From Nostoc sp. PCC 7120 = FACHB-418 (GTDB lineage: Bacteria; Cyanobacteriota; Cyanobacteriia; Cyanobacteriales; Nostocaceae): a stretch of 32,000 nt of DNA. The position numbers were made by a program, and so were the translations under genes. Positions within the stretch are counted from its first letter, which is position 1. The number at the start of each line of letters is the position of its first letter. Where the stretch lies: NCBI RefSeq assembly GCF_000009705.1, contig NC_003272.1, positions 5,970,001-6,002,000 of the forward strand, written 5' to 3'. Below are positions 1 to 32,000 of the stretch, in pieces. The notes beneath the pieces are model-generated. The model ran no database searches. It was not told the DNA's origin and was given only the letters and a program-made list of their open reading frames with translations.

Positions 1-512
1 AAACCATAAGAAGGTCTACCCAAATCATCAACTAAGCGGTTGTGTAGTAAAGTAGCCAAGCTATGGGCTTGAGGATGATACCAATAGCTACTTACACCTC
101 TGGTATTTTCCGCATCGCCATCATCTGGGAGGGAGCGATAGTGAAATGTAAGAGCGATCGCAGGTGATTCTTGCTCTATAATTTTCTGACGTTCTGCGAG
201 GGATATGTCTCTATCATCTTCCCTAATCATCACTACATCTGCACCTAGCTGCACTAGCTCATCCTGCAATAACTTTGTGACTTGCAAATTCAAGTCTTTT
301 GCTAAATAACCAGTTGCGCCAGCTGCACCCAATTCTGTGCCACCATGTCCAGCGTTCAGGACAATTTTCAATCCAGATAAAGGCTTGTGTCGTCTGTGGG
401 AAATTACAGATGAGTTAGCCCGATTCGGGTTTTTGTCTTGCGCCCAAGTGACGCTGGAAGTCGCCAGAGAATTTAAAACTATGAATCCTATCAGTAATGG
501 TGTGAATTTCAC
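1..512 (-). CDS. N-acetylmuramoyl-L-alanine amidase (Amidase_3 type), short secreted form; 3' end runs off the window
   Basis: This ORF is not in the supplied track. My minus-strand translation gives (GTG at 512) KFTPLLIGFIVLNSLATSSVTWAQDKNPNRANSSVISHRRHKPLSGLKIVLNAGHGGT... It parallels ...RQKPLSGIKILLDPGHGGK of the upstream amidase. DNA at 1-400 is visibly paralogous to 700-1100. The N-terminus looks like a signal peptide. The start lies 12 nt after the upstream stop. Confidence 0.7.
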   Translation of the reverse strand, partial: MKFTPLLIGFIVLNSLATSSVTWAQDKNPNRANSSVISHRRHKPLSGLKIVLNAGHGGTELGAAGATGYLAKDLNLQVTKLLQDELVQLGADVVMIREDDRDISLAERQKIIEQESPAIALTFHYRSLPDDGDAENTRGVSSYWYHPQAHSLATLLHNRLVDDLGRPSYG

Positions 513-524
513 TTCAAAAATATG

Positions 525-2279
525 CTATTTCCCACTACGAAACCACTCAGTTATCCCTTCAGCCAAAACTTTAGCTAACTTTTTCTGCTCTTGGGGATTT
601 GTCACCCATTCAAATTCATGGGGATTGCTCATAAAACCTAACTCTAATAATAACGAGGGTGCGGCGGCTGGGCGTGTGAGGGCTAAGTTATTCCAAAACA
701 CACCGTAGGAAGGTCTACGGAGTTTATTCACGAGATAATTGTGCATGAACACGGCGAGGTTATGGGCTTGGGGATGGTACCAAAACATACCAATCCCCTT
801 AGTGTTTTCCGCATCGCCAGCATCGGGGAGAGCGTTGTAATGGACGGAAAGAGCGATCGCTGGTTCTTCTCGATTGATAATTGCTTGACGCTCTGGTAGG
901 GAGACATCCCGATCATCATTCCTAGTCATCACCACATTTGCCCCTAATTTGAGCAATTCATCACGCAATAACTTCGATACTGCCAGATTTACGTCCTTTT
1001 CTAAATATCCAGTCGGCCCAGTTGCGCCAGATTCTTTACCACCATGACCAGGATCGAGTAGAATCTTGATACCAGATAAGGGCTTTTGCCTATTCTGCCT
1101 GATAACAGGCGCATGGCGTAAAGCTAACACCAGGGTTGTACCGTCGTATCTCAGCTTATATCCCCACTGTTGAGCTTTTTTCAGGTTAAAGGTATATTTT
1201 ACCTCTCCTGAAGCTATCTGCTGCCAATCTAGACGAGAAATTAAAGGGTCATCATCAAGGCGAATAATATCTGTTTGGGCAGTGGTGTTGTGGAGTGTCA
1301 GGGTGAAAGTTTTTTCTCCTTGCTGCACACTCACAGGTACAGGGGTTTGGAGAGGGAAAAGCATTTCTGTTGTACCTGGAAGTCTTCGATATCCAACACT
1401 ACGTATAACTGTTTGTGGCGGAACACTTCCTGGAAGAATGCGGGTTTCCTGACTATTAATCCAAGCACCATAGTCTAGGCGAAACCATACACCTTCTTTA
1501 CCTGTGACAGTGGCTCGTGTTCCCTTAGGCAGTGGCGTAAGTCGAGAAAAATCGGTACTAGGGCCAGTCCGGGCAACTCCTGCGTCTGCTACCACCTCAG
1601 CTACAGGTAACTGCGTGGGTGAGAGAATTTTAATTTTGCCAGCACCTGGTTGAGTTATCGTCTTACCATTAAGTGTCAGTTGGTATTGAGGTTGTCCCAA
1701 ATCTGTTGCAACTGGTACTGTTGTGCAACCCTCATACTTACCTGGGATAGACTGGGTAGTGGGTTGATTTTGTCCAGTGAGCGCAGCCAAATTACTTGGT
1801 AGTATTGCTTGTTGTGGTTGAGGCAAAAGTACCACAGTATCATTAGCCAGTTTCACAGAGACACTGGCGTTAGGAGGTGCAATAGCGCTAAAACAAATGA
1901 GTTCTCCAGGTAGTCTGGCAATGTCGGCAGTTGGTGTGAGAGAACCTTTAGCAAAAGCTAAACCTTGTGGTAGCTCTGGTTGATTACTCAGCCTTGTCAC
2001 CTTAATCTGAAGCTCTTGATTTTGGTGGCGTATTGTAAAGATATTCTCTCCTAACTGTAAGGGAAAACTTGGGGCAAAATGGCCAGACCGGCTGCGATTA
2101 ATTGGCTTACCATTAACGAGAACTTGGCCGTTTGGTGGTGCTGTACCAATAAAAAAGATTTTTTCTGCACTAGTCTGGTGGTTTGTCGGCGGATAAACAA
2201 CTTTGAGAGGTGAGGAAGCCAAAGCAACGGAGGAGGTGACAACGAAGCTTAATATTACTGGGATGAGAACTTTTTTCAC
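525..2279 (-). CDS. Cell-wall N-acetylmuramoyl-L-alanine amidase (AmiC-like, long N-terminal domains plus C-terminal Amidase_3 domain)
   Basis: The C-terminal half contains LLDPGHGGKESGATGP...LSVHYNALP...ELGFMSNP, typical of Amidase_3. The track ORF extends to 2369, but that would overlap pyrG. The GTG at 2279 gives MKKVLIPVILSFVVTSSVALA, a signal peptide, and leaves a ~96-nt divergent promoter gap. Confidence 0.85.
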   Translation of the reverse strand: MKKVLIPVILSFVVTSSVALASSPLKVVYPPTNHQTSAEKIFFIGTAPPNGQVLVNGKPINRSRSGHFAPSFPLQLGENIFTIRHQNQELQIKVTRLSNQPELPQGLAFAKGSLTPTADIARLPGELICFSAIAPPNASVSVKLANDTVVLLPQPQQAILPSNLAALTGQNQPTTQSIPGKYEGCTTVPVATDLGQPQYQLTLNGKTITQPGAGKIKILSPTQLPVAEVVADAGVARTGPSTDFSRLTPLPKGTRATVTGKEGVWFRLDYGAWINSQETRILPGSVPPQTVIRSVGYRRLPGTTEMLFPLQTPVPVSVQQGEKTFTLTLHNTTAQTDIIRLDDDPLISRLDWQQIASGEVKYTFNLKKAQQWGYKLRYDGTTLVLALRHAPVIRQNRQKPLSGIKILLDPGHGGKESGATGPTGYLEKDVNLAVSKLLRDELLKLGANVVMTRNDDRDVSLPERQAIINREEPAIALSVHYNALPDAGDAENTKGIGMFWYHPQAHNLAVFMHNYLVNKLRRPSYGVFWNNLALTRPAAAPSLLLELGFMSNPHEFEWVTNPQEQKKLAKVLAEGITEWFRSGK

Positions 2280-2351
2280 AGCAGTATCACAGAAGTATTC
2301 ACTATGTGACTGTGGCACAATGACGGGATGGATTTTGGAAGGTATCGTTAG

Positions 2352-4013
<1,662 letters not shown>

Positions 4014-4070
4014 AAATTTAATGGTCTGGGTATAGGATAATACGGTTTAGTTAAAGAATTTTTTGGTTAA

Positions 4071-4119
4071 GGTAGGGGAAGAGAAGAATTCTAAAAATAA
4101 CTGTCTTTCTTCCCCTACC
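4071..4119 (+). terminator. Stem-loop downstream of pyrG (GGTAGGGGAAGA...TCTTCCCCTACC); possible terminator
   Basis: A 12-bp inverted repeat is seen ~60 nt after the pyrG stop. The following U-tract is weak (tctcttgctt), and the stem is nested inside a longer imperfect inverted repeat. Confidence 0.3.
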
Positions 4120-4388
4120 TCTCTTGCTTAACTGAACTGTATTAGGGTGTAGGGGTGTCAGGGTGCAGGGGCAAGACATTTGCCTAGACTATAGTGTAAT
4201 TTATTACATATAAATCAATTGTAAAATTATTACACTAAAAGCTGATTAACCCTTTTCCCTATCCCCTACCAGAAAATAAAATTTTGGGATTTTCCCCAAA
4301 AATCCGAGTAAATTAACTTAGAACGTCAGCAGATTACATAACATACAAGGTAAGCATCATTCATGAATTTCGGACTTGAGGAGCTGTT

Positions 4389-4811
4389 GTGGCGTACTGG
4401 GTGAAACTCGTATATGAAAGGAAAGAATATGTAATCAATTTTGACCGTGTAAATGCTTTTTGTTATGAAAAGAACGGCAGGGTAACATTTTGGTTGCCTG
4501 ACTGTGCCATTCCAATTATAATTAATCCCCAAACTGACTTAGAAGACTATCACAAAATCCTAGAATATCTAGAACAAGTGACTACCGTGGCAGTAGAAAA
4601 TGCCCATTGGGTAAAAATCATTTATGAAAGAAATGAATATGTAATCAATCTCAATTGCATTAGTTCCTTTTGTCAAGAAACTAATGGCAGAATAACCTTT
4701 TGGCTACCAGATGGTACTATTCCCATTATTATTAACCCCGTCAGTAGCCCAGATTCTTATAAGAAAGTTTTGCAATACGTCCAAAAAACCACAGGACATT
4801 CTTTTTCTTAG
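4389..4811 (+). CDS. Hypothetical protein built of two tandem copies of a ~65-aa module
   Basis: A GTG start is preceded by GAGGAG 7 nt upstream. The two halves are WVKLVYERKEYVINFDRVNAFCYEKNGRVTFWLPDCAIPIIINP and WVKIIYERNEYVINLNCISSFCQETNGRITFWLPDGTIPIIINP. Confidence 0.6.
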   Translation: MAYWVKLVYERKEYVINFDRVNAFCYEKNGRVTFWLPDCAIPIIINPQTDLEDYHKILEYLEQVTTVAVENAHWVKIIYERNEYVINLNCISSFCQETNGRITFWLPDGTIPIIINPVSSPDSYKKVLQYVQKTTGHSFS

Positions 4812-4839
4812 TCGATAGTCAATAGTTTTGAATCACCCA

Positions 4840-5775
4840 TTACCAATTACCAAACTTTTCCCAAGCTAATCTTGCTGCGCCTACCATTCCGGCTGAGTTA
4901 CCTAACTCTGCTGGCAAGATTTGTAACCCTGCGCGAGATGTGGACATAACTCGCTTTTCGATTTCGGCTTTGAGAGTTGGTAAGAAAAATTCACAGCTGG
5001 CACTTACACCACCGCCAAGCACGATCGCCTGTGGTGTGAGAACATAAATTAAACTCGTTAAACCTATACCTAAATTTTGTCCGTATTCTTGCCAAAATTG
5101 TAAGGCTTCTGGATCTCCAGCTTGAGCTAGCATACCTAATTCCGCAGGTTCTTTACCAGTCAGGCGACGAATAGCTTTAATGGAAGTGTACTGCTCTAAA
5201 GAACCAGGGTTGCCGCTTTTACACATAGGGCCATCGGGTTGGAGTGTAATTAGTCCCAGTTCACCAGCTGCGCCACGATGTCCGACAAATAATTTGCCAT
5301 CTAAAAAAATTGCGCCACCAACACCAGTCCCCAAAGTTAACATGATAAAGTTTTGGCAGTGGCGACCGGCTCCTAACCAAGCCTCAGCGATTCCCGCACA
5401 GTTGGCATCATTTTCAATTACTGTCGGCTTGTTAGTTTTCGCTTCTAACCAATCCGCCAAAGGTACATTTTCCCATTGCGGTAAGTTAATAGCAATTTGA
5501 GCAATGCGTCCTTGAGCATCAGCCGGGCCAGGAGTACCCACACCAATAGCTATAGTTTCATTATCTGGGTCAATTTGCGCGATCGCATCCACCATGACCA
5601 GAAAAACCGCTTCCGGGGTTGCTGGTTGGGGAGTCGCCACAGTCAAAGATTGTGAACAAGTCCCATCTTTGCTAAATCGCCCCAATTTAATTGCTGTTCC
5701 CCCCAAGTCAATGCCAATTACTTGAGAATTCCCCACATTCAATTCCTCACACCAAACCACCACAGCAGAAGTCAT
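4840..5775 (-). CDS. glk: ROK-family glucokinase
   Basis: GIDLGGTAIKLG is an ATP-binding motif. NDANCAGIAE and LTLGTGVGGA motifs are typical of ROK sugar kinases. Confidence 0.8.
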   Translation of the reverse strand: MTSAVVVWCEELNVGNSQVIGIDLGGTAIKLGRFSKDGTCSQSLTVATPQPATPEAVFLVMVDAIAQIDPDNETIAIGVGTPGPADAQGRIAQIAINLPQWENVPLADWLEAKTNKPTVIENDANCAGIAEAWLGAGRHCQNFIMLTLGTGVGGAIFLDGKLFVGHRGAAGELGLITLQPDGPMCKSGNPGSLEQYTSIKAIRRLTGKEPAELGMLAQAGDPEALQFWQEYGQNLGIGLTSLIYVLTPQAIVLGGGVSASCEFFLPTLKAEIEKRVMSTSRAGLQILPAELGNSAGMVGAARLAWEKFGNW

Positions 5776-5830
5776 CAGCTTTGATGAAGCTGACGATAAT
5801 TACCCATTTAGGGTATTTCACAAAAGCATA

Positions 5831-6034
5831 TTAGCTTTTTGGGATTTCTGGGCCAAAAAATTCTAAGTTCTCAGTTTTTTTGCTTGTAACTCTTAAATTT
5901 GTTACCACACTGGCACTAAAACTAGATTTATCTTGCCAAGCCATGACTGGCGCACCTCTCAAAATTCCCGCCAGCGCCACAGAAAGCATAAATCCACCAG
6001 CAGCAGCAGCTATCAAAGAAATGTTATCTTTCAC
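5831..6034 (-). CDS. Small hypothetical membrane protein
   Basis: A 67-aa ORF with one hydrophobic helix (LIAAAAGGFMLSVALAGIL). There is no family recognition, so coding status is uncertain. Confidence 0.3.
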   Translation of the reverse strand: MKDNISLIAAAAGGFMLSVALAGILRGAPVMAWQDKSSFSASVVTNLRVTSKKTENLEFFGPEIPKS

Positions 6035-6060
6035 TTTAATCTCTCAGTAATTAATAAAAA

Positions 6061-6126
6061 AGTCCATAGTCCACAGTCCAAAATCTATTGACAACCGTCA
6101 ACTGTCAACTGTCAACCATCAACTGT
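6061..6126. repeat. STRR heptamer arrays (AGTCCAN x3; CAACYGT/CAACCAT x5)
   Basis: agtccat agtccac agtcca is at 6061-6080. caaccgt caactgt caactgt caaccat caactgt is at 6092-6126 and ends exactly at the permease stop codon (6127-6129). Confidence 0.85.
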
Positions 6127-7017
6127 CTATTTCCGATTTTCTCCTCGTAATCGAGGATTGACAAATTCATTTAACCCCTCTCCTAGTAGTGATAACCCTA
6201 CTACCATAAATGTCATTGCTAAACCGGGAAATAGTGTAGTCCACCAAATCCCAGTTGGTAATGCTTCTAGAGCTTGTTTTAAATCAAGTCCCCATTCTGG
6301 TACTTCTTCCGGTAATCCTAGCCCTAAAAAACCCAAACCGCCTAGTACCAAAATTGCATCGGCGGCGTTAAGGGTAAAAAGTACGGGTACGCTTTGAATG
6401 ACGTTGAAAAACAGATATCGAGAAAGCACAATCCAAGTAGAAGCCCCCATTGCTTGAGCTGCTTCGATGAATACTTCAGTTTTGACGCTGACGGTGTGGT
6501 TACGCACAACGCGGTAGTATTGGGGAATGTATGCGATACTAATAGCGATCGCTGCATTTAAGATTCCTCTGCCTACTACAAACGCCAGTGTTACCGACAA
6601 TAGCAGTCCTGGTAAGGTGTAGATACTGTCCATGAGAAACAGTAATGCCTTATCTAACCTACCGCCAAGGTAGCCACTCAGCATTCCCAATGGCACGCCA
6701 ACTATCATACTCAGCGCCGTGGCTAAAATTACCACTTGCAACGCTGCTTGTGCGCCAAATAATGTCCGAGAGAAAACATCATGTCCTAAAAGAGTCGTGC
6801 CGAACCAATGTTTGGCTGATGGTGCTTCTTGAGGTGTGTTAGCCAGAAACTCTCTGGGGTTTTGTAGCCATCCCCAACTTTGGAATACAGGCGCGAAGAA
6901 TGCCAAGAAGATGAAAAATAGAGTGATAGCTAACCCAACCAGCATTAATTTTTGGGAAAGGTTGGGCTTTTTGACAAAAGATCCCCATTTTGGCAGTATA
7001 CGTTTAGTGATGGTCAT
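6127..7017 (-). CDS. ABC transporter permease, oligopeptide/dipeptide (OppC/DppC) type
   Basis: A multi-TM protein with an N-terminal anchor helix and a BPD-transporter EAA-like region (IEAAQAMGASTWIVLSRYLFFNV). Confidence 0.85.
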   Translation of the reverse strand: MTITKRILPKWGSFVKKPNLSQKLMLVGLAITLFFIFLAFFAPVFQSWGWLQNPREFLANTPQEAPSAKHWFGTTLLGHDVFSRTLFGAQAALQVVILATALSMIVGVPLGMLSGYLGGRLDKALLFLMDSIYTLPGLLLSVTLAFVVGRGILNAAIAISIAYIPQYYRVVRNHTVSVKTEVFIEAAQAMGASTWIVLSRYLFFNVIQSVPVLFTLNAADAILVLGGLGFLGLGLPEEVPEWGLDLKQALEALPTGIWWTTLFPGLAMTFMVVGLSLLGEGLNEFVNPRLRGENRK

Positions 7018-7127
7018 GAGCGATCGCCTGCATAGCGCAAGATACGCTGACCATTTTACATATCAATGTGAAGATTGGGGATTAGTGTATATTTATATTG
7101 TACTCGAAGCTCTCATGAGGGCTGTCA

Positions 7128-7589
7128 ATGAATAAAGTATTGGATGAAACCCTGTCCCTAAAAGTTGCTGAAAGCATCAAAAGCAAGGCCAATAAGCCCT
7201 TTGATAATGCTTATAAAGCTGCATTAGCAACACAAGGAGCCGCTTATGTCCAAGGATTTTTGGTCGCAGGTAAGCCATACAAACCTAAAGAACATGGTTG
7301 GATTGAGGTAGGGGATAGTGTTATTGACCCTACACTACCTCATCTGCATAAGAAGTCTGAAGAACTCTGGTATTTTGCTGCACAAAGTTTGAGTGTGAAA
7401 AAACTCAAAGCAGTTATAGAAGAGTCAAAGGAAGATTATCCCGAAGATGACCCATTACCCATCTATGGCGAAGCACCTTACGAATATTATGGTGATATCA
7501 TGCTGGGTGGTCAGGAATATGTAGATGCTTATCAAGCCGCAGAGGCAAAATGTCAGGAATTGCAAGCAATCCAAGCTCAAAATAATTAA
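7128..7589 (+). CDS. Hypothetical protein
   Basis: A 153-aa ORF with an ATG start and an acidic, soluble-looking sequence. No family was recognised. Confidence 0.45.
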   Translation: MNKVLDETLSLKVAESIKSKANKPFDNAYKAALATQGAAYVQGFLVAGKPYKPKEHGWIEVGDSVIDPTLPHLHKKSEELWYFAAQSLSVKKLKAVIEESKEDYPEDDPLPIYGEAPYEYYGDIMLGGQEYVDAYQAAEAKCQELQAIQAQNN

Positions 7590-7643
7590 ATTAAGGATGG
7601 GTAATGGGTAATAAATTAATTTTCAATGACCAATTACCAAACT

Positions 7644-8048
7644 TTAATTAGATTTACCATCACTACCAAAATATTCTCGATAGCTACAAATTTTGTCGCC
7701 ACGTACATCAAAAGAAACTGCTACGCGATTTTTATAAGGTTTTCCTAATAATAGCCCTTCATCCCGAAACTCAAAGACTACTGTTGTTTCATTACTGGTG
7801 ACATGGTCTAGGGATGATAGTTGTATTCCAGGATGAAAAGACTCAGAAACATACGTAAAAAATTCTTTGGCTCTTTCTTTCCCTACATTCAAGCCATGAA
7901 ATTTCCCCATTGGAAACCAAAAGGTAAAATCTTCGGTTAGCATATCGAGAAATTTTTGCCATTCTCCCGTTGCTAGACCTTGAGTAAAAAATTCAAATCC
8001 TTGATGAGCGACTTTTAAAGTGTTCTCTGAGTTTTGTTCCATCATCAT
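7644..8048 (-). CDS. NTF2/SnoaL-like fold protein
   Basis: Small alpha+beta protein pattern (EFFTQGLATGEWQKFLDMLTEDFTFWFPMGKFHG...). The start is taken at the ATG triplet run (MMMEQ) rather than the GTG at 8063. Confidence 0.5.
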   Translation of the reverse strand: MMMEQNSENTLKVAHQGFEFFTQGLATGEWQKFLDMLTEDFTFWFPMGKFHGLNVGKERAKEFFTYVSESFHPGIQLSSLDHVTSNETTVVFEFRDEGLLLGKPYKNRVAVSFDVRGDKICSYREYFGSDGKSN

Positions 8049-8243
8049 TAAGTGGATATACACTAAATAATTATCTATTGATGTCTCTTTCCCCAGATTA
8101 TTAATAATTTGGTGATATCTGCACTAAAAGTAATCATTCTTAAGACAGAAGAAACTTGAAAATTTAATCTAAATATAGACAAATTAGTCAGCACAAATAA
8201 ACATTTTTTTAGCATCTACTAACTTACAAACTGAGGACAATAT

Positions 8244-9596
8244 ATGACTATCAATCCTCCTCAAGGTGAAATAAAACAAGCTATTTTTAACTCGTCCATG
8301 TCGGAGAACAACCAAGAGTTTAATTGGAGACACTGTTGGTATCCGATTACTTTTTTGCAAGACTTCCCGAAAGAACTTCCCTACAGTTTTTCCTTGTATG
8401 ATGAACCTTTCGTTTTATTTAGAAATCAAGATGGAAAGTTGGGTTGCTTACCTGATATTTGTCCTCACCGTGCGGCTAAACTCTCCGATGGGCAAATAAT
8501 CGATGGTAAAATCGAGTGTTTATATCACGGTTGGCAGTTTGGTACTGATGGTCAATGTCTGCACATCCCTCAATTACCAAAAGAGGCGACAATTCCGAAA
8601 AATGCCTGTGTTCAATCTTTTGCAATTGTAGAACGTCAAGGTATTGTCTGGATGTGGGCGGGGGAAGCAGACGCAGCTGATGAAACCTTGATTCCCGCCA
8701 TACCAGAGTTAGATAAGCCGGAATTTGTCACCACAGATTTTATGTGCAATATCCCTTATGACCAAAATACTTTGATTGAAAACGCAATTGATCCGGCTCA
8801 TGTTCCTATTAGTCATAATGGTACGCTAGGTAATCGTGCAGAGGCTTTACCTTTAGAAATGGAAATAATAGCTAAATCTGTCCAGGGAATTTGTGGAAGA
8901 TATCGCAATGTCAGCTCATCTCTTTCACCTTGGATAAATATTAATTTTGTCGCACCTAATCTGGTAATGCTTTACATACCAATTAATGAAGAGCGCGGAT
9001 GGTATCGTGGAGCAGCTGCTTATTCTATACCCTTGGGAAAAAATCAATGTCGCGTTTTATTTAGAGCGTTCCAAAATTTTTCTCAATGGCGACTTAAATT
9101 AACTCCTCGCTGGTTAGAACATTGGTATCGGCAAAAAGTTTTACAGCAAGATATGCAGCAAGCAGCAGGACAACAAAAACATATTGAACGATTAATAAAA
9201 AGTCCCAGAGAACTATACTTACCACTTAAAACATCAGATTTATTTCCTGTGGAATACCGGAAGTGGCTAGATAAATACGGCTCTTCATTACCATTTTACC
9301 AAGGGTATACTACGTGTAAGACTAATTATGAGCAGAAGATTGTTTCACTATCCACCAACGATCGCTTCGAGAGCCATACTCAAATTTGTAGTTCTTGTGA
9401 TCGCGCTTATCGAGTCACAAAACTAGTAAAACATATTTTGGTCAGTGTAGCGATCACTCTCGCAGCTTTCGCTATCCTCACAGATGACTCGTGGATTTCA
9501 TCTGTGGCTGTGGTAACTTCCTTATTAGCAGTAATACTGGTGTTCATAGCTCAAAAAGTAAAAACTAAGTTTGAGCGTTCTGATACCCGTCATTAG
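8244..9596 (+). CDS. Rieske [2Fe-2S] non-haem iron oxygenase of the PAO/Tic55/PTC52 type, C-terminally membrane anchored
   Basis: The Rieske motif is CPHRAAKLSDG...CLYHGWQF. The mononuclear-iron motif is NAIDPAHVPISH. A C-terminal CSSC is followed by two hydrophobic helices. GAGGA lies upstream of the ATG. Confidence 0.8.
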   Translation: MTINPPQGEIKQAIFNSSMSENNQEFNWRHCWYPITFLQDFPKELPYSFSLYDEPFVLFRNQDGKLGCLPDICPHRAAKLSDGQIIDGKIECLYHGWQFGTDGQCLHIPQLPKEATIPKNACVQSFAIVERQGIVWMWAGEADAADETLIPAIPELDKPEFVTTDFMCNIPYDQNTLIENAIDPAHVPISHNGTLGNRAEALPLEMEIIAKSVQGICGRYRNVSSSLSPWININFVAPNLVMLYIPINEERGWYRGAAAYSIPLGKNQCRVLFRAFQNFSQWRLKLTPRWLEHWYRQKVLQQDMQQAAGQQKHIERLIKSPRELYLPLKTSDLFPVEYRKWLDKYGSSLPFYQGYTTCKTNYEQKIVSLSTNDRFESHTQICSSCDRAYRVTKLVKHILVSVAITLAAFAILTDDSWISSVAVVTSLLAVILVFIAQKVKTKFERSDTRH

Positions 9597-9599
9597 TTT

Positions 9600-10607
9600 T
9601 TAAAACTTCACAACTACTTTGCCACAATTGTGACCACTTAACAGGTATTCCACTGCTGTAGGAATGGATTCTAAGCCGTTGAACTGCGTAGGGTCAACAC
9701 TAACTTGGAGTTTGCCATTGTAAAAAAGATTTAACAGGCGATCGCCTGCTTCCGGGATATATTCTTGATAGTACGGTGTGAGAAAACCCCTGACTGAAGC
9801 TGCTTTCCACATCAGTTGATGATAAATGCGCGCTTGAGTCACTGGTTCTACATTTTTCCCGTATTCGGAAATGTGACCAATGCTGACTAAACGTCCGCGA
9901 ATGGCTAAGTTATCAACGCAGGTATCAAAAACATCTTTACCTACACACTCAAAAATTAAGTTAATTCCTTTGGGGTATTCTTGTTTAAGGACTTGATCCA
10001 GGTTTTCTGTGCGATAGTTAATGATGCGATCGCATCCTAATGCTTTGAGTAACTTAGACTTCGCCTCAGAACTACAAGTACCAATCACATGATTCCCGGC
10101 TAACTTAGCCAACTGCACCGCAATATGACCAGTCCCCCCAGCCGCAGCAGTCACCAAAACCACTTCATTACTTGTCATCTCCCCCACTTGTTCCAACGCC
10201 ACCAAAGCTGATACACCAGTAGGCATCAAAGTTAAAACTTCTGGCGTAGCTTCCCGCACCTTCACCGCTAAGTTTGCATCAATCACCTGATATTCTCGAT
10301 AACCGCTACCACGGACTGTAGTGACAACCGCATCACCTATCTGAAAACCTGTAACATTTTCACCCACAGCCACAACCTTTCCCACCGCCTCCACCCCCAA
10401 ATCAAAAGGAGGAATTATCTCAAAATAGGGAATATCACCACGACAAACTAAAGTATCAAAACCACCATTAATCCCCGCAAATTTATTTTCAATTAAAAGC
10501 TGACCAATACCAACTTGCGGAATAGGAACTTCCACAATTTCCGCAGCAGATTTAAAATCTTGACTAAGCCCCTTAGCGATTAACTTCCTGTAACTTTCTC
10601 TTTTCAT
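9600..10607 (-). CDS. Zinc-type alcohol dehydrogenase-like / quinone oxidoreductase (MDR superfamily)
   Basis: Has the TAAAGGTGHIAVQLAK Rossmann motif and a GroES-like N-terminal domain. The ATG at 10607 (MKRESYRK) is preferred over the longer track ORF. Confidence 0.8.
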   Translation of the reverse strand: MKRESYRKLIAKGLSQDFKSAAEIVEVPIPQVGIGQLLIENKFAGINGGFDTLVCRGDIPYFEIIPPFDLGVEAVGKVVAVGENVTGFQIGDAVVTTVRGSGYREYQVIDANLAVKVREATPEVLTLMPTGVSALVALEQVGEMTSNEVVLVTAAAGGTGHIAVQLAKLAGNHVIGTCSSEAKSKLLKALGCDRIINYRTENLDQVLKQEYPKGINLIFECVGKDVFDTCVDNLAIRGRLVSIGHISEYGKNVEPVTQARIYHQLMWKAASVRGFLTPYYQEYIPEAGDRLLNLFYNGKLQVSVDPTQFNGLESIPTAVEYLLSGHNCGKVVVKF

Positions 10608-10749
10608 CCCCAAAAAATGCCCAAATACACAAACAATGACAAATCCTCGGCGTACTTCTGCGCCAACCACCCTGCGGGTTCGCTCTTAGCGTTCTCGTAG
10701 AGTAGCCGAAGCGTCTATAGCGACACTCCGCGTTTAAAAACTTCCCATA

Positions 10750-11550
10750 TCAACTCAATAAAGCCTTATCCCACTCCAACTGATGAGCTAAACCATACTT
10801 AATAAAATCCTCTTCCTTCGCCTTATCACTCTTCCCAAAAACACCCAAACTATAAGGATTATCCCGCATCCGTTCAGCAACTTGTTCCTGTTCAAATGCA
10901 ATCACTTCCTCCCTAGACTTATCTGGTTTAAAAAAGTCCACAACCAAAACAGTCCTATCATAATTAGTGTAATTATGCGGACAATGAGGATAACTGTGAT
11001 CTAAAACCAGAAATTCCCCTTCATGCCAATAAAGCTGTTCATAGCATATCTTCATCGCCACATCACCCTCTGGGACAATTAACCCTAAATAACCACGATT
11101 CATGTGAGGGTTATAGTTAACATGAAGCTTAATATCTAATCCTGGGTGAAATGTACCAAAATACGCGTTTCTGATAATATTATCCTCAAGAAGATTCGCA
11201 TTTTCTATTACCTTAGCCAAATTAGGAAAATATTTATTTCTTAATTTCAATGATGTTTCTGAAGCTAATTCTGTCCCATAATCTGGATATTCTATTTGAT
11301 GCAACTGTATATATTCTTCAATAAATAAACCTTGGAATAAAATTCCAAAAGCACTATATTTTGAACTACCTTTAGTTTTTATCGTTTTACTTTTAGGCCC
11401 TAAAACATCATAAGTGAATTGCAACTCCTCAGGAGATGCCTGTTTCATGAAAGTGGTAAACTCATCTCTAATCACTTGCCAATTATCTTGAAAAGGTTTA
11501 AGAAAAGAGAATTCTTGGGGATTTAGATGATATTCATTAAAACTTGTCAT
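10750..11550 (-). CDS. Aspartyl/asparaginyl beta-hydroxylase-like 2OG/Fe(II) dioxygenase
   Basis: HPGLDIKLHVNYNPHMNRGYLGLIVPEG...WHEGEFLVLDHSYPHCPHN...RTVLVVDF resembles the Asp_Arg_Hydrox pattern as I recall it. Confidence 0.5.
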   Translation of the reverse strand: MTSFNEYHLNPQEFSFLKPFQDNWQVIRDEFTTFMKQASPEELQFTYDVLGPKSKTIKTKGSSKYSAFGILFQGLFIEEYIQLHQIEYPDYGTELASETSLKLRNKYFPNLAKVIENANLLEDNIIRNAYFGTFHPGLDIKLHVNYNPHMNRGYLGLIVPEGDVAMKICYEQLYWHEGEFLVLDHSYPHCPHNYTNYDRTVLVVDFFKPDKSREEVIAFEQEQVAERMRDNPYSLGVFGKSDKAKEEDFIKYGLAHQLEWDKALLS

Positions 11551-11662
11551 TGCTTTTTCTCCTAAAAATAATCAAAAACTGTTACATAGTTATGGGATTT
11601 GGTTAGTGTTCCGGTACGATGTGGAAATTCCTGACTAAACTGGCTGCTGTACTTATTTTAGT

Positions 11663-13153
11663 GTGAGGTCTACCGTGGCTGAACCTCCAGTATTAGATAA
11701 AATTATCAAAAATGTGCGGGTAGTTCGTCCCCATAATGATGCTGTTGAACTACTTGACATAGGCATTAAGGATGGGAAATTTGCTCAGATTGCTCCTAAT
11801 ATTACTCCAGACACAGGTCAAGAAATTTTTGATGCCAAAAACTTGTTAGGCTTTCCTGGGGTTGTAGATGCCCATATGCACATCGGTATCTATCAACCCC
11901 TCGATAAAGATGCGGTAACAGAAAGCAAAGCAGCCGCAATGGGAGGAGTAACAACCAGTCTCAACTATATTCGTACAGGACAGTATTATCTAAATAAAGG
12001 TGGTTCCTACCGAGATTTTTTTCCCGAAGTTTTGGCATTATCAGCAGGTAATTTTTTTGTAGATTATAGCTATCACGTTGCACCTATCGCTAGTCAGCAT
12101 ATCGACGAAATACCCTTACTTTTCGAGGAACATGGGGTAACTTCCTTTAAAATATTCATGTTTTATGGTGGTTATGGTTTGCATGGTTTATCAGACCAGC
12201 AAAACCTATTTTTGATGATAAATAAAGAGGAACGCTACGACTTTGCTCATTTTGAATTTATCATGCGTGGTGTAACTCGCTTGATGGCAGAATATCCAGA
12301 AGCGCGAGATTATATCAGCTTGAGTTTGCATTGCGAAGTTGCAGAAATTCTCAATGCTTATACCAAAATAGTAGAAAATGATTCTAGCCTAAGTGGACTG
12401 CACGCCTATAGTGCAGCACGTCCTCCCCATTCCGAAGGGTTAGCAATTTCCATCGCTGCTTATTTGGCACACGAAACTAACTGTGCAAACATCAATTTAT
12501 TACATTTGAGTTCACGTAAAGCAATGGAAGCAGCTTTGATTATGCAAACTGCTTTCCCTCATATCAACTTTCGGCGAGAAGTTACGGTTGGGCATTTATT
12601 ATTAGATGTTGATACACCCAATGGTACTTGGGCAAAGGTCAACCCGCCTATTCGTCCCCGCGCCGATGTGGAATATCTATGGCAAGCTGTACTTAATCAT
12701 CAAGTAGATTGGATAGTGAGTGACCATGCTTGCTGTTCTGCGGAACAAAAACGCAGTGCGAAAGACCCGAATAATATTTGGTTAGCTAAGTCTGGTTTTG
12801 GTGGGACGGAATATTTGCTTTCGGGTGTGGTGAGTGAAGGTAGCAAACGGGGAATGTCTTATAATCACATGGCTAAGTTGCTGTCTTGGAACCCATCGCG
12901 GCGTTTTGGATTGTTAACAAAGGGGGATATTGCTATTGGTTACGATGCTGATTTGGTGTTAGTAGACCCAAATGAAAGCTTTGTTGTACGTGCGGCTGAG
13001 TCGGAGTCACAACAGGGTTACACGCCTTTTGAGGGGATGGAGTTAACGGGACGGGTAAAGAGTACGTTTTTGCGGGGAAGTTTGATTTATCACAATGGAC
13101 AAGTTTTAGGTTCGCCGAATGGGCGTTATGTGCGGAGGAGTTTGGGGGGATAA
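11663..13153 (+). CDS. Cyclic amidohydrolase (dihydropyrimidinase/hydantoinase/allantoinase family)
   Basis: Has GVVDAHMHIG as the metal-binding HxH. Also has SFKIFMFY..., a VSDHACC region and the typical C-terminal barrel (DADLVLVDP...G.V..TFLRG). It starts at a GTG and the exact start is uncertain. Confidence 0.8.
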   Translation: MRSTVAEPPVLDKIIKNVRVVRPHNDAVELLDIGIKDGKFAQIAPNITPDTGQEIFDAKNLLGFPGVVDAHMHIGIYQPLDKDAVTESKAAAMGGVTTSLNYIRTGQYYLNKGGSYRDFFPEVLALSAGNFFVDYSYHVAPIASQHIDEIPLLFEEHGVTSFKIFMFYGGYGLHGLSDQQNLFLMINKEERYDFAHFEFIMRGVTRLMAEYPEARDYISLSLHCEVAEILNAYTKIVENDSSLSGLHAYSAARPPHSEGLAISIAAYLAHETNCANINLLHLSSRKAMEAALIMQTAFPHINFRREVTVGHLLLDVDTPNGTWAKVNPPIRPRADVEYLWQAVLNHQVDWIVSDHACCSAEQKRSAKDPNNIWLAKSGFGGTEYLLSGVVSEGSKRGMSYNHMAKLLSWNPSRRFGLLTKGDIAIGYDADLVLVDPNESFVVRAAESESQQGYTPFEGMELTGRVKSTFLRGSLIYHNGQVLGSPNGRYVRRSLGG

Positions 13154-13231
13154 GTTTCATGCAGAGGCACAGTTCGCTCTTAGCGTTTCCGCAGGGTGGC
13201 GCAGAGAGTTTTAAGGGGAGTTGGGTTGAGA

Positions 13232-14194
13232 TTAATTTCCATTTGCGTAAGATAAAACTGTACTTAATTTTGATAAGTCTCTGTCAACTCTGACAAAAAA
13301 TAAACCGCCATCATCTGATATGTGTCGGGGAAGAGTACTAAAACTGGGACAATACCAACAATGATTTTTTAAGAAGCGGTATTTTCCTACATCACAATAC
13401 CCAGCTAGACAATAACCTTCCTCATTGTATGCTTGAATCATTTGCTGCTGACCATCATAATGAGGTAAGATGGCAAGTAACCATACTCCACCGCCGTTAG
13501 CATCTTTTCTTAAATACTTCTTTTTTGCTACTTCAAATTGCACTGTATCTGTTTTCCCCCAGGGCAGCAATTTACTATCTAATACTGGGATAAATTCGTT
13601 TAATTTTGCTTCTGGATGATTATCTTGTAGATTTCTATAATTAGCTGCGCCGTCTTCCATCCAGAGAATTTCTACTTCTTCATCGCCTAAAACTTGCCAT
13701 TCACCTAATTTGACTCCGGCGGGAATAAAAGAATAGCAATGTTTAGTAAGTTGCCATTCACCGATTTTAATTTTACCTTTGAGGACAAAAAGCTCTAAAT
13801 CTGCTGTAAATATGCCTGATGGGGCTTGAAATTGTGTTGGTAAAATAACTTTTGATGTGGAAGCACCGCAATCGTGCCAAGTTAATAGTCTACGACTTCC
13901 AGCTACTACATTATTTGGCATTCCAGGTATTTGCCAATTCTGTTCTTCTGGGACTTTATTTGTGTCAAAGAATTGGTATTGACGAGGTAAATATTCTGGA
14001 GAAATGGCGGTACGTCTTCCTGATAAATTCATGCGTCCTCTACCATCTCCACCCCAATCTTCTTTAACACAAGGTATATTTAAAAGGTCTTCACTAGCCG
14101 ACTTAGATTGATTTTCCATATATTTTGATAGTGTAGAACTAAGTTTTTGTCTGTGCTTCATGTTGAGAAATAGATTATTCCATAACAGAGGCAC
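13232..14194 (-). CDS. Hypothetical protein, possibly cupin-fold
   Basis: A long ORF with beta-rich repeats (FVLKGKIKIGEWQL...IPAGVKLGEWQV). The start is uncertain, with ATGs at 14161 and 14119 also possible. The family call is tentative. Confidence 0.4.
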   Translation of the reverse strand: MPLLWNNLFLNMKHRQKLSSTLSKYMENQSKSASEDLLNIPCVKEDWGGDGRGRMNLSGRRTAISPEYLPRQYQFFDTNKVPEEQNWQIPGMPNNVVAGSRRLLTWHDCGASTSKVILPTQFQAPSGIFTADLELFVLKGKIKIGEWQLTKHCYSFIPAGVKLGEWQVLGDEEVEILWMEDGAANYRNLQDNHPEAKLNEFIPVLDSKLLPWGKTDTVQFEVAKKKYLRKDANGGGVWLLAILPHYDGQQQMIQAYNEEGYCLAGYCDVGKYRFLKNHCWYCPSFSTLPRHISDDGGLFFVRVDRDLSKLSTVLSYANGN

Positions 14195-14214
14195 AGAAAA
14201 GAGAAGATTTTTAA

Positions 14215-15603
14215 TTAGGTCAACCTACGTTTAATTTCTTCAGCTAAATCTGCTAAGGCGACTTCTACCTGTTCGCCTGATTGTAAATCTTTGAGGGATG
14301 ATTTTTGTGCTGCGGCTTCATCAGCACCGATGATGACACAAAATCTAATACCTTGTTTATCGGCTGCTTGAAATTGTTTACCTAACTGGCGTTTTTCAAA
14401 GTTTGTAATTACATTCAGCCCTGCTTGCCGTAACTGTTGCGATACTTTTAGATAAGTTGGCATTAGTTCATCCTGCATATTTACTACCACTACCTGGGCT
14501 GGTGTTGGTGGTAAAGTGTTAAGAATCCCTGCTTTCAGTAAGCGACTAATTAAGCGAGTTAAGCCGATAGAAATACCCACACCGGGCATTTTTTCACCGA
14601 TAAATGTACCAACTAATTCTTCGTATCTGCCACCTGAACAGATACTACCTAAAGCTTCATGGCCGATGAGAGTGGTTTCATAAACTGTGCCTGTATAGTA
14701 GTTTAGGCCACGAGCGATCGCCAAATCAATACAAAAGCGTTTGTCAGGCACTCCCAGGTTACGCACCCCTGTAATTACTGTTTCTAATTCGCTGACACCT
14801 AAATTAAATTGCTCTGATTCTGGCAGTGTTTGTGAAAGATGTTTGAGTTTATCTAATACATCGTCAACGCTACCATCAATTTTAACAAAATCTATAATTT
14901 TTTGTGTTTGCTCTGGGTTAATACCTTCTTTCTCTAACTCTAATTTAACTTTAGCTTCACCGATTTTTTCGAGATTATCGATAATGCTAATACAAGATTT
15001 AATTTGAGTTTCTGATATATTTAAAGATTGGAAAAATCCTGTTAAAACTTTCCGATTATTGATACGAATTACAAAATCACCAATATTAACTGCCTCAAAT
15101 ATTTCGGTGATAATTGCTGGCATTTGAGCATCATAAAGCAAACTGAGTTTTTCTCGTCCAACTACATCGATATCACACTGGCGAAATTGACGAAATCTCC
15201 CATCCTTAGCCCGTTCCCCGCGAAAAACCACGTCCATTTGATAACGAGCAAAAGGGAAAGTTAAATCATTTAAATGACGAGCAATATAAGCGGCTAAAGG
15301 CACAGTTTGGTCAAATTTTAAAGCTCTGGCTTCTGAACCCGTGTCTCCTGATTTATCTTTTTCTGCTTGGCGATTTGGTGGGAGAATTGGCTCAAGACCA
15401 TAAATAATATTGTCCCCTTGATTACCTTTGGCTTGTAGTACTTCCAAGCGTTCAACTGCGGGAGTTTCAATAGGTGTAAATCCATAGCTTTCATAAACTC
15501 TACGGATGGTATCTAGTAAATATAATTCTAAGCGCTTTTCGCTGGGCAGAAATTCGGGAAAGCCGCTAGGAGTTGAGAAGTTAATTTTGTCGTTTTTTGC
15601 CAT
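14215..15603 (-). CDS. hisS: Histidine--tRNA ligase
   Basis: Class II aaRS motifs are present (FRGERAKDGRFRQFRQCD, GGRYEEL) together with a C-terminal anticodon-binding domain. Confidence 0.95.
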   Translation of the reverse strand: MAKNDKINFSTPSGFPEFLPSEKRLELYLLDTIRRVYESYGFTPIETPAVERLEVLQAKGNQGDNIIYGLEPILPPNRQAEKDKSGDTGSEARALKFDQTVPLAAYIARHLNDLTFPFARYQMDVVFRGERAKDGRFRQFRQCDIDVVGREKLSLLYDAQMPAIITEIFEAVNIGDFVIRINNRKVLTGFFQSLNISETQIKSCISIIDNLEKIGEAKVKLELEKEGINPEQTQKIIDFVKIDGSVDDVLDKLKHLSQTLPESEQFNLGVSELETVITGVRNLGVPDKRFCIDLAIARGLNYYTGTVYETTLIGHEALGSICSGGRYEELVGTFIGEKMPGVGISIGLTRLISRLLKAGILNTLPPTPAQVVVVNMQDELMPTYLKVSQQLRQAGLNVITNFEKRQLGKQFQAADKQGIRFCVIIGADEAAAQKSSLKDLQSGEQVEVALADLAEEIKRRLT

Positions 15604-15727
15604 GCGTCTATTTTTGTGAAATTTAAACTTGATAGGGGCGCAAAAGTTTGCACCCCTACCATTTTATTTTTTCAGAAAGTTGTATTCCAATAGATAAAAG
15701 CATAACTTTCTGAAATATGGGGAATTA

Positions 15728-16171
15728 TTATTTTAGCCGTTCTTCTTGAATCAGAGTACGTTGATATATTTGATCATTTTTAAACCAGTGCCAAGTTCTA
15801 GCACGATGGTTATTATCAGGGCTGATTTGAATCATTTCATACAAATACATTCCTGGGGCTGTCTTATAGGAAAACCACAGGATAACCGTAGAGTCATCTA
15901 TTTCCCAAGCTTTACCTTGAATGCGATCGCTATCAAACCACAGTATCTTATCTTGATATGTCCCTGGAAAATTATGCACTTCTTCTTTTCCATCAGCCCA
16001 AGTATAGCGATTCACTTGGTAGTAGGGATAGGGGCCATCTTCGGGAAGTTGGCAACTTAAGTGCGATTGATGGTGGTCGAGGATTTTCCCTGAAGTATCA
16101 ATTAATGTATATGTACCCGTCCATTCACCTGCATGGCGGGCAAGTACGGGCATTTCTTCGCGGATGGACAT
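15728..16171 (-). CDS. Hypothetical protein (beta-barrel/DUF3598-like suspected)
   Basis: A 147-aa ORF with an ATG start. The GEWTGTYT... pattern is present. The family call is from memory only. Confidence 0.45.
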   Translation of the reverse strand: MSIREEMPVLARHAGEWTGTYTLIDTSGKILDHHQSHLSCQLPEDGPYPYYQVNRYTWADGKEEVHNFPGTYQDKILWFDSDRIQGKAWEIDDSTVILWFSYKTAPGMYLYEMIQISPDNNHRARTWHWFKNDQIYQRTLIQEERLK

Positions 16172-16361
16172 GGTTTGGGAGTAGGGGGGTATGGTTGTTT
16201 AACTTTTACATGAATCGGATAACTGTTCGACTTTGCAGCCTACCAAGCTATCCGACTCGGTTTGATATTCGGAGATTGTCATCAACCTCACTGGATTAAA
16301 CCTGGACTCTTATTTGGTACTCCCGATAAATTCCCATTTACCAGTTCTGACACAAAGAGTA

Positions 16362-16478
16362 CTGCCCCGCACAACCACAACCCGAAAACCTACGTTGTTG
16401 TTCCTGTTGTCACGCGCGTTCCTGTTGCGATTCGCCGAACGGCAATTCCTGGGATTGTTGTTCCACGAACCACCGCGC
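16362..16478 (-). repeat. DGR template repeat (TR)
   Basis: A non-coding copy of the 3' end of the 18219-19316 ORF, lying directly after the RT stop. In the target frame it reads [41 protein letters not shown] (AAC/AAT-rich). The last 23 nt (cgggttgtggttgtgcggggcag) are identical to the VR. Confidence 0.8.
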
Positions 16479-16505
16479 AGCAGTCGGTGTCGCCTAACCC
16501 ACTTT

Positions 16506-17726
16506 TTAAATTAACATGGCTAAGTCAAAAATTGAACTACTAAATATTCTCTGGCGCAATTGCCATGTGTCGCCGTGCTTTAAGTGGGCAACCCAACTTT
16601 GTGTTGATTGGGTTAAATGTTGAGCATCAATTTTACCTTCATCATAGTCTCGAAGCATTTGTCGTAATCTTTTTCTTCCTAAACGCAGATTATCACTGCG
16701 TACACGAATCTGGTTTGGTAAAATGCGAAACCCAACAAAATTCGCTCCATGTTTCGTTTCAAATAATTGGCTTTTTATTGGATGGATTTTTAGTCTTAAA
16801 CTCGTAAGATATTCTTCTATTATGACTCTAGCAGTTTCTAAAAATGCTTTGTCATCTGAAAATAAAGCAAAATCATCAACATAGCGAATATATTTAAATG
16901 CTTGAAGTTGTTCTTTGACAAAATGGTCAAAATTATTTAGGTAGACATTAGCAAAAAACTGACTCGTCAGATTGCCAATTGGTAAACCACATCTTCTTTC
17001 TAAAGGTGCTAACAGATTATCACCCGGAAAGTAGTTAATAACTGGTTCTTGGAAATTACTGTTATCAATAATTGTGTTAATTAGCCAGAGTGTATCAGGG
17101 CATTTTATTTTACGATATATAAGGTGTTTTAAAATTTTATGGTCAATACTGGGGAAATATTTACGAATATCAGCTTGGAAGACATAATGGCTAGAACGAG
17201 AAAATTGTGTAAAGCGACGCAAAGCACGATGAGAACCAAAACCCACCCGATTGGCGTAGGAGTCACTAATAAATGTGCGTTCAAATATGGGAACAATTAT
17301 GTTATAGAGGGCATGATGCACAACTCTATCACGATAGGGAGCAGCCGAAATCATACGCGGCTTGGGTTCATAAATTTGAAATGTTTTATATATTCCTGGC
17401 AAGTATGTTTTGCTTTGTAATTCTTCTTGTAGTTGAAATAATTCTGACTCTAAATTGTAATTAAACTCTAAAATATTTGGCTCTTCAGTTCATTTTATGG
17501 AACAGAATAATAAATAAAACCCAAAGATAGCCTGTATTCATTGCTGTGACTGGGTTTTAAGTTTTTGAGCCTTTCTATAAAACTGTGATTTTAATGCTCC
17601 ACCATAAAACCAACGCAAGAGCCAAATATTTTCTCGAAAGCGTTTACCTCGCTGTGCTTTCTTTGCTGCTAATAATAAGTTATCAAATGTTATAATTTCA
17701 CTCCAAAGATTGCCGTGTCTTTTCAT
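16506..17726 (-). pseudogene. DGR reverse transcriptase, interrupted by a MITE
   Basis: The N-terminal fragment is 17726-17538 ([34 protein letters not shown]...). The C-terminal fragment is 17471-16506 ([55 protein letters not shown]...[16 protein letters not shown]...[11 protein letters not shown]). Removing 153 nt restores one 355-codon ORF. Confidence 0.85.
17478..17624. mobile_element. Miniature inverted-repeat element (~147 bp) inserted in the RT gene
   Basis: The terminal inverted repeats are tggctcttcagttcatttta and taaaaccaacgcaagagcca. It is flanked by a direct AATATT at 17472-17477 and 17625-17630. It has no coding capacity and places in-frame stops in the RT. Confidence 0.7.
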
Positions 17727-17777
17727 CTATAGGACTCATATTTGATTTTTGAACAGATACGTAGTGGCGTGTCATTC

Positions 17778-18122
17778 TTATACATCTCTATTTTTTTGTT
17801 GTTTTATCCAGCCACCTAAATCCATGCCAATCTCATTTAACAGCTTTTGGGCATACTCATAACGTTCTGTTTTGATTAAGTTAAAATCTAGGAGTAGGCG
17901 AGTTTGATAACGTAAGATATCTAACTTACTATTTAAGGACTCTAAATAAATTAATTTCTGTTTAGCGTACCGTGCTAGGATTATAGCATCTAGTAAATTG
18001 TATAATTCTGTAATAATCCGATCGCCTAGTAATAACTTATGATCTCTGGGGAGGCGATTTAAAATTGGTACGTACCACTTGATTAAATCCTATGTTTTTT
18101 GTATTATAAGTAAATCACTCAT
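17778..18122 (-). pseudogene. avd: DGR accessory variability determinant (avd) with an in-frame amber codon
   Basis: The hand translation is MSDLLIIQKT*DLIKWYVPILNRLPRDHKLLLGDRIITELYNLLDAIILARYAKQKLIYLESLNSKLDILRYQTRLLLDFNLIKTERYEYAQKLLNEIGMDLGGWIKQQKNRDV. The TAG is at 18090-18092. The gene sits between the target and the RT as in canonical DGRs. Confidence 0.75.
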
Positions 18123-18218
18123 CCAAGAAATCTCAAAAAATTTGAGCGCGCAGAGCGCGAAACCTTAAGAATGGTAAAGAAAAAAGTGCAGAGTGCTAAA
18201 GGGCAAGAGAGTAAAGTG

Positions 18219-19316
18219 CTAAGAAAGCCTGCCCCGCACAACCACAACCCGACAACCCACGCGCTCGTTCCTGTCGTCGCGCGTGTTACTGAGGCGACTC
18301 AACGAACGGCAACCCCTGGGATAGTAGTTCCACGAACCACCACGCAGCAGACGTCGCTGATTATCATTATTAATTAGCCATGCACTACCATCAGTTGGTG
18401 CATTATTATAATTTTCCTGCCACTCATCCTGACACCATTCCCATATATTACCACACATATCAAATAAACCAAAGGGGTTAGCAGGAAATTCTCCCACATT
18501 GGTTGTTTGTCCTCGATATTCACCCCTGGGAGAAGAACCATAGGTGTGATTTCCGTCATAATTCGCCAACTCAGTTGTAATCGTTGCGCCACAATAAAAC
18601 GGTGTAGTCGTTCCCCCGCGACAAGCATATTCCCATTCGGCTTCACTGGGTAAGCGATATATCTGACCAGTCTTTTTAGATAGTCTGGTGCAAAATTCAA
18701 CCGCATCATCCCAGGAAATACGCTCAACGGGACGATTAGCACCTTTAAAGCGAGATGGGTCAGATTTTAAATCAATATTTACTTTATCAAAAGCGGCAAC
18801 GGCTGCCCATTGAGCTTGGGTTACGGGAAATTTCCCCATGAAAAAGGGTTGAATGGTGACGTTGTGCTGTGGACTTTCAGAATCATCTCGTCCTTCTTCA
18901 TTGTCTGGCGAACCCATGAGGAATTTACCGCCGGGAATGGACACCATCTCTAGCGTTACACCATTACCCAAGTCTTCTGCAAAAAATTCTGCACTTCCCT
19001 GACTGCGCTCAATAATTTTTCCTTGAGCGTCCACATTCACAGTTTCAAACTCAAATTTCTTGGCTTTAAGGGGTTCTTCAGATACAGGCGGTTTCTGTTT
19101 ACCAAGAATCCGTTCTTCTATAGGTGCAACATCTTCATCTCGCAGACTTAAGATATTTTGCAAGCGTTTGAGAGCCTTGCGCCTTGCTTGGGAAAGAGGA
19201 TATTGTTTTATCTTAGACAACTCTTGCTCATAAAGTTGCAGTTTTTCTTGGCGTTTTCTATGAGGTTCGAGAACTTCAAATTCAATTAAATTAGTATCAT
19301 CAATAGATAAATTCAA
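18219..19316 (-). CDS. DGR target protein, FGE-sulfatase / C-type-lectin fold; likely the 3' part of a longer caspase fusion ORF
   Basis: Has FGE-type motifs (HNVTIQPFFMGKFPVTQAQW, RPVERISWDDAVEFC, YRLPSEAEWEYACRGG, MCGNIWEWCQD, LRGGSW). The track start is a TTG. The same frame stays open, with no start codon, up to 19466. Confidence 0.8.
   Translation of the reverse strand: MNLSIDDTNLIEFEVLEPHRKRQEKLQLYEQELSKIKQYPLSQARRKALKRLQNILSLRDEDVAPIEERILGKQKPPVSEEPLKAKKFEFETVNVDAQGKIIERSQGSAEFFAEDLGNGVTLEMVSIPGGKFLMGSPDNEEGRDDSESPQHNVTIQPFFMGKFPVTQAQWAAVAAFDKVNIDLKSDPSRFKGANRPVERISWDDAVEFCTRLSKKTGQIYRLPSEAEWEYACRGGTTTPFYCGATITTELANYDGNHTYGSSPRGEYRGQTTNVGEFPANPFGLFDMCGNIWEWCQDEWQENYNNAPTDGSAWLINNDNQRRLLRGGSWNYYPRGCRSLSRLSNTRDDRNERVGCRVVVVRGRLS
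18229..18345 (-). repeat. DGR variable repeat (VR) at the 3' end of the target gene
   Basis: A 117-nt match to 16362-16478. It encodes [41 protein letters not shown]. Confidence 0.8.
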
Positions 19317-19461
19317 TATACGCCTAAATTCAAATAGATAAGGGCGGTTAGCTTCAATAATTTCTTCAATTTCTCCTTCATCACCAAAAACAATTGTCTC
19401 AAATTCCTTGCGATACTTCAGTTTGGGGTCATCCTTCGGTGATTTTGCAAGAAGAATTGGC

Positions 19462-20172
19462 TCACCTTTTTTTTAGGTAATATAATTCTGGTGTCATGTT
19501 GGGAGATTCTTCCTGCACTTTGCTTTTCGCATATTCATGCAACTCATCTACCGCAATCCAACCATCGCCATTTTTATCGGCTGCACCTTTTTCAATGCCT
19601 TCTACTAAATAATTGGTGTAAATCCCTAAGCCAAAATCATCAGACTCAAAGGCATATTGTGTAGAAGTAGAAGCCGTGAGAATCGCCCTTCCCTCACCGC
19701 CTAAATACTGTTGCAGGTTAATCTCACCACTATCCCTGGCTGTAAAACCTTTGGCAAATGCACCACTAAAACAACAATCTAAAATTACTACCTGTCGCTT
19801 AAATGTCTTGAGGCTCATCCAGCCTTGTACATCTCTAGCAGCTATAGCTGAAGCTGTCCTTAATTTTCCCTGATCTTTGCGAGTGTTACGAGTGGAAAAG
19901 TAAAAATGACCGTCTTCTACGGTGACACCATGACCAGAAAAATACAAAAGCCCCAGGTCATCTTTCTCACACTTGAAGTAAAAATCCTCGATAGCCTCGG
20001 CCATTTCTTGCCGTGAGGGATTTTCTAGGACTTTGACCGCATCAAAACCACCCATTTCAGGGTCTAGCAAAACGCGCTGCATCGCCTCAACATCCTTCAC
20101 AGCTTTTGGTAATGGTGCTAATGTCGGCTCATCATATTCACTAATCCCAATTAACAGTGCTACCTTAGCCAT
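19462..20172 (-). CDS. Caspase-like peptidase (C14, orthocaspase) with a C-terminal EF-hand
   Basis: The catalytic His is in LLYFSGHG and the catalytic Cys in VVILDCCFSGAF. The canonical EF-hand loop is DKNGDGWIAVDE (19543-19578). The ATG at 20172 (MAKVALLIGISEY) is preferred over the TTG at 20238. Confidence 0.8.
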   Translation of the reverse strand: MAKVALLIGISEYDEPTLAPLPKAVKDVEAMQRVLLDPEMGGFDAVKVLENPSRQEMAEAIEDFYFKCEKDDLGLLYFSGHGVTVEDGHFYFSTRNTRKDQGKLRTASAIAARDVQGWMSLKTFKRQVVILDCCFSGAFAKGFTARDSGEINLQQYLGGEGRAILTASTSTQYAFESDDFGLGIYTNYLVEGIEKGAADKNGDGWIAVDELHEYAKSKVQEESPNMTPELYYLKKR

Positions 20173-20575
20173 TGTTGCTGTCTTGGTTGTTTCTGGCCTG
20201 ATTAATGAGTTCCTCGGTTTTTTGTTTGATGTATTCAATATCTTCTTTGCTATTCGCTTTCCCCCTAAATTTTGCTCCTTCCTTGGTGATTTCTATGTCT
20301 AGTTCCAAATTCCTACCAATACCACGACCTAAAAAGTCAAATAAAGGCTTGATTAAAGCAGGACTGACTAGGGCTGTGAATTTTCCCGGCGAAAAACCAC
20401 CTAAAGCCTTGGAACCTGTTGGTACTTCTGTAATGGGAACTAAAGCTGCATCTTCTACCCCGTCCACTTCTCTTAACTGGGGTAGCAAATTTTGTACTTT
20501 TTCTTGCAATTCAGCATCATCTAAGCCTGGTTCATTCAAGGAAATAGTTATCTGAACCTGAGATGTTGTTTCCAT
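20165..20575 (-). CDS. Small uncharacterised protein translationally coupled to the caspase gene
   Basis: A 136-aa ORF with an ATG start. Its stop overlaps the caspase start in ATGGCTAA. No enzyme motif was found. Confidence 0.6.
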   Translation of the reverse strand: METTSQVQITISLNEPGLDDAELQEKVQNLLPQLREVDGVEDAALVPITEVPTGSKALGGFSPGKFTALVSPALIKPLFDFLGRGIGRNLELDIEITKEGAKFRGKANSKEDIEYIKQKTEELINQARNNQDSNNG

Positions 20576-20784
20576 ATAAATCGCTTAAATATAACCAGAA
20601 TATCTTTAAACGATTGTATCGGTTATTGAGGGAATTTAGTTAATATCCGAAGGTTTTGGGGAAATAATGAGTCACTGTATAGTATAACTACGAGGGCGAT
20701 CGCTCTTACTAAATATATAAGTACATTTAAGACTAGTGATTATAGGGATTTTCGCTTATGTGTAGTATGGTTTTGAGTCTTACT

Positions 20785-20807
20785 CCCCTTCCCTTGTAGG
20801 GAAGGGG
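20785..20807 (-). terminator. GC-rich hairpin ~45 nt after the aroA stop; possible terminator
   Basis: The hairpin is ccccttccc-ttgta-gggaagggg. There is no clear U-tract on either strand. Confidence 0.3.
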
Positions 20808-20850
20808 TTGGGGGTTAGGTCTGTATTAAACTCAACTGCGAACGATCATA

Positions 20851-22134
20851 TTAATCAATCATTTTAAAGAAGCGGGTAAAGTAGTCGGGGAATGTCTTGG
20901 CTGTACAACCTGGGTCTTGAATCACAATACCTGGGGTTTTTAAGCCTGTAACGGCAAAAGCCATTGCCATTCTATGGTCGTGGTAGGTTTCGATAGCGGC
21001 TGGGGTGATGGGGGTTGGTTCAATTTTCATCCCGTCGGCAAATTCTTCAACTTTCACACCTAAACGACGTAATTCGGTGACGACGGCGCGGATGCGTTCG
21101 GTTTCTTTATAGCGGATATGTTCTACATTACGGATGATAACAGGTGAACTAGCATAAGGGGCGATCGCTCCCAATGTTTGCACCAAATCCGACATATCAT
21201 TCATATCAATGTCGATACCTTGTAATTGTTCTGGCCCAATAACTTCGGTGTAATCTGCACCCTCAATTACCTGACAACCCATCTGTTCTAAAACATTCAG
21301 CCACAAAATATCACCTTGGCAAGATTGTTTAGTTAAATGGTTCACCCGCACTCGTCCACCAGTGACGGCGGCGGCGGCGAAAAAGTAAGAAGCATTCGAC
21401 GCATCGGGTTCTATAGTATAGTGTCGAGCTTGGTAACGTTGACCTGCTTTGATATGAAATTGGTTGTCGTCAGTTTGGGTGACATCCACACCAAAATCAG
21501 CCATCAGGCGACAAGTCATTTTTACATAAGATTGGGAAACCAATGTACCCTCAACCTCAATGGTTGTATCCTGTTGGGCGTAGGGCGCAATCATCAGCAA
21601 GGCGGAAAGTTGCTGACTGGTTTGGTTGGCTTTGAGGCGAAAATGTCCACCTGCAAATTGCTGACCATAAATAGTGTAGGGCATAAAACCAGAGTTGCCC
21701 TCAAAGTTAATTGTTATGCCACTGTTTTGTAGCACCGTTACCAAGTCACCCATTGGACGTTCCCGCATCCGAGGAACTCCATCTAAGCGATATTCCCCAT
21801 TACCAAGTGCTACCAACGCCGTGATAAATCTTGCTGCTGTACCCGCTAAACCCACAAACAAATCTGCTTGTTTTGCCGGGATGTCGCCGCCCTTACCTGA
21901 AACTTGGATTTGCGCCAGATGAGGATGTAGTGTGATGGGAATACCCAACTGCTCTACACATTTAGCAAAATATTCACTGTCTTCACTAAATAAGGCATTT
22001 TCTAAAGTAGAGTCGCCTTGCGCTAAAGCCGCAACAAGCAATGCCCGATTAGTGATACTTTTAGAACCCGGAATCTCTACTGTGGCATCCACAGGACGAT
22101 TCAGAGCAGGGATGGCGATGGTATCCACTTTCAA
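20851..22134 (-). CDS. aroA: 3-phosphoshikimate 1-carboxyvinyltransferase (EPSP synthase)
   Basis: Has PGSKSITNRALL, LFVGLAGTAARF and a DHRMAMAFAV... C-terminal motif. The start codon is TTG/GTG and the exact start is uncertain. Confidence 0.95.
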   Translation of the reverse strand: MKVDTIAIPALNRPVDATVEIPGSKSITNRALLVAALAQGDSTLENALFSEDSEYFAKCVEQLGIPITLHPHLAQIQVSGKGGDIPAKQADLFVGLAGTAARFITALVALGNGEYRLDGVPRMRERPMGDLVTVLQNSGITINFEGNSGFMPYTIYGQQFAGGHFRLKANQTSQQLSALLMIAPYAQQDTTIEVEGTLVSQSYVKMTCRLMADFGVDVTQTDDNQFHIKAGQRYQARHYTIEPDASNASYFFAAAAVTGGRVRVNHLTKQSCQGDILWLNVLEQMGCQVIEGADYTEVIGPEQLQGIDIDMNDMSDLVQTLGAIAPYASSPVIIRNVEHIRYKETERIRAVVTELRRLGVKVEEFADGMKIEPTPITPAAIETYHDHRMAMAFAVTGLKTPGIVIQDPGCTAKTFPDYFTRFFKMID

Positions 22135-22219
22135 CCTCTATCTGGGTGGTCAGCTACAACTTATATATGTTCCCATATCATGAAGGTTGCTGGAACAGTC
22201 ATATTTTTTGGTGTTTTTT

Positions 22220-22771
22220 TCATACACCTATAAGGCGTTCAACTCGTATTGATACATCAGGAAAGGCTAAGGGTGAAACAGTTCCTGTTGTGAGGGTTAG
22301 TTCGGTCGTATATTGCTGATTGTTGAGGTCACGAAAGACTTTTAACTGGGGACTTTTTAAGTTAACAACCCAATATTCAGTAATACCAGCCTCAGCATAG
22401 ATTTCTTTTTTATCACCCAAGTCTTTAGTTAAGGTGGCATTAGCAAATTCAATTACCCAAAAAATATCTTCTGGGTAAGGGTGATGTTTTAAGTAAGTCT
22501 CACCTAAAGGTTTGACAATAGCAACATCGGGTGCAGGTTCAGAATCGTTAGGTAAGGTAATTGGTTTAGCATCACGGATTTTTACTCGCTCACCAAGTAA
22601 TGTGCGGAGATAATCTGCGGCTTCTGTGTTGTAGTAGGCGTGAGGTTCTCGTTCTGGAGGCATAACAATCAGGTCGCCGCGCAATAATTCCAGAGGCTGG
22701 TCGTCAAAAATGCCTGCTTCTATTGCTCGGTGATAGCGTTCTATTGTCCATTTATAGGTAGTTACGGTCAT
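22220..22771 (-). CDS. Uma2-family (DUF820) PD-(D/E)xK endonuclease
   Basis: ELLRGDLIVMPPEREPH...PDVAIV...VIEFANATL..D...K..YA.AGI.EYWVV is typical of cyanobacterial Uma2 proteins. Confidence 0.8.
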   Translation of the reverse strand: MTVTTYKWTIERYHRAIEAGIFDDQPLELLRGDLIVMPPEREPHAYYNTEAADYLRTLLGERVKIRDAKPITLPNDSEPAPDVAIVKPLGETYLKHHPYPEDIFWVIEFANATLTKDLGDKKEIYAEAGITEYWVVNLKSPQLKVFRDLNNQQYTTELTLTTGTVSPLAFPDVSIRVERLIGV

Positions 22772-23002
22772 AACACTTGATTTAGCTTTGGTTGTACCGT
22801 AAACACAAGAAGTTTAGTTTGATTTTAACCTTTGGGGCAAGTGTACGATAATCATAATTCTGAGGCAGGCGATGACCTACAGTCGTTGGAACGCCATTGC
22901 TCATCAGATGTTTTAGGTAAATTTGTTTACGTCCTCAGGCAACAATATTTTTTGCAATAATTGAGATGTGTCGTGCTACTAGACATTTCACCCTGAAAAG
23001 TT

Positions 23003-23698
23003 ATGATATCTGCTGAGAAAACCTCTCAACTTTTGGTAATTCCCCCATTAGAAAATGGCGATAGGCTCACCCGTTATGAATTTGAGCGCAGATATTATGC
23101 TATGCCTAATTTGAAAAAAGCAGAATTGATTGAAGGAATTGTTTACGTGGCATCACCGTTAAGAATCAAAAGTCATGGCGAACCCCATGCTTATATTATG
23201 ACTTGGTTGGGTGTTTACAAAGCAGCAACACCGGGCGTAGGTTTAGCCGACAATACTACAGTCATCATTGATGCCGATAATGAACCCCAACCAGATGCTT
23301 TACTCAGAATAGAACAAGGAGGGCGATCGCGCATTAATCAAGATGATTATTTAGAAGGTGCGCCAGAATTAATTGTAGAAATCGCTGCTTCTACTGCTTC
23401 CTATGATTTACATGAAAAATTAAAAGTGTATCGGCGTAATCAAGTCCAAGAGTATTTAGTTTGGCGAGTTTATGATAATCAATTTGATTGGTTTAAGTTA
23501 CAAGCAGGTGAGTATATACAGCTTGAAGTAAATACAGATAATATATTGCGTTCACAAACATTTCCGGGGTTGTGGTTAGCGAAGTCTGCTTTATTATCAG
23601 GCGACTTAGCTACAGTATTAGCTGTTTTGCAGCAGGGATTATCTACACCAGAACATCAAGACTTCAAAAAGTCTCAAGGGAAACTTTCTTTCTCTTAA
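23003..23698 (+). CDS. Uma2-family (DUF820) PD-(D/E)xK endonuclease
   Basis: Reads AELIEGIVYVASPLRIKSHGEPH...PDALLRI...PELIVEIAASTASYDLHEKLKVYRRNQVQEYLVW. Confidence 0.8.
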   Translation: MISAEKTSQLLVIPPLENGDRLTRYEFERRYYAMPNLKKAELIEGIVYVASPLRIKSHGEPHAYIMTWLGVYKAATPGVGLADNTTVIIDADNEPQPDALLRIEQGGRSRINQDDYLEGAPELIVEIAASTASYDLHEKLKVYRRNQVQEYLVWRVYDNQFDWFKLQAGEYIQLEVNTDNILRSQTFPGLWLAKSALLSGDLATVLAVLQQGLSTPEHQDFKKSQGKLSFS

Positions 23699-23830
23699 CA
23701 GAGACGCTACGCGAACAGAACTTTTCACTGCGTTTAAAAACATTAGTTCTGTATTGGAAACAGAACATTAATTTGGGAAGCATAGCCGTAGCCAGATAAA
23801 TTACGACATCAAGCCAAGATAAAACCCTCA

Positions 23831-23885
23831 CAACCGTCAACAGTCAACCGTCAACAGTCAACCGTCAACAGTCAACCGTCAACAG
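23831..23885. repeat. STRR array (CAACCGT CAACAGT)x4
   Basis: Four perfect 14-nt units lie in the convergent intergenic region. Confidence 0.9.
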
Positions 23886-23944
23886 CTATAAAACCAACCA
23901 AAGCTTTACCTCTATTCCCCATACCATATTTATTCAGTAAATTG

Positions 23945-25366
23945 TCATTCCCCCTTATCAAACCACCAAGGGTCACTAGCAGAGTTGGTTTTAATCAAAA
24001 ATGCTTGTTTTCTCAAAAACCGCTTCAACCCTGATGCACCCATACGCGAACCACCAAGACCAGAAAAGTTAAAGGCGTTTTTTTCTCCTTCGTGCATCAC
24101 AGCAGTAAGAGCGGCATCATTAATACTGATAGCACCTGCATTTAATTGTCGAGCAACTTTTAAAGCTTCATCTTCTGAACCTGCAAACACCGCCGCACTT
24201 AATCCATAAATTGTGTCGTTGGCTAAATATACGGCTTCTTCCACGTCGGGAAAAGGCATAACCGGCATAATTGGGCCAAAAGTTTCTTCAGTCATCACCT
24301 TCATGGAGTGATTAACATTTGTCATGACTGTAGGACGACACCACCAACCGCCACCTAATTCTTCGACTTTACCGCCGCAGTGAATGACAGCCCCTTTCTC
24401 AACTGCATCTAAAATATGATCGTTAACAATTCCGGCTTGTCTTTCAGCAATGATGGGGCCGATCGCTCCATCTTCTACTAAAGGGTAAGCTAGTTGTAGA
24501 CGATGGGCTTTAGCTATTAATTGATGATAAAACTCTTCAAATCTAGATTCAGCTACGTAAATTCTTTCAATAGATAAACAAGATTGTCCTGTATTCACAA
24601 CCGCACCCCACAAAATAGCTGAGGTAGCTAAATCTAAATTGGCTGACTCTAAAACGATCGCCGGATCTTTGCCTCCCAATTCCAAGTAAGCTGGAATAAA
24701 GCGTCTAGCTGCGGTTTCTGCGACTTCTCTTCCTGTAGCTACACTACCCGTAAAACATACCAAATCGACATAATTAATTAAATTTGCCCCAGTTTCTCCG
24801 CCTCCCTCCACAAAAGTTAAGATATCGCGCAACTCAGGAACTGTATTTAAGGCCATCAACAGAGGCGCAACAAATCGAGGAGCTATTTCACTGGGTTTGA
24901 CAACCACCGCACAACCCGCCAGCAACGCCGGAATGGTATCAATCATCGACAGCAACAAAGGAAAATTCCACGGACTAATTACGCCGACGAGGGGGTAAGG
25001 AACTAATGATTGTTGTAAAGCGATAAAGGGAATGCTGGTATTTTTGGCAGACTCTTGTAGTAATTCTGGCGCTAAACCACACCAGCGATCGATACTAGCG
25101 ATAAAAGAATCGATTTCTAATACAGTTATAGATAATCTACCCGTATCATTTACCAAAGCTTCTGTTAGTTGTTCACGTCGGGAAAGTATAGCTTGCTTCC
25201 ATTGCTGTAAAGCTGTGATTCTTCCTTCCACACCCAATTCTTGCCAACGAGATTGCGCCCGTCTCGCCCGATTACATTGCTGTGCTAGCAACCTCGGCGG
25301 CGGCGGTATAATCACATAATCAAATTTTCCCGTACGTGGATTACGAACTTCGATTGTTTTGGTCAT
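23945..25366 (-). CDS. NAD(P)-dependent aldehyde dehydrogenase
   Basis: Has ISPWNFPLLL, the catalytic Glu in ELGGKDPAIV and the catalytic Cys in GQSCLSIERIYV. Confidence 0.9.
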   Translation of the reverse strand: MTKTIEVRNPRTGKFDYVIIPPPPRLLAQQCNRARRAQSRWQELGVEGRITALQQWKQAILSRREQLTEALVNDTGRLSITVLEIDSFIASIDRWCGLAPELLQESAKNTSIPFIALQQSLVPYPLVGVISPWNFPLLLSMIDTIPALLAGCAVVVKPSEIAPRFVAPLLMALNTVPELRDILTFVEGGGETGANLINYVDLVCFTGSVATGREVAETAARRFIPAYLELGGKDPAIVLESANLDLATSAILWGAVVNTGQSCLSIERIYVAESRFEEFYHQLIAKAHRLQLAYPLVEDGAIGPIIAERQAGIVNDHILDAVEKGAVIHCGGKVEELGGGWWCRPTVMTNVNHSMKVMTEETFGPIMPVMPFPDVEEAVYLANDTIYGLSAAVFAGSEDEALKVARQLNAGAISINDAALTAVMHEGEKNAFNFSGLGGSRMGASGLKRFLRKQAFLIKTNSASDPWWFDKGE

Positions 25367-25382
25367 TTGTTAGTTGTCAGTT

Positions 25383-25418
25383 GTCAGAGACGCGATTAAT
25401 CGAGTCTGTACAGTTGTC
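25383..25418. repeat. 36-nt dispersed repeat with a palindromic core (copy 1)
   Basis: gtcagagacgcgattaatcgagtctgtacagttgtc equals the reverse complement of 26629-26664 except at 2 positions. Confidence 0.85.
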
Positions 25419-25444
25419 AATAATCAATAGTCATTGGTTAATAG

Positions 25445-25467
25445 AAAAAACGTTGTATGCAACGTTT
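25445..25467 (-). terminator. Rho-independent terminator-like hairpin after the amidase-like gene
   Basis: The minus strand reads AAACGTTG-cata-CAACGTTT followed by TTTTC. It lies ~75 nt after the stop at 25541. Confidence 0.5.
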
Positions 25468-25479
25468 GTACTTAGTTTT

Positions 25480-25540
25480 CCCCAGTCCCTAATCCCCAAT
25501 CCCCAGTCCCCAATCCCCAGTCCCCAATCCCCAATCCCCA
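25480..25540. repeat. STRR array (CCCCAGT/CCCCAAT heptamers, ~8.5 units)
   Basis: The units are ccccagt ccctaat ccccaat ccccagt ccccaat ccccagt ccccaat ccccaat cccca. The array abuts the stop codon at 25541. Confidence 0.9.
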
Positions 25541-26584
25541 TCAAATAATCCCCAACCGAGTTAAACGTTCAATAGTTTCCTGCTGTGTTTGTATAAAATG
25601 TTTGCGCTCTATTTCTTTATTCAGCATAGTGTTTGCTGGGTAAAATTTAGCTTGACTGTAGCTTTGAGCATACATTTCAAACCTTTGGCGCGATAATAAA
25701 TTATTTAAACCTGGTCTGGTGCGATCGCGTCTTAATGCAGCTAAGTCTATTTCTGCAAAAGCAGCCATACTTTCACCTGGGCCTGTTTCCGCTAAGATTA
25801 TCCCACGATGGTCAATGATTTTGGAGCCGCCATCAACGGAACCAATGGGAATCGCACTATTCGCTAAACCTGCGCTATTGGCTGAAACTACATAAGCCAT
25901 ATTCTCAACAGCACGAGTAATTTTTGCTGCATCTTTGGGAGTGAGGTTCTTGCTATACACCTCAGATGTGGAATGGAGAAAAATTTCTGCCCCCCGCATT
26001 GCCAAACATCTAGCTACTTCCGGGTATAAAATTTCCTCTGATGCCAAAGCTGCTAAATTACCAATGGCAGTTTTAGCCACAGGAAACACACCTTCTAAGC
26101 CATAACAGTCAAGGTATTTATCCCAAACATCATGAGGTGTGGGAGCAAATAAAGAATTTAACCGCCGATACCGTAAAACAACTGAACCAGAAGGGTCAAT
26201 GACAAAACAAGTTTGGAAGTATAATCCGGGGAAATTGGGGTCAAGTTCGTAAGCGTTACCTGCAAGAAATATTTGCTGTTTTTGAGCAATCATTCCCAGT
26301 GCTTCATATTCTGCACCGTTAATTTCCAAACAGGCTTTATCTGCCCATACTTGCAAAGGTTCTCCCATCGGAAAGCCTGTGAGAAAATATTCTGGTAACA
26401 CAATTAAGCGACAGTCAAACCCAATAAAAGCAATACTGGCAGCAATTTGTTGTGCCAAGCGGTTAATTGTATTGTGCATCATTAACCCAGCTTCTTGGCG
26501 ATCGCTTGCTTGATTCACTGCATGACAAGTAACTTGCAGCGCCAAAGCCCGAAATGAGTTGAGATTCCCAGGATTATCTACCAT
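25541..26584 (-). CDS. Nitrilase-superfamily protein, aliphatic-amidase (AmiE)-like, with a non-canonical catalytic triad
   Basis: IVLPEYFLTG holds the Glu. YRRLNSLF sits where AmiE has YRKIIPW. LAALASEEILYPEVARCLAMRGAEI sits where AmiE has [23 protein letters not shown]. The ATG at 26584 is preferred, because upstream track codons run into repeat DNA. Confidence 0.75.
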   Translation of the reverse strand: MVDNPGNLNSFRALALQVTCHAVNQASDRQEAGLMMHNTINRLAQQIAASIAFIGFDCRLIVLPEYFLTGFPMGEPLQVWADKACLEINGAEYEALGMIAQKQQIFLAGNAYELDPNFPGLYFQTCFVIDPSGSVVLRYRRLNSLFAPTPHDVWDKYLDCYGLEGVFPVAKTAIGNLAALASEEILYPEVARCLAMRGAEIFLHSTSEVYSKNLTPKDAAKITRAVENMAYVVSANSAGLANSAIPIGSVDGGSKIIDHRGIILAETGPGESMAAFAEIDLAALRRDRTRPGLNNLLSRQRFEMYAQSYSQAKFYPANTMLNKEIERKHFIQTQQETIERLTRLGII

Positions 26585-26628
26585 AAAGAAGAGCAGGGGG
26601 AGCAGGGGGAGTAAAAAAGATGACAACC

Positions 26629-26664
26629 GACAATTGTACAGACGCGATTAATCGCGTCTCTGAC
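26629..26664. repeat. 36-nt dispersed repeat with a palindromic core (copy 2, inverted)
   Basis: The sequence is gacaattgtacagacgcgattaatcgcgtctctgac. The core AGAGACGCGATTAATCGCGTCTCT is a perfect palindrome. Confidence 0.85.
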
Positions 26665-27458
26665 TAAATTTTATTGTCTCCCCAAAGCGATCGCACTAAT
26701 TGATCTGTCATGTATTGACCGAATAGCTGCACTGCAATTTTATTATCTGGGTCACGTTCAGCGATCGCTCGGCGGACAATTAAATCACGTTGCGCCAATG
26801 CCGCACGTTCTGATTCTGGTACAGGTTCCGCTTCATCTACCCAACCCAACCAACGATCCATCATCTCATGAGCTGTTGAACGCAGGGTAGCGATTGTTTC
26901 ATCTGTAATTTGACTAGTGTAACAAAGGCTTGTATGTGATTGTACCTGACGAATATAGAGAGTTTTGCTGTGATATTGCTGAAAGCGGTCATCTTTGAGA
27001 AATGTTAAATATCTCTCGTTTGCAGGTTCATAATAACGGTCTAAATAATCTAAATCAGTCAACAAATCACTGCGACTGATGTAATCCATGTAAAAGAATA
27101 AGTTTGGCACAGTCGCAAAAGCAAAAGCCAGATGGGGAACGCGAATCTGTGAACCTAACCAAACTGTTAAGTGCATATTGCAAAAACCTGAAATTGGTTC
27201 CCGCAACCAGGAATGCACCAACCAATCAATTTCTGCACCAGAAAAAGTATTCAGCGAACCGTGTGCGGCTCCTACTTGAGCAGAATAATTTTGTAAATCC
27301 TTGGTAGACTCGTTTGGTTGTAACTCAAAACGTGCGTCTAGTTTCTGGCGGAGTTCTTTGGTAATACTCCATAATTGCTCAAATCTAGCTGTACTATCTA
27401 TAGAAAGTTGTTGTTCAAGCATTGTTTGCAATGTTCCTTTTGATAAGGATGTATGCAA
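26664..27458 (-). CDS. Hypothetical protein (faint resemblance to the ferredoxin-dependent bilin reductase / RCC-reductase fold)
   Basis: A 264-aa ORF. The track start is a TTG, and the ATG at 27422 is an alternative. The family guess rests only on the pattern NMHLTVWLGSQIRVPHLAFAF...YMDY and is weak. Confidence 0.4.
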   Translation of the reverse strand: MHTSLSKGTLQTMLEQQLSIDSTARFEQLWSITKELRQKLDARFELQPNESTKDLQNYSAQVGAAHGSLNTFSGAEIDWLVHSWLREPISGFCNMHLTVWLGSQIRVPHLAFAFATVPNLFFYMDYISRSDLLTDLDYLDRYYEPANERYLTFLKDDRFQQYHSKTLYIRQVQSHTSLCYTSQITDETIATLRSTAHEMMDRWLGWVDEAEPVPESERAALAQRDLIVRRAIAERDPDNKIAVQLFGQYMTDQLVRSLWGDNKI

Positions 27459-27653
27459 ACAAACTTAATCGAGAGGTAAAACCTCTACATCTTACTTGTG
27501 TTTGAGTTCCCCTCTCATCCTTTATACCGTTAGTAAGAATAATGTTTTCCAGCCCTGAAGATACTTAGGTATTTATGGACAAGTGCAGGCTACGCCAACA
27601 ATAACCAAATCGGATTCCTGTAAGTAAGCTCATTATCTTCAATGCTACTTAAA

Positions 27654-27998
27654 TTAAGGTGATTCTAATTTAGTCACTCGCGCCTCTAATTTATTAACTT
27701 GCTGTTTCAATTCCACCACCAAAGTTGCTAATCTATCAAACATTTTCTCCTGTTCCTGCAAAGAGATATTTCTTCGGGAACCAGATGGGACTGTAATTGT
27801 TGTTCTGGGAGAAGATGCTGACTGGCGGTTTTGGTTAAGTCGTGATTCTATTTGGTTTAATCTTGATAAGACCCGACTAAAATCAGCTTGCAAATTGTTC
27901 AGGCGAGATTCAATTTGTTGTGATGATGCTGGACTTGATAACAACCCAAGCCAAATCACCATAACTAAAGCCCCAGCAAACAACCATCGACGAAACAT
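27654..27998 (-). CDS. Secreted or anchored coiled-coil protein
   Basis: A signal or anchor helix (MFRRWLFAGALVMVIWLGLLSSPASS) is followed by repeated IESRLNxL heptad-like segments. Confidence 0.5.
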   Translation of the reverse strand: MFRRWLFAGALVMVIWLGLLSSPASSQQIESRLNNLQADFSRVLSRLNQIESRLNQNRQSASSPRTTITVPSGSRRNISLQEQEKMFDRLATLVVELKQQVNKLEARVTKLESP

Positions 27999-28070
27999 TT
28001 CTTCTACTCCTTTGGGAAGTAGATTTATAAAATAATTATTTCCTCAACTTCCCTATTTCATTGGTATTCT

Positions 28071-29552
28071 TTATCGGTCAGGTTCTAAATTGACAAATAA
28101 CTGTTGCCAATCAACAGCCTCAGCAACATTCGTCCCTTCCTTGACCTCAAACGTTACATTACATCTCTTTTGTTGTAGCGCTTGTATACACAATTCTGCT
28201 ACATCCTCTCGGCTGATTTTGCCGCGAATGTTATCACCTTGCTCGAAAATTAATGCCTTGCCTCCTGCTTCTTCAGTTAAGGCACAAGGTCTGATAATAG
28301 TGTAAGGAATGCCACTTGCTCTTAAACTATCTTCTCCTTTTAACTTCCATGTCAAAATTCCTCCTAATTGTTCATTTAATCTAACGGCTGGAGGTTCTTC
28401 ATCTAAATTAATTCCTGGCCTACCAGGACGGGTTACACCTGCGGAACTTACAAGCACGAATTTTGGTGTATTTGCTCCACCATAAGCTTTGATAAATTCC
28501 ATCTGTAGAGCAAAAACACCTGCTGAGAATTTAGGATTTAAAGCACCATCATATTCAAATTTACTTAACATTAGTTGGAAGGAACTAACTCTGCTGCTGT
28601 CAATAGGTGGCGCATCCTGGACAGTTTTTGCCCGAAACACCGGAACTAATTCTGCAAAGGGAATCCGGATATTAATCCACGTATTCTCTACAGTATCAAA
28701 AGAATAGCTATACCCTAGACCGTCCCATTTAGTCTCCGTTCGTAGGAATATTTTGTAACGTTGACCGTCACCTTTCACTCGCAACTCTACACCTTCGTAA
28801 CCAGATAAATTGAATGGTGGTTCAAAGTTTCTTGTCCTGACCGATGCAAACCCTCCAGAATTTGCGGTAGAGACATTACCAGCAAATAAAGCAGTATTTT
28901 CTACTAATTGAATATTACTGGCACTTACCCCTCCCATGACAACATCATCCAGCGCACCCCAGATATTTTTTAACTCTGTTGAGGGATGGGTAAAATCAAA
29001 TATGAGTTTTTCATTAGTTGCAGGCAAATAATTTGCGGCTGCTGTGACTAAATTTTTAACTCCTTGATATTCGACATTTTCCGGGGTATCACCAACAATT
29101 TCTGGTTGATAAAATTTCACACCTTGATAATATTTAGCTCTATCTGCGGTGTCTCCCTCCACTGGTTGGACGCGTACTGCGGTACAACAAATTACAGCTT
29201 GGATATTAGCCATCACAATAGGAGTTAATGTTTCTGGTTTAGTAATGTCCGCCACTACTAAATCAACATCATCACCGAGAATTGACCGTGCTTTATCAAT
29301 GTCTCGTACGAGGGCGCGGACTTTTTCACCGCGTTCTCTCAGTTTCTGTACTACTCGTTTACCAACACCACCAGTTGCACCTGCTACTAGAATTACACCC
29401 ATGTTGTTTTCTCCATCAGTTCGAGGTTGATAATCCTGGGGACGACCTTGGATTAATTGCTGCACCCAATTCAAAAAAGGAATCACCTCGAAGTAAGTCA
29501 GCGTTTCAATAAACCTACATAAGTTCCATTGAGAACGATTTTTATCAGCCAC
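28071..29552 (-). CDS. NAD(P)-binding (atypical SDR/NmrA-like) protein with an inserted CIA30 domain
   Basis: The Rossmann motif is ILVAGATGGVGKRVV. The central WGALDDVVMGGVS...GGFASVRT...YEGVELRVKGDGQRYK is CIA30-like. The SDR fold resumes at KFVLVSSAGV...YTIIRP. The start is a GTG, so the N-terminal extent is uncertain. Confidence 0.75.
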   Translation of the reverse strand: MADKNRSQWNLCRFIETLTYFEVIPFLNWVQQLIQGRPQDYQPRTDGENNMGVILVAGATGGVGKRVVQKLRERGEKVRALVRDIDKARSILGDDVDLVVADITKPETLTPIVMANIQAVICCTAVRVQPVEGDTADRAKYYQGVKFYQPEIVGDTPENVEYQGVKNLVTAAANYLPATNEKLIFDFTHPSTELKNIWGALDDVVMGGVSASNIQLVENTALFAGNVSTANSGGFASVRTRNFEPPFNLSGYEGVELRVKGDGQRYKIFLRTETKWDGLGYSYSFDTVENTWINIRIPFAELVPVFRAKTVQDAPPIDSSRVSSFQLMLSKFEYDGALNPKFSAGVFALQMEFIKAYGGANTPKFVLVSSAGVTRPGRPGINLDEEPPAVRLNEQLGGILTWKLKGEDSLRASGIPYTIIRPCALTEEAGGKALIFEQGDNIRGKISREDVAELCIQALQQKRCNVTFEVKEGTNVAEAVDWQQLFVNLEPDR

Positions 29553-29708
29553 AATTGCGTCCTCATAATTAGCGTCTTGCTACATCATAACGATAGGTGG
29601 GGAGTGGAGAGAGAGGAATGGGGAGTACAAAATCAAATAGGAGTTGTGTCTTGCTGAGGCAGGTTAGGATACTTAAGTAGTTATGATTAATCCAATAAAA
29701 ATTGACTT

Positions 29709-30206
29709 ATGAGCCAACTGGAAAAAGCTCAAGCTGAGTATGCAGGTTTTATTCAAGAGTTTCAAAGTGCCATCATTAGTACTATCAGCGAACAAGGGAT
29801 TCCCAATGGTAGTTATGCCCCTTTTGTGATAGATGATGCTAAAAATATCTATATTTATGTTAGTGGTCTTGCAGTACACACCAAAAATATTGAAGCGAAT
29901 CCTCTCGTAAATGTTTTATTTGTTGATGATGAGGCAAAGACTAATCAAATATTTGCTCGTCGTCGCTTGAGTTTTGATTGTACAGCCACACTCATCGAAC
30001 GTGAATCCCAGAAATGGAATCAAGTAGTTGATCAATTTCAAGAGCGTTTTGGTCAAATTATTGAAGTGTTACGTGGTTTGGCTGACTTCCGGATTTTTCA
30101 ACTAACCCCCAAAGAAGGGCGTTTTGTCATTGGCTTTGGTGCAGCTTATCACATTAGTGGCGATCGCTTAGATACACTCGTCCCCATTACAGGCGATAAA
30201 GGATAG
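29709..30206 (+). CDS. Pyridoxamine 5'-phosphate oxidase-like FMN-binding split-barrel protein (HugZ-like)
   Basis: Shows the pattern SAIISTISEQGIPNGSYAPFV...YIYVSGLAVHTKNIEANPLVNVLF..DE......FARRRLSF. Confidence 0.65.
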   Translation: MSQLEKAQAEYAGFIQEFQSAIISTISEQGIPNGSYAPFVIDDAKNIYIYVSGLAVHTKNIEANPLVNVLFVDDEAKTNQIFARRRLSFDCTATLIERESQKWNQVVDQFQERFGQIIEVLRGLADFRIFQLTPKEGRFVIGFGAAYHISGDRLDTLVPITGDKG

Positions 30207-30220
30207 GGAAATTCAACATT

Positions 30221-31111
30221 ATGCTTCAGTTTCAACCGCCTGGCTTTGGTCATAAAGTCGTACACACATCTTTGGGCGCAATGGTTTACTATACCCAAAC
30301 TGCTGCACCTTGGTGGGATGATGACTCTGAAGATTTACCACCGCTATTGTTTCTCCATAATTTTGGTGGGGGAGCGTCTGCTTATGAATGGTCTAAAGTT
30401 TATCCGGCTTTTGCATCTACACACCGCATTCTTGCGCCTGATTTGATTGGCTGGGGAGAGTCTGCACATCCAGTCAGGGATTATGAGATTAGAGACTATC
30501 TTACAGCGATCGCAGAATTTATCAGCCAAACTTGTCAGCAACCAGTCAAGGTAGTCGCTTCTTCCTTAACGGCTGCTTTCACTATCCGTTTAGCAATTAC
30601 TCAGCCAAACCTGTTTGATTCACTCTACTTGGTCTGTCCTTCTGGATTTGATGATTTTGGTCAAGGTGCTGGTCGCAGATTACCACTACCGATGATTAAT
30701 ACACCTTTATTAGATAATCTTATTTACGCCTTGGGCGCAGAGAACGAAATTGCTGTGAGGAATTTTCTGCAAAGTTTTTTATTCGCTCAACCACAACGGG
30801 TTTCCCAGGAAATGGTAGACGCTTATTTATATTCTGCACAACAACCCAACGCCAAGTTTGCTGCATTATCTTTTTTAAAAGGCGACCTTTACTTTGACCT
30901 GAGTTTATACATTCAACAATTGATAACGCCCACAGTTATCTTTTGGGGAGAAAAGGCACAATTTACCAGGATTGAGTTAGGGCAACGCTTGGCTAATTTA
31001 AATCCTCATGTAATTAGAAAATTTTATGCGATCGCTGATACAGGAATATTACCCCATTTAGAACAGCCGGAAATAATTATCGGCTTACTGCAACCATATA
31101 TAAAAGTATGA
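30221..31111 (+). CDS. Alpha/beta-fold hydrolase
   Basis: Has LLFLHNFGGGAS (oxyanion region), a nucleophile-elbow position reading VVASSLTAAF, and a C-terminal IADTGILPHLEQPE region holding the His. Confidence 0.75.
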   Translation: MLQFQPPGFGHKVVHTSLGAMVYYTQTAAPWWDDDSEDLPPLLFLHNFGGGASAYEWSKVYPAFASTHRILAPDLIGWGESAHPVRDYEIRDYLTAIAEFISQTCQQPVKVVASSLTAAFTIRLAITQPNLFDSLYLVCPSGFDDFGQGAGRRLPLPMINTPLLDNLIYALGAENEIAVRNFLQSFLFAQPQRVSQEMVDAYLYSAQQPNAKFAALSFLKGDLYFDLSLYIQQLITPTVIFWGEKAQFTRIELGQRLANLNPHVIRKFYAIADTGILPHLEQPEIIIGLLQPYIKV

Positions 31112-31200
31112 GGTTTGAAAGGCTTCTGGTGTTCAGATACCAGACTTTTTAAACAGTCTGGTATCTATGACTGATGAGGAAACGCTATAGTGCCTCATTT

Positions 31201-31674
31201 CTATTCCTGATAAACTACAGAAAGTATTTGTAGCTTACGTATTTCTTCACGCACACTCATGAGAATTTTTCCGAGATGATTTTGTCCAGTTTTATCTGCT
31301 CCACAGCCCCAAAAATAGTCACAAGAGGAATCTTCTACTAAAATCTCATTACCTGTACTTAAGAGAATTTCTCTAATATCAGTATGAGTCAGAAATTTTT
31401 TCAGTACAGCTTCTCGCATAACTATAGTTTTGACTAAATCCCAATCTTGGCGAAGTTGACGACTGGTACATCGTCCTAAAGCAGCAGCTTCTTCTGGCGT
31501 TTTGCTCGCACGGATAGCGGGTATAATCGCCGCATCTACACTACCAACAAACTTTTGCGCTTGATAATAATGTTCCACTGTTAACCAGTAAGTCCCCTGA
31601 ATTTCAATGCTATGGGGGGAAAAGTTAGAAAAACAGCCATAAGGCTGCCAAACCTTATAAAAGTAAATAGTCAT
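31201..31674 (-). CDS. NADAR (DUF1768, YbiA-like) family protein
   Basis: Reads YFYKVWQPYGCFSNFSPHSIEIQGTYWLTVEHYYQAQKF...DWDLVK..VM..A...KF......LL.TG...LVE.S..D.FWG.G. The ATG at 31674 is preferred over the TTG at 31803. Confidence 0.8.
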   Translation of the reverse strand: MTIYFYKVWQPYGCFSNFSPHSIEIQGTYWLTVEHYYQAQKFVGSVDAAIIPAIRASKTPEEAAALGRCTSRQLRQDWDLVKTIVMREAVLKKFLTHTDIREILLSTGNEILVEDSSCDYFWGCGADKTGQNHLGKILMSVREEIRKLQILSVVYQE

Positions 31675-31843
31675 TGAAAAATTGCTCTTTTTTATAGATA
31701 TATAAATCTCTATTTCTATAATGCCTGTAGATGCTGGCAAGAAGTGAGCGGCTTGGGATTGAAAGCTATTATTTGTCTGAAGATAGAGGATATTTTCGGA
31801 CAAAAATCATAATTTGGTGAAAACCCAGTTTGAGAGGTTGACA

Positions 31844-32000
31844 ATGGAAGCAAATAGTGGTTTCTTGGGTAAGCATTTACCACTAATTTCTGCGGGAATT
31901 TTTTTAGGTTTGGGATTAGGAGGCTTTGTAGATGGTATTCTCCTGCATCAAATTCTCCAGTGGCATCATATGTTGAGCAGTATTCGACCCTTGACCACCA
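31844..32000 (+). CDS. Membrane protein, DUF2243-like; 5' part only, runs off the window
   Basis: My translation is MEANSGFLGKHLPLISAGIFLGLGLGGFVDGILLHQILQWHHMLSSIRPLTT. The GGFxDGIxLHQILQWHH pattern is recalled from DUF2243. Confidence 0.5.
   Translation, partial: MEANSGFLGKHLPLISAGIFLGLGLGGFVDGILLHQILQWHHMLSSIRPLTT

What the first reader, a model, noticed from the sequence alone, without database searches (positions are those of the whole stretch)
16362..20575. Diversity-generating retroelement whose diversified target is a caspase-linked C-type-lectin/FGE-fold protein
All DGR parts are readable on the minus strand. (1) A small ORF (20575-20165) overlaps a peptidase-C14 caspase ORF (20172-19462) in ATGGCTAA. 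The caspase has FSGHG, DCCFSG and an EF-hand. (2) An FGE/CLec-fold ORF (19316-18219) ends in ...GGSWNYYPRGCRSLSRLSNTRDDRNERVGCRVVVVRG. (3) An Avd-like 114-codon helical ORF spans 18122-17778. (4) An RT carries the DGR-type motif-4 signature IGNLTSQ plus YVDD (17726-16506). (5) Immediately after the RT stop lies a non-coding 117-nt copy of the target 3' end. In the target frame it reads [37 protein letters not shown], with the Asn AAC/AAT richness expected of a template repeat. The TR is downstream of the RT rather than between avd and the RT, because that gap is only 51 nt. From memory, surveys of cyanobacterial DGRs have reported multidomain signalling or protease targets, so the class is not new. 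This locus still shows programmable ligand recognition wired to a Ca-binding protease and a coupled small partner protein. That is the architecture of a sensor-effector (conflict or programmed-cell-death) module, and it is the most interesting system in the window.
Basis: partly seen in the sequence, partly recalled or inferred. Interest (0 to 1): 0.85.

Follow-up and report, generated by a model that had tools for sequence, protein, structure and literature searches.

The report
Broken DGR beside caspase suicide module
This is the already catalogued all5014/all5016 diversity-generating retroelement of Nostoc sp. PCC 7120, attached to a known EACC1-caspase cell-suicide module, but its mutagenesis machinery is broken, so the sensor it once diversified is now frozen.

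Summary
Avd passes NCBIfam's DGR-Avd model. The RT's best solved-structure match is a 328-aa RT chain (8ub7_A). The 122-nt TR/VR pair is adenine-biased, and the TR lies 3' of the RT as in most of 80 related loci. Three of the described "ORFs" are not intact. The avd gene has an in-frame TAG at codon 11. The RT is split by a 145-nt MITE with 8-bp target-site duplications. The caspase and FGE/CLec ORFs are two halves of one 650-aa gene, split by one extra A that only this sequence carries. The small upstream ORF is a divergent EACC1, the pro-toxin partner of "EACC1-associated" caspases. The window is the Nostoc sp. PCC 7120 reference chromosome. This DGR (RT all5014, target all5016) is listed by Vallota-Eastman 2020, and EACC1-caspase modules linked to DGRs are described by Kaur 2020 and Evans 2025. 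What this analysis adds:
- The diversifier is dead in cis.
- The VR is invariant across assemblies and carries 8 non-adenine changes.
- A sister strain deleted avd-RT by VR x TR recombination.
- An RT-14-like structured RNA follows the TR.
Novelty: already known. Interest is low to moderate.

The parts
20165..20575 (-). EACC1-family small protein (136 aa; BAB76717.1), intact; predicted protease-activated pro-toxin
   Evidence: Intact ORF. Conserved directly upstream of the caspase-FGE gene in L001, L002, L003, L005, L014, L029, L078, L033 and L040. The L040 orthologue passes Pfam EACC1 (45.2 bits, 1.1e-11) and four cyanobacterial orthologues are sub-threshold. hhalign of the family against L040 gives probability 90%, E 1.5e-6. 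The window protein itself hits no Pfam, NCBIfam or PADLOC model.
18219..20172 (-). DGR target gene: caspase (Peptidase_C14) - linker - FGE/C-type-lectin fold. It is 650 aa once one A is removed. In this sequence it is split into all5017 (20172-19462) and all5016 (19316-18219).
   Evidence: The reconstructed 650-aa protein hits Peptidase_C14 (4e-20), FGE-sulfatase (1e-58) and NCBIfam caspase_w_EACC1 (157.4 bits, cutoff 140). Relatives have a single ORF of 675-822 aa. Sister assemblies call a 650-aa protein. His81, Cys134 and the EF-type loop are conserved.
19467..19474 (-). A8 homopolymer causing the +1 frame offset between the caspase and FGE parts
   Evidence: All eight sister assemblies have A7 here. 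L001 reads ...AAA AAG GGT GAG... in frame. The 236-aa split caspase is found on only 2 contigs, whereas the 650-aa form is on 54.
18229..18350 (-). Variable repeat (VR), covering the last ~40 codons of the target
   Evidence: 83.6% identical to the TR, with 12 of 20 mismatches at TR adenines. Identical in 8 assemblies. Carries 8 derived non-adenine changes, including GFR->GCR.
18130..18160 (-). GC hairpin (CGCGC-TCT-GCGCG) followed by a T-run, between the target stop and avd. Its role is unknown (terminator-like or a DGR cis element).
   Evidence: Read directly from the sequence. An equivalent covarying hairpin plus T-run is present in 13 relatives. The simple terminator scan did not call it.
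17778..18122 (-). avd pseudogene (114 codons, TAG at codon 11 = 18092-18090)
   Evidence: In-frame stop. Relatives have TAC or TAT at this codon. With the stop read as Tyr it hits NCBIfam DivGenRetAVD at 134.8 bits (cutoff 80) and Pfam bAvd at 1e-19. The TAG is present in all 7 sister assemblies that hold avd.
17624..17726 (-). RT gene, 5' segment (codons 1 to ~34), ending in the upstream copy of the target-site duplication (17631-17624)
17479..17623 (-). 145-nt MITE inserted in the RT gene. Imperfect terminal inverted repeats GGCTCTTG...AAGAGCC; 8-bp target-site duplication AAATATTT at 17631-17624 and 17478-17471.
   Evidence: Terminal inverted repeats (pair I1). Absent from 6 related RTs at exactly this site. 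Copies at 91%, 84% and 71% identity on plasmids of Nostoc UHCC 0926, Nostoc C052 and Calothrix NIES-22; the two Nostoc copies were inspected and have the same termini and their own 8-bp duplications. Identical 145/145 copies join to two other flanks in sister contigs.
16506..17478 (-). RT gene, 3' segment (all5014; carries IGNLTSQ and YVDD)
   Evidence: The reconstructed 355-aa RT hits RVT_1 (2e-22). Its best PDB match is 8ub7_A at 3.3e-49 over residues 2-339. It is 85% identical to the Nostoc CHAB 5844 RT. It deviates at 0 of the columns that are >=95% conserved in 28 relatives. The only 100% match among ~15 billion proteins is the truncated 282-aa ORF.
16362..16483 (-). Template repeat (TR), non-coding, starting 22 nt after the RT stop
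   Evidence: The TR lies 3' of the RT in most of the 59 related loci with an adenine-biased repeat pair. It differs from the L001 TR at 3 positions. It has 15 variable codons, about 9e14 possible variants.
16202..16361 (-). Structured RNA domain directly 3' of the TR (RT-14-like), presumed RT/Avd-binding and priming part of the DGR RNA
   Evidence: Conserved in 23 loci. 36 pairs in 5 helices, 26 of them with compensatory changes. 95% of cells paired against 31-49% when slid, and 0 of 500 shuffles reach the observed values. Full-length sub-threshold match to Rfam RT-14 at 40.8 bits (gathering score 48.1), E 1.4e-4, at 16359-16212.

Best explanation
The locus is a two-layer system.

LAYER 1, a sensor-effector pair. 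A small EACC1 protein is translationally coupled to a 650-aa protein made of an N-terminal caspase-type protease, a linker and a C-terminal C-type-lectin/FGE-fold ligand-binding domain. By analogy with the characterised EACC1-caspase system, ligand binding by the lectin domain would activate the protease. The protease would cut EACC1, and the C-terminal fragment of EACC1 would form membrane pores and kill the cell. This mechanism is inferred, not shown for this locus.

LAYER 2, a DGR made of avd, RT, TR and a structured RNA 3' of the TR. In intact relatives it rewrites up to 28 adenine positions (15 codons) in the last ~40 codons of the lectin domain.

In this genome (Nostoc sp. PCC 7120) layer 2 is dead in cis. 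The avd gene has an amber codon at position 11, and the RT is interrupted by a recently active 145-nt MITE. The variable region is therefore frozen. It has acquired ordinary point mutations that the DGR would otherwise have overwritten. The split of the target into separate caspase and lectin ORFs is a single-base homopolymer difference unique to the reference sequence, either a sequencing error or a substrain mutation. A closely related strain has gone further and deleted avd and RT by recombination between VR and TR.
For: DGR identity:
- Avd passes the NCBIfam equivalog.
- The RT's top PDB match is 8ub7_A at 3e-49, against 7e-18 for the best group II intron RT.
- The TR/VR pair is adenine-biased, p = 9e-5.
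- The same gene order, with the TR 3' of the RT, holds in most of the 59 related loci that have an adenine-biased repeat pair.
- A covarying RT-14-like RNA follows the TR.

EACC1-caspase identity:
- NCBIfam caspase_w_EACC1 scores 157 bits against a cutoff of 140.
- EACC1 homology is supported through orthologues.
- The small ORF is conserved directly upstream of the caspase-FGE gene in nine related loci, and in the window its stop overlaps the caspase start.
- The mechanism is taken from PMC12642450 and PMC7159879.

Lesions:
- TAG in avd.
- MITE in the RT, with terminal inverted repeats, a target-site duplication and other copies elsewhere.
- Both lesions are present in every sister assembly that covers the site.
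- No intact allele of this RT exists among ~15 billion proteins.

Frozen VR:
- It is identical in 8 assemblies, including one that is 0.6-1.3% diverged.
- 40% of its mismatches are non-adenine, against 14% pooled over 75 repeat pairs in relatives, p = 0.004.
- All 8 non-adenine differences are derived in the VR.

Frameshift is reference-specific: A8 here against A7 in 8 other assemblies; the split protein is on 2 contigs and the 650-aa form on 54.

VR x TR deletion: L084 joins VR to the TR flank within the 24-nt identical block, giving the predicted 664-aa protein.
Against: - No experiment here shows loss of activity.
- PCC 7120 has a second DGR (RT all3497; PMC7517822). Its RT and Avd could in principle act in trans on the still-intact TR RNA, and I could not retrieve that locus.
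- Most 'sister assemblies' are re-sequencings of the same culture lineage, so VR invariance is weaker evidence than eight independent strains would be.
- The RT and avd show no decay beyond one lesion each, which fits poorly with 8 point changes having accumulated in the VR after inactivation. Homing may have stopped earlier for another reason, or the VR changes have another origin.
- The window's own small protein matches no EACC1 model directly.
- The protease-to-EACC1-to-pore mechanism is transferred from a distant Ktedonobacter system whose sensor is an Avs NTPase, not a lectin domain.
Confidence: 0.85

Rival explanations
1. The cassette is dead in cis but still works in trans. The RT and Avd of the second PCC 7120 DGR (all3497) use this TR RNA, whose structured 3' domain is intact, to keep diversifying the all5016/17 lectin domain.
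For: The TR and the RT-14-like RNA are intact; by my reading the RNA is effectively 35/36 paired, like L001. A second DGR exists in the genome (PMC7517822). Trans-diversification is reported for other multicellular bacteria (PMC10907252).
Against: The VR is identical in all assemblies. [quoted passage not shown] Whether the all3497 RT/Avd recognises this RNA is unknown.
Confidence: 0.07
2. The interruptions are sequencing or assembly artefacts and the DGR is intact and active.
For: The A8/A7 difference sits in a homopolymer and is unique to the 2001 reference sequence. That one lesion may well be an error.
Against: The TAG and the 145-nt insert are present in independent NCBI, ENA and JGI assemblies. 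A 153-nt insertion with terminal inverted repeats and a target-site duplication is not an error type. The only 100%-identical RT protein on record is the truncated ORF, on 58 contigs.
Confidence: 0.02
3. The VR's non-adenine differences do not reflect decay. Instead the VR was last written from another template (the all3497 TR), or was gene-converted by a CLec paralogue such as all3226.
For: RT and avd show no extra decay, so drift after inactivation looks too slow to give 8 changes. PCC 7120 has CLec paralogues, one of them a caspase-CLec 'remote' target.
Against: At 4 of the 8 sites, 41-44 of 44 clade TRs carry the window TR's base. No other TR matches the VR at more than 3 of 8 sites. The window's own TR remains the best fit, with 8 non-adenine mismatches against >=10 for any other. 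One change destroys the conserved GFR scaffold motif, which a functional template would not encode.
Confidence: 0.12
4. The 16362-16483 repeat is the tail of a decayed second target gene rather than a template.
For: In frame it reads like the lectin C-terminus, and gene callers in one assembly predicted a 57-aa 'FGE-sulfatase (weak)' ORF there.
Against: There is no upstream coding remnant, because it starts 22 nt after the RT stop. Mismatches are adenine-biased in the TR-to-VR direction. The position and sequence are conserved across the clade; it differs from the L001 TR at only 3 positions although the RTs are only 85% identical. A covarying structured RNA follows it.
Confidence: 0.01

Closest known systems
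The all5014 / all5016 DGR of Nostoc sp. PCC 7120, as catalogued by Vallota-Eastman et al. 2020 (PMC7517822, Table S1)
   Same: It is this very locus: RT BAB76713.1, variable protein BAB76715.1 (all5016), remote variable protein BAB74925.1.
   Different: The catalogue lists the target as 'CLec' only and counts the locus as one of two DGRs. The passages I read do not mention the amber codon in avd, the MITE in the RT, the frameshift that hides the caspase domain, or the EACC1 partner.
EACC1-caspase two-gene conflict system (Kaur et al. 2020, 'System 4'; Evans et al. 2025, Ktedonobacter EACC1-KrAvs12)
   Same: A 5' small EACC1 gene is followed by a protein with an N-terminal caspase and a variable C-terminal sensor. 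The caspase passes NCBIfam 'caspase, EACC1-associated type'. Evans et al. state that such proteases are linked to DGRs among other modules.
   Different: The sensor here is a DGR-diversified lectin/FGE fold rather than an Avs NTPase. The EACC1 is divergent and below the Pfam threshold. Cleavage and pore formation are untested for this subfamily.
Bordetella phage BPP-1 DGR (prototype; the 8ub7 structure series)
   Same: Avd plus RT, adenine-specific TR-to-VR transfer into the C-terminus of a C-type-lectin fold, and an identical GC-rich 3' block (IMH-like). The RT aligns over 338 residues at 3e-49. That 8ub7 is bRT is from memory; the tool names it only 'Reverse transcriptase', 328 aa.
   Different: The gene order is target-avd-RT-TR, with the TR 3' of the RT. 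In BPP-1 the TR lies between avd and the RT (from memory). The locus is cellular and chromosomal, and the target is an intracellular multidomain protease rather than a phage tail fibre.
DGRs of multicellular bacteria that diversify conflict-system sensors (Dore et al. 2024, PMC10907252), and the Trichodesmium erythraeum IMS101 DGR (L051)
   Same: Same RT clade (64-85% identity), same TR position, same structured RNA 3' of the TR. Targets combine CLec with caspase or other effector domains. Disrupted loci and trans-activity are discussed there.
   Different: This one is inactivated by a MITE and a nonsense codon, and it pairs with EACC1 rather than with a MoxR-vWA ternary system.
Rfam RT-14 RNA (RF02921) and the related RT-19 and RT-3 motifs
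   Same: Full-length alignment (1-144 of 144) with the same helices and the CCGAAAAUCAAAC...GGUAG...CGAA core.
   Different: It scores 40.8 bits against a gathering score of 48.1. Seven relatives also fail the gathering threshold, so this is a related variant and not a curated member.

Membership tests
Diversity-generating retroelement (DGR) | Reverse transcriptase of the DGR clade (motif 4 [IVL]GxxxSQ, YxDD) | tested here: met
   IGNLTSQ and YVDD are present. The best PDB match is 8ub7_A at 3.3e-49, against 6.6e-18 for a group II intron RT and 1e-12 for retron-type RTs. All NCBIfam group II, retron and Drt models score far below their cutoffs. No explicit RT phylogeny was built.
Diversity-generating retroelement (DGR) | Accessory protein Avd | tested here: met
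   NF033474 DivGenRetAVD at 134.8 bits (cutoff 80) and Pfam bAvd at 1.2e-19, on the sequence with the stop read as Tyr.
Diversity-generating retroelement (DGR) | TR/VR pair whose differences fall at TR adenines, with the VR at the 3' end of a target gene | tested here: met
   12 of 28 adenine sites differ against 8 of 94 other sites (p = 9e-5). There are 11 AAY codons, and the mismatches sit at codon positions 1 and 2. The 40% non-adenine share is atypical: the pooled figure for relatives is 14%.
Diversity-generating retroelement (DGR) | IMH-like identical GC-rich 3' end of VR and TR, and a downstream cis hairpin | tested here: inconclusive
   A 24-nt identical block, TCGGGTTGTGGTTGTGCGGGGCAG, ends both repeats. 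A conserved GC hairpin lies ~70-80 nt downstream of the VR in all relatives, but its role is untested.
Diversity-generating retroelement (DGR) | Intact, active machinery (ongoing mutagenic homing) | tested here: not met
   avd has TAG at codon 11. The RT is interrupted by a MITE carrying two in-frame stops. The VR is identical in 8 assemblies. Activity itself cannot be tested in silico.
EACC1-caspase two-gene conflict system | 5' gene encoding an EACC1 domain (Pfam PF19953) | tested here: inconclusive
   The window protein has no hit at E<=1. Of nine aligned family members (the window protein and eight orthologues), one orthologue passes the threshold (45.2 bits) and four score 12-16 bits. The profile link to the passing member has hhalign probability 90%, E 1.5e-6.
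EACC1-caspase two-gene conflict system | 3' gene with an N-terminal caspase of the EACC1-associated type and an intact catalytic dyad | tested here: met
   NF047832 caspase_w_EACC1 at 157.4 bits (cutoff 140). His81 and Cys134 are conserved in 8 of 8 sequences. NCBI names the 650-aa form 'caspase, EACC1-associated type'.
EACC1-caspase two-gene conflict system | Protease cleaves EACC1 and releases a pore-forming C-terminal fragment | not testable with these tools
   Shown only for Ktedonobacter EACC1-KrAvs12 (PMC12642450).
MITE (non-autonomous transposable element) | Short, non-coding, terminal inverted repeats, target-site duplication, multiple dispersed copies | tested here: met
   The element is 145 nt. 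Its terminal inverted repeats are 77% complementary over 44 nt. The 8-bp duplications differ between copies: AAATATTT, GAAAATCG and AAAATTAC. Three plasmid copies exist, and at least 2 further identical copies are inferred in the same genome. The parent transposase was not identified.
Rfam RT-14 RNA (RF02921) | Score at or above the family's gathering threshold | tested here: not met
   40.8 bits against 48.1. There is no hit at gathering threshold in the window or in seven relatives. The structure itself is strongly supported by covariation.

The most novel reading that the evidence does not exclude
The dead cassette is still serviced in trans. The RT and Avd of the second PCC 7120 DGR (all3497) recognise the intact TR and its RT-14-like RNA, so the EACC1-caspase sensor can still be diversified under conditions not sampled in culture. 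A broader version is that cyanobacterial genomes keep 'orphan' TR-VR pairs as a reservoir driven by a single master RT.
Probability: 0.07. Interest if true: 0.5.

Novelty: already known. Interest (0 to 1): 0.25.

Why it matters
The value is mainly corrective, for a model organism.

- The PCC 7120 reference splits one 650-aa EACC1-associated caspase-lectin protein into two genes, all5017 and all5016. The published DGR catalogue therefore lists the target as lectin-only.
- The DGR counted as one of the strain's two is non-functional in cis.
- Anyone planning DGR or EACC1-caspase experiments in PCC 7120 should know this and should use all3497 or repair all5014 and avd.
- The locus also gives a natural series of DGR decay: an intact relative, then the nonsense plus MITE state, then the VR x TR deletion.
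- It shows that the clade's TR is followed by a covarying RNA that the Rfam RT-14 model just misses.

None of this changes how DGRs or EACC1 systems are understood.

Tried and rejected
- **HDV-like ribozyme.** There is a sub-threshold full-length match to the CPEB3 ribozyme model inside the RNA 3' of the TR (18.8 bits, gathering score 35). I rejected it. The alignment rests on one hairpin plus CGAA, and RT-14 explains the whole region at 40.8 bits.
- **More MITE copies.** None were found in the rest of the window or in 1.1 Mb of related loci. They were found only on plasmids and, by inference, through contig switching.
- **Retrieving all3497 and all3226.** I tried two large protein searches to test trans-templating and gene conversion. 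Neither protein appeared in the 120 listed hits, so only an indirect test was possible.
- **RNA helix 1.** I first read the lost T in CTCTTTTG as a lesion, because 3 pairs appeared broken. I now reject that: in my reading of the alignment it is an offset, the T is lost from the adjoining T-run, and CTCTT still pairs with AAGAG.
- **Promoter and terminator scans.** They gave no more hits than shuffled sequence.
- **Literature search for the RT-n RNA motifs.** It found nothing usable.
- **Direct hits for the small ORF.** PADLOC and NCBIfam gave none.
- **Structure prediction.** Not run, because the HMM evidence was decisive for every domain except EACC1, and from memory no EACC1 structure is deposited in the PDB (not checked here).

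Full report
**What is in the sequence**

All elements lie on the minus strand between 20575 and 16202. In order they are:
- a 136-aa ORF (20575-20165) whose stop overlaps the next start in ATGGCTAA;
- a caspase-domain ORF (20172-19462);
- an FGE/C-type-lectin ORF (19316-18219);
- an Avd-like frame (18122-17778);
- an RT frame (17726-16506);
- a non-coding repeat of the target's 3' end, starting 22 nt after the RT stop.

I delimit the repeat pair as VR 18350-18229 and TR 16483-16362 (122 nt). There are 20 mismatches. Twelve fall on the TR's 28 adenines and eight on the other 94 bases (Fisher p = 9e-5). The last 24 nt are identical. The TR has 11 AAY codons and 15 codons that adenine mutagenesis could vary, giving about 9e14 protein variants.

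**Domain evidence**

On sequences with the lesions repaired, the matches are as follows.
- FGE-sulfatase at 1e-58 and Peptidase_C14 at 4e-20 in one 650-aa protein; bAvd at 1e-19; RVT_1 at 2e-22.
- NCBIfam's DGR-Avd equivalog is passed (134.8 bits, cutoff 80), as is 'caspase, EACC1-associated type' (157.4 bits, cutoff 140).
- The RT's best solved-structure match is 8ub7_A, a 328-aa 'Reverse transcriptase' that I recognise from memory as the Bordetella phage DGR bRT. It scores 3.3e-49 over 338 residues, with IGSLTSQ aligned to IGNLTSQ. Group II intron RTs reach only 7e-18.

1. *avd.* Codon 11 (18092-18090) is TAG. Six of seven relatives have TAC or TAT there.
2. *RT.* The gene carries a 145-nt insert (17623-17479) flanked by an 8-bp direct duplication, AAATATTT. 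Insert plus duplication adds 51 codons with two stops. Six related RTs lack it at exactly that point, and removing it restores ...[14 protein letters not shown]....
 - The insert has imperfect terminal inverted repeats.
 - It occurs at 91%, 84% and 71% identity in unannotated DNA of three Nostocales plasmids.
 - The two Nostoc plasmid copies I inspected have the same termini and their own 8-bp duplications, GAAAATCG and AAAATTAC.
 - It is therefore a MITE.
 - In two metagenome contigs the identical 145-nt element continues into different flanks. That implies at least two more identical copies in the same genome, and so recent activity.
3. *Target.* The caspase and FGE ORFs are offset by +1 at an A8 run (19474-19467). 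Every relative with this architecture has one ORF of 675-822 aa.

**Source organism and sister assemblies**

Exact-sequence look-ups identify the window as the Nostoc (Anabaena) sp. PCC 7120 reference chromosome. The EACC1-like protein is BAB76717.1, the split caspase is BAB76716.1, the lectin ORF is BAB76715.1 (all5016) and HisS is BAB76711.1.
- Two sister assemblies are identical to the window over 11.8 kb except for one gap.
- That gap is the A-run. All eight assemblies have A7 and encode the 650-aa protein, or a 664-aa form in L084.
- The split caspase occurs on two contigs only, and the 650-aa form on 54.
- Three of the assemblies come from ENA study PRJEB12287, a defined mock community (PMC4787001). 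From memory that community contains PCC 7120 DNA. If so, the extra A is either an error in the 2001 sequence or a substrain mutation.
- By contrast, the TAG and the MITE are present in every assembly that covers them.
- Among about 15 billion proteins, the only 100%-identical RT entry is the truncated 282-aa ORF, on 58 contigs. The nearest full-length RT is 89% identical.

**Is the DGR still working?**

The evidence says it is not working in cis.
- The VR is identical in all eight assemblies. That includes L084, whose flanks differ by 0.6-1.3%.
- *Caveat:* most of these are the same culture lineage sequenced again.
- The VR differs from its TR at eight non-adenine sites, which is 40% of the mismatches. 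Over 75 repeat pairs from 59 related loci the pooled figure is 14% (p = 0.004; only 6 of 75 pairs reach 40%).
- At all eight sites the window's TR has the same base as the TR of its closest relative, L001. At four of them, 41-44 of 44 clade TRs agree with the window's TR. So the VR carries the derived state.
- One of these changes turns the conserved GFR scaffold motif into GCR. All seven relatives keep Phe.
- One apparent adenine mismatch (GTAGG) is really a G-to-A change in the TR.
- No other TR fits the VR better than its own. This argues against templating by a different TR.

**An unresolved timing problem**

Apart from their single lesions, the RT and avd look pristine. The RT deviates at 0 of the columns that are at least 95% conserved in 28 relatives. 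Avd deviates at 2 of 51, both conservative changes. Their inactivation therefore looks recent, yet the VR has diverged by 8.5% at non-adenine sites.

Three explanations remain open:
- homing stopped well before the RT and avd were hit;
- the RT was retained for remote targets such as all3226 (PMC7517822);
- the VR was altered by selection or by gene conversion.

I could not retrieve all3497 or all3226 to test these.

**A further stage of decay in a sister strain**

Contig L084 (JGI sample 3300014786) has the full VR sequence joined to the TR's downstream flank. The crossover lies within the 24-nt identical block, and avd and the RT are absent. The resulting protein has exactly the predicted 664 aa. 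A 24-nt repeat is shorter than the k-mer sizes I would expect such assemblies to use (from memory), so I consider the deletion real.

**The small ORF and the likely mechanism**

The ORF is conserved directly upstream of the caspase-FGE gene in nine related loci, from Nostoc to an acidobacterium.
- The acidobacterial member passes Pfam EACC1 (45.2 bits). Four cyanobacterial members are sub-threshold. The window protein does not hit.
- A profile comparison links the cyanobacterial family to the passing member (probability 90%, E 1.5e-6).
- Kaur et al. 2020 defined the EACC1-caspase pair as a conflict system of multicellular bacteria.
- Evans et al. 2025 showed for a Ktedonobacter system that the activated caspase cleaves EACC1 and that its C-terminal fragment permeabilises membranes. 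They note EACC1-protease modules linked to DGRs.

By inference, the lectin domain senses a ligand, the caspase is activated, EACC1 is cut, and the cell dies. Each of these steps is inferred for this locus.

**Other DGR parts**

- The avd-RT-TR order is the norm in this clade.
- Directly 3' of the TR lies a conserved RNA of about 155 nt (window ~16361-16202). It has 36 pairs in five helices, 26 of them with compensatory changes.
- In that structure 95% of cells are paired, against 31-49% when the partners are slid. There are 129 compensatory cells against 39 +/- 7 in shuffles, and 0 of 500 shuffles reach the observed value.
- It aligns full length to Rfam RT-14 but scores below the gathering threshold (40.8 against 48.1 bits). 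Seven relatives also fail the threshold.
- The window's copy is intact. In my reading, the three apparently broken pairs are an alignment offset caused by a T-run one base shorter.
- A covarying GC hairpin plus T-run lies between the target stop and avd in all relatives.

**Comparison with what is known, and verdict**

This exact locus is in Table S1 of Vallota-Eastman et al. 2020: RT BAB76713.1 / all5014, variable protein all5016, listed as 'CLec'.
- Orthocaspase-CLec variable proteins are described in that paper.
- DGRs that diversify conflict-system sensors, including disrupted loci and trans-activity, are described by Dore et al. 2024.
- Full-length caspase-FGE orthologues number well over a hundred in Nostocales, and many are already named 'caspase, EACC1-associated type'.

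The finding is therefore real but already known. What this analysis adds is the non-functional state of the diversifier, the true architecture and EACC1 partner of the target, the VR x TR deletion variant, and the RT-14-like RNA. I score interest at 0.25.

Noticed in passing
window 16202-16361 (minus strand); L001-L054, ~160 nt after each TR: A covarying structured RNA of ~155 nt follows the TR in 23 DGR loci, from Nostocales and Trichodesmium to Acidobacteria. It resembles Rfam RT-14, RT-19 and RT-3 but falls below the gathering score, in the window (RT-14: 40.8 bits, GA 48.1) and in seven relatives scanned at gathering threshold. The Rfam model seems not to cover this large clade.
   Followed up: yes
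L084:7000-7124 (JGI sample 3300014786), corresponding to window 18229-18353 joined to 16361 and downstream: A closely related strain (98.7-99.4% identical) lacks avd and the RT. The VR is fused to the TR's downstream flank within the 24-nt identical block, giving a 664-aa target. This looks like DGR loss by VR x TR recombination.
   Followed up: yes
window 17471-17631; L089:1501-1645; L090:1501-1644; L082 and L085 at the insert: A 145-nt MITE family with 8-bp target-site duplications. Identical copies are inferred elsewhere in PCC 7120, because contigs switch flank at the element. One of those contigs continues towards DUF1233/DUF3987 genes and the other towards kdpC. Diverged copies sit on Nostoc and Calothrix plasmids. 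The parent transposase and any published name were not identified.
   Followed up: partly
window 19467-19474: The PCC 7120 reference has A8 where eight other assemblies have A7. This splits a 650-aa gene into all5017 and all5016 in GenBank and RefSeq. It is probably a reference error or a substrain mutation.
   Followed up: yes
window 18130-18215 (minus strand) and the equivalent stretch in 13 relatives: Between the target stop and avd lies a pyrimidine-rich stretch with repeated CTTTAGC/CTTTAC-like motifs. It is followed by a covarying GC hairpin and a T-run just before the avd start. It could be a terminator or attenuator, or the DGR target-recognition hairpin.
   Followed up: partly
window 16261-16336 (minus strand): Sub-threshold full-length match to the HDV-like CPEB3 ribozyme model (18.8 bits, gathering score 35). 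I judged it a chance match, because RT-14 explains the region better.
   Followed up: yes
window 25383-25418 and 26629-26664: A 36-nt inverted repeat, 94% complementary, containing the palindrome GACGCGATTAATCGCGTC, brackets a CN_hydrolase-type gene rather than a transposase. The same palindrome appears downstream of the DGR in L036, so it is probably a dispersed Nostocales repeat.
   Followed up: partly
window 6055-6130, 23808-23897, 25465-25555: Tandem heptamer arrays (GTCAACN, TCCCCAR) of the short tandemly repeated kind that is common in heterocystous cyanobacteria.
   Followed up: no
window 4398-4529 / 4608-4739, and 9026-9063 / 9272-9309: A 132-nt direct repeat (73% identity, 210 nt apart), and a 38-nt inverted repeat pair (71% complementary) enclosing 208 nt. 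The second could be another small mobile element.
   Followed up: no
window 18229-18350 against 16362-16483: Timing mismatch. The VR has 8 derived non-adenine changes, yet the RT and avd show no decay beyond one lesion each. The cause is unresolved.
   Followed up: partly

Follow-up and report, generated by a model that had tools for sequence, protein, structure and literature searches.

The locus described here corresponds to the all5014/all5016 DGR of Nostoc (Anabaena) sp. PCC 7120, and our analysis suggests that it is a fossil in which rewriting of the VR halted, point substitutions were then fixed mainly in the VR, and the RT and avd genes were inactivated later. We give this reading a probability of about 0.7. 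It lies in a stretch of 32,000 nucleotides that was analysed as a whole and is called the window throughout. Two DGRs have been described in this strain, with the RTs all3497 and all5014; for the all5014 DGR the VP is all5016, and all3226 is a remote VP (PMC7517822). The locus studied here is the second of these catalogued DGRs. The all5014/all5016 DGR has been in the literature since 2004, and its imperfect adenine specificity is already on record in a 2012 supplement. A 2020 survey table enters the all5014 RT as not degraded, and DiGReF has it among the RTs without a DiGReF hit. The observation is real but ordinary, as the element is already known, and the significance of a catalogued DGR in a model cyanobacterium is modest. 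What is added here is how the element died, by a MITE insertion in the RT gene and a nonsense codon in avd; the finding that nearly all the non-adenine differences are on the VR side and not on the TR side; and an RT and TR without decay, so that VR rewriting was probably lost before the machinery. The features on which the argument draws are given below in window coordinates.

20165 to 20575, minus strand: ORF of 136 aa that overlaps the target start and is also found upstream of the target in related cassettes
18219 to 20172, minus strand: target gene (all5016 together with the caspase ORF upstream of it), coding for an EACC1-type caspase with an FGE-sulfatase/CLec domain (Pfam) fused at its C-terminus
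18229 to 18353, minus strand: VR, the last 41 codons of the target and the stop region, at the C-terminus of the FGE-sulfatase/CLec domain
18147 to 18159, minus strand: GC hairpin CGCGC-TCT-GCGCG in a conserved region downstream of the VR, intact in an alignment with three relatives
17778 to 18122, minus strand: avd pseudogene, codon 11 (18090-18092) being an in-frame TAG, Pfam bAvd 1.2e-19
17624 to 17726, minus strand: 5' fragment of the RT gene, codons 1-34, from its translation
17479 to 17623, no strand assigned: MITE-like insertion of 145 bp that splits the RT gene, with terminal inverted repeats GGCTCTT...AAGAGCC
16506 to 17478, minus strand: 3' fragment of the RT gene, with IGNLTSQ at 16959-16979 and YVDDF at 16869-16883, Pfam RVT_1 2.1e-22
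16362 to 16486, minus strand: TR, downstream of the RT gene, located as a direct repeat and by ungapped alignment, with 29 adenines, mostly in AAY codons
16362 to 16385, minus strand (VR copy at 18229-18252): identical TR/VR block of 24 nt, an IMH-type boundary, with flanks that diverge right 3' of the block
16205 to 16361, minus strand: structured RNA domain that follows the TR on its 3' side and is, with 93-99% identity, the most conserved segment of the cassettes

An RT, an Avd sequence, a CLec target and a repeat pair are all present, TR and VR lie near the RT, and the protein-coding target has the VR at its 3' end, which supports the assignment of the pair to a DGR in the first-pass annotation. 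In an ungapped computational alignment on the minus strand, TR and VR are one direct repeat of 125 nt, 83% identical, with the copies 1,867 bp apart. They differ at 21 positions, 13 of them among the 29 TR adenines and 8 among the 96 non-adenines. The enrichment at adenines (Fisher odds ratio 8.9, p=2.8e-5) bears out the earlier claim, made from a hand alignment, that the spectrum is biased towards adenine without being exclusive to it. The same eight non-adenine differences that had been listed by hand were recovered, namely CGC/CGT, GCG/TTG (two), AGG/AGT, GCG/ACG, CGT/CGC, the third base of AAC/GAG, and TTT/TGT. The earlier total of 21 holds for the 125-nt repeat and fails for the interval 16478-16362 to which it had been assigned, where we count 20 (12 at adenines and 8 elsewhere); the thirteenth adenine difference is at 16484, outside those limits. 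The denominators given with it, about 28 adenines and about 75 other sites, are replaced by the counts above. Positions 1 and 2 of AAY codons hold 11 of the 13 differences at adenines, which is a hallmark of DGRs. The adenine share of all differences, 62%, nevertheless falls short of the near-exclusive share by which DGRs are recognized. The non-adenine differences comprise four transitions and four transversions, six of them non-synonymous and two synonymous.

As in other DGRs, the repeat has an identical GC-rich 3' end, after which the flanks diverge. The identical block had been reported at 23 nt; it is present, and one nucleotide longer. The suggestion that it is IMH-like agrees with its position, as it stops exactly where the TR and VR flanks diverge and does so likewise in all relatives. 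The same 3' boundary, with a putative IMH role, is found in the three relatives that were aligned, Nostoc sp. CHAB 5844 (L011), Amazonocrinis nigriterrae CENA67 (L012) and a third cassette (L013). A 22-mer of the repeat 3' end occurs twice in the 32-kb window, against 0 occurrences expected by chance. The RNA domain beyond this boundary has 43 predicted pairs, two of them with compensatory changes, and presumably serves the RT-Avd complex as the priming portion of the DGR RNA. Rfam has no family that covers the TR or its flank.

The RT gene is not intact. After codon 34 it is interrupted by the 145-bp insertion and an 8-bp target-site duplication, AAATATTT, at 17471-17478 and 17624-17631. The insertion is built like a MITE: it is short and non-coding, terminal inverted repeats bound it, and the target site is duplicated; its arms of 44 nt are 77% complementary, with perfect 7-nt termini, and its predicted fold has an energy of -42 kcal/mol. 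No second copy is present within the 32-kb window, and six short-read Logan contigs break 28-29 nt into the element, as would be expected of a multicopy repeat. Excision of the MITE together with one duplicate gives an RT ORF of 355 codons, and the ORF is regained only when the 8-nt duplicate is removed as well. In the reconstructed protein IGNLTSQ occupies residues 199-205 and YVDDF residues 231-235, as in RTs of the DGR clade, and its identity to the uninterrupted DGR RTs of other Nostoc strains is 85-89%. The avd gene scores 134.8 bits against NCBIfam DivGenRetAVD (NF033474; cut-off 80) and carries a Tyr11->TAG change where the relatives have Tyr, reading IIQKTYDLIKW; the only downstream start called by other annotations is an ATC.

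Independent assemblies agree fully in the TR, the VR, the TAG and the MITE, and no ongoing diversification of the VR is seen in these consensus assemblies of one strain lineage. As all the assemblies are essentially of one laboratory strain, the invariant VR says little about the older history. The RT split by a MITE, the premature TAG in avd and the VR invariant among assemblies together sustain the earlier view that the element is dead. The target, in comparison, appears disrupted only in the reference. It matches NCBIfam caspase_w_EACC1 at 157 bits (cut-off 140) and its CLec domain at 3e-59, and in the window an extra A in an A8 run (19467-19474) breaks it in two; the other assemblies have A7 and a single ORF of 650 aa, one and the same sequence on 54 contigs, and the 365-aa form is found only on the 6,413,771-bp record. 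The two-ORF split in the reference is an A8 versus A7 homopolymer difference that is absent from the other assemblies. The 136-aa ORF has no family match in Pfam or NCBIfam, and its counterparts in L011 and L012 are 134 and 128 aa long, respectively.

For a baseline we used six cognate TR-VR pairs from related Nostocales DGRs with uninterrupted RT genes. These pairs have 85 differences at adenines and 3 elsewhere (85/88 at A), with 3/582 non-adenine sites changed. The contrast of 13 and 8 differences in the window with 85 and 3 in the relatives is significant (p=6e-5), as is that of 8/96 with 3/582 changed non-adenine sites (p=1.4e-5), and the window is therefore an outlier. One way to produce all 21 differences in a single event would be a last homing by an RT that also erred at non-adenines. 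The relatives do show a low level of such errors, at the 3/582 sites, and nothing specific to the window speaks for it. The non-adenine error would have to be about 8%, against about 0.5% in the relatives, and the RT is unsubstituted at every near-invariant position, which makes a low-fidelity homing scarcely credible.

Polarisation with ten related TRs places at least 6 of the 8 non-adenine changes on the VR, and the three TRs compared first carry the window-TR state at 6 of the 8 sites. Of 41 related TR/VR copies, none has the TT (positions 52-53) or the G (position 101) of the VR. Both fall on residues of the scaffold, which TRs as a rule shield from change, and give Ala624Leu and Phe640Cys; Ala624 is kept in 104/114 homologues and Phe640 in 109/114. 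On the TR side there is a single change, G->A at 16391 (position 96), which mimics an adenine difference; the G is common to all ten related TRs and to nearly all related VRs. By our own arithmetic the asymmetry of 6-8 VR changes to one TR change has a one-sided binomial p of 0.02-0.06, which is marginal alone.

This direction bears on the drift after death that had been proposed for the extra substitutions. In its simplest form there was one death, TR and VR have drifted equally since, and the eight non-adenine differences measure the time elapsed. The element is indeed dead, the heterogeneous mix of transitions and transversions and of non-synonymous and synonymous changes is as under neutrality, and position 96 supplies one change on the TR. 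Against equal drift stand the 6-8 VR changes to that one, and the state of the RT. With the MITE removed, its frame deviates at 0 of 116 near-invariant columns, where we calculate that about 12 deviations would be expected if it had been neutral over the whole TR-VR divergence time. The RT N/S on the window branch is a normal 25/26, against 16/22 for L011, and a relative-rate test revealed no excess or acceleration. The counterparts of the TR and of the RNA domain that follows it have 95-99% identity in another species. Drift after death is only part of the answer, and we consider a single symmetric decay unlikely.

The other explanation offered earlier was that the VR had last been rewritten from a different, intact TR, which could be the TR of all3497 or a resident TR that has since been replaced. 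The presence of a second DGR in PCC 7120 (PMC7517822) gives this some plausibility, as does the documented use of a TR in trans, with a perfect match at non-adenine sites, in Thiohalocapsa (PMC10907252), and at positions 12 and 66 the VR has the TR state of the L012/L013 lineage. Among 11 TRs, a set without the all3497 TR, the local TR is still the best match to the VR, with 8 non-adenine mismatches against at least 10 for the others. The states that only the VR has occur in none of the 41 related copies, and conserved scaffold residues have been replaced. Each of the 120 homologues among the matches listed lies closer than the all3497 RT, whose TR would accordingly be expected to diverge further rather than less. 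Nor does any recombination breakpoint separate the target from the RT-TR segment. That recombination had recently replaced the RT-TR module was considered separately and rejected, as the identity profile between the window and L011 parallels that between L011 and L012.

Database searches gave the different template no support. A strict TR pattern (built on the TR backbone, each of the eight non-adenine sites being either A or the VR state) had 0 matches in 185,579 species genomes, among which PCC 7120 is absent or masked, and a two-anchor scan of the same genome set found 44 TR/VR stretches, all in other cyanobacteria and none from PCC 7120. In metagenome contigs a relaxed TR/VR pattern had 0 matches, the strain's own copies included, and an RT protein scan found 80 loci, none from PCC 7120 cultures. 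Among the 120 matches listed in a protein search with the 650-aa target all3226 is absent, and all3497 is absent among the 120 listed for the Nodularia RT P0076. A template in trans is disfavoured, and we regard it as improbable.

An adaptive history might also be imagined, in which the non-adenine changes of the VR were advantageous and could not be encoded by the TR, and losing avd and RT was in turn selected, since further homing would have erased these changes. The changes are concentrated in the VR and mostly alter amino acids, and two independent inactivating lesions sit in a cassette that is otherwise undecayed. The ratio of six non-synonymous to two synonymous changes is, however, the neutral expectation, and those at Ala624 and Phe640 affect the structural scaffold instead of the usual variable positions. 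The whole target is accelerated, with N/S of 136/69 against 62/71 and an amino-acid p-distance 0.013-0.05 above that of sister sequences. The target gene evolves somewhat faster in the PCC 7120 lineage than in the relatives. Relaxation fits this better than adaptation, and a selected fixation of the VR seems to us a poor prospect.

We therefore return to a halt in VR rewriting that preceded the loss of the genes. By analogy with the DGR family, transcription would have covered the TR together with the conserved RNA domain on its 3' side, and RT-Avd would have made cDNA from that RNA while misincorporating opposite adenines. This cDNA would then have taken the place of the VR at the caspase-CLec gene's 3' end, with the shared 24-nt GC-rich block as the 3' limit. 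The 11 differences at AAY positions 1 and 2 may be the trace of the last such event. Rewriting of the VR would next have ceased, and ordinary point substitutions would have been fixed, mostly in the VR. Two inactivations, the avd nonsense codon and the RT MITE, probably followed later and, by sequence divergence, recently. As the RT frame is without decay, we infer that VR rewriting ended well ahead of the damage to RT and avd.

The make-up of the cassette, both lesions, the side on which the substitutions fell and the undecayed RT and TR are observed; the sequence of events and the reason for the early halt are inferred. Decayed cis elements downstream of the VR were considered and rejected, as the GC hairpin and its flank are conserved; with these elements apparently intact, there is no visible cause for an early arrest of homing. 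Selection on the RT and TR while the local VR was frozen would also have needed some selecting factor, and this counts against our explanation. We can only speculate, and think it rather doubtful, that RT, Avd, TR and the flanking RNA were long under purifying selection after the adjacent VR had frozen, the cassette having abandoned its cis target before dying. A possible reason for such prolonged selection is that the cassette served a remote target, for example all3226, or that the adjacent VR was deliberately frozen. If true, this would be a natural example of a DGR that left its own cis target before death. The locus is of use as a worked example for reading a degenerate TR/VR pair, and it calls for caution with PCC 7120 as a DGR model, since the all5014 cassette cannot work unless repaired.

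Similar DGRs with caspase-CLec targets and uninterrupted RT genes occur in other Nostocales, for example in the cassettes of Nostoc sp. CHAB 5844 and Amazonocrinis nigriterrae CENA67. These have the same order of a small ORF, a caspase-CLec target with a C-terminal VR, avd, RT, TR and RNA domain, with RT identity to the window of 82-85%, Avd identity of up to 92% and a shared 3' boundary. The window TR is 97.5% identical over 162 nt to that of CHAB 5844. Unlike the window, both have uninterrupted RT and avd genes, and their differences fall on adenines in 16/16 and 12/13 cases, as against 13/21; their genomic neighbourhoods are not syntenic with the window. On a JGI scaffold (L058) a VR is joined directly to the TR flank, which would imply a deletion of avd and RT, although the junction is possibly an assembly artefact since the scaffold has N-gaps and other missing segments.

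The all3497/alr3494/alr3495 DGR, with relatives in Nostoc punctiforme (Npun_F4892) and Nodularia spumigena, has an RT of the same family and CLec-ended targets; the all3497-type RT of Nodularia (P0076, locus L139) is 72% identical to that of the window. It differs in having one long and one short CLec target, and DiGReF records it as a clean DGR with two VRs. Thiohalocapsa PB-PSB1, with several DGR loci of which some have a disrupted RT (Dore et al. 2024, PMC10907252), poses the same question of whether a VR agrees with another TR at every non-adenine position. There, unlike here, the VRs match a distant TR perfectly at those sites and still vary (PMC10907252). The prototype DGR of Bordetella phage BPP-1 (brt, avd, TR, the mtd VR and IMH) resembles the window in its A-rich TR, its Avd partner, its GC-rich identical 3' block and a VR at the 3' end of a gene with a C-type-lectin fold. 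The TR of BPP-1 is between avd and RT, whereas that of the window is downstream of RT, and the window element differs further in being chromosomal and non-functional, with a caspase-CLec protein as its target.

The only long direct repeat that a repeat finder returned for the region is the pair formed by the template repeat (TR) and the variable repeat (VR) belonging to a diversity-generating retroelement (DGR). On the minus strand the cassette runs from a 136-aa ORF through a caspase ORF, an FGE-sulfatase/CLec ORF with the VR at its end, Avd and an RT with the DGR-type motifs IGNLTSQ and YVDDF to the TR.

Features of the DGR cassette (window coordinates)
20575-20165, minus strand: 136-aa ORF, first in the cassette
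Target N-terminus: caspase (Peptidase_C14), NCBIfam EACC1-associated type, 157 bits (cut-off 140)
18229-18353 and 16362-16486, minus strand: VR and TR, a direct repeat of 125 nt, 83% identical, 1,867 bp apart
18229-18252 and 16362-16385, minus strand: identical VR/TR 3' block, the 24 bases after the last mismatch
17778-18122, minus strand: avd pseudogene, NCBIfam DivGenRetAVD, 134.8 bits (cut-off 80)
17479-17623: 145-bp MITE-like insertion splitting the RT gene
16205-16361, minus strand: RNA domain 3' of the TR, ~155 nt, also found in the related locus L011 (9212-9380) and at seven other loci

In an ungapped alignment read on the minus strand, TR and VR differ at 21 of 125 positions. Thirteen of the 29 TR adenines are changed as against 8 of the 96 other bases, an 8.9-fold excess (Fisher p=2.8e-5), and positions 1-2 of AAY codons hold 11 of the 13 adenine-site differences. 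Beyond the 24-nt identical block the flanks diverge. These counts and the enrichment confirm, with minor corrections, the adenine-biased spectrum described in the first-pass annotation. The same eight non-adenine differences are recovered and the total of 21 stands, but only 20 fall inside the limits it had used, the thirteenth adenine-site difference being at 16484, and the identical 3' end has 24 bases rather than 23.

As a baseline we used cassettes with an uninterrupted RT, found via look-ups of the closest RT homologues. Those of Nostoc sp. CHAB 5844 (L011) and Amazonocrinis nigriterrae CENA67 (L012) have an annotated avd and the same architecture as the window cassette, while that of another Nostoc (L013) has a TIR-CLec target and is without an annotated avd. 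Another 44 TR/VR stretches came from scanning species genomes with two DNA anchors. Six cognate TR/VR pairs of relatives have 85 differences at adenines and 3 elsewhere, compared with 13 and 8 in the window (p=6e-5); the proportion of non-adenine sites changed is 3/582 in the relatives and 8/96 in the window (p=1.4e-5). The non-adenine excess is therefore a real anomaly for related Nostocales DGRs. In Nostoc mirabile CHAB5784 (L037, L044, L054) two VR-like copies differ from the TR recovered there at 15-16 non-adenine sites, and one fits the TR of another genome far better, with 1 non-adenine mismatch; this genome probably has several DGRs whose TRs differ.

Over 162 nt the window TR shares 97.5% identity with that of L011, and at 6 of the 8 non-adenine sites its state is found in the first three related TRs. 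Throughout 41 in-register copies, alignment positions 52-53 are GC and position 101 is T; the VR states TT and G occur in none of these copies. In the protein they are Ala624Leu and Phe640Cys; among 114 homologues, 104 have Ala at the first of these sites and 109 have Phe at the second. Positions 70, 75 and 90 deviate in a few VR copies only, and positions 12 and 66 are polymorphic among related TRs, the closest (L011) having the window-TR state. Position 96 (16391) is A in the window TR and G in the window VR, in all ten related TRs and in nearly all related VRs, which most simply reflects a G to A change in the TR. The site states thus place six to eight ordinary substitutions in the VR lineage and one in the TR lineage.

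The same differences could have arisen if the VR was last written in trans from another TR. Among 11 TRs compared, however, the local one fits best, with 8 non-adenine mismatches against at least 10 for the others, and a strict pattern for a TR able to write the window VR had no match in 185,579 species genomes; none of the collection scans brought up PCC 7120 itself. The RT of the second DGR in this genome, all3497, ranks below all 120 homologues listed, from which a greater rather than a smaller divergence of its TR is to be expected; neither all3497 nor the remote target all3226 was among the matches listed in further protein searches. The VR-only states also displace scaffold residues that the TRs of related DGRs never vary. 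Since there is a documented case elsewhere of a TR being used in trans (PMC10907252), we give this explanation a low probability rather than zero, and prefer substitution chiefly in the VR lineage.

The RT is interrupted past codon 34 by the 145-bp element, which has terminal inverted repeats and is flanked by an 8-bp duplication, AAATATTT. Removal of the element and one duplicate restores a 355-codon ORF, and no other deletion length does so. Six short-read assemblies end 28-29 nt inside the element, as expected at a multicopy repeat, which suggests that it belongs to a multicopy family in the PCC 7120 genome. The annotated all5014 protein is just the 282-aa C-terminal fragment downstream of it. 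In avd, a TAG at codon 11 takes the place of the Tyr found in three relatives (IIQKTYDLIKW). TR, VR, the avd TAG and the MITE are without variation across all independent assemblies examined. An A8 run (19467-19474), one base longer than the A7 of all other assemblies, splits the caspase-CLec target in the window into ORFs of 258 and 365 aa; the unsplit 650-aa protein is found on 54 contigs. The 365-aa form is restricted to the 6,413,771-bp record, so that the split probably reflects either an error in sequencing the reference or a mutation of a sub-strain.

Once the MITE is taken out, the RT conforms to all 116 columns that are near-invariant in 118 homologues. By our own rough arithmetic, about a dozen deviations would be expected had it been neutral throughout the TR/VR non-adenine divergence (~9% in total). 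Its branch-specific non-synonymous/synonymous changes are 25/26, versus 16/22 for L011, and a relative-rate test showed no excess. Outside the VR the target shows acceleration (136/69 versus 62/71 for L011), its amino-acid distance to outgroups being 0.013-0.05 greater than for its sisters. Conservation within the cassette is highest in the TR and its 3' flank (93-99% between species). The RNA domain in this flank, which matches no Rfam family, has predicted conserved stem-loops that the window copy retains save one pair, lost through a single-base deletion in a T-run just past the TR. On the simplest ordering, VR rewriting would have stopped first, point substitutions would then have built up in the target under relaxed constraint, and the avd and RT lesions would have arisen last, only recently. 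The earlier suggestion of drift after the death of the element holds as to ordinary point changes, mainly in the VR, but not as to timing: the RT is undecayed and the arrest of the VR is placed before the lesions. No cause of this arrest came to light: downstream of the VR both the hairpin and the flank are conserved, and an identity profile gave no recombination breakpoints.

Related cassettes (the window, L011, L012 and L013) lie in wholly different gene neighbourhoods across Nostocales genomes, which suggests that the cassette moves as a whole. Uma2-family genes are often nearby (window 22220-22771 and 23003-23698; L011 4023-4592). The 136-aa ORF, which overlaps the target start by 8 nt, also precedes the caspase-CLec targets of related cassettes, where it is conserved. 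Pfam and NCBIfam gave no match for it; the NCBIfam name of the adjoining caspase suggests that it may be the EACC1 partner. At 7000-7200 of one scaffold (L058, JGI 3300014786) a VR is joined directly to the downstream flank of the TR, with loss of 1,867 bp comprising avd and RT via the shared 24-nt block. If real, this junction shows excision of a DGR by TR/VR recombination; it may be an assembly artefact, because N-gaps occur in this scaffold and further segments are lacking.

The literature already contains both the element and the spectrum noted in the first-pass annotation. The defining oddity of the locus has been on record since 2012, in an entry that we take to be all5014, its GI offset from all3497 (1,517) being equal to that between the two BAB accessions. 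Nostoc sp. PCC 7120 has been reported to have two DGRs, with the RTs all3497 and all5014, the latter with target all5016 and remote target all3226 (Vallota-Eastman et al. 2020, PMC7517822, Table S1). The same table answers 'RT degraded?' with 'No' for this RT, a label that needs correcting. New details, of local interest only, are the MITE insertion in the RT and the nonsense codon in avd, the direction of the substitutions towards the VR side, and the absence of decay in RT and TR. The locus has the RT motifs, Avd, TR/VR pair, 3' boundary and CLec target of a DGR; an intact RT, adenine-exclusive differences and, in the assemblies examined, ongoing variation are absent. It appears to descend from, and to work like, a canonical CLec-targeting DGR; it is a degenerate member of this known family, and the genome is well studied.

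Follow-up and report, generated by a model that had tools for sequence, protein, structure and literature searches.

The region analyzed is a 32,000-nucleotide stretch of the Nostoc sp. PCC 7120 chromosome (contig NC_003272.1, positions 5,970,001 to 6,002,000), referred to below as the window; feature coordinates are positions within it. It carries a DGR cassette read from the minus strand. In reading order, this comprises a target gene (18219..20172) with the VR at its 3' end (18229..18353), an avd pseudogene (17778..18122), the reverse transcriptase (RT) gene all5014, and the TR (16362..16486) downstream of the RT. The RT gene lies in two pieces, separated by a 145-bp ISL3-related MITE (17479..17623, minus strand; 35% G+C) with the ends GGCTCTT...AAGAGCC. 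The ORFs neighboring all5014 are annotated BAB76711-BAB76717. A survey of cyanobacterial DGRs lists all5014 as one of two DGR RTs of PCC 7120, describes the all5016 target as CLec-only, and leaves the disruption of all5014 unmentioned (PMC7517822).

An insertion divides the reverse transcriptase gene

The 5' part of the RT, approximately its first 32 codons, occupies 17632..17726 on the minus strand and is annotated within a 62-aa ORF, BAB76714.1. The 3' part (16506..17470, minus strand) is all5014 itself, BAB76713.1, annotated as 282 aa, in which the SQ and YVDD motifs are intact. As open frames, both on the minus strand, the two pieces run from 17726 to 17538 (62 codons) and from 17402 to 16506 (298 codons). 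The BAB76714.1 frame enters the MITE for 29 codons and meets a stop at 17538. At the level of sequence, the first 32 codons of the RT are separated from its catalytic part.

An earlier note on this DNA, made from the letters alone, had proposed that the two ORFs are halves of one RT and that deleting 153 nt would restore a gene of 355 codons. Both proposals hold. Joining 17726-17631 to 17477-16506, which removes 153 nt, produces a 1068-nt frame encoding a 355-aa protein that matches Pfam RVT_1 (E = 2e-22), contains GNLTSQFF and YVDD, and aligns without gaps to homologues of 349-365 aa. The SQ dipeptide is typical of DGR reverse transcriptases (PMC3521204), and the closest homologues of the restored RT are located in avd-RT-TR cassettes. 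The same note had raised the possibility that homologous RTs naturally contain an insertion at this position. They do not: RTs 85-89% identical to all5014 read CGAGAAAATGTTTTAG across the site, and the insertion is absent. Among 5.8 billion protein clusters, the nearest uninterrupted RT is 89% identical, and no intact all5014 allele was found above that level. On the RT tree, single-codon changes on the branch leading to PCC 7120 number 40 synonymous and 11 non-synonymous, much as on the sister branches, which argues that the RT was under constraint until recently.

The insertion is also seen beyond the reference sequence. Over 10.85 kb, three independent assemblies of the strain (L126-L128) differ from the window by a single poly-A base, and a fourth contains the element with both of its genuine flanks. 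The assemblies that carry the insertion are GCA_003990585.1, two from JGI, and GCA_014697155.1, and the 282-aa RT fragment occurs on 58 contigs, including a chromosome of 6,413,771 bp. Since independent assemblies share the element, the assembly artefact that the earlier note had proposed to exclude can be set aside.

The inserted element is a 145-bp MITE

In minus-strand orientation, with slashes marking the ends of the element, the junctions are ...CGA GAA AAT ATT T/GGCTCTTGCG...GAAGAGCC/AAATATTT TAG..., and the sequence between the two RT ORFs reads ...CGAGAAAATATTT/GGCTCTTGCG...GAAGAGCC/AAATATTTTAGAG... We set the boundaries by aligning the all5014 copy and its flanks with other copies of the element. 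Its 145 bp are bordered by an 8-bp target-site duplication (TSD), AAATATTT, with the upstream copy at 17624..17631 and the downstream copy at 17471..17478, both on the minus strand. The element had first been described as 147 bp long and flanked by a duplicated 6-bp AATATT. The insertion and the duplication stand, while the sizes have to be revised to 145 bp and 8 bp; the target is nearly palindromic, so the first boundaries were each off by one base. The correction leaves the inserted total of 153 nt and the restored frame unaltered.

The terminal inverted repeats (TIRs) are 22 nt long and imperfect, with 18 of 22 positions matching; repeats of about 20 nt had been noticed at first reading. 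The left TIR, GGCTCTTGCGTTGGTTTTATGG (17602..17623, minus strand), is the one on the 5' side as the RT is read, and the right TIR, GGCTCTTCAGTTCATTTTATGG as read on the plus strand, occupies 17479..17500. The TIR pattern occurs twice in the 32-kb window against a chance expectation of 0.01. As the earlier note had stated, the element has no long ORF, and stop codons are present in every frame. No promoter or terminator scored above shuffled background within or beside the element, and no Rfam family matched it, even at E <= 1. The fold of the element is stable (z = -4).

A uniform family is widespread in Nostocales

We scanned one genome per bacterial species with a degenerate 22-nt TIR pattern. 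This returned 118 stretches, almost all from Nostocales and distributed over approximately 40-50 genomes, with genera that include Nostoc, Trichormus, Anabaena, Halotia, Fortiea, and Fischerella; no PCC 7120 contig was returned, not even the one with the all5014 copy, so that this genome appears to have been absent or masked. From these we obtained 84 near-full copies with flanks, 141-146 bp in length and nearly all exactly 145 bp. A perfect 8-bp TSD flanks 70 of the 84 and a 7/8 match flanks 6 more, and every TSD sequence is different. The target logo of the family is 81% A+T, its left half being rich in A and its right half in T. The AT-rich insertion site in the RT gene fits this logo. Genic sites are a minority, with approximately 7 of 60 testable copies lying inside long open frames.

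In other genomes, the nearest copies are 95.2% identical to the all5014 copy, which shares 89.7% identity with the family consensus. In a consensus fold of 55 distinct copies, the TIR stem is the only conserved pairing, with no conserved internal RNA structure beyond it; within the stem, position 3 of the TIR and position 144 co-vary as C-G or T-A. A BLAST search of PLSDB with the insert matched two plasmids of Nostoc and one of Calothrix, and no plasmid of PCC 7120. Two metagenome scans with patterns specific to the all5014 copy gave zero matches.

The element thus combines small size, absence of an ORF, TIRs, a TSD of fixed length, dispersed copies, filled and empty sites, and IS-like TIRs. 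It is a MITE, as had been suggested from the all5014 copy, and the 84 near-full copies show it to be widespread in Nostocales.

Identical copies are present elsewhere in PCC 7120

Sibling copies were located through contigs carrying proteins encoded in the window. An exact sibling (145/145) sits in the kdp2 operon of PCC 7120 (GCA_003990585.1) with AATTGAAT on both sides. At the orthologous kdp site of the A. variabilis lineage, a single AATTGAAT is present and the element is absent. Short-read contigs of PCC 7120 either break within the element or traverse its 145 nt into other PCC 7120 loci. Two of the exits lie upstream of kdpC2 (BAB75942) and of BAB75201, and the others are in two further flanks. 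For a third copy, the duplication GTTTTAAT was recovered on both flanks, in two different contigs. In PRJEB12287 contigs, the MITE links the avd flank to several loci, kdpC2 and BAB75201 among them.

Altogether, PCC 7120 appears to contain about five identical copies, a number that is a lower bound. Two of them were verified directly, and the other three rest on joins in chimeric short-read contigs. About five identical copies in one genome point to a recent burst. The earlier note had judged the insertion relatively recent and the MITE family probably mobile in this genome. Both judgments are supported by the exact kdp2 sibling with a TSD of its own, the empty A. variabilis site, and the further flanks: identical siblings together with an empty kdp site indicate that the insertion is recent and that the family moves.

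ISL3-family insertion sequences are the likely partner

Members of the ISL3 family generate 8-bp direct repeats and have TIRs of 15-39 bp that start with GG. An example with an 8-bp direct repeat has been published (PMC9782665). A 36-nt TIR query against plasmids led to the end of a 1434-bp element on plasmid pANSO36A of Nostoc cf. commune SO-36, which encodes an annotated ISL3-family transposase with the Pfam domains DDE_Tnp_ISL3, Zn_ribbon_ISL3, and HTH_Tnp_ISL3. Relatives at 80-83% identity are found on plasmids of Anabaena cylindrica PCC 7122 and of Nostoc. These Nostocales ISL3 elements measure 1413-1437 bp (1413 bp on the Anabaena cylindrica PCC 7122 plasmids) and share the TIR form GG(C/T)TCTT...TTTTATGG. 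Three of the five copies examined have a perfect 8-bp TSD.

The PCC 7120 lineage has its own ISL3 elements, 1416 bp long and with intact 406-aa transposases, so the autonomous partner with matching inverted repeats that had been anticipated for the MITE has a good candidate in the same genome. One lies on the chromosome at approximately 3.28 Mb (transposase P0176), and another lies on a plasmid of ~408 kb (transposase P0186; 407,634-408,101 bp, a size that agrees with plasmid alpha). The lineage's transposase scores 333 bits against NCBIfam transpos_ISL3. A diverged MITE copy, 80.7% identical, is located 6 bp from the plasmid-borne ISL3 element.

The MITE and the Nostocales ISL3 elements have the same 22-nt TIR design, with 17-20 of 22 positions identical, and their similarity continues for approximately 10-15 nt inward beyond each TIR. 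Both make 8-bp duplications at AT-rich sites. Unlike the ISL3 elements, the MITE has no transposase gene and spans 145 bp rather than 1.41-1.44 kb, and its two ends best match different IS variants. The left TIR agrees with the left TIR of the pANSO36A element at 20 of 22 positions and the right TIR with that of the 1416-bp PCC 7120 element at 20 of 22, whereas the left TIR matches the resident PCC 7120 ISL3 at 18 of 22, so that the best left-end match comes from another Nostoc strain. We found no IS with TIRs exactly as in the MITE. Among the 118 stretches, unpaired matches to the strict 22-nt TIR pattern contained no transposase ORF; they are MITEs interrupted by contig ends or by nested insertions.

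From the shared TIR design and the 8-bp TSD, we conclude that the MITE is a non-autonomous element of ISL3 type. It is probably moved by an ISL3 transposase, to judge from the TIRs, the TSD length, and the co-occurrence of both elements in one genome.

Damage elsewhere in the DGR cassette

The avd pseudogene has TAG at codon 11 (18090-18092), where a homologue has Tyr, and this codon is the same in every assembly examined. With codon 11 repaired, avd scores 134.8 bits against NF033474 DivGenRetAVD (cut-off 80).

TR and VR differ at 21 positions, of which 13 are TR adenines and 8 are not. The TR and its counterpart in the Nostoc CHAB 5844 DGR are nearly identical and agree at those 8 positions, where it is accordingly the VR that has changed. 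In the CHAB 5844 cassette, used as a control, all 16 of 16 TR/VR differences fall at adenines (non-adenine changes 8/21 vs 0/16, Fisher p = 0.006). The TR/VR pattern in PCC 7120 is consistent with a former DGR in which rewriting of the VR ceased some time ago. The non-adenine drift of the VR (8 of 96 sites, 8.3%) equals or exceeds the lineage-specific divergence of the RT, an amount that agrees poorly with an inactivation of purely recent date.

The target gene encodes a caspase-like peptidase C14 domain together with an FGE-sulfatase/C-type-lectin domain (FGE-sulfatase, E = 3e-59). In the window it is frameshifted at a run of 8 A (19467-19474). We had considered this frameshift as a third lesion of the strain and rejected it, as other assemblies have 7 A in the run and a single intact ORF of 650 aa. 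The 8-A run of the reference is probably a one-base error. The "CLec-only" description of the target is therefore an artefact of that one-base frameshift; the other assemblies encode a 650-aa caspase-plus-CLec protein.

Cleanly excising the insert had been expected to restore the RT ORF. It does so on paper, but a working DGR would not be regained, because the avd nonsense codon and the VR drift would remain.

Discussion

Very probably, a recent insertion of an ISL3-type MITE at about codon 33 split the DGR reverse transcriptase all5014, with the MITE mobilized in trans and the cassette now decaying. A 145-bp, non-autonomous, ISL3-related element entered the RT gene near codon 33, at an AT-rich site, duplicating AAATATTT. 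As the sequence shows, translation from the RT start now passes 29 codons into the MITE and stops, and what remains of the RT is a separate fragment lacking its first ~57-73 residues. The transposase of the resident 1416-bp ISL3 elements may have acted in trans, given the common TIR design and 8-bp duplication, and the all5014 insertion is part of the recent burst. The MITE would be one of at least two inactivating lesions in a decaying DGR. The truncated RT is probably inactive and the DGR silent, as far as can be judged from the DNA.

The DGR may have been dead before the MITE arrived, through the avd nonsense codon or through loss of retrohoming into the VR, in which case the MITE would have hit a gene already free of selection and would mark the decay and not be its cause. 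The avd TAG is fixed in all assemblies, and the VR has accumulated its 8 non-adenine substitutions while the MITE is still 100% identical to its sibling. On this reading, a drifted VR beside an unchanged MITE suggests that retrohoming last took place before the element inserted. However, the RT branch (40 synonymous, 11 non-synonymous changes) shows no further disruption of the frame, which indicates constraint on the RT over most of that branch; the VR changes could stem from selection on the target protein; and the evidence on the order of lesions comes from one lineage. We give an earlier death of the DGR somewhat less than an even chance.

It is unlikely, in our estimation, that the MITE is still transposing or recombining in laboratory cultures of PCC 7120, such that some of the chimeric-looking PRJEB12287 joins would be genuine rearrangements mediated by the MITE, or new insertions that vary between sub-strains, and the all5014 insertion of laboratory-era or very recent date instead of old and fixed.

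A programmed intervening sequence, either an intron-like RNA or a developmentally excised DNA that serves as a switch for the DGR, is very improbable. PCC 7120 excises gene-interrupting elements from nifD, fdxN, and hupL during heterocyst differentiation, so there is a precedent in this organism, and direct repeats border the insert, whose removal gives back an exact reading frame. Against this, the insert finds no match in Rfam and has no recombinase gene nearby, and the avd nonsense codon would keep the DGR off regardless. Moreover, the same 145 bp recur at many unrelated and largely intergenic sites, and a separate 8-bp duplication at each of them marks the copies as products of transposition.

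There is a negligible chance that the gene is really intact and that an error of assembly or sequencing, for instance a chimera formed at a repeat, introduced the 153 nt: short-read assemblies of the strain do yield chimeric joins through the MITE repeat and a probable one-base reference error lies nearby, but four further assemblies carry the insertion between genuine flanks on both sides, the RT fragment recurs on 58 contigs including the 6.41-Mb chromosome, and 5.8 billion protein clusters hold no intact allele above 89% identity.

The all5014 case is thus an ordinary gene disruption by a recently active repeat. Conceptually it brings no new mechanism, and its general interest is modest. 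Gene disruption by MITEs in Nostocales and DGR RTs broken by IS elements are already known from published accounts (PMC10969869, PMC3521204). Its practical value lies with PCC 7120, where a much-cited DGR is broken in the strain that serves as the main genetic model of filamentous cyanobacteria. Given the split RT, the avd pseudogene, and the drifted VR, DGR studies in PCC 7120 should use the other cassette or begin with a repair. The work also defines a compact, uniform MITE family of Nostocales that has recently multiplied in PCC 7120, including in the kdp2 operon. This family is relevant to strain-to-strain variation and to misassemblies, and it may interest those in search of a tractable ISL3/MITE pair. 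Neither the element nor the interruption of all5014 is described in the literature searched, which did not include Wolk et al. 2010; the 145-bp element is new, or at least not traceably described.

Comparison with known systems

One published counterpart is Nezha (Zhou et al. 2008), a MITE of approximately 130-170 bp from Anabaena variabilis and Nostoc sp. PCC 7120 (PMC3184786, PMC6042816). According to these later accounts, Nezha is linked to ISNpu3-like elements (PMC6042816, PMC3184786), and its reference copy, NC_007413:2978180-2978317, has a 10-bp direct repeat, CATTATCTAC (PMC6042816). As Nezha is described there, the all5014 MITE resembles it in its host group, its small, non-coding, and AT-rich sequence, its TIRs and direct repeats, and in recent mobility, evident when filled and empty sites of PCC 7120 and A. 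variabilis are compared. It differs in its 8-bp TSD (70 of 84 copies) and its ISL3 ends, features that set it apart from Nezha's published description. We considered an identity with Nezha and rejected it on the reported duplication length, 10 bp versus 8 bp.

PCC 7120 has other MITEs. Wolk, Lechno-Yossef, and Jager (2010, J Bacteriol 192:5289) cataloged IS elements of this strain, new MITEs, and ORFs that are interrupted or fused, as reported in PMC3184786 and PMC10969869. In the same two sources, MITEs a-e are given as approximately 224 bp. By that description they share a genome with the all5014 MITE and differ in length, ~224 bp versus 145 bp.

MITEs that inactivate genes have been reported from related cyanobacteria. 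In Baltic Sea Anabaena, MITEs inactivate microcystin (mcy) genes (Fewer et al. 2011, as cited in PMC10969869). As summarized there, these MITEs are likewise small (127-204 bp), non-autonomous, and gene-inactivating in Nostocales (PMC10969869); by the published description, the all5014 MITE differs from them in the gene hit and the strains concerned.

For the DGR itself, a parallel comes from the cassettes with an inactivated RT described by Schillinger et al. (2012; PMC3521204, Fig. 4), such as that of Acaryochloris marina MBIC11017, where an insertion element disrupts the RT. In both strains a mobile element has broken a cyanobacterial DGR RT while TR and VR have remained recognizable. Unlike in MBIC11017, the disrupter in all5014 is a 145-bp MITE and not a full IS. 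Furthermore, the DGRs described by Schillinger et al. have VR/TR differences at adenines only (PMC3521204), whereas 8 of 21 differences in the all5014 cassette fall elsewhere and its avd is broken as well.

Further MITE copies in PCC 7120

We found the MITE that splits the RT gene all5014 elsewhere in PCC 7120. One further copy lies in the kdp2 operon (contig L161, 1736-1880, from PCC 7120 assembly GCA_003990585.1), where it sits between a kdpF-like gene and kdpC2. This copy matches the window copy at 145/145 positions and is flanked by the target site duplication AATTGAAT. The corresponding kdp locus of the A. variabilis lineage (L165 and L166) has the empty site, without the MITE. Polar effects of the insertion on kdpC and kdpD expression are possible. 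Another identical copy adjoins an excisionase/DUF3987 gene cluster in contig L154, in which the region of BAB75201, BAB75200, and the DUF3987 protein spans 3249-6189. The accession numbers place the cluster just a few genes away from BAB75196, which is the RT of the other DGR in PCC 7120. This nearness is probably a coincidence.

Furthermore, assemblies of short reads from PCC 7120 cultures include contigs with unrelated loci on the two sides of the identical 145-bp MITE. These contigs (L153, L154, L159, L160, and L163) come from PRJEB12287 and Logan samples and link, for example, the avd flank of the DGR to kdpC2 or BAB75201. They are most likely misassemblies, but may be real rearrangements.

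Variation and nested insertions in the MITE family

In the PCC 7120 lineage, the ~408-kb plasmid carries a diverged family member (2744-2888 in both L145 and L149) with 80.7% identity to the window copy. It lies 6 bp off the right end of a 1416-bp ISL3 insertion sequence. Neither this MITE nor the neighboring ISL3 insertion sequence has a clean target site duplication around it. This pattern suggests that the insertion is nested or has been rearranged.

In an alignment of 55 distinct copies, element position 3 in the left terminal inverted repeat co-varies with its partner in the right repeat, position 144. The pairs are C-G (n = 31), T-A (n = 14), and T-G (n = 7). The co-variation marks GGCTCTT and GGTTCTT sub-families, with the ends kept matched.

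Two copies are interrupted, and both are in metagenome-assembled genomes, of Nostoc desertorum and N. indistinguendum (L011, from 4091 on the minus strand, and L046, from 3069). Each is broken about 80 nt in by another repeated sequence, within which CCCTGCCCAAACCTTTGATGCCG occurs twice. It looks as if a different small element has inserted into the MITE.

Genes and repeats of the DGR cassette

At the insertion itself, a 62-amino acid hybrid ORF (BAB76714.1, window 17538-17726) consists of the RT N-terminus followed by 29 residues encoded by the MITE. Many assemblies annotate it as a gene. In one UniRef cluster it bears the name "Transposase," which is an annotation artifact.

In the window, a run of eight A residues (19467-19474, minus strand) breaks the DGR target gene, so that its caspase part (BAB76716.1) and its FGE/CLec part (all5016) form separate fragments. 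In three other assemblies, the run is seven A residues long and the target is a single ORF of 650 amino acids. The eight-A run is probably an error or a sub-strain variant in the reference sequence, and because it splits the gene, all5016 is given as "CLec only" in the literature.

The VR (window 18229-18353) differs from the TR (16362-16486) at 13 adenine and 8 non-adenine positions, and six of the eight non-adenine differences lead to amino acid replacements. The TR itself has a near-identical counterpart in a cassette with an RT of only 85% identity.

Codon 11 of the DGR accessory gene avd (window 17778-18122, minus strand) is an in-frame TAG (18090-18092, minus strand), where the Nostoc CHAB 5844 homolog has Tyr. 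PCC 7120 avd is a pseudogene, because independent assemblies of the strain have the same stop codon.

The stretch from the avd stop to the RT start codon (window 17727-17782, minus strand) includes an extra segment of about 53 nt with no counterpart in the three closest homologs, in which avd and RT overlap. The 3' 27 nt of the extra segment, TTCAAAAATCAAATATGAGTCCTATAG, are a short dispersed repeat that occurs at 59 places on 34 Nostocales plasmids and resembles what Elhai et al. 2008 called "small dispersed repeats."

Follow-up and report, generated by a model that had tools for sequence, protein, structure and literature searches.

The locus and the junction between its two frames

The minus strand of the 32-kb window (the whole stretch of Nostoc sp. 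PCC 7120 DNA that was analyzed) carries a DGR cassette in the order 136-aa ORF, caspase-linker-FGE/C-type-lectin target gene with the variable region (VR), avd, RT (17726-16506) and template repeat (TR); hisS and aroA are among the neighbors in the window, whose proteins match BAB76711-BAB76721 of the PCC 7120 chromosome (BA000019) exactly. The features of the cassette are as follows:

20165..20575, (−) strand: 136-aa upstream ORF (BAB76717.1), in the position of the EACC1 effector in EACC1-caspase two-gene systems
19462..20172, (−) strand: 5′ half of the broken gene, all5017 (236 aa), an exact match to BAB76716.1
19467..19474, (−) strand: A8 homopolymer (T8 on the plus strand), the site of the 1-nt insertion; A7 in the intact allele
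18219..19472, (−) strand: 3′ half of the broken gene in the +1 frame, comprising a linker, a coiled linker region and an FGE-sulfatase/C-type-lectin domain with the VR
18229..18353, (−) strand: DGR VR at the 3′ end of the target gene, a 125-nt direct repeat that is 83% identical to the TR
17778..18083, (−) strand: avd accessory gene (NF033474, 118.8 bits versus a cut-off of 80; bAvd)
17538..17726, (−) strand: N-terminal fragment of the DGR RT, a 62-aa ORF (BAB76714.1) that runs into an inserted element
17479..17623, (−) strand: MITE-like insertion of 145 nt with terminal inverted repeats and a flanking 8-bp direct repeat, AAATATTT
16506..17470, (−) strand: C-terminal, major part of the DGR RT, all5014 (RVT_1, 1.3e-22)
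16362..16486, (−) strand: DGR TR, a 125-nt repeat downstream of the RT

We found that the caspase ORF ends TAT TAC CTA AAA AAA AGG TGA on the minus strand, with the TGA stop at 19464-19462, and that both this end and the T8 run at 19467-19474 are present as claimed in an earlier note on this DNA. The frame that continues downstream lies +1 to that of the caspase and is closed by a TAA at 19475-19473, after which it reads KKGEPILLAKSPKDDPKLKYRKEFETIVFGDEGEIEEIIEANRPYLFEFRRI and then remains open down to the stop at 18219. Its earliest ATG, GTG or TTG is the TTG at 19316, which is preceded by 52 start-less open codons, in agreement with the open frame of 150 nt without a start that the earlier note had described upstream of this TTG. 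Because the +1 frame contains this TAA and is open from 19472 only, any change of frame is confined to the three codons AAA AAA AGG.

Removal of one A from the A8 run yields a 650-aa protein that begins with the ATG at 20172 and contains, according to Pfam, a Peptidase_C14 domain (residues 3-223) and an FGE-sulfatase domain (residues 408-643). This conceptual fusion, the size of which had been anticipated (~650 aa upon loss of one A), proved identical to a real database protein (designated P0141). The conceptual trans-frame peptide that spans the A8 shift is ...ELYYLKKGEPILLAK, and the intact A7 allele reads CTA AAA AAA GGT GAG (L K K G E) across the junction.

Further analysis of the two halves revealed that all5017 encodes a complete caspase domain with a His-Cys dyad (YFSGHG, DCCFSG) and a Ca-loop-like motif, and that it ends ...LKKR* as a result of the frameshift. 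The caspase half scores 157.4 bits against the NCBIfam profile NF047832, caspase_w_EACC1 (cut-off, 140), and the fused protein also passes NF047832.1, which assigns it to the EACC1-associated caspase subfamily. The 3′ half opens with a conserved linker, GEPILLAKSPKDDPKLKYRKE..., and is annotated both as all5016 (BAB76715.1; 273 aa from an ATG) and as WP_323790848.1 (365 aa from the TTG at 19316). The database product names are "caspase family protein" for WP_010999143.1 and "formylglycine-generating enzyme family protein" for WP_323790848.1. An EF-hand had also been claimed; the sole basis for this label is a DxNxDGxIxxxE-like loop, DKNGDGWIAVDE, at residues 199-210, in which D199, D203, G204, I206, D209 and E210 are invariant among orthologues. 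Pfam reports no EF-hand domain in the fused protein at E ≤ 0.01.

The A8 tract is the sole A/T run of at least 8 nt in the AT-rich 32-kb window, which is near a rough composition-based estimate, and the run by itself is not unusual. It is the start-less stretch, through its conservation at the protein level, that exceeds chance (see below). The AGG codon that follows the lysine codons had been suspected of being rare. It is indeed the rarest arginine codon in the long ORFs of the window (26 of 365 arginine codons, 7%; 3.7 per 1,000 codons), although its rarity is moderate rather than extreme. No tRNA genes were found within the 32-kb window.

An upstream small ORF and a decayed DGR cassette

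The stop codon of the 136-aa ORF overlaps the caspase ATG by 8 nt, with the same overlap in all loci, and members of this ORF family share contigs with caspase-FGE orthologues. The ORF matched no Pfam or NCBIfam profile even at E ≤ 10. Its relatives are named "sugar ABC transporter permease" in databases, and these names look like mis-annotations. An EACC1-caspase two-gene system with many alternative caspase C-terminal domains has been described by Kaur et al. 2020 (PMC7159879), the supplement of which does not include PCC 7120 accessions among its entries. For a Ktedonobacter system, a 2025 preprint reported that the caspase cleaves EACC1 and frees a pore-forming fragment once the fused sensor is triggered, and that EACC1-associated proteases form fusions with a variety of domains, including DGRs (PMC12642450). 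Judging by gene position and by the co-occurrence of its family with caspase-FGE orthologues, the 136-aa protein may be the EACC1 death effector. The intact 650-aa protein would then be a sensor-protease, with the DGR-diversified lectin domain as its ligand sensor.

The DGR itself is recognizable by a TR/VR pair with adenine-specific differences, an Avd, an RT and an FGE-sulfatase target. Its RT, all5014, has been named as one of two PCC 7120 DGR RTs (Vallota-Eastman et al. 2020, PMC7517822), and orthocaspase N-termini have been reported on cyanobacterial DGR variable proteins in the same study (PMC7517822). The machinery is not intact: the RT is split, avd has no canonical start, and the VR and TR differ at 8 non-adenine positions. 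Specifically, the MITE-like element splits the RT gene, and its removal restores ...RENILEFNY... in frame. The avd gene matches positions 11-104 only of the Avd profile, and its frame opens past a TAG at 18092-18090. Of the 21 mismatches between VR and TR, 13 lie at TR adenines, and the 8 non-adenine mismatches point to drift since the last mutagenic homing. Four contigs (L003, L005, L007 and L008) break, diverge or turn chimeric at the MITE-like element, as expected for a multi-copy repeat. Overall, the diversification machinery is defunct in all copies examined.

Fused orthologues and the A7 and A8 alleles

A comparison of orthologues, as proposed in the earlier note, revealed single fused ORFs: among the matches listed, all 119 non-identical relatives (119/119) have both Pfam domains in one fused caspase+FGE protein of ~610-900 aa, and the majority bear the name "caspase, EACC1-associated type" or "SUMF1/EgtB/PvdO family." Alignment of 41 sequences shows G236, A242, D248, P249 and Y253 to be invariant, with conservation of at least 90% at I239, L241, K243, S244, P245, K246, D247, K252, R254 and E256. 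These residues (G236-E256) are encoded immediately 3′ of the frameshift, in the start-less stretch, which is consequently conserved at the protein level and looks like genuine linker protein, as had been claimed. At the DNA level, the homologous codons of four orthologues read AAC AAG GGT, AAG GAC GGT, AAG GAT GGT and GAG GAA GGT, and none of the four has an A-run, another kind of shift site or an in-frame stop at the shift position. The matches listed from a genome-contig search with the 41-sequence alignment were mostly one-domain paralogues, the full-length orthologues among them being loci L021, L022 and L036.

Since the relatives are fused, the residues 3′ of the shift are conserved and the four orthologues are uninterrupted, the fused gene is ancestral and A8 a derived 1-nt insertion; the direction from A7 to A8 is based on outgroup logic and not on a dated culture pedigree. 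By the same kind of comparison, the A7 tract seems to be peculiar to the PCC 7120 clone.

Next to the reference, several cultures of evidently the same clone carry the intact allele. The 650-aa protein P0141 has been deposited unchanged as BAY70622.1, MBD2172587.1 (Anabaena sp. FACHB-709), HBW31853.1 and MBD2264441.1, and the index of the assembly collection has it in 75 blocks; NIES-23, FACHB-709, GCA_014697155.1 and many other assemblies have this intact single protein with A7. A literature search on whether NIES-23 and PCC 7120 are the same strain found nothing. Across the loci compared, the tract is A7 in L001-L011 and A8 in L012-L020. Two of the A7 loci were aligned with the window over long distances, and in both the sole difference is A7 for A8: L002 (GCA_014697155.1) over 13,954 aligned positions (window 12219-26172) and L004 (JGI 3300030446) over 13,282 aligned positions (window 12219-25500).

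The A8 allele, in turn, was assembled de novo together with the 236-aa product in Logan runs SRR34939169-210 (libraries of DNA or RNA), with one A8-bearing contig common to 18 samples, and A8 also occurs in JGI 3300004930. These A8 contigs (Logan SRR349391xx and JGI 3300004930) are otherwise 100% identical to the window, and because they are independent assemblies, A8 is real and not a sequencing error in the reference. Products of A5, A6 and A9 alleles were absent from a protein collection of about 15 billion. An exact-pattern search for A7-A9 junctions gave 0 matches in the genome-contig and metagenome-contig sets, both of which evidently lack the source genome and the JGI contig and are hence uninformative on this point.

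Resequencing of five Nostoc 7120 wild-type subcultures has revealed 123 differences from BA000019 (PMC10811720, Table S2). In approximately 20 of these, a homopolymer differs in length by 1 nt, several such changes being specific to a single subculture, and none of the 123 lies between all4985 and all5074. Homopolymer indels are thus a routine class of change in PCC 7120 on laboratory timescales. In addition, since Table S2 contains no variant at the locus, it indirectly implies that the strain of that laboratory carries A8 like the reference.

Origin of the split and comparison with known systems

The A8 split is a strain-specific homopolymer frameshift mutation that has produced an incipient pseudogene, an event of a well-known kind. 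Very probably, replication slippage added one A to the A7 tract in the reference lineage, which truncated the protein after its complete caspase domain and left the sensor half untranslated. In the lineage behind the reference sequence, the A7 tract (CTA AAA AAA GGT) gained one A, as usually happens when replication slips on a homopolymer. The frame of the caspase now stops two codons further on (AGG TGA), the linker and the sensor domain lie in the +1 frame with no start codon, and the sister cultures of the same clone have retained A7 and the intact gene. A cell with A8 is predicted to make at most a sensor-less caspase of 236 aa and little or none of the sensor half. Uncoupling of the protease from its ligand-binding domain would inactivate the module, and the reference lineage is probably null for it.

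Judging by gene position and by the assignment of the caspase to its family, the intact module is most likely a sensor-protease-pore-former suicide/defence module composed of the upstream small protein, the caspase and the C-type-lectin sensor. As the diversification machinery is defunct in all copies examined, the frameshift is one more lesion, confined to a single lineage, in a locus under relaxed selection. The default reading of the earlier note, namely, a broken fusion and simple pseudogenization, is strongly supported by the intact A7 allele and by the fused state of 119/119 listed relatives. A small full-length fraction may still arise from RNA-polymerase or ribosome slippage on A8, by analogy with other such runs, as an accidental leak and not as a designed signal. 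Re-initiation of the sensor half at an in-frame ATT just 3′ of AAGGTGA is a matter of speculation.

Alternatively, the A-run could be a phase-variable contingency switch between A7 (ON) and A8 (OFF) for a costly suicide/defence module, which we regard as quite unlikely. In other bacteria, phase variation typically has defence genes among its targets, and here both tract lengths occur in cultures that show no other difference across 14 kb; single-base homopolymer changes also arise between subcultures within one laboratory (PMC10811720, Table S2). However, the toggling suggested by the earlier note is reflected in the occurrence of A7 and A8 within one clone but not in any further length, the products of A5, A6 and A9 being absent, and orthologues do not conserve the tract. 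A single run series supplied most of the contigs with A8, next to the reference and one JGI sample, a distribution that fits a single event inherited in one laboratory lineage. Moreover, A7 is short for a classical contingency tract, and the associated DGR is already defunct, which argues for decay over regulation.

PCC 7120 is polyploid, and one culture might hold chromosome copies of both the A7 and the A8 kind. A looser variant of the switch would have A7/A8 act as a low-frequency ON/OFF or leaky device, through DNA slippage among the chromosome copies of a filament or through RNA-polymerase or ribosome slippage on A8. Were this true, which is very unlikely, a minority of cells or transcripts would yield the full caspase-sensor protein and tune the cost of a suicide defence module. 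The one observation behind it is the coexistence of two lengths in clonal cultures.

It is highly improbable that A8 entered the 2001 reference through faulty sequencing or assembly and that the real organism has A7 with an intact gene. Such an error would fit the A7 found in many assemblies of evidently the same clone and the fact that resequenced wild types frequently differ from BA000019 in homopolymer length. However, the de novo A8 assemblies from Logan and JGI, on account of which we rejected this explanation, stand against it, and so does the breseq-style comparison of five wild-type subcultures with BA000019, which contains ~20 other 1-nt homopolymer changes and none here.

Finally, programmed recoding, by a ribosomal +1 shift at A-AAA-AGG-UGA or by programmed transcriptional slippage on A8, would yield the short caspase along with the full-length caspase-sensor protein, the two at a fixed ratio. 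The local sequence does fit the logic of a +1 site, and the slippery lysine codon, AGG and stop pointed out in the earlier note are all there: on AAA-A, tRNA-Lys can move one base forward and pair again without a mismatch, the codon after it is the rarest arginine codon (7% of arginine codons) and is followed by a stop, and the frame open from 19472 only leaves a shift window of three codons. Thus, the slippery P-site codon followed by a slow codon and a stop that +1 frameshifting calls for is present (AAA-AAA-AGG-UGA). Runs of at least 8 A/T also allow some RNA-polymerase slippage in bacteria. However, a conserved shift site with a two-frame architecture is lacking: the split is not conserved (119/119 relatives among the matches listed are single ORFs), the four orthologues compared at the DNA level are in frame with no A-run at the position, the clonal sisters differ solely by the missing extra A, and there is no Shine-Dalgarno-like stimulator just upstream of the shift site. 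Transcriptional slippage fares no better, as a conserved A/T run at the frame junction is absent from the orthologues examined and the sisters have A7 in a single frame; programmed slippage of this kind typically involves an A/T run of at least 9 nt, or A6G/A7-8 in IS elements. The insertion of one A into CTA AAA AAA GGT GAG fully accounts for the motif and for its likeness to a +1 site, and we consider the recoding site that had been suggested extremely unlikely.

Replication slippage in one laboratory lineage, the explanation we favor, bears mainly on annotation. PCC 7120 is a standard model, and its reference gives two proteins for one 650-aa gene, of which NIES-23, FACHB-709 and many laboratory cultures have an unbroken copy. 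Laboratory lineages differ at the A-run, which matters for work on orthocaspases, EACC1-type defence and DGRs in PCC 7120, a strain put forward as a model for the DGR variable proteins of cyanobacteria (PMC7517822). Our literature search found no mention of all5016 or all5017, and all5014 only, in PMC7517822. That all5017 and all5016 together make up a single EACC1-type caspase-sensor gene, which sister cultures have in intact form, seems to be unpublished in the searchable literature. The value of this correction is practical and modest, and it adds nothing new on translational recoding.

Among known systems, programmed +1 sites include prfB (CUU-UGA-C) and Ty1 (CUU-AGG-C). The A8 site resembles them in that the P-site tRNA can re-pair in the +1 frame and then meets a slow AGG codon and a stop, but it differs from them in that the site and the split are not conserved, no Shine-Dalgarno-like stimulator lies upstream, and a recent 1-nt insertion created it.

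The cassette shares with cyanobacterial DGRs the order of C-terminal FGE/C-type-lectin VR target, avd, RT and TR, with mismatches mostly at TR adenines (PMC7517822), whereas the PCC 7120 copy is decayed (split RT, avd lacking a canonical start, 8/21 mismatches at non-adenines). As in the EACC1-caspase system, a small 5′ gene overlaps the start of an NF047832-caspase gene and a variable C-terminal domain would serve as sensor/effector; in contrast to that system, a frameshift parts the caspase from its C-terminal domain, and the EACC1 identity of the small 5′ protein is a putative one, based on context.

The closest parallels are the substrain frameshifts of laboratory cyanobacteria (Nostoc 7120, PMC10811720, Table S2; Synechocystis PCC 6803, PMC3276265), in which a mononucleotide run has altered in length by 1 nt and thereby split an ORF found whole in other cultures. 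Like those cases, the A8 allele is confined to one laboratory lineage and is missing from clonal sisters. Unlike the cases in PMC10811720, the A8 site is not among the 123 differences, and here it is the reference that carries the broken allele, with its halves named as separate products.

Interrupted reverse transcriptase, avd and repeats of the DGR cassette

Window 17479-17623, minus strand: MITE-like element of 145 nt within the reverse transcriptase (RT) gene
Window 17778-18092, minus strand: avd, which passed the NCBIfam Avd model
Window 18229-18353: variable region (VR)
Window 16362-16486: template repeat (TR)

Analysis of the DGR cassette revealed that its reverse transcriptase is interrupted by the MITE-like element, and that the reading frame is regained once the element is taken out. 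The element carries terminal inverted repeats (GGCTCTTGCGTTGGTTTTATGG ... CCATAAAATGAACTGAAGAGCC) and is bordered on both sides by an 8-bp target-site duplication, AAATATTT. At this element, two contigs (L003 and L005) run on into unrelated DNA and two others (L007 and L008) terminate within it, which suggests that the genome carries many copies of it.

The alignment of avd to the Avd model begins only at model position 11, and no ATG, GTG or TTG start occurs in its frame downstream of the TAG that precedes it. Judged from this sequence, avd may therefore be 5′-truncated or dependent on a non-canonical start. VR-TR mismatches fell at non-adenine TR positions in 8 of 21 cases, a proportion that would be unexpected under recent DGR mutagenesis and is consistent with long inactivity. 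The VR sequence was the same throughout all contigs examined, whether they carried the A7 or the A8 run at the break in the target gene.

Variants among near-identical copies

Among the clonal copies, the sole coding variant seen was in an A7 contig (L001, JGI 3300014768), in which two nearby substitutions relative to the window (19102 and 19104) replace Gly with Ala in the linker (ERILGKQ to ERILAKQ); the change may exist at low frequency as a genuine minor variant, or it may have arisen during assembly. L101 (JGI 3300014786, Ga0169450_100173) is a 41-kb A7 contig from a near-identical strain (about 99.4% identity). Here (7003-7124), TR follows VR immediately and the avd and RT genes are absent, and owing to this join the target protein has 664 aa with an altered tail. 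Either recombination between VR and TR truly deleted the intervening genes, or the two repeats were collapsed in assembly; further frame disruptions occur elsewhere in the contig (e.g., hisS is split).

Partner ORF and neighboring genes

Window 20165-20575, minus strand: 136-aa partner ORF
Window 22220-22771, minus strand: Uma2-family endonuclease gene
Window 23003-23698, plus strand: Uma2-family endonuclease gene

The two Uma2-family genes, which lie near the defense/DGR locus, are divergent and flanked by aroA and an aldehyde dehydrogenase gene. The partner ORF had no match to any Pfam or NCBIfam model. The database name common for this ORF and its relatives, "sugar ABC transporter permease," looks like a propagated misannotation, and the ORF is probably an EACC1-type effector, as in the two-gene EACC1-caspase systems.
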